Below, piece after piece: positions 1 to 64,000 of a stretch of 64,000 nucleotides of DNA. Within the stretch, counting starts at the first letter, position 1. Every line of letters begins with the position of its first letter. The notes beneath the pieces were generated by a model. The model saw only the letters and a program-made list of their open reading frames with translations, did no database searches and was not told the DNA's origin. The stretch comes from Octopus sinensis (lineage: Eukaryota): the NCBI RefSeq assembly GCF_006345805.1, contig NC_043009.1:22940001-23004000 (forward strand). The letters are read 5' to 3'. Both the position numbers and the translations under genes were made by a program.

Positions 1-1237
1 TATTTCCATAAATGGTTCACCTCGCAACACACTATTCTTTAACTTTTACTTGCTTCTGTCATTAGATTGTGGCCATGCTGGGACACCACTTTTTAGGATT
101 TAGTCCCAAACATTGACCCCCTCCAGCCCTGGTTACCTATTCTACTGATCATTTGCGGAACTCTAAGTGATAGGGTTGAGCGTAAACAAACCAACACCAG
201 TTGACAAGCAGTAGTGGGGAACACAGCACACACACATCATCATCGTTTAATGTCCTCCTTCCATGCTGGCATGGGTTGGATGGTTTGACAGGAGCTGGCC
301 AGGCAGGAGCCTGTGCCATGCATCTGTATCAGCATGCTTCTTATGGCTGGATGCCCTTCCTGACACCAACCACTCCATAGATTGGGCTGAATGCTATTTA
401 CATGGCACTTGCACAGGTGAGGTTAGGTTTGGCATGGTTTTTACAGTTGGATGCCCTTCCAAATGCCAACCACTTTACAGTGTGGACTGGTTGCTTTATA
501 AGTAACACCTACACTGGTAGGGTCACCAAGTGACTTCCCAAGACAAAGAGTCTTTGAGAAGGGAGGGGGAATTGGAGGTGGTGATCTTGTGTCAGATGAT
601 GAAAGATTAGAATGCAACAGAGAGGCAGAAACAGATGTCTTGCTGCAGAGGAGGTCTATGGTTACCCAGCCAGAGAGAGAAGAGAAAGAGAGCAAGAGTT
701 AACAAGAATGAGGGTAAGGGTTCTTTAAGTTTCTGTCTGCCAAATCCACTCACCAGGCTTTGGTCAGCCCAGGGGTGTAATAGAAGACATGTACCTATGG
801 AGCCAAGCAGTAGGACTGAATCCAAGACCATATGGTTGGGAAACAAGCTTCTTAACCACAAAGCTACGCTTGCACCTAGTAATTTCTATAGATTTTTCAA
901 ATCAAAGAATTTCAAGAACAAAACTTAAAATATTTACATCTCATGAATTGGAATGAAATAAAACAAAATTGTTCTTACATGCATTCAGTCTTGCCTTCTG
1001 ATATTTAATATGCTTCAATTAGCTCCATAAGGTTTACACAAATTATGAAATAATAAATTCATAGTGCATACGTATCTGCAGAGCAGATCATTAAATGCCT
1101 GACTATAAATGTATTGAGAAACAATTTTATTTATTATATGAAAGATAATTTTCAAGGAAAAATCTATGAAGTAGAATATATATATTCATTAAAAAACAAT
1201 TATTGAACACTTGTAGCTGCTTTTCAGCCTGAGTAAC

Positions 1238-1644
1238 ATATATATATATAATATATATATATATATACATACACACAAATATATATATATACATATACAC
1301 ATACACACAAATATATATATATACATATACACATACATATATATACATATACATACACACATACATATATATACATATACATACACACATACATATATAT
1401 ATATGCATACATACACACATACATATATATATATACATACATACACACATACATATATATATATACATACATACACACATACATATATATATATATACAT
1501 ATACACACACACATATATATATATACACACACACATACATATATATATATATAAATACATATACATATACACATACATATATATAAATACATATACATAC
1601 ACACATATATATAAATACATATACATACACACATATATATACAC

Positions 1645-1679
<35 letters not shown>

Positions 1680-1729
1680 CATATACACACACAAATATAT
1701 ATATATATACATACATATATATATATATC
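1238..1729. repeat. Compound (TA)n/(TACA)n/(CA)n microsatellite with a ~30-bp higher-order unit
   Basis: Direct reading; the overlapping YI/CV-rich ORFs are artefacts of it. Confidence 0.95.
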
Positions 1730-2016
1730 ACGTGACCGACCAGACCATCAGAAGATGTTGTTACACATCGCTGGTCAGAATGCGTTCGCATTGTTTTAGC
1801 CTTCGAATGACGCCACCCCGCTGGCTAAGCGAGCAGACCAACAGAAGAAAGAGCGGTGAAAGAGTACAGCAGGGATCACCACCCCCTGCCTGAGCCTCAT
1901 GGAGCTTTTAGGTGTTTTCGCTCAATAAACACTCACAACGCCCTGTCTGGGAATCGAAACCGCGATCCTGCGACAGCGAGTCCGCTGCCCTAACCACTAG
2001 GCCATTGCGCCTCCAC
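1730..2016 (-). mobile_element. tRNA-derived SINE (octopus OK/OR-type head)
   Basis: Reverse complement starts GTGGAGGCGCAATGGCCTAGTGGTTAGGGCAGCGGAC...GGTTTCGATTCCC (A and B boxes), followed by a non-tRNA body; the same head occurs at 18303 on +. Confidence 0.8.
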
Positions 2017-2056
2017 ACATATATATATACATACATACATATATATATATATTAAT

Positions 2057-3559
2057 CATCATCATCATCATTTAGCGTCCGCTTTCCATGCTAGCATGGG
2101 TTGGACGGTTCAACTGGGGTCTAGGAAGCCAGAAGGCTGCACCAGGCCCAGTCTGATCTGGCAATGTTTCTACGGCTGGATGCCCTTCCTAACGCCAATC
2201 ACTCCGTGAGTGTAGTGGGTGCTTTTTACGTACCACCGGCACAGGTGCCAGGTGGGGCTGCCAAACGGCCACGGACAGATGGTGCTTTTTACGTGCCACT
2301 GACACGGGGGCTAGGCGATGCTGGCAACGGCCACAATCGGATGGCGCTTTTTTACGTCTCACCGGCACGGAGGTCAGTCGGGGCGGTGCTGGCAATGGCC
2401 ACGATCGGATGGTTCGCTTACATTCCACCGGCACTGGTATCACAGCTGCAATTTCCATTGATGTTGATCGACTTCGACTTTGGTTCTGATTTCTGATTTC
2501 CACTTTCCTCAACGGGTCTTCACAAGTGGAGTTTTGTGTCCCAAGAAGGAAAGGTATGCATAAGTGGACTGGCTACATCCCAGGTAGAGGCTACGGGTTA
2601 TGATCTCACTAGTCCTGCCGGGTCTTCTCACGCACAGCATATTTCCATAGGTCTCGGTCTCAGGTCATTTCCTTGGTGAGACCTAAAGTTCGAAGGTCGT
2701 GCTTCACCACCTCGTCCCAGGTTTTCCTGGGTCTACCTCTTCCACAGGTTCCCTCAACCGCTAGGGTGTGGCACTTTTTCACACAACTATCTTCATCCAT
2801 TCTCGTCACATGACCATAACAGCGCAAACGTCTCTCTTGCACATCACAACTGATGCTTCTTAGGTCCAGCTTTTCTCTCAAGGTACTTACACTCTGTCGA
2901 GTATGAACACTGACATTACACATCCATCTGAGCATACTGGCTTCATTTCTTGCGAGCTTACGCATATCCTCAGCAGTCACGGCCCATGTTTCACTACCAT
3001 GTAGCATGGCTGTTCGTACACATGCATCATATAGTCTGCCTTTTACTCTGAGCGAGAGGCCTTTTGTCACCAGCAGGGGTAAGAGCTCTCTGAACTTTGC
3101 CCAAGCTATTCTTACTCTAGCAGTTACACTTTAAGCACACCCAACCCCGCTACTGACTTGGTCACCTAGGTAACGGAAGCTATCAGCTACTTCTAGTTTT
3201 TCTCCCTGGAATGTGGTAGAAGTTGGTCTCTGCACATTTTCAGTGTTTATTGCTCCTGAGAACCTGCCACAAACAAAAACTATCTTCCTAGTTAGCCTTC
3301 CTTTGACATTGCTGCACCTCTTATGTGTCCATAGCTTACACTTGGTGCATCGTATAGTTTCTACCTACACCTTTTCTACAGATCGAGCAGGGCCATCTAT
3401 CTGAAGGCGTTTGTGATTTGTCAACCTTTCTACTTATTAGGACTTTGGTTTTAGCTAGGTTGATTCTAAGGCCCTTCGATTCTAATCCTTGCTTCCACAC
3501 CTGAAACTTTTCCTGCAGTTCTGATCAGTGGTGCTTTTCCTTGGCACGAAACCAAACTG

Positions 3560-3563
<4 letters not shown>
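2057..3563 (-). mobile_element. RTE-clade LINE, 5'-truncated and internally deleted
   Basis: QFGFVPRKSTTD is joined to ELQEKFQVWKQGLESKGLRINLAKTKVL, followed by the RT C-terminus LYDACVRTAMLHGSETWA...RRLRCYGHV...GRGRPRKTW, a 3'UTR with ~45-nt tandem repeats and an (ATG)n tail. Confidence 0.88.
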
Positions 3564-3596
<33 letters not shown>

Positions 3597-3633
3597 CATA
3601 TATATATATATATATATACATATATACATATAC

Positions 3634-3667
<34 letters not shown>

Positions 3668-3692
3668 ATATACATATATATATATATACATA
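3562..3692. repeat. (TA)n/(TACA)n microsatellite running into an assembly gap
   Basis: Direct reading. Confidence 0.9.
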
Positions 3693-3792
3693 NNNNNNNN
3701 NNNNNNNNNNNNNNNNNNNNNNNNNNNNNNNNNNNNNNNNNNNNNNNNNNNNNNNNNNNNNNNNNNNNNNNNNNNNNNNNNNNNNNNNNNNN
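3693..3792. other. Assembly gap (100 N)
   Basis: Exactly 100 Ns, typical of a placeholder scaffold join. Confidence 0.98.
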
Positions 3793-4304
3793 CAAAGCCA
3801 TGTGAGTGTTCTAGTAATTAGAATAGAGAATACATTGGTGTTTATTTGCTATTGTGTAAAGCTGTAGAGAATCCCTAGCAATGTTACATTTAAGCCTGTT
3901 TATTTTAATTGACAAAAAATACCTAAGAAAGGAAGTTTGGATAAACCTCTTTGCCCCTCTCTCTTTCTCTCTCTCTCACATTTACTATTAATGGTTTATG
4001 TAAGGCAGCGGGCTGGCAGAATCGTAACCATGCAGGCCAAAATGCTTAGCATTTCTTTCAGCTTTACGTTCTGTGTTCAAATTCTGCCAATGTCAATTCT
4101 GCCTTTCATCCTTTCAGGGTGGATGAAATAAGCACCAGTTAAGTACTGGGATCAATGGAATTAACTAACTGTTCTTCAAAAATTTCAGGCCTTGTGCGTT
4201 ATTATGGTTTGTTTTTGTTAATGTTAAAGCTTACTTGTGTGTATGTATGTGTGTGTGTCTGTATATATATATATATATATAATGTTTTCTCTTATTTTCT
4301 CCAG

Positions 4305-7300
4305 CAATTTGATTTCCATGCTTTAGAGGAAGCTACTGAATATGATGGTGGGTTTACAAATGACTCTCCTACCATAAGGTTGGTGTAAATGTTTATCAGT
4401 TTGTTTTTTTTCTTCAGGGATGCACGCATACATAAAAAAAAAAAGACTCCGCCGGTTACGACGACGAGGGTCCCAGCTGATACGATCAACGGAACAGCTT
4501 GCTCGTGAAATTAACGTGCAAATGGCTGAGCATTCCACAGACACGTGTACCCTTAACGTAGTTCTCGGGGATAATCAGCGTGACACAGAGAGTGACAAGG
4601 CTGACCCTTTGAAATACAAGTACAACTCATTTTTGCCAGCTGAGTGGACTGGAGCAACGTGAAATAAAGTGTCTTGCTCAAGGACACAACGCGTCGCCGG
4701 GAATCAAACTCACAACCTTACGATCATGAGCCGAATGCCCTAACCACTAAGCCACGCGCCCTCACAACGCATACATACATATATTACATACTTAAGAAGA
4801 TTCCTGTCTGAAGTGGGACTGAACCTGAAACTGGGTGGGAAGCAAATTTCTTAACCACATAGCTGTGTGTGTATGTATGTGTATGATTTGATTTTGATTT
4901 TGATTTTTCCAGTTTCAGCTTATGAGCTGTGGCCATGCTGGGGCACCGCCATTTGGTGTTGCTACTTGGTTTCACTTCATGAAGGCTTTCTAGCAACTGC
5001 TATTTGGTGCATGAGAGAGTTCGATGCAGCTGCCCTCATCTGCCCCTCCTGCCGTGAAGTTGGTTCATCTGGGACACCTGACAGGAAGAGATCCAGCTTC
5101 ATTTTAAAGACATTTGTGTCCAATCCATGCAGGTCTCTCAGGTTCTTCGGGAGGATATTGAAGAGCTGTGGGCCTCGGAAGCCCAGGCTATCACAGAATC
5201 TTGTCCTACATCTTGATGGCAAGTTTGGAGTCCTAGGCACCACGCAGTGGCGCCCAGTTCTGGCGTTTGTGTAACTCTCGATGCCAAAGTTCAGGACACT
5301 TCCCTCCAGGATCTTCCAGATGTATATATGGCTATCTTCCTGCCTACGCTCCAGGGAATATAATTTTAATCTCTTGAGTCTTTCCCAGTAGCTTACATTC
5401 TGCATAGAGGCTATCTTCTTCGTGTAGCTTCGTTGGATCGCCTCAAGTTCTGTGATCAACTTGACACTGGATGGTGACCATAGCTGAGAGCAATAGTCAA
5501 AGTGACTTAGGACAAGTGTCTTCCAGAGGACCATCATGGTTTCTTGTTCTCTTGTTCTAAAGGTTCTAAGAATCCATCCAGCCAGCCGTCTGCATTTCAT
5601 TGTCAGTTTAGCAACATGTACATGAAAGGTCGCGTCATCACTCATGTGAATACCCAGGTCACGCACTGATTGTGCCTCTGGGATTGCAATCCCTCCGGGT
5701 CCAGTGTATTCATTGGGTATTGCATTCAGTTTTGCATGCTGATAGTATAAAGCTTGAAACTTTCCAGCATTGAACTGCATGCTATGTGTAATTGTACATA
5801 TCATTATTTAATGTCTACTTTCCATGCTGGCATGGGTTGGACGGTTTGACTGAGATCTGGAAAGCCAGCAGCTGCACCAGGCTCCATTCTGATCTGGCAA
5901 TATTTCTACAGCTGGATGCCCTTACTAATGCCAACCACTCCAAGAATGTAGTGGGTGCATTTTACATAGCACTGGCACGGGGGCCAGTCGGGGTGTACTG
6001 GCATCGGCCATGTTTGGATGGTGCTTTTTACATGTCACCAGTACGGGAGCCAGCCAGGGGGTACTGGCATTGGCTACATTTGGATTGTGCTTTTTATGTG
6101 CCACTGGCATGAGAGGTAGTCAGGTGGACCCTGGCATCGACCACGTTCAGATGGTGCTTTTTATGTACCACCAGCACGGGGCACTGGCCACAGCTACGAT
6201 TTTGGTTTTGACTTAACAGGTCTTCTCAAGCATATCATATTGACTGATGCATCAGGTGTACTCTTAAGTGGGCTGGACATGCAATGCTGGCATTGGCTGC
6301 GATTTCACTTTAGTTGCTGGGTTTTCTCAATCACAGCATATCTCCAAAGGCCTCGGTCTCCTGTCACTGCCTCTGTGAGGCCTAATTTTTGATGGTCATG
6401 CTTCACCACTTCATCCCATGTCTTCCTGGGTCTACCTCTTCCACAGTTAGTGAGTGACACCTTCTCACACAGCTGTCCTCATCCATACGTAACATATGGC
6501 CATACCAGCACTGTCGTCGCTGTCTTGCACACCACATTTGATGCTTCTTATGCTCAACTATTCTCCCAGGACGCTTATACTCTGTCGTGTATGCACACTG
6601 ACATTACACATCCAGCGGATCATACCAGCTTCATTTCTTTCAAGCCCACGCATGTTCTCAGCAGTCTGGCCGTGTAGCATGGCAGTATCTGTGTGTGTGT
6701 GTGTGTGTTACTGTCTCCTTGCCTTGACATCACATAAGTTACAAACAAGTGTCACTGTCATGAGGGAAATATTACCTTACTTGGAAACAGGTGAGAGTTG
6801 GCAACAAGAAGTGTACCCTGCCTTCAACAAATTGTCTGACCCCATGCAAGTATGGAAAAGTGGACATTAAAAAATGATGAAGAGTAACATATATATACAA
6901 AAATACACACAAAGAATTATAAAAACAAGAGAAACTATATTTTAATTTCCAATATTTTTATTGTTATTATTATTATTATTATTATTCCTATATATATGTA
7001 TTATATATAGAAACCAAGATAAAAATAAAAAAAAATAAGGCATTTCTCTGTTATTGTCTGATGTCTCTCTATCAAGCTTCCTGCTTGGCAAACATGGAAT
7101 GCCGCTGACCAAAGACAAATAGAAAACATTAAACTCTACTGGACTCTTTCAGACTTGACAACAACAGATCATTGCAGACAACACATAAATGATCATGGAG
7201 CATGCATTGGTGGTGGAGGTGGTGGTAGTATTGATGGGGAATGTGATGAGGACAACGACAATTATGATGATTTGAGTGTTGTTGGTTTGGGAATATATAT

Positions 7301-9151
7301 CTTGCCTCAGCTCCAGTCAGCTTTACTTAAATACTAAAATAGCAATATGTAAGGGGAAAGAAAACAAATATTTATTGGATTTTTTTTAAAGCTTATTTAA
7401 GGGTTAGGCATGTTTTGATAAAAGAAAAAATTCTGTGACATTATGTACATATATATAAATATATATTGTAACCATGTTGGTTTGGGTTCAGTCCCACTGT
7501 GCAGCACCTTGGGCAAGTGTCTTCTATTATAGCCCCAGGAAAACCAATGCCTATGAGTAAATTTGCCAACCACTCTGAGAGTGTAGTGGGTGCCTTTTAC
7601 GTTCCACCAGCACAGGAGCCAGCCAGTCTGGCGGGCCTGTCATTGATCATGTTCTGATAGTGCTTTTTATGTGTATGTACATATGTACGTGCATATATAT
7701 ATATATATAGATACACACACACACACATTCACAAATGCTTGCAATACATTATTTAAAAATAACCTATTTTCTCTCTTTACTTTTCCCTAAACACTAAATT
7801 TCTGCTACTGTATTTGTCAGCCATTCATACATGAATTAACTCTGAAATAAATGTTTTGTTTTGTCAACAGGAACTTCTGGTCTGTGGTACATGATTTCAC
7901 TGAAGAACAACAGAGGAAATTATTACAGTTCACCACAGGGACGGACAGAGTTCCAATAGGTGGCCTCTCTAAAGTTAAGTTAATTATTGCCCGCAATGGT
8001 CCAGATTCTGACCGGTGAGTCTTGGGAACACTCTTTTCTAAGATACTGTGTGTGTTTATGATTGTATCATTCAAGTGTGTGTACGTGTGACATGCATATC
8101 AGTGCTCATGTGTTTCTGTCAGACTTGCTTTTGTCTTGATTGAAAAAAGTTGTTTTTTTTACTTTCATTGTGGTCTTTAACTTTCACTGAGCTGATTAAA
8201 TTTTTGCTGGGGTTTTTAATATACTAATTAATCATATGCAGATTAATTCTTACAACCTTTTTTTATTGACCAATAAAAATAAAAATGTGTATACTACATT
8301 CTGTGACTCTCACTTTCCTATCCTTCCTTGTCCTACTGGGGTAGCCAAGTATCTCCTCTTAGTATGATAACTATCTGTCCCTTTATCAGTGTGACAGCAT
8401 GGGAGGCCGGCATTAAATGAGTATGTGTGTGTGTGTGTATGAATGAATGAAATCTCCTGATGTTATCAACCAGGCTGTTGGATGTTATACATCACTGGTC
8501 ACAATGTGCTTTGCTGGTTAGGTGCTCAGGCCAGCATTCCACCTGATTGGAAAGCCAGTCTGCCACAGAGTTACCCATTCACAAGTGAGTGAACTGGAGC
8601 AGTGTGAAATGCAATGTTTTGCCCAAGAACACATGTAGTTCAGGCCAGGAATTGAACCCACAATCTAGCAATCGTGAGTGCAACACCCTAACCACTAGGT
8701 CATGACAGAAGTCTACACCAGGCTACTGTGTCAGTTTTGGCATGGCTTTTATAACTGGATGCTCTTCCTAAAACCAACCACTCTGCAGAGATATATATCA
8801 AAAATAAACTCACATATGCTGTGTAATAACGATGTATAACAATTGATTTTTAGTGAAAGCATTAACATTCTAATTTTGATAGAATGTTTTCTAAGTTTTA
8901 TAGTTTTGATGTTGGTATAGTCTGTATGAATGAAGTGATTTTTGAAATTATTTGTGACAAAAAAAGCAAACTTCTTTTTTCAAATTATTTCCCATCAACA
9001 ATCTATTTAAAAAAAATTTTTTTTTTTCAGACTCCCTACATCTCATACCTGTTTTAATGTTTTGTTACTACCTGACTATTCCAATCGGGAAAAACTGCAA
9101 GACCGACTCACGAAAGCCATTAACTATTCCAAAGGTTTTGGAATGCTGTGA
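4305..9151 (+). CDS. UBE3A: HECT-domain E3 ubiquitin ligase UBE3A/E6AP, last three coding exons (5'-incomplete)
   Basis: Exons 4305-4378 ([26 protein letters not shown]|gttggt), 7871-8014 ([50 protein letters not shown]|gtgagt) and 9031-9151 ([40 protein letters not shown]). All junctions are AG/GT and phase-compatible. The catalytic PTSHTCFN motif and the KGFGML terminus match E6AP. Confidence 0.96.
4445..4765 (-). mobile_element. tRNA-headed CORE-type SINE
   Basis: Reverse complement has a tRNA-like head followed by GTTGTGTCCTTGAGCAAGACACTTTATTTCACGTTGCTCCAGTCCACTCAGCTGG (CORE-like block). Relatives lie near 8500-8700, 14830-15250 and 25230-25540. Confidence 0.75.
4950..5804 (-). mobile_element. 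CR1/L2-group LINE, 5'-truncated ORF2 C-terminus
   Basis: Open 275-aa frame containing [63 protein letters not shown]. Confidence 0.88.
5805..6680 (-). mobile_element. Decayed RTE LINE 3' fragment with tandem-repeat 3'UTR
   Basis: Alignable to 2070-3010 (catcccatgtcttcctgggtctacctcttccacag; gatgcccttactaatgccaaccact). Confidence 0.8.
5929..7565. repeat. 1.6-kb near-identical direct duplication, copy A (UBE3A intron)
   Basis: Matches 21210-22820 apart from one 26-bp indel and about 4 small differences; identical duplicated ORFs appear in the track (6450/21704, 6496/21750, 7155/22409). Confidence 0.93.
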
Positions 9152-12100
9152 AACAAACTATAAAAACAAACAAAAAAAAAAAGGACAAAGAACAAAAAGC
9201 AAACAAAAAAACAAAACAGAGTCAAAAATAAACCCTCCCTCCCCTCCATTTTTTTCTCCTCTCCCTGAAGTATTAACTTTCAGCAAGTGCAACTAGTTGA
9301 AACTACCACCACAACCAATGCTATCATACCGTCACCGCCATCACCACTATAACTACTACTACTACTACCATAACAGTTACTAATATAATTACTACTACTA
9401 CCTGAAGATCTTCAAGACCTGTTAATTCATTGTGGAGACCGAATTTCTAGCAGTGCTACCATTTTACAGTTCTGACGATGACGATGATGACTACAACAAC
9501 ACAAGAAAACAAAGAAATGTGTTTTAATATCTCTTGGGAAAAAAAAAAAATCTTTGTTGCAATGCATTCCCTCTCCTACCCCATCTCCCTCTCTTTGCTT
9601 TTTATTGCTGCTTAATATTCCAAAATATTTTTAGCTGCTTGTGTTTACACATTTCTGTTGATGCGTGTGTGTGTGTGTGTGTGTGTGAATGTGATAGCAT
9701 TTGTGTGGGTGGTTCAATCACAGTTGGTAGGAATTTGCTGTGAGTATGCTTTTCTGTATGCAAGGGAAAACAAGACTCAAAAAGTAAGCATCTGGATTAT
9801 TCAAGGTTTCCAATCAGCTCCAAATTCCTAGCATATGCCAAGCAGGTACTTTATTTTCATGTATGATTTTATATCTGCATGCACACGTGTGTATGTACGT
9901 ATGTATGGCATTTTAAACAGGCAGTGTTACATATGTGCCTCAAAGAAGGGCTGAGATGTTCATGCATGGCATTTTTTACTTTCTGCTGATTAATGCATTC
10001 AAACACATACACACACTCATTTATACACACACACACACACACATACACCTGTATATATATTCATGTATTGAGATTTATCTTGTTTGTTTTACAAAATAGA
10101 CATACATATATATATGTGTGTGTATAATGTGGAAGAGGAGTAATAGTTCAGTTATTAATATTATTATGAATGACACCATATAGCTCTTGTGTTGTCAAGT
10201 GCATGTTACAATTTTGATCCTGCATTAGAAGTCTATTTGTTTCCCTTAGGCACTGCCCCCCCCCCCTCCTTCATAGGGGAATGCAGGGACCTTATACAAC
10301 TTCCCATTATCCACCCTTAAAAATGAAGGGTTATTTTGCCTGGTTAAAAGACACTATTATATTGATGATGATGATAATAACGATGATGTTGCTATCAACT
10401 ATAGCATGGGAATGAGGTTGAACTGGAGAAGCATTGTTGCCATTAAAAATAATTTATTAAAGATGAATTGGTAAAAGTAAATGAATGAGTTGATAAATTA
10501 CTAGCCTACCAAGTCATGGTTCACAGGTTCAGTTATTATTAGCTGTAGGTGTTTTTGTTCCTGAAGAGAACACTTCTGCATGACTTCACTCATTCACCTA
10601 ACTGAGGGAATAACTACTGGATTGTTTATAGGAGAGTAAAAGTTATCTGCTGCAGACTTGCATCTTATTCTGGGAAGGGAGATCAGATTTCTGTCTTGTA
10701 CACCTCGGGCTATAGAATCCAGAGTTAAACACAATACTTGTTACTCTGGAAAGGATTGCTTTTAATTTTTGATTTAAATATCTGGAACTAGAGAGTATGG
10801 TGTGAACAGGATGAGTTTATCAGACATTATTGAAGAAGCCAAGAGAGGTTACCTGTAGTTGTTGTTTAGTCTCAGGTCAGAGATCTGAGCTGTTCAAAGG
10901 AATTCTAACCACAACATCTCGTGTTTTTATACACCCAGGTCTACATTATTGGATATAGGGGTTTTTTATTTTATTTGCTAAAGCTGATTGGGTTATGGCT
11001 TAGGGGAGTTTAGATAGTGTTTAGTTGGTCATACAACCATGTGGAAGATCTCTTGGAGGTTGGCAGCTGTTCAGAACTTGTCACAAGTGCTGCACTGTGT
11101 CAATAAGCAATGGCTTGATCCACCTCAAAAAATAGCTATGAAAGGCAGGGTTATCACAACAACCTCGCTGTAAGTAGTGGTTTGTTGGCATCAAGTGATG
11201 AGTTTGAGTTGTCTTCAGGTGCTGCAGCCAGGTAACAATCTGGATCTTACTGGTCACATGTAGGAGTCAATGGTGTGGTGGTGAAGATCACCCTCTGATG
11301 GATACCACTGGCTCAGATTAAGTAACAGATCTGGAACCTGGAAGTTCTCTTGTAATTAAATCCCACACCCTAACATCCACTGCTTGATTACTGCTATTAC
11401 TACCATCACCACTCTCATCCTCTCACTGCCACCACCAATATTGCTACTACTGTAGTCCTCATTACTGCTGCCCCTGCTTAATGTGGTCACTGATATTTTA
11501 TTCATGCTTCTCCTCCCCCCACTCCTCACTTCCCCACATCTGGCCATATTACAGTGAATAGAAGACTTGGATTCCTGACTAGTTGATATCAAGTTTGCAG
11601 TTTTTCACTTCCTAGTTGGGGGATGGTGGTGGGGTGAGGTACTTTATATTGTTTTTAATTTTCAGTTTAGTCATCCCCACCCTGCCCCTTCACCCTACTC
11701 ACATTGGAGAATGAACTAATGAATATCACAACATCACATTTCTCTTCCACCCACCACCACTACCACCACCCTGGAAATTTAAAGTTGTGTTGTGTGCTCA
11801 TGTTCTTTAACCATTGTGGTCAAGACCATACTGGAGCACCTGTCAAATCCATTTCTGTTACAATTGCTGCTTGTTTCTTTGTTTTTATTTCTCTTCCTCC
11901 TCCCTTACATACTACACACACACATACACTCACAGAAAAACCTTCATAAAACCTAATTTAATGGCATGAACATCACAACTGACCATTTCTTCCCCCTTGT
12001 CCTCCTCCTCTTTTTTTTCTTTTTTTTTTTTAAATAAAATCTTTACCTTCATGCCTGTGTAAGAAATATTATTACTTCTTTTGCATGTGTATGCATGCAG

Positions 12101-15100
12101 TGAGCTTGATATAAATCAACTTTCTGACTCCTTGTGTTCCAATTTTCGGTTGGAGCTAACTGCAGTCAGATCTTTCAAGAAACCCATGAATGTTACAATT
12201 CCTCGTTTGCTCCAATTTCTGCAAAAATCTGTTTTGATGTGTGTGTGTTTGTGTGAAAGAAAAGATATTTCTGTAAGAGGAAAAGAAAATTTAACATTGC
12301 AAAGTGTGTGTGTGTGTTTTGTTAATGATGTCTTTTCTGTTTCTCTGCATCATGTTATGTGGAATACTTCATTAACTCTTTGTCAATCCTGATTCTAAAG
12401 AGCCCTTTTTATTTTTATTTAATGGTTTTTGCCTGTTGCTCTTTTTTTTATTTGACTTGTAATATGCAAATACTCGTTATGACACTCTGATTTCAGTCCT
12501 TAAAAAAAAAACATGACTTTCTCTATCACACACACGTGTGAATTGATGCCTGGCCTAGAGAAGGCAACTGGAACATAATTTCATGTTCCTTTCCTTGAGA
12601 TATTATGACAGTTGTAGCAAGTTATATCCCTAAGTGAATATGCTTTTTTTTTTGTATGATAAATAAAATAAGTAAAAAATTTCTTCTCATTAACTACCGC
12701 CACAGCTACATCAGTGACATTTTCCCCACTGATCATGGATCCACTGCTGCGTCTATGACACCCATCTTTTACTGCTATCATCACCACCACTACTACTACT
12801 GTATAACTTCTATTGCCACTGCCACCACCACCACCACTATTACAACTACAAACCACCACAACTACTTCTACTAACATGTGCAAACTTTCTTATTACATAC
12901 CATGTCCGACAGCTGCTATTAGACTGGAAATGTTGCTGCTTTTGATTCGTGGCAGTGTTAATAATTGAGACGAGGCGGGGTTTCAATAATTACAAACTGA
13001 ACCCACTCCAACTTAGTGGGGCTGTTTTAGTGGGGGTTTCGGGTCGGTTTTTTTTCTTTGCTAATTCTCAACTTCCTTCCTCCCACACAAAATTTCAGAC
13101 TTCATATATATATACATTCATACACAATGGAAAACAGTCAATTTTATTACACATTGTGGCCAGAGACTATGGAATGTTCTACAACCAGATTTTGATGATT
13201 TGCCAATCACAGACCCACATACCCATTTCACTCTGTTACCTTTGGGGAAAGGCATGAACATTGCATTCATTGTAATTATTCCTGGTTTCCAAACTCCTAA
13301 AAATAAAATAAAAATCTCTCTAGTTTCATTTTCTGTCTAAAGATAAATGACAATGTTTTCCCTTTTTTTTTTCTTTTTTTTTTCTTTTGTTAAACTTCCC
13401 ACATGAAGTTAATGTTAATCAGTAAAGTGCCAAACTAGAAGATACTTAATAGTATCTAGCTTGTAGGCCTCATCTTTCTTGAGTTCAAATCTTCTCTCAG
13501 TCTGTATATGTTGAGCATGGAGGCAGGTGTAAGAATCGCTAAAATAAATACTGTTGATAAAATGGAATCGATTCATTTGACTATATTCCTCCAGACCCTA
13601 CCCTCACCCTTTCTCTTGTTTGAACTTGGGGCCCTTTTCCAAAAAAAAAATAGAGGCCGTATGGTATTTTATCTCTATATATATATTGAAATAGTGAATA
13701 TCGAAGACAGAACTTCTTGCAGTTCAAAAAGTGAAAATCAAATAATCATTATAGGTGTAGCTGTATGGTTAAGAAGCTTGCATCCCAACCATGTAGTCCT
13801 GGGTTCAGTCTCACTGTATAGCACCTTTGAAAGTTACTTCTACTATAACCCTAAGCTAATCAAAGCTTTGTGAGTTGAGGTAGTAGATGAAAATTGAAAG
13901 ATGCTTTTTATATGTAGGCGTGGCTGTGTGTTCAGAAGCTTGCTTCCCAATCACATGGTTCCAAGTTCAGTCCCACTGCATGGCACCTGGGCAAGTGTCT
14001 TCTACTATAGCCTTGTGAGTGGATTTGATAGATGCTCATCACACACACACACACACACACATATTTATTCGTGTTTGTCATGCCCGCCATCACTTGACAA
14101 ATGATGCTGGTGTGTTTATGTTCCTGTAACTTAGCAGTTGAGCAAAAGAGACCAATAGAATAAGTACTAGGCTTACAGGGATTGAATTTTTTTTTTACTA
14201 AAATCCTTTAAGGCAGTGCTCCAGCATGGTTACAGTCATATGACTGAAACAAGTAAAGAATATCTGTGTCTTTGTGTTGCATTTGTCCCCCACCACTGAT
14301 TCACAACTGGTGTTGGTGTATTTACATCCCTGTAGCTTAGCAGTTCAGCAAAAGACGCTAATAGAATAAGTACCAGATTTAAAAAAAAAAAATCCTGAGG
14401 TCGTTTTTGCTTAGCTAGACCCTTCAAAGTGGTGCCTCAGCATGGCTGCAGTCTAATGACTGATACAGGAAAAAAATTAAAGATATTTCAGGTTCAAAGA
14501 CCCCATTATCAGAATTGAACAGAGTAAAGAAATGTTAAAAGTTTATGTAGATCTGGCCAATAAGACGTGAAAGTTATAAAACTCCCTCTACCACTTGAAT
14601 TGGTAAAAAAATTCGATTAGGAAAGGGGAATAGTCATGCATGACTGCATCTGCATAAACTTCATTCACTTCTGTTGATTGGCTTTTGTGCTTGAAATGTA
14701 TAAAAGCTACTTTACTTACCTGTTTTGCATTGTAATAATATAAGGTCTCCCATCTTTGTTCTTTATTGTTTCACTTTTGTATCTCAATGCTTTGAGTTAA
14801 ACTACAATGCTCCTTTTTGTACAATATTTCCCCTGCAAACCTCAAGTTTTAACTTCACTGGAAGTGGGGTGCGGGTCGGTCTTATCACTATGAAATTTTG
14901 AATAATCCCCTTCTGTCTGTAACAGAGAGAGTGACCCCCTTTGGTCATGAATGACCATGAGATTGGTCCTTGAAAGTTACCCTTCGAAGTACAAGTCTGG
15001 GCGAGGTTGTTTAAGGAAGACCAGCAGTCACCCATGCATACCAGCGTCCCCTCTCCACACCACCGATGTTATCCAAGGGAAAGGCGAAACACAATACAGC

Positions 15101-15292
15101 TTGGCACCAGCGACTCGTTTCTACAGCTGAGTGAACTGGTGTCACATGAAATAAAGTGTCTTGCTCAAGAACACAACGCACAGCCTGGTCCAGGAATCAA
15201 ACTCACTACCTCGTGATTGTGAGCCCGACGCTTGAACCACTGAGCCTTCAGTCTGTAACAACATACCAAGAAAATAGAGGTGTTGTTATGGG

Positions 15293-16174
15293 AAAGAATT
15301 ATTATTATTAGGTCGTAGGCTGGCAGAATTGTTAACATGCTAGGCGAAATGCTTAGTGGCATTTTGTCTGTCTTTACATTCTGAGTTCAAACTCTGCCAC
15401 GGGCAAATTTGTCTTTCATCCTTTGGGGGGTCAATAAATTAAGTACCAGTTGCATATTGGGGTCAATCTAATCGACTGGTACCTTTTTCCCCCCCAAAAT
15501 TTCAGGCCTTGTGCCTATAGTAGAAAGGATTATTATTAAAGCAGCGAGCTGGCAGAATCGCTAGCATGCTGGGTGAAATGCTTAGCAATATTTTGTGTGC
15601 TGCTATGTTCTGAGTTCAAATTCCGCCGTAGTTAACTTTGCTTTCATCCTTTCAGGGTCAATAAAGTACCAGTGAAACACTGGGTTTTGGGTGAAATGCT
15701 TAGAAATATTTTGTGTGCCGCTATGTTCTGAGTTCAAATTCCACCATAGTCAACTTTGCTTTCATCCTTTCGGGGTCAATAAATTAAATACCAGTGAAAC
15801 ACTGGGTTCGATGTAATTGACTAGTTCCCTCCCACCAAATTTCAGGCCTTGTGTCTTTAGTAGAAAGGATTTTTACAGAAAAGGACAGTGAACTGGCAGA
15901 ATCATTTGACATGCCAAACAAAATGCTTTGCAGCATTTATTCCAGCTTTTTAAGTTCTGGGTTTAAATTCTGCTGTAATCAACCTTGCCTTTCATCTTTT
16001 TGGACTCTATAAAATAGGTACCAGTCATGTATTGGAGATCGAGGTCAGTGTAATTGAGTACCCCCCTCCCCATAACATTTCCAGCCTTGTGACTATAATA
16101 GAATAATTATTATTTGTAAGGGTGGTAAGGCAGCAAAGCTGGTAGATTTGTTAACGTGCTAGGCAATATGCTTA
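15293..16174. repeat. ~880-bp direct duplication, copy A
   Basis: Matches 16790-17671 at offset 1497; only about 2 substitutions seen. Confidence 0.9.
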
Positions 16175-16789
16175 TCATGAGAATCTTGAGGATTTTTTTT
16201 TCTTAAGAGCAAAACTAAGCTGATGATGTCAATTGCAGTCCGAACAATTTTCATAAGTTTCTGTGATTATTATTTTTTTTTTTACATTTTCAAAATTTTT
16301 TTTAAAATTCTAACTTTGCTCTTTTGCATATCATCTCTGTAATCAATCTCCTGTAAAATAATGAGACATGGATCTGGAAGTAAACCTCGTTAAAAGGTTG
16401 TTGATGTATTTAATTAAACCACTTAAGCCGATGACCCAAAATGCAGTTTCAAAAGGATTTTTTTTTTCACCCTTGCTTCAATTTGTTTTTCTTTTTCTTT
16501 TTTTTTTTTCTAATTAAATAATTTCTCCTGATGAAATATTCTGGTTTTAACGAGTGAGTAAGTAAACCATTTGTGTTGTGGAATTTGTTGTTATTAGTGA
16601 GGTTAAGCTAGAAAAAGTGGCAGGCTGGCATAATCATTAGCAAGACTTCTTTTTTTATGTTCTCAGTTCAAATCCAACAGACAGCTTTGCCTGTTATCCT
16701 TTCAGGGTCAATAGAATAAGTAGCAATTGAGCAGTGGGGTCAATGTAATATACTAACCCCCAAAATTTCATGCCTAGTGCCCATAGTGG

Positions 16790-17671
16790 AAAGAATTATT
16801 ATTATTAGGTCGTAGGCTGGCAGAATTGTTAACATGCTAGGCGAAATGCTCAGTGGCATTTTGTCTGTCTTTACATTCTGAGTTCAAACTCTGCCACGGG
16901 CAAATTTGTCTTTCATCCTTTGGGGGGTCAATAAATTAAGTACCAGTTGCATATTGGGGTCAATCTAATCGACTGGTACCTTTTTCCCCCCAAAATTTCA
17001 GGCCTTGTGCCTATAGTAGAAAGGATTATTATTAAAGCAGCGAGCTGGCAGAATCGCTAGCATGCTGGGTGAAATGCTTAGCAATATTTTGTGTGCTGCT
17101 ATGTTCTGAGTTCAAATTCCGCCGTAGTTAACTTTGCTTTCATCCTTTCAGGGTCAATAAAGTACCAGTGAAACACTGGGTTTTGGGTGAAATGCTTAGA
17201 AATATTTTGTGTGCCGCTATGTTCTGAGTTCAAATTCCACCATAGTCAACTTTGCTTTCATCCTTTCGGGGTCAATAAATTAAGTACCAGTGAAACACTG
17301 GGTTCGATGTAATTGACTAGTTCCCTCCCACCAAATTTCAGGCCTTGTGTCTTTAGTAGAAAGGATTTTTACAGAAAAGGACAGTGAACTGGCAGAATCA
17401 TTTGACATGCCAAACAAAATGCTTTGCAGCATTTATTCCAGCTTTTTAAGTTCTGGGTTTAAATTCTGCTGTAATCAACCTTGCCTTTCATCTTTTTGGA
17501 CTCTATAAAATAGGTACCAGTCATGTATTGGAGATCGAGGTCAGTGTAATTGAGTACCCCCCCTCCCCATAACATTTCCAGCCTTGTGACTATAATAGAA
17601 TAATTATTATTTGTAAGGGTGGTAAGGCAGCAAAGCTGGTAGATTTGTTAACGTGCTAGGCAATATGCTTA
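16790..17671. repeat. ~880-bp direct duplication, copy B
   Basis: Partner of 15293-16174. Confidence 0.9.
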
Positions 17672-18302
17672 GCAGCAATATTTAGTCCGTCTTTACATTC
17701 AAAGCTCAAATTCCTCCAAGGTTGACTTTGCCCTTCATTCTTTCAGGGGTGGGGGTCAATAAAATAAGTACCAGTTGAGCACTGGAGTCAATGTAATCAA
17801 CTTAACTCCGTCCCCGAAATTGCTGGCCTTGTGCCAAAATTTGAAACCATTTTTTTTTATTGCCCACAGGGAGCTAAACATAGAGGGGACAAACAAAGAC
17901 AAGGGGATTAAGTCAATTACATCGACCCGAGTGTGTAACTGGTACTTATTTAATCAATCCCCCCAAAAAGATAAGTCGACCTCAGAGGAATTTGAACTCA
18001 GCTTGATATACTGGCAGACAAAATACTGCTAAGCATTTTGCCTGGTATGCTAGCTCGCTGCCCTATATTTTGAAACCATTATTATTTGTAAGGTTGGTGG
18101 ATGAGTAGAATTGCTAGAGCATCAGACAAAATACTTTTGCAGTAATAAATTACAGATCTTTATATTCTGGGTTCAGATTTTGTTGAGATCACCTTCATCC
18201 TTCCAAGGTTGACAAAATAAACTACCAGTCAAATCTACTAAACATGCTCTGGTACCAAAGTTACTGGCCTTGTATCTAAATTAGAAACAATATTATTATT
18301 GG

Positions 18303-18600
18303 TAGTGGAGGTGCAATGGCCCACAGGTTAGGGCAGCGGACTTGCGGTCAGAGGATCGTAGTTTTGATTCCCAGACCGGGCGTTGTGTGTGTTTATTTAG
18401 CGAAAACACCTAAAAGCTCCACGAGGCTGTTGTACTCTTTCGCCCCAACTTTCTCACTCTTTCTTCCTGTTTCTTGAGTAACGCTGCGATGGATTGGCGT
18501 CCCATCCAGCTGGGGGGAACACATACGCCACAGAAACCGGGAAACCAGGCCCATGAACCTGGCTAGTCTTGAAAAAGGCGCATGAAAATAAAAAAAATTA
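18303..18600 (+). mobile_element. tRNA-derived SINE with a V-domain-like central block
   Basis: Same head as 1930-2016, but the body carries GCTGCGATGGATTGGCGTCCCATCCAG, which resembles the V-SINE conserved block (recalled, not aligned). Confidence 0.6.
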
Positions 18601-21209
18601 TTATTGGTAAGGTAGTGAACTGGCAGAGTCATTAGCGTATCAGACAAAATGCTTAGTGGCATTTTCCCTATCTCTTTACATCCTGAGCTGAAAGTCTGCT
18701 GAAGTCAACTTTGCTGTTCATCCTTTTTGGAGTTGATGTAATTGACTTACCCTTTAAAATTGTTGTTCTTGTGCCTGTAGTAAAAAAGAATGATTGTTAT
18801 GAGTTTTCAATTGATAAAAAGATGCCATTTTGCTCTTAAAAAAATTGTTCCTCTGTGGATTTGGAAAATACACTTTTCAGCTTGATTTTTTAATGATTGT
18901 TAATTAACTGGGTAAAAGACAGAATTAACAAACTAATAATTTTTGTTAGTAGGAGGAAACATTTAATATAACTTAGAAAATTGACATGTCTTGTATATTC
19001 TTTTCTACTCCTAGGCATGAGGCCTGAAATTTTTGAGGAGGGGCCCAGTTGATTAGATCGACCCCCAGTAAGCAACTGGTACTTAATTTATCAACCCTGA
19101 AAAGATAAAAAGCAAAGTTGAACTCAGTACGTAACAACAGATGAAATGCCACTAAGCATTTCGCCTGGTGTGCTAACGTTTCTTATTTGTTTATTGCCCA
19201 CAAGGGGCTAAACAAGAACAAAGGTATTAAGTCAATTACATCGACCCTAGTGGTATTTAGTTTATTGACCCTGAAAGGATGAAAGGCAAAGTCAACCTCG
19301 ACGGAATTTGAACTCAGAACGTAACGGCAGACGAAATACCTATTTCTTTACTACCCACAAGGGGCTAAACAAGGACAGGCATAGGTATTAAGTCGATTAC
19401 ATCGACCCCAGTGCGTAACTAGTACTTAATTTATCGACCCCGAAAGGATGAAAGGCAAAGTTGACCTCGGCGGAATTTGAACTCAGAACGTAATGGCAGA
19501 TGAAATACCGCTAAGCATTTCACCAGGTGTGCTAACGTTTCTGCCAGCTCACCACCTTGTATATTCTTGTATATTCTCTAAGGAAAAAAACTATTTTAAA
19601 TTAAAAAAAAATTCATATTTATATTTAAAAACAAAGTTTATGCTACTCACATGCATATGTGATGGGATGGTTGTCAACAAAAATAGTGGTGGTGGGAGTA
19701 GTAGTAGTTGTAGTAAAGTCGAGAGGTAACAAAACTTAAGGTTGGAAGTGAAAAGTATTCATAGAGCCTCAAAAGTGAGTGTGGTACCTATTGTGATTGG
19801 TACACTTGGAAGCACCTCAAAGAGAGCAATATTCTGGCATTGAAAGCTGAAGATACCAAACTTTACAGGAAGTATTCAGCAGTAATGCTTGGAACAGCTC
19901 ATGTGTTTAGATAGATGCTGTCTCAAACTGCAGGATGGAACAGAGACATGACATAGATAAATCAAAAGTTAAATGAAAATAATAATATATTTATAATAAT
20001 CCTTTCTAATGTATGCACAAGGCCTGAAATTTTGAGGGAAGGGGTAAGTCGATTACATTGACCCCCAGTATACAACTGGTTCTTATTTTGTTAACGATGA
20101 AAGGCAAAGTTGACCGTAGCAGAATTTGAACACAGAATGTAAAAATGGGTGAAATACTGCTAAGCATTTTGCCCGGCGAGCTAACAATTCTGCCTGCTCA
20201 CCACCTTGATAATAATTATAATCTTTTCTACTATAGACACAAGGCCTGAAATTTGGGGTGAGGGGTTAAGTTGATTACATTGACCCCAGTGCATAACCAG
20301 TACTTTATTTAGTCAACCCCAAAAGGATGAAAGGCAAAGTTGACCTTAGCGGAATTTGAACAGATAAAATGCCACTAAGCATTTTACCCAGTATGCTAAC
20401 GATTCTGCCAGCTCAACAACAGCAACAATAATAATAATTTTTGTGAAAATTGAAATAGGCGTAGGAGTGGCTATGTGGTAAGTAGCTTGCTTACCAACCA
20501 CATGGTTCAGGGTTCAAGTCCCCCTGTGTGGCACCTTGGGCAAGTGTCTTGTGAGTGGATTTGGTAGATGGAAACTGAAAGAAGCCTGTCATATATGTGT
20601 GTGTGTGTGTGTATATGTTTGTGTCTGTCACCCCAACATCGCTTGACCGATGCTGTTGTGTTTACATCCCTGTAACTTAGTGGTTCGGCAAAAGAGACCG
20701 ATAGAATAAGTACTAGTTGATTTGCTCGACTAAAGGTAGTACTCCAGCATGGCCACAGTCAAATGACTGAAACAAGTAAAAGAGTACTTTTAAGAGTTGG
20801 CAGCATAGTTTGGCTGCCTGTACAGTGATTTTTACATATTTTCTTCTGAAGCAGTTTATCCAGTGGACCCTGATGATGGCATGGTTAATCTGGCTGTTTT
20901 GCACCCTCATTTTTAATGACTAAGCTGTTGCAAAACCACAACTTAATCATGTCTGTAAAATTTTAAAAAATGGACAACTGGACTAGTAACAACAACTGAG
21001 TGTTTCTCATTACTTTAAATAAAATAAAAATTGGCTTTTGCTTCTTTTTTTTTTCCTTTTTAAATACCTTGTTTTCATTTCTATGTAAGGTACATCATCA
21101 TCATTTAACGTCCGTTTTCCATCCTGGCATGGGTTGGACAGTTTGACTGAGGTCTGGAGAGCCAGCAGTTGCACTAGGCTCCAGACTGATCTGGCAATAT
21201 TTCTACTAA

Positions 21210-22820
21210 TGCCAACCACTCCAAGAATGTAGTGGGTGCATTTTACATAGCACTGGCATCGGCCATGTTTGGATGGTGCTTTTTACATGTCACCAGTACG
21301 GGAGCCAGCCAGGGGGTACTGGCATTGGCTACATTTGGATTGTGCTTTTTATGTGCCACTGGCATGAGAGGTAGTCAGGTGGACCCTGGCATCGACCACG
21401 TTCAGATGGTGCTTTTTATGTACCACCAGCACGGGGCACTGGCCACAGCTACGATTTTGGTTTTGACTTAACAGGTCTTCTCAAGCATATCATATTGACT
21501 GATGCATCAGGTGTACTCTTAACTGGGCTGGACATGCAATGCTGGCATTGGCTGCGATTTCACTTTAGTTGCTGGTTTTCTCAATCACAGCATATCTCCA
21601 AAGGCCTCGGTCTCCTGTCACTGCCTCTGTGAGGCCTAATTTTTGATGGTCATGCTTCACCACTTCATCCCATGTCTTCCTGGGTCTACCTCTTCCACAG
21701 TTAGTGAGTGACACCTTCTCACACAGCTGTCCTCATCCATACGTAACATATGGCCATACCAGCACTGTCGTCGCTGTCTTGCACACCACATTTGATGCTT
21801 CTTATGCTCAACTATTCTCCCAGGACGCTTATACTCTGTCGTGTATGCACACTGACATTACACATCCAGCGGATCATACCAGCTTCATTTCTTTCAAGCC
21901 CACGCATGTTCTCAGCAGTCTGGCCGTGTAGCATGGCAGTATCTGTGTGTGTGTGTGTGTGTTACTGTCTCCTTGCCTTGACATCACATAAGTTACAAAC
22001 AAGTGTCACTGTCATGAGGGAAATATTACCTTACTTGGAAACAGGTGAGAGTTGGCAACAAGAAGTGTACCCTGCCTTCAACAAATTGTCTGACCCCATG
22101 CAAGTATGGAAAAGTGGACATTAAAAAATGATGAAGAGTAACATATATATACAAAAATACACACAAAGAATTATAAAAACAAGAGAAACTATATTTTAAT
22201 TTCCAATATTTTTATTGTTATTATTATTATTATTATTATTCCTATATATATGTATTATATATAGAAACCAAGATAAAAATAAAAAAAAATAAGGCATTTC
22301 TCTGTTATTGTCTGATGTCTCTCTATCAAGCTTCCTGCTTGGCAAACATGGAATGCCGCTGACCAAAGACAAATAGAAAACATTAAACTCTACTGGACTC
22401 TTTCAGACTTGACAACAACAGATCATTGCAGACAACACATAAATGATCATGGAGCATGCATTGGTGGTGGAGGTGGTGGTAGTATTGATGGGGAATGTGA
22501 TGAGGACAACGACAATTATGATGATTTGAGTGTTGTTGGTTTGGGAATATATATCTTGCCTCAGCTCCAGTCAGCTTTACTTAAATACTAAAATAGCAAT
22601 ATGTAAGGGGAAAGAAAACAAATATTTATTGGATTTTTTTTAAAGCTTATTTAAGGGTTAGGCATGTTTTGATAAAAGAAAAAATTCTCTGACATTATGT
22701 ACATATATATAAATATATATTGTAACCATGTTGGTTTGGGTTCAGTCCCACTGTGCAGCACCTTGGGCAAGTGTCTTCTATTATAGCCCCAGGAAAACCA
22801 ATGCCTAATGAGTAAATTTG
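21210..22820. repeat. 1.6-kb near-identical direct duplication, copy B (downstream of the SMARCA5 3' end)
   Basis: Partner of 5929-7565, offset about 15,255 bp. Confidence 0.93.
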
Positions 22821-22999
22821 ATAGATGGAAACTGTGAAAACTTGTCAGGTGTGTCTGTCTGTCTGTGTCCCCATAACCCAGCAGTCTGGCAAAAGAGACT
22901 GATAAAATACCAGGTTAAATTTGTTTAACTAAATCTTTGGCACACCAGCTTGGCCACAAGCCAATGACTGAAACAAGTGAAAAAAAAAAAAGATATGAA

Positions 23000-24270
23000 T
23001 TTATTATTCAATTGGCAATAATCTGCAGCAAATACCAAATATTCTCAAGATGAACTGTGTTCATTAGCTGCAGATTAAAGAGTTTAGCCAACCCTATACA
23101 ATTCTGTGTTGAAATGGTATTGCTGGTGGTGGAATTTATTTTGAGGTTATAGATAGTAAATGGATGAACTATGTGAGCGGAGGAGGCATGAAGAAATGTA
23201 AAATGAAACCGCTGAGGAATATTGATAGTTCTAGAAGACATCATTTGCCACGACATGCTGACCACATTTTTTTTAATTAATCAGCATAAGTCATTTAATT
23301 AATACCAGAATGAACTAACAGAGAAAAGTGATGGTTTTTTTTTTTTAACGAAGCTTGTCTAAGTACAGGGACAAATATTTTTTTTTTATTAGGAAAAAGA
23401 AAAGTGATACAGGTCAATCAGATCAACCTCTAGAATACATTACTGCCATGTTCGGAGGAATGAAGACAAAAGGAAAAAACAAAACAAAAAAAAAATGACC
23501 CCGTGTATGTAACTGAACTCAGAAGCTCGATACTGAAAGAGATTTAGTCTGGTAGCATGCCACTAAAATTAATAAAACCTGACATGGTTTTTCTTTCTTA
23601 AGCATGAAAACAAATCTTGTAAACGGAAAGAGACAGGAGTCAAACGTATCAAAGCTACAAATATTTCTTATATATTGTTTCTTACACAACCATGATGTTC
23701 AAGATGTTTAGTCCCCAGGATAATCCTGATCAATCAGAGCTAAAATCAAAGGCATTCCACATGTGACCATCCCATCTTTTTTTTTTTTTGTCTTTCTAGG
23801 TACAGTACACCTAAGACCACATTATCATCTAATGTCCTTCTTTTTCTAAGACAGAGTATGATTTGAAGATAATTTGGTTGCTAATTCTAAAAGGTGGTGC
23901 AACCATATAAAAGCTTCTTTGTTGGTTCAAAACCCAATATATTTTAAGAGGTATGGAGGAGGGGGGGACAAGAATTTGGTAGTATCAGTCTTTCTCAAAA
24001 GAACTAGCTCAATTTGTCAAGAATTTTCTGTTTTACAACAGTGTGTCAATCAGATAATAATAATAATTATTATGATGATGATGATGATTTGCATTCATTA
24101 GCCACAAGACCAGTTATGTGGTGGTGGCCACATACAGTCATTTTAACACTAACATCTAACTGATACTTAATTTCTTGCAAAGCCTGAAGATGAAAGGTGA
24201 AGTCAATCGTAATATACTAATTAAAACATAAATAAATTTTAAAAAAATTATATATAATTAGACATTTATT
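23000..24270 (-). terminator. Candidate SMARCA5 polyadenylation signals
   Basis: AATAAA on the minus strand at 24265-24270, 23385-23390 and 23000-23005; which is used cannot be told from DNA alone. Confidence 0.35.
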
Positions 24271-24388
24271 AATGATAGAACTAAAGTGTAGATGTGAGTT
24301 AACTGGGTAGAAGAAAAAAAAGAAAAAAATTATAAAATGACAACGCAAACAATGATAGACAAAAGGATGTTTTACATTTAAAAAAAAA

Positions 24389-24640
24389 AGTTTAATTCTC
24401 TATAAAACAGCAAGCATCACATCACATCACATTTTCTGCCACTCATGGAGAAGGAAAATTACGAGGGAATACCTGTCCCCTTTCCTTTAATATGCATCCC
24501 AGCTTTCTTAATAATGCATTATGGTTTGGGTGCAAAATGAACAAAAAAAAATAACAGAAGAGTCAAGGGTTTACTATTTAAGTTGCTTTTTCAATAGGTA
24601 AACCTCAATGATTCAGTTTTAAATATGAACACAAGCACAC
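24389..24640. repeat. SMARCA5 3'UTR segment duplicated in the last intron (25967-26186)
   Basis: agtttaattctctataaaacagcaag...ggaaaattacgagggaa...aatgcattatggtttgggtgcaa...caataggtaaacctcaatgattcagttttaaatatgaacacaagc occurs twice in the same orientation. Confidence 0.88.
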
Positions 24641-24982
24641 ACGCTTACATACACACAGGCGTACTGTCAGACGTGCACAAAACATAAAAAAAAAAAAAAA
24701 AAAGAAACGTAAATCCTGAAGCTTTTTTTTGTTTTTCTTTTTTCTTTCTTTTTTGTTGTTGGCTACTCAGTCTATTGAAGTGAAAATGAAGAGATGGGAA
24801 GAAAAAACAGAAGGTAAATAATGGCTGGAAGCAGAGACGAATTTAACAGGAGATGGCACCAGAGGAATGGAGTAGATGTATATTCTTCAGTTAAATGCAA
24901 CTGAAATGCCAGGAGTTGACGAATCCAAAAAGTTCATGTTTATCACCAACGAAAAAGAAACTGTTCTATTATTTTTTTCCCT

Positions 24983-53091
<28,109 letters not shown>

Positions 53092-55490
53092 CTGCAAAAT
53101 AAAATAGAATAAAATGAAATGAAAGGCATAAAACGCAGCACTCCCTAGGTATGAAATTTTCTTATGATCAAGACAACAAAACACAGAAATAATAATAATA
53201 AAGACACACACAATATTTCTGACAAAGTATTTTTATGGAAAGTCAGCCAACATATGCAATAATTAAGTTAGTGTTAACATATTTAATGCAGGTATCACTG
53301 GTTGGCATAGAAAAATAGAATTCTCTAGAATATGAAAAAAAAAAAAAACTCTCAGAGACGCCATCTGCATGAAAAGATAACAGTTAAATTAGTGTTAACA
53401 TATTTAATGCAGGGAGCATTAAAATGTTAACTCGAAGTTAATATTTTTTAAAGTATATTTTCAACTAAATGTTAATAATTTCTTCATTTGCCCTAACTCT
53501 TACTTATTAATGCACATGTCCATTTATCTCAGAATGGAAAATTTCTTCAAAAAAAGTAGGATTGATTCGAAGGACACTTGGCTGCTATTTCTAGCAGGTT
53601 TGAATGACAACATACAGGACCCCTCATTTGCCTACTACATATCTTACTTTACCAAAGAAAAAATAATTTTGTAACTCACAATAAAATTGTCGTTTAACCC
53701 AGGTCAGCTCTCACAGCAACTCTATGATCAAACCTGTTCTACCCATAACCAACCCTATCTTTCTCTTTCTGGTACAGTGTACATAAGACTACATTCTTCT
53801 AATTTTTCACAATGGTGGCCCTTTATAGCCATGGGCCCTAACTCCAACTCCCCATCTAAACTGAAAAGTCCTTGTATAGCAGGCTTGTGGGTGCTGGTGC
53901 AATGCATCTGTGCCATGCATAAAGCACCTGGGCTGGTGCCATGTAAAGAGCACTCAGTACACTCTGTAAAGTGTTTGGCATTAGGAAGGGTATCCAGTCA
54001 TAGAAGCCATGCCAAAACACCTAATTGGAGTGTGGGCAGTTCCTGTCAATCCGCCTGCATGGAGAGCACATGTTAAATGATGATGATGATGTGGGGAAAT
54101 TTGGCTGCTAGTTTTAGAAGAATGTGCAGCTTCAGCTTCCACATTGGTTCACTAATAAGGTTGAGCTTACAAACATGTAGAGCAGCATGCAATTTAAATA
54201 GCTTTTCTGGAACCTATGACTAATAAGGTGAGCTATGGTAAAGACACAAGAATGGTTGTGAGGTTAAGAAGTTCACTTCACAATTACAGTTTCAGGTTCA
54301 GTTTCACTGCATGGCACTCTGGGCAGGTATCTTTGATAACCCCTGGCTTAAAAATGAATTGTGAGTAGAATCAATAATGAAAGAGGCACAGGGAGAAAGA
54401 GAGGGATAAAATCTGCATGGAAGCCCATCATATACACATCAGTGCTAATGCTTACATTCACTGACACCATCATATAAAAATCACTTGAGCAAAAGTGTAG
54501 CTGTCATATTGACAATTCTATCGACTAATCACCTTGAAGCTGAGTAAATCCTTTACTCGTAAAACAGTCAAGGGTTAGCAACAGGGAAAGCATTCAGCTT
54601 TAAAACAATGTGTCTACAAATTGTCTTTGCCCAACATATGCTAGCATGGTATAAAAAAAAAATGGATGTTAAAAGAGCAAACATGATACTATGAAGTCAG
54701 TTTTAAAACTGGCATTAAAACCTGTGAGGGTGATCAGTTTGTCCCTTCAGGTGTCTTGTGTAATAAAGTCATGAAATCCAAGTAGAATCATTCATTAATT
54801 TGCAAGCCAAAGAGGAAGAGTCTGCATGGTTGCTTGACCCACTAGACATAGCAGCCAAAAATATCCTATAATCCATTTCTTACCACCACTGGATAAAGTG
54901 GATCAGTGTACAATATTCCTGGAAAAAACATAGACACAGGATGGTTAAGACTGTTCCAGGTTTTGACCACAGGCCTGTTCAATCAAAGCTGATTTGAGAC
55001 TAAACAGCAACAACGATTCTTTGATTTGTAATGAATATACAAGATTTTCACCTAATAGAGTAAGTGACAGATTCTTGATTCTTTTGACCACAAGGCTAAC
55101 ATTATTTTGTGAGACAAATTAGCTTTACAGCAATCATCCTACTTCAGTATATTACTGCTACTTATTTCACATTGTGCTGAAGAGACAAAAGTCAAACTTA
55201 GAGCAGTATAGTTCTGAATTAGACACAGCTAAACTAGAACTACTGTCCACAGCCTCCACATCTCCACTGTATGATAATGATGATAATACCTACTAACATC
55301 AGAGGGGAGAGAACAATCACTTAAAGCAAAGTTGAGCCCAGCAGGAATATGAACTCGGAACGTAATAATGATAATTGAATAAATTATAAATAAATCTCAT
55401 ATTTTCTAATAGAAACTAGTTGACAAACAGCTTACAGTTAACATTTTACACACACACACACATACATACATATATGTATGTATAAACACA

Positions 55491-56602
55491 TACAGGGTCC
55501 AGCATAGAAATCTGACAACATACAAATGTTAGTAAATAGATTATCAACTTTATTGTCTGAATGTACAAAACAATGGGTGCCATTTACAAGCATATAAACA
55601 ACACCTAAGTAACTATTCATGAGTCCTTAAAATTGCTTCAAATTTTGGCACTGGGCTAGCAATTTGAGGGAAAGGGATTGGTTGATTATATTGATGACCC
55701 TGAAAGGATGAAGGGCAAAGCAGACTTTGCGTAGGACTTAGTCTTTAGAATATTGCCAACCAAACATTTTCCCATTCTTCTGCAAGCATACACTGTAGTC
55801 AGGTATTTATTGCATCATGTAATGAGGTTTTGCCTCAAATAGCAGCTTTCAATATGTGAGGAATATTGAACATTTTCCTTTTGTGGCAGCTCATCACAAA
55901 CAGAAGTATCAGATAACTGAGCAGGCAGGCTATATGTCATTGCCTTGCGAAATGACATGGTCAGAAAACATTTCTTCAATAATGTCCATAGAAGCTCTTG
56001 CTGCATGGGTGTGTGCTTCATCTTGTAGAAACTTTGCATGTTGTGTATTAATGCCACGTTTATTCAATTTTGGGGAAAAGAAGATGCACAATTTGACACA
56101 ACACAATGATGAGAATTCAGTTACAATGTATCTGCTCTCTTGAAAGAGACATCAGTCTTTCACACTAATGTTTACGTCACAGCACCACACTGTTACACAT
56201 TCATTCACAGTGAAGGCAACACTCATGAAGTTACTGTGGACTGCTGTGTTACTAGTAGCATATATTTTGCCCATTTATGCCACCTAACAGCTAGAAAGGT
56301 ACTTTACTGCTCATGAGAAATATTTTCTGCAAACTTTTTCTGGCTTCCCCCAATCATATGGATTCATTTTTTTTTTGCATAATTTATACTCCTATGAATA
56401 AGAGAATTTAATTCAAGGTACAATATTATTTGCACATTATTATCTGAATTACACAGTATAGAGACACGTTTTGTTGCAGAATAACAAGAATTGTTTGCAG
56501 CCCTCTTAATAGCCTTAATATTCTTCAGTATTTCATTTGCACACTCCCTAACAACATTTGAAAATTTAAAACTATCAAAATTCCCTGCTGGATCATGTGT
56601 GT
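55491..56602 (-). mobile_element. Decayed Tc1/mariner-superfamily DNA transposon
   Basis: 56031-55930 translates as FLQDEAHTHAARASMDIIEEMFSDHVISQGNDI*, matching the FQQDGAxAHTAR...WPxxSPDL transposase region. Degenerate TIRs TACAGGGTCCAGCATAGAAATCTGA and its complement near 56578-56600 (17/23 match). Confidence 0.7.
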
Positions 56603-57798
56603 ATGTATTTAAACATAATAATATCCATACACACACACAAGCATGTGTAGACATAAGTGTACACACACACACACGCATATATACATACATACACAAACAC
56701 ACACTATGACATGACAACTTACACATTCAATAAAAACTACATGCAAGATAATTGTTGTGAGAATATATATATATATTTTCACACATATACATATATAGAT
56801 AGAGAAGTACAAGAACAAAGATTAAATTGTTAATGAAATGCAATGTAACACAATAATAATGCTAACCAAAATAAAATTTTGGAAATCTGAAAAATTAGTA
56901 AAAACGAAAAACAAAAATAAAAATGGGCGAAAGAAAGAATGCAGGAAAGAAAACTACACACAGAATTTGGCAGAAAAATAAACAATGCCATGGAAGCATG
57001 CAAAATGGTAAATCCTGTTGCAACCAAAAGTGGTCTGACAACAACAGTCAACAGTCTTTCAATCAGCAAAAGCTAGAATTCAAAACCAAAATGAAAGTTT
57101 ATAGCGTAAGGAGTGAGACGCTGTGCTGAAGCGTACTCTTCCAACCCATGCTAGCATGGAAAATAGCAGATGTAAAAATGATAATTTGTTTTCAAAAACA
57201 CTAAGACTAACACCATACATGTTTGTGTTTGTGTGTGTATATATATATATACGAGTGCACATGCACACCAGCCTGCACAGAGACAAAAGTTCTCTCTCAC
57301 ACACAACAGGCAGTCCACAGCATACATTGGACTATTAGTGTCACATTCTTTGACCACTAGACATACTTTAGTTATAAACCTTATACACACTATTACAACT
57401 CAGAAATTTCAGGAGTACAGAATAAGTGGTACTATACTACATGGCCTTAGACTTAGCAATTATCTCAGGTACTATGAAAAGCTTAAGTGAACAACAAATG
57501 TACACACAATCCAGCAAAGTATATTCTTTGACTTCGGTCTGTCTTGTACTTCTATATTAAAAAATAAATAAAATAAAATAAAATAATAATTGCTTCCATA
57601 TGAATTAATGATCTTAAAATCTGATGTTATATATATATAAGATCATTAATCTGTTGAGAAGGAGAATAAATTCATGAAGGTAGTGTAGCATCAACTGCAA
57701 TAAAGTTGCCATTAAGAATATTTGATGATGGAAGTTCCGATTTCATTCTATTTTGTTTTTGTTTTTGGCATTTTTTTTTTGGGACAAGGTTTACTCAC

Positions 57799-57849
57799 TC
57801 ATCTGCTGGGTCATCTGTTTTTACACCACCAGTCGTTGGTTTCTTTTCA
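57799..57849 (-). CDS. SMARCA5: Candidate 51-nt symmetric micro-exon of SMARCA5 (copy 1), encodes (D)EKKPTTGGVKTDDPAD
   Basis: Acceptor tttctttctatgacag, donor gtgagtaa, 1+48+2 nt (phase 2-2), no stop. The terminal GA plus the first C of exon 53091 gives GAC = D of DHRHRR. Confidence 0.78.
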
Positions 57850-58455
57850 CTGTCATAGAAAGAAATATTTTGCATTACAAACAAAACATTGGAAAAGTGG
57901 CAGGAACAAAGATCTAGTACAAATAAATATGGAAGCATAAAAAAAAAAAAAATTAATAATTCATGCCTACCGAGATAATTGTCAAGGATGTAAAGAATTG
58001 GATGTTGAACAATTGATTCCAGCTTTTTGATGTATAAGAATTGGTAATTAGTAAAAGATAGAACACAATAGAAGTGACTACATATATATATATATATATA
58101 TATTTATTAAAAAATGTATATAATAGAGAAAGAGAGAAAGAGTTGCAGTAATTTAAATTACTGCAGGGATTAAGAAACTGCATTAACTATATATTAGCTA
58201 AGAAAACATTGTACCTTTTTAGTAACTATACTGAAAATACTCATATCTATGACAACACTGCAGTGGTTAATGGACTTACTCACTGTATATGGAATGATAA
58301 CACCACTACTGTTGTAGGTAAACTGTATTAGCCATACGTATAAATGTGACAATACTGTTGTTATTGCAAATGTTGTGAAATTGTACTGACCAACTATGGA
58401 ACTATCACAATACTGCAGAAGTAGGTGAATTGTATTGACCATATACAGAACTCAT

Positions 58456-58508
58456 TCTTCACCTGAGGCTTCTGATTTTACTCTAGCAGTCTCTGTGCTT
58501 CTTTTCCA
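58456..58508 (-). pseudogene. Degenerate copy of the micro-exon (pseudo-exon, copy 2)
   Basis: Alignable to the intact copies (gaaaagaag...gtaaaatcagaagcc...gaaga), but the acceptor AG reads TG, the donor GT reads AT (atgagt), the length is 53 nt and there is an in-frame stop. Confidence 0.7.
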
Positions 58509-59165
58509 CAATCATGAGAAATAACTATTTCTATTTTACAATCAAGAAAAGATTTCAAAAGCAAAACTTATGAAAGTTGAATAATTGAGCCTGGTTTTTG
58601 ATGATTAAGAGTGGGTCACATTGGAAAGATAGAGCTAAGACAGAAATCATGGAATAACCAAATATATACAATATAGACACAGTTCTTTATAAATAAGATT
58701 AGTAAAGCATGGTTGACTAAAGAGGAAACTTTAGTAAAACTCTCCCCCATTCCCAATCAAAGAAAAAAAAATGTACAACTAAACCACTAAGACAATATCT
58801 ATACATTGTTACGTTGCATGAAAGTGACTTTAGAAATTGGCACTAAAAGAAAGAATTGTGGAGAAAAGTAGTAGGTGATAAAGTAACTTTATGTAAAAGT
58901 CACACACTGCAGAGAAGGGTTGCAATGAAATGACCAGAAAAATATGAGACAACAGCATTAGAATGAGTGGTATAAAGAGACACAACATTGACCATAGATG
59001 TTACCGACAACACTGAAGTGGTATAGAAACTGTACTGACCACATAGAGAACCTACGATAACATCACTGCAATGGTAGGTGAACTGCATTGAGCATATACA
59101 GATGCAGAACTACCACAACACTGCAGTGATAGGGAAAACTGTATGGGACCATACATGGCACTTAC

Positions 59166-59216
59166 TCTTCTTCTGGGGCATCTGATTTTACACCATCAGC
59201 GTTGGGTTTCTTTTCA
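59166..59216 (-). CDS. SMARCA5: Candidate 51-nt symmetric micro-exon of SMARCA5 (copy 3), encodes (D)EKKPNADGVKSDAPEE
   Basis: Same acceptor tttctttctatgacag, donor gtaagt, phase 2-2, open frame. Confidence 0.75.
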
Positions 59217-60095
59217 CTGTCATAGAAAGAAATATTTTCTATTTTATAAACAAAACATTCATTTCAAATGTAAACAACAAAGATCTATCACAAACAAACA
59301 TGGAAACATTCACTTTTTAAAATTTTGTTTTTTCTCAATACATACACATACATAACATGTCTTGCATATATCTGCTGAGTTTGTAAAGAAATGACAGCTG
59401 AATGAACAACTGATTCTAGCTTTTGATATAATTAAGGTCATTAGTAAAAAAAAAAATAAAAAGATAAAAATGATGAGAAACACAATCGATATAACCTAAT
59501 CAATACAAATAAAAAAAAAAGATGAGCTTTTTTTAATTATAATAAAGACAACTATGACTATATAGAAAACTAGAAAAATTAATCCTTCCTCCATAAAAAA
59601 AAAAAACAAATAAATAAAGCAGTGAAATAAGACAGGATAAAAAGACTTTAGAAAATGATGTTCAAAAGGTAGAACTATAGAGAAAAGCACTGAACGATAA
59701 AATGACTTCATACAAAGCCAAACACTATGGAGAAGGGTTGTGATGAAATGACCAGAAATTTGGGACAGCAGCACTGGAATGATTTATGTAGGAGAAATAT
59801 GGAGCTAGTACTTTTCTACAGTGGAAGGTGAACTGTACTGACCACACATGTGACTAAGACAACATTACAATGACAGGTGAGCTGTACTGATTATATATGT
59901 AACTATGACAACTAAATTCACCATATATGGAATGATGAAAACAACACTGTATTTGTCGAAAATACTATACAATTCATACATGGGAACTGTATAGATCACA
60001 CTGCAGTGGTTGGTGGGGACTCCACTGACCATATATACAACTAGGACAACACTGCAGTAATAGGGAAACTGTATGGGACCATACATAGCACTTAC

Positions 60096-60146
60096 TCTTC
60101 TTCTGGGGCATCTGATTTTACAGCATCAGCCTTTGGTTTCTTTTCA
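60096..60146 (-). CDS. SMARCA5: Candidate 51-nt symmetric micro-exon of SMARCA5 (copy 4), encodes EKKPKADAVKSDAPEE
   Basis: Same acceptor tttctttctatgacag, donor gtaagt, phase 2-2, open frame; 3 nt different from copy 3. Confidence 0.75.
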
Positions 60147-61019
60147 CTGTCATAGAAAGAAATATTTTCTATTTTATAAATGAAACATTTAAAATGAAAA
60201 CTTCGGAATGTGGGAACAACAAAGATCTACTACAGACACATAAACATTATCTTTTTCCAGTACATACACGTACACACACATCTTGTGACACATCTGCCAA
60301 GCATATAAAGAACTGGAAGTTGAACAATTTATGTCAGTCATTGATGTGTTGGTCTCATGAATTACAAGAGAGAGAGGCATGACACATGAGAGAAATGACC
60401 AAATATATACACACAGTTGTTTAAATCACTATAAAGGAGTTGCAGGAAATATGTATTAACTAAACACAGAACAATGACAGCAATGCATTGATTGGGTGGG
60501 GAACTTTACTGATTGTACATAAAATCACACAACACAAAAGTGACTACAGAAATGAGTATATTCAACTCTATAAAAATCACTTCCAACAATACATAACAGA
60601 AATATTTATACAATTAACACCATTACTCAAGCAGGTTTTGAACTAAAGTTTCTGCAAATTAAGAGTCCATCACACCAATCTCAAAGACCAAGTTTCATTA
60701 CTCTCTCATTTCACTATGTTTGGTCAGAGGAATAAATGATCTTTTAGAAAAATAGAAAATCCAAATGGAGATATATAAACATGTTACACATCAAAATTCA
60801 CATTTTGCTTGTATTTTTTCTACATAATCATCTCTCTCTTTATTTTTTGGTAGAATGTTTTTCTGTGTCCTTTCTTAAATTTAGCATATATGTGTATATA
60901 GACTAATGTCGAAATCTTACAAAACAAATTTAAATATTCATGTCAAATGTTAGCGTAAATAAATGATGGGCCACAAATGAGTAGGTTATAAAGATCAGCT
61001 GCAGGAGGGAAGACTGCAC

Positions 61020-61170
61020 TTGCATGGTCATATTGGTATATGATCTACATTATCCAATGATGGTAAGGAATGGAAGACAACAATTGAATAAAAAAGTGAT
61101 ATACAATCCAAGTAGGGGAATCCTAGAGAAGAGGAAGACCAAAGAAGGCATGGGAGGAAATGATGATGGC
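61020..61170 (+). mobile_element. Old RTE LINE 3' remnant
   Basis: AGAGGAAGACCAAAGAAGGCATGG = RGRPKKAW, the RTE C-terminal motif, followed by (ATG)n. Confidence 0.5.
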
Positions 61171-64000
61171 TGTTCTCAGAATGCTTAACCCAAGAAAAGA
61201 GGTAACAGAAGACTGCAAATAGTGGCAAGATGGTCTTCTGGAGATGACCCATCAAATCTATACAAGAATGGAATAATAAACGATGATGATAATAATAATC
61301 AGAAGTCGATCAGCTGAGATAGTTTACAGCTCTTGTATTCATTATGTTTTCCATGTTCTGGCATAAAAAAAAATTACAGACTCCACTTGAACCAAATGTT
61401 ATGGTTTTCTTCTAAACACAAGGTCTAACCACAATGAAAAGTACACCAAGAATGGGTTTAAGAGATGGATTTAGGAACATTGTAAAAGTGAAGTCCAAAG
61501 AGAAGCAGTTTTCAGTGTCTGCAACAGAATTGATAATGACATAAAAATATAGGTCATTAAATGATGAGAGACTTACATCTGAGAGCTGTTAGACCAGCAT
61601 GATTTTTTTCATTAAAGATAATAACATTTTGATACAGAGCAAGACAAAACTACTTGAGAAGAGTTTTAACATTTTAGATTACTCTGTCAAATGTAATGCT
61701 TACTTATTCGTATTGTTTTGAATTAATCATGCATTATCTTGTAGCTTTGACATTTTGATGATGGAATTGTTTAGTTTTAAAATAACATTGAAGGGTAGGT
61801 GTGAGAGGCCAGATCTGGCTGGTTTAAATACTAAAGGGTTAAGTGAATTTAAAGGAAATATTTTAAAAGCCAAGTACCCTTGCTTACACAAACTACTCAA
61901 CCATGAAGGTTATTATTTTTTTCAGAAGACTGGATGAAACAACATTCCTCAGCAAAAAATGTAGATGTAAAAGATAACAATAAGAATGGAACCAAGATTA
62001 AAAGACATTTCAGATGGTATTTAAATTTACTTTCTTTGAAAATCAGCAAAACTTCTTCATTGTATCAAAAATCTTAATTTCAACCTCAGAGGCTCATTAA
62101 GCATTTCGTCTCACTGTCTGAACAGCACAGCAGTCTTTCTTAACATGTATTTAATGAGAGGAAAAAAAATGCAAGATTGGATTTGAGTTCATTTTCTTCA
62201 GGTCTTTAGACAAAAGCTGACCATTCAGTCACTGCAAGTGGACTGCACATAAAAGTTTTAATTCTGTATTTGGTTTAATTACATTTTTTTTTTACCCAAA
62301 ATGGAAGAGAATTCATGCTTTATCAAAAGCCTAGGCAACATGCATGCATTCAAAAGTTAATAGCTATAAAACAACAAATTAACTATTAATAGCAATGATA
62401 ATCTTTTTTAACTTAGCACAAGGCTGCCACACATTTTGGTGGGATAGAAATACTTGACCGATACTTTATTTTAACTGACCCTAGAAGAATGACAGATAAT
62501 GTCAACTTTGGCAGGATTTGAACTCAAAACATAAAGGAGCTAAATTAATTACTACATGGCATTTTGTCAAGAGGAAACAGTCTTGACTGTCAGGCATTTC
62601 CTAAAGACTGTACAGTGGTTCAGAGCTATATTTGAAACAATCACAATCTGAATTTGGTGAACTGTTCTATGAATACACTAAAATATCCCAACATGAATAA
62701 TAATAAAAATGACAACTAAAATTAAAAAACAAAATATGCAATTCGTAAGTATTTTTCTGTGGAGGAGTCTAGCTTTCACCAGAAAAGTAATAAATACACA
62801 CAATTCACAATTTTGTTTCTTTCAACCCCAATAACAATGATCAAATACAAAAACAAACTTTTCATTGAAAAACACTTGAAAAGAGCCCCCCCCCCCCAAG
62901 TCTGAAATTTTTGAAAAGTCTTATGCAGAAAAAACAAAAAAAAAAATAAAACTATTCAAACCATGTTAGCTACAGGATCCTTAACTGCTGGGCTAATATA
63001 TTTTCATTTTAAATAAACTGTTTGATGATCTGCCCAAACAAGTTGGCTAGCCTATTAATGCTCGAACTACTTCAGTAACAAGACAACAAAAGAAAAGCTA
63101 CAATGAGGTTATTCAACCTACTAAAGTTAGCACCAAAATTTCCCTCAAATTATCTTCCTACTATATTCACAAATTGAGAATAGAGAGTAAAAGAGAGGAC
63201 GGTTATAGCTGGAATACCAATGATCGTAGGCTTGCCTGTTCAGTGCTGACTTGGGCTAAACGATGTTTAGTTCATTTGAACATATTATGTGATGTAGTTC
63301 CAAAGCCAACTCTAGGACTTTATGCAGTTCGCTGCCTTATAGATCAGACAGTCTTGTCAGATGGAGATGAAGAAACTGCATTGATATCAGGCTGCAAGCA
63401 GCAAAGTAAATACTAGCTTCACTACAAGCAAATGTCCATCCAGATGATAAAGTGATGAACACAGCCAAGATATACATAAATACATATAAGTGCACACATG
63501 TATCTTAAAAACTGATACATGGTGGAGGTCATGCTTCTGTCCAGGTGGATAACTTTTCTGTTACCTGTGACCCGATAAAATGTACCCAGTTAATGATGTA
63601 AAGTGGTTGGCGTTAGGAAGGGTGTCCAGCCATTAAAAACCATGACATAAACCTTGACAGAGATTGGTAATGTTGTCGAGTTATTCAGGTAATGAAAGAC
63701 TTTGAAAAATGGCAAGATGCTGTGTTGAAACAGACACATTCAATCCAAACTAACATGGAAAGAAATCAGATATACACATTCATACTTTTATATATAGACA
63801 CCAAGTATTTGATTAAACTCATGACTATACAATTCATTAACTTTTTTTTTTGCCACCTAAATTTTTCATCTTTTCAAACCTAGAACAATCCAGTCTTTGA
63901 TCATGTTCCTGCTGCCACGTTTAATGGAAATATCATTTAAGATAGTTTTGGCTCATATTTTCCACAATAGTCTATGAATGATGACAAAAGAGCAAACAAA

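What the first reader, a model, noticed from the sequence alone, without database searches (positions are those of the whole stretch)
57799..60146. Tandem array of symmetric 51-nt micro-exons that would insert 17-aa Lys/acidic repeats directly before the ISWI AutoN motif
Seen: three 51-nt segments on the SMARCA5 strand (60146-60096, 59216-59166, 57849-57799). Each has the acceptor TTTCTTTCTATGACAG, a canonical GT(A/G)AGT donor, phase 2 at both ends and no stop. The next SMARCA5 exon (53091) needs a phase-2 upstream intron, so any subset splices in frame, giving ...[66 protein letters not shown]. All are too short for the ORF track. Established: the (D)HRHR(K/R) basic patch and following acidic stretch form AutoN, the H4-tail-mimicking autoinhibitory element of ISWI ATPases. 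As I recall, fly and human ISWI have only a short unrepeated linker here. Inference: exon duplication built a modular cassette, and including 0-3 repeats by alternative splicing could tune AutoN inhibition or H4-tail dependence, perhaps by tissue. The short pyrimidine tracts fit regulated inclusion.
Basis: partly seen in the sequence, partly recalled or inferred. Interest (0 to 1): 0.88.

Follow-up and report, generated by a model that had tools for sequence, protein, structure and literature searches.

The report
Triplicated 51-nt candidate exons in ISWI gene
An intron of a chromatin-remodelling (ISWI/SMARCA5) gene holds three tandem copies of a 51-base exon-like segment that would lengthen a floppy linker just before the enzyme's self-inhibiting motif; the sequence is real and its splice signal looks constrained, but whether it is expressed or has any function could not be tested here.

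Summary
On the minus strand, 60146-60096, 59216-59166 and 57849-57799 are 51-nt segments with an identical acceptor, GT(A/G)AGT donors, phase 2-2 and open frames. Any subset splices in frame to the AutoN exon (53091-52991) of an ISWI/SMARCA5 orthologue and regenerates the Asp before HRHRR.

It has no AG, an AT donor, 53 nt and an in-frame stop.

The 35 nt across the acceptor (-22..+13) are identical in the three intact copies. Flanks are 42-63% identical and the dead copy is 55% identical in the 22 nt upstream. That indicates constraint on a splice signal, or gene conversion.

There is no sign of protein-level selection: 8 of 8 A-D differences are nonsynonymous. The acceptor is weak.

In other animals the same phase-2 intron separates the ppHSA/AT-hook exon from AutoN and carries no such exons. 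The peptide has no homologue in the protein databases. Some insect ISWIs nevertheless carry long Lys/acidic linkers at this position.

Expression, alternative use and any effect on AutoN could not be tested. No cephalopod transcripts were reachable, and the upstream exon lies outside the window.

Best reading: lineage-specific tandemly duplicated cassette exons, a known kind. Interest is moderate.

The parts
60096..60146 (-). Candidate micro-exon A, 51 nt, phase 2-2, encodes (D)EKKPKADAVKSDAPEE(D). Acceptor ...TTTCTTTCTATGACAG|T, donor AGA|GTAAGT.
   Evidence: Acceptor PWM 4.8 bits, donor 8.0 bits.
59166..59216 (-). Candidate micro-exon B, 51 nt, phase 2-2, encodes EKKPNADGVKSDAPEE. 94% identical to A.
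58456..58508 (-). Decayed fourth copy (pseudo-exon C): TG instead of AG, donor ATGAGT, 53 nt through a 2-nt insertion, in-frame stop. Serves as an internal picture of neutral decay.
   Evidence: (family D5).
57799..57849 (-). Candidate micro-exon D, 51 nt, phase 2-2, encodes EKKPTTGGVKTDDPAD, donor TGA|GTGAGT. Homology to the other units stops right after the donor.
   Evidence: Donor PWM 2.8 bits, below the range of the gene's real donors.
60147..60168 (-). 22-nt block upstream of exon A (AAAATATTTCTTTCTATGACAG). Identical copies lie at 59217-59238 and 57850-57871. With the first 13 exon bases it forms a 35-nt block invariant in A, B and D.
57793..60350 (-). Local tandem duplication array of four units in the order A-B-C-D. 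Start-to-start spacings are 930, about 710 and about 660 nt. The array also contains a ~53-nt minisatellite found only here.
52991..53091 (-). ISWI exon carrying AutoN and AcidicN: (D)[33 protein letters not shown]. The acceptor leaves one base (C) to complete the Asp codon.
24983..53091 (-). In-window body of the ISWI/SMARCA5 orthologue: 20 exons from AutoN to the stop codon. Domains are SNF2 ATPase, Helicase_C and HAND-SANT-SLIDE.

Best explanation
These are lineage-specific, tandemly duplicated cassette exons of the ISWI gene.

Shown: a segment of about 0.7-1.4 kb carrying one 51-nt symmetric (phase 2-2) exon was copied at least three times. The copies sit inside the ancient phase-2 intron that separates the ppHSA/AT-hook exon from the AutoN exon. 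Three copies keep their splice signals and one has decayed.

Inferred: when spliced in, each copy adds 17 residues (Asp-Glu-Lys-Lys-Pro, then a variable Ala/Gly/Thr/Lys stretch, then an acidic end). Each unit has net charge -2 to -3 and probably has no fixed structure. It sits directly in front of Asp-His-Arg-His-Arg-Arg. Every copy starts with T and ends with GA, so any combination keeps the frame and rebuilds the conserved Asp.

Inferred: the identical weak acceptor and the invariant purine-rich exon start (GAAAAGAAACC) suggest enhancer-dependent recognition. That fits optional rather than constitutive inclusion. The likely protein effect is a longer, more acidic tether between the ppHSA/AT-hook part and the AutoN-AcidicN part of the N-terminal regulatory region. 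Whether this changes autoinhibition is speculation.
For: Anatomy and frame:
- Searches give the sequence, frame and concatenated translation.
- The gene is ISWI: Pfam finds SNF2-rel_dom, Helicase_C, HAND and SLIDE. The best PDB match is human SMARCA5 8v4y_W, aligned from VGDYRHRR.

Differential conservation:
- Positions -22..-1 are 100% identical in A, B and D.
- Neighbouring flanks are 42-63% identical.
- Exon bodies are 82-94% identical.
- The dead copy C is 55% identical in the acceptor block.
- In a neutral simulation at the exon's own divergence, an unchanged 35-nt block has P of about 2e-3 to 5e-5.

Exon-like properties:
- GC of the segments is 41-43%, like the real exons (41%) and unlike the surrounding intron (34%).
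- A/B donors score mid-range among the gene's real donors. No other candidate exon passes in 10.9 kb.

Conserved host intron:
- Same position and phase in L001, L003 and a vertebrate locus L009.
- Many genomic fragments start at '..S|HRHR'.
- The site tolerates variable linkers in other animals.
Against: - No transcript or annotation evidence of any kind could be reached.
- The acceptor is weak: 4.8 bits, in the low part of the real range of 1.7-18.1, with T at +1.
- A and B have a competing AG at -24/-23.
- The donor of D scores below all real donors.
- Retention of AG, GT and an open frame alone is not unusual (P of about 0.23-0.33).
- All 8 A-D exon differences are nonsynonymous. Their chemistry is not significantly biased (P of about 0.1-0.15), so protein-level selection is not shown.
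- The three copies share their features by descent. Short-tract gene conversion could produce the invariant block.
- The peptide has no homologue in 5.8 billion or 1.84 billion proteins. This is weak evidence, because those sets also seem to lack cephalopod ISWI.
Confidence: 0.55

Rival explanations
1. Unexpressed intronic duplicates (pseudo-exons). One exon-like piece, perhaps a partial copy of the 3' end of the upstream exon with its GA|GTAAGT donor, was amplified in the intron. Phase, GA end, donor and the junction AG are all shared by descent and none is used by the spliceosome. The invariant block reflects gene conversion or recency.
For: - Features shared by descent are not independent.
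- One copy has already decayed.
- The acceptor is weak and D's donor is poor.
- There is no synonymous excess.
- The ancestral upstream exon ends GGAGA|GTAAGT in L001, L003 and L009, like the micro-exon donor.
- No protein in any database carries the peptide.
Against: - The sharp conservation peak sits exactly on the acceptor and first 13 exon bases in a copy (D) whose flanks are 42-63% identical and whose exon body is 16-18% diverged.
- D kept frame, length and donor while C lost all of them.
- GC is exon-like.
Confidence: 0.28
2. Real exons that are constitutive. All three, or a fixed subset, are always included, so this lineage simply has an ISWI with a 17-51 residue longer linker. There is no regulated isoform choice and no special role in AutoN control.
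For: - The linker before AutoN varies freely in length and composition among animals. Long Lys/Asp/Glu-rich versions occur in insect fragments P0024, P0029, P0049 and P0009.
- The symmetric phase lets all copies coexist.
- There is no protein-level constraint.
Against: Weak acceptors, short exons flanked by 0.9-4.7 kb introns and a poor donor on D are more typical of optional exons. No data settle this.
Confidence: 0.2
3. A mutually exclusive exon cluster. Exactly one of A, B or D is chosen per transcript, giving three alternative 17-residue linkers.
For: - Tandem exon duplicates are often mutually exclusive (PMC9013439).
- A 12-mer upstream of the cluster (60760-60749) is complementary to the sequence at -29..-18 of exons A and B.
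Against: - Including two or three copies keeps the frame (51 = 3 x 17).
- Introns of 879 and 1316 nt rule out steric exclusion.
- All sites are U2-type GT-AG.
- The candidate docking duplexes are AU-rich and rank only at the 6-9% level among background windows. D has none.
Confidence: 0.08
4. The segments belong to another transcript (a nested gene or non-coding RNA) rather than to ISWI.
For: None found. This cannot be excluded without transcript data.
Against: - Phase and terminal GA fit the ISWI intron exactly.
- No other coding signal lies on either strand in 53.1-64 kb.
- There are no Rfam or tRNA hits.
Confidence: 0.03

Closest known systems
Tandem exon duplication giving duplicated cassette exons (Letunic, Copley and Bork 2002, cited from memory; Ivanov and Pervouchine 2022, PMC9013439)
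   Same: Adjacent homologous copies of one exon with its flanking intron, with equal length and phase and retained splice sites. Such duplicates are often unannotated and found by similarity within introns.
   Different: No annotated parent exon is visible in the window, and expression is unproven. The copies are symmetric, so they can be used additively rather than as substitutes.
Mutually exclusive exon clusters (Dscam1, 14-3-3zeta, tropomyosin; PMC9013439, PMC6071210)
   Same: Origin by tandem duplication. The copies differ in the middle of the encoded peptide.
   Different: No frame, steric or spliceosome incompatibility enforces exclusivity. There is no convincing docking/selector pairing.
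ISWI N-terminal regulatory region: ppHSA, AT-hook, AutoN, AcidicN (Clapier and Cairns 2012, cited from memory; Ludwigsen et al. 2017, PMC5305211)
   Same: AutoN (HRHRR) and AcidicN ([10 protein letters not shown]) are fully conserved at 53091. The insertion point is the poorly conserved stretch after the AT-hook.
   Different: No described ISWI has a 17-residue unit repeated up to three times, encoded by separate exons, between AT-hook and AutoN. In L001, L003 and vertebrates about 9-11 residues (DEKxKLxxxG) fill this gap.
SNF2L/SMARCA1 splice isoforms (+exon 13, alternative exon 1, exon 24/25; PMC2266716)
   Same: Precedent that alternative splicing changes the activity or localisation of an ISWI ATPase.
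   Different: Those events lie in the ATPase domain, the extreme N-terminus or the NLS. They are not before AutoN and are not tandem duplicates.
Neural microexons dependent on the eMIC domain of Srrm (PMC8797185)
   Same: Short symmetric exons with weak recognition signals that insert a few surface or disordered residues.
   Different: At 51 nt these are longer than the typical 27 nt or less. There is no UGC close to the 3' splice site in A or B, and the AG-exclusion zone is short (AG at -24/-23).
Insect (hymenopteran-like) ISWI fragments with long Lys/Asp/Glu linkers (P0024, P0029, P0049, P0009)
   Same: A low-complexity Lys/acidic stretch of 20-40 residues immediately before DHRHSK.
   Different: The sequence is unrelated. 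The exon structure of these insect linkers was not examined, and there is no 17-residue periodic unit.

Membership tests
ISWI (SMARCA5/SNF2H-type) remodeller gene, as host | SNF2 ATPase plus C-terminal HAND-SANT-SLIDE | tested here: met
   SNF2-rel_dom 3e-109, Helicase_C, HAND, SLIDE, Myb-like; best solved relative is human SMARCA5.
ISWI (SMARCA5/SNF2H-type) remodeller gene, as host | AutoN basic patch followed by AcidicN | tested here: met
   [16 protein letters not shown] aligns to human [16 protein letters not shown].
ISWI (SMARCA5/SNF2H-type) remodeller gene, as host | ppHSA motif and AT-hook upstream of AutoN | not testable with these tools
   No such exon lies in 53092-64000. It must lie beyond the window end.
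Tandemly duplicated exons | Adjacent homologous copies with the same length and phase | tested here: met
   A-B 94%, A-D 84%, all 51 nt, phase 2-2.
Tandemly duplicated exons | Functional splice sites retained | tested here: met
   AG and GT(A/G)AGT are present in all three. The acceptor is weak and D's donor is weak.
Tandemly duplicated exons | Presence in mature mRNA | not testable with these tools
   No transcript data are available. The protein databases hold no cephalopod ISWI.
Mutually exclusive exon cluster | Joint inclusion is prevented by frame shift/NMD, steric hindrance or incompatible spliceosomes | tested here: not met
   51 nt is a multiple of 3. Introns are 879 and 1316 nt. All sites are GT-AG.
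Mutually exclusive exon cluster | Docking site and selector sequences forming competing RNA duplexes | tested here: inconclusive
   There is a 12-nt AU-rich complement. Duplex energies of -15.6 and -17.1 kcal/mol rank only at 6-9% of background, and D has none.
eMIC/Srrm-dependent neural microexons | Length of 27 nt or less, UGC near the 3' splice site, long AG-exclusion zone | tested here: not met
   Length is 51 nt. There is no TGC within 30 nt upstream in A or B. An AG lies at -24/-23. Criteria are from PMC8797185.

The most novel reading that the evidence does not exclude
The three exons are used combinatorially (0-3 copies) in a tissue- or stage-specific way. The resulting change in tether length and negative charge next to AutoN measurably shifts ISWI autoinhibition and H4-tail dependence. 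This would be a splicing-controlled rheostat on a remodeller that is otherwise almost invariant across animals.
Probability: 0.07. Interest if true: 0.7.

Novelty: new member of a known kind. Interest (0 to 1): 0.35.

Why it matters
ISWI's N-terminal regulatory region is among the most conserved parts of the enzyme, and how AutoN and AcidicN restrain the motor is still debated. One view is a pseudosubstrate; another is docking on lobe 2 next to the H4-tail site (PMC5305211).

A natural set of isoforms differing only in the length and charge of the tether before AutoN would give a ready-made series for testing how that tether matters. It would also be a clean example of new coding exons born inside an ancient, phase-conserved intron.

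If the segments are not expressed, the case is an ordinary intronic duplication. It would then be a caution that exon-like features shared by descent should not be counted three times.

Tried and rejected
1. Protein search with the repeats plus AutoN gave only short ISWI fragments from other animals, none with the repeat.
2. The repeat-only search found nothing.
3. A search with a lineage-specific HAND exon found only two fragments. The database therefore lacks cephalopod ISWI, and the negative result in item 2 says little.
4. The one close relative, ENA contig L002 (about 80% nucleotide identity in exons), could be read only 10 kb upstream of the HAND exon. That does not reach the AutoN intron.
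A profile of the three in-window ORF translations (A2) hit only P0123, an unrelated protein with four FKPNGDALKSDDPF repeats. I rejected this as chance.
6. Exact look-ups of three window ORFs, intended to find the species or extend the window, returned nothing on record.
7. The metagenome scan returned 51 AutoN-exon loci and no repeat.
8. The docking/selector hypothesis for exclusive splicing was not supported.
9. Tests for protein-level selection were not significant.
10. Literature searches for the peptide and for octopus plus SMARCA5 found nothing.
11. Rfam and tRNA scans of the window were empty.
12. Pfam on suspected transposon ORFs gave no hits.

Full report
OBSERVATION

On the minus strand the three segments 60146-60096 (A), 59216-59166 (B) and 57849-57799 (D) are each 51 nt. 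Each is preceded by ...AAAATATTTCTTTCTATGACAG and followed by GTAAGT (A, B) or GTGAGT (D). The 28-mer spanning acceptor and exon start occurs exactly three times in the window, against 0 expected.

Each segment starts with the third base of a codon (T) and ends with two bases (GA). The encoded peptides are EKKPKADAVKSDAPEE, EKKPNADGVKSDAPEE and EKKPTTGGVKTDDPAD. The next exon begins at 53091 as cag|C CAT CGT CAC CGA CGT. Any subset therefore reads through in frame, and every junction rebuilds Asp (GA+T or GA+C) before [15 protein letters not shown].

HOST GENE

A tblastn with human SMARCA5 (sequence recalled from memory) lays out 20 exons from 53091 down to a stop at 24983. Two database searches confirm this independently:

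- Pfam finds SNF2-rel_dom, Helicase_C, HAND, SLIDE and a Myb-like SANT domain.
- The best solved relative is human SMARCA5 8v4y_W, aligned from VGDYRHRR onward. The repeats remain unmatched.

The exon with ppHSA and AT-hook is not in the window. The 5' partner of the putative exons is therefore unseen. I could not verify that the organism is an octopus.

The stretch of about 57793-60350 is a tandem duplication of four units, not three. The extra copy, C (58508-58456), lies between B and D and is dead:

- TG replaces the acceptor AG.
- The donor is ATGAGT.
- A 2-nt insertion makes it 53 nt.
- The frame hits a stop.

C shows what neutral decay looks like at this locus. Units A, B and C also share a ~53-nt minisatellite downstream of the exon. 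It carries the palindrome CACTGCAGTG and occurs nowhere else in the window. Homology of D to the other units stops right after its donor.

IS THERE CONSTRAINT?

In alignment A1, identity varies sharply by region:

| Region | Identity among A, B and D |
|---|---|
| 22 nt before the exon | 100% |
| Adjacent upstream flanks | 42-63% |
| Exon bodies | 82-94% |

Copy C is 55% identical to the intact copies in the 22-nt acceptor block. The invariant block runs from -22 to +13 and so includes the purine-rich exon start GAAAAGAAACC.

A neutral simulation at the exon's own divergence (16-21%) gives P of about 0.23-0.33 for merely keeping AG, GT and an open frame. That is not remarkable. It gives P of about 2e-3 to 5e-5 for an unchanged 35-nt block. 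The segments have exon-like GC (41-43%, against 41% for real exons and 34% for the surrounding intron). This is the signature expected of a used splice acceptor with an exonic enhancer. Short-tract gene conversion is the alternative.

Protein-level selection is not visible. All 8 A-D differences and 2 of 3 A-B differences are nonsynonymous. The bias toward small or polar residues is not significant (P of about 0.1-0.15).

SPLICE-SITE QUALITY

I built position weight matrices from the gene's own 19 donors and 20 acceptors:

| Site | Score (bits) | Range of the gene's real sites (bits) |
|---|---|---|
| Shared acceptor | 4.8 | 1.7-18.1 |
| Donors of A and B | 8.0 | 4.3-10.6 |
| Donor of D | 2.8 | 4.3-10.6 |

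A and B also carry an upstream AG at -24/-23. Weak sites on a 51-nt exon flanked by introns of 879, 1316 and 4707 nt fit optional use. They also fit non-use.

COMPARISON WITH OTHER ANIMALS

Genomic loci L001, L003 and a vertebrate locus L009 show the ancestral layout. One exon encodes ppHSA, AT-hook and KKDEKxKLxxxG and ends in GGAGA|GTAAGT. A phase-2 intron follows, and then ag|C CAY CGN encodes (D)HRHR.

Many database fragments begin with intron-encoded junk followed by S|HRHR, which shows the same acceptor. The 1.1-1.5 kb introns of L001 and L003 contain nothing like the micro-exons. None of 36 metagenome loci or about 70 N-terminal fragments carries an EKKP-type repeat.

The linker is, however, variable. 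Several insect fragments have 20-40 residue Lys/Asp/Glu-rich stretches just before DHRHSK (P0024, P0029, P0049, P0009). A long Lys/acidic linker at this position is therefore tolerated and is not unique. What is unusual here is its encoding by tandem symmetric exons.

The micro-exon donor (GA|GTAAGTG) and its start ((D)EKK) resemble the 3' end of the ancestral upstream exon (KKDEK...GA|GTAAGT). This suggests origin by partial duplication of that exon. It is only a lead, because this species' own upstream exon is not available.

SEARCHES FOR EXPRESSION OR HOMOLOGUES

The repeat peptide has no match among 5.8 billion proteins. A profile of the in-window translations found only an unrelated repeat protein among 1.84 billion representatives. 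These negatives are weak, because a lineage-specific ISWI exon also retrieved only two fragments.

The one close relative (L002, about 80% exon identity) could not be read far enough upstream. Exact look-ups of window ORFs and literature searches found nothing.

MECHANISM

The best-supported reading is a set of lineage-specific tandemly duplicated cassette exons (confidence 0.55 that at least one is spliced into ISWI mRNA). Each would add a 17-residue, net acidic (-2 to -3), proline-containing spacer. The spacer would sit between the AT-hook and AutoN-AcidicN. Those motifs dock on ATPase lobe 2 next to the H4-tail site (PMC5305211).

Shown: the anatomy, the frame compatibility, the duplication history and the constraint on the acceptor block. 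Inferred: splicing, optional inclusion and any effect on autoinhibition.

Mutually exclusive use is unlikely. Joint inclusion keeps the frame, the introns are long, and a candidate docking/selector pairing is no better than 6-9% of background windows and is absent for D. The main rival (0.28) is that these are unexpressed pseudo-exons whose exon-like features are shared by descent.

VERDICT

The phenomenon, tandem exon duplication creating candidate cassette exons, is well known (PMC9013439). The location before AutoN gives it some interest for ISWI biology. I rate interest at 0.35 and file it as a new member of a known kind.

Noticed in passing
window 58456-58508 (-): Fourth, decayed copy of the micro-exon: no AG, AT donor, 2-nt insertion, in-frame stop. 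It is useful as a neutral control.
   Followed up: yes
window about 58250-58450, 58990-59160 and 59800-60095 (-): A ~53-nt minisatellite (consensus about TATGGTCAGTACAGTTCACCTACCACTGCAGTGTTGTC, with the 10-bp palindrome CACTGCAGTG) follows exons A, B and pseudo-exon C. It occurs nowhere else in the 64 kb. Copies could pair with each other in the pre-mRNA; the effect on splicing is unknown.
   Followed up: partly
window 60749-60760 (-) versus 60164-60175 and 59234-59245 (+): The 12-mer AUUUUCUAUUUU about 600 nt upstream of exon A is exactly complementary to the sequence at -29..-18 of exons A and B (3 occurrences against 0.11 expected). Duplex energies are not outliers and D lacks it, so it is probably chance.
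   Followed up: yes
window 60169-60170 and 59239-59240 (-): Exons A and B have a competing AG at -24/-23 upstream of the proposed acceptor, while D has GC there. Use of that AG would give a 73-nt, frame-breaking exon.
   Followed up: no
L001:240-290, L003:2100-2125, L009:600-615: The exon upstream of AutoN ends GGAGA|GTAAGT in three distant animals, including a vertebrate. The micro-exons end GA|GTAAGT / GA|GTGAGT and start (D)EKK, like the ancestral KKDEK. This hints that the array arose by partial duplication of that exon's 3' end.
   Followed up: partly
proteins P0024, P0029, P0049, P0009: Some insect ISWI fragments carry 20-40 residue Lys/Asp/Glu-rich low-complexity linkers immediately before DHRHSK (for example DKLEKADKTEKSDKEDKTAKE and KPDAKPEPDAKPDKPD). 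They sit at the same position as the putative insertion here.
   Followed up: partly
window 48481-48606 (-): The 126-nt intron inside ATPase lobe 1 is a multiple of three and free of stops, so ORF 48304-48744 reads straight through it. Retention would insert 42 residues in frame.
   Followed up: no
window, e.g. 43804-43952, 46985-47131, 51527-51677, 52374-52513, 26606-26745, 13760-13900: A ~150-nt dispersed repeat, SINE-like by its size and number, has at least 17 copies in both orientations in introns and flanking DNA. None lies in the micro-exon array. There are no tRNA or Rfam hits.
   Followed up: partly
window 2660-3070 (-), 4977-5804 (-), 55815-56150 (-): ORFs that look, from memory, like C-terminal parts of retrotransposon ORF2 and like a mariner-type transposase remnant (FLQDEAHTHAA). 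Pfam gave no hit for any of them, so these labels are unconfirmed.
   Followed up: partly
window 6496-6870 (+) and 21750-22124 (+); also 3466-3867: Two identical 124-residue ORFs lie 15 kb apart, which indicates a recent segmental duplicate or repeat. A run of N (assembly gap) lies within 3466-3867.
   Followed up: no
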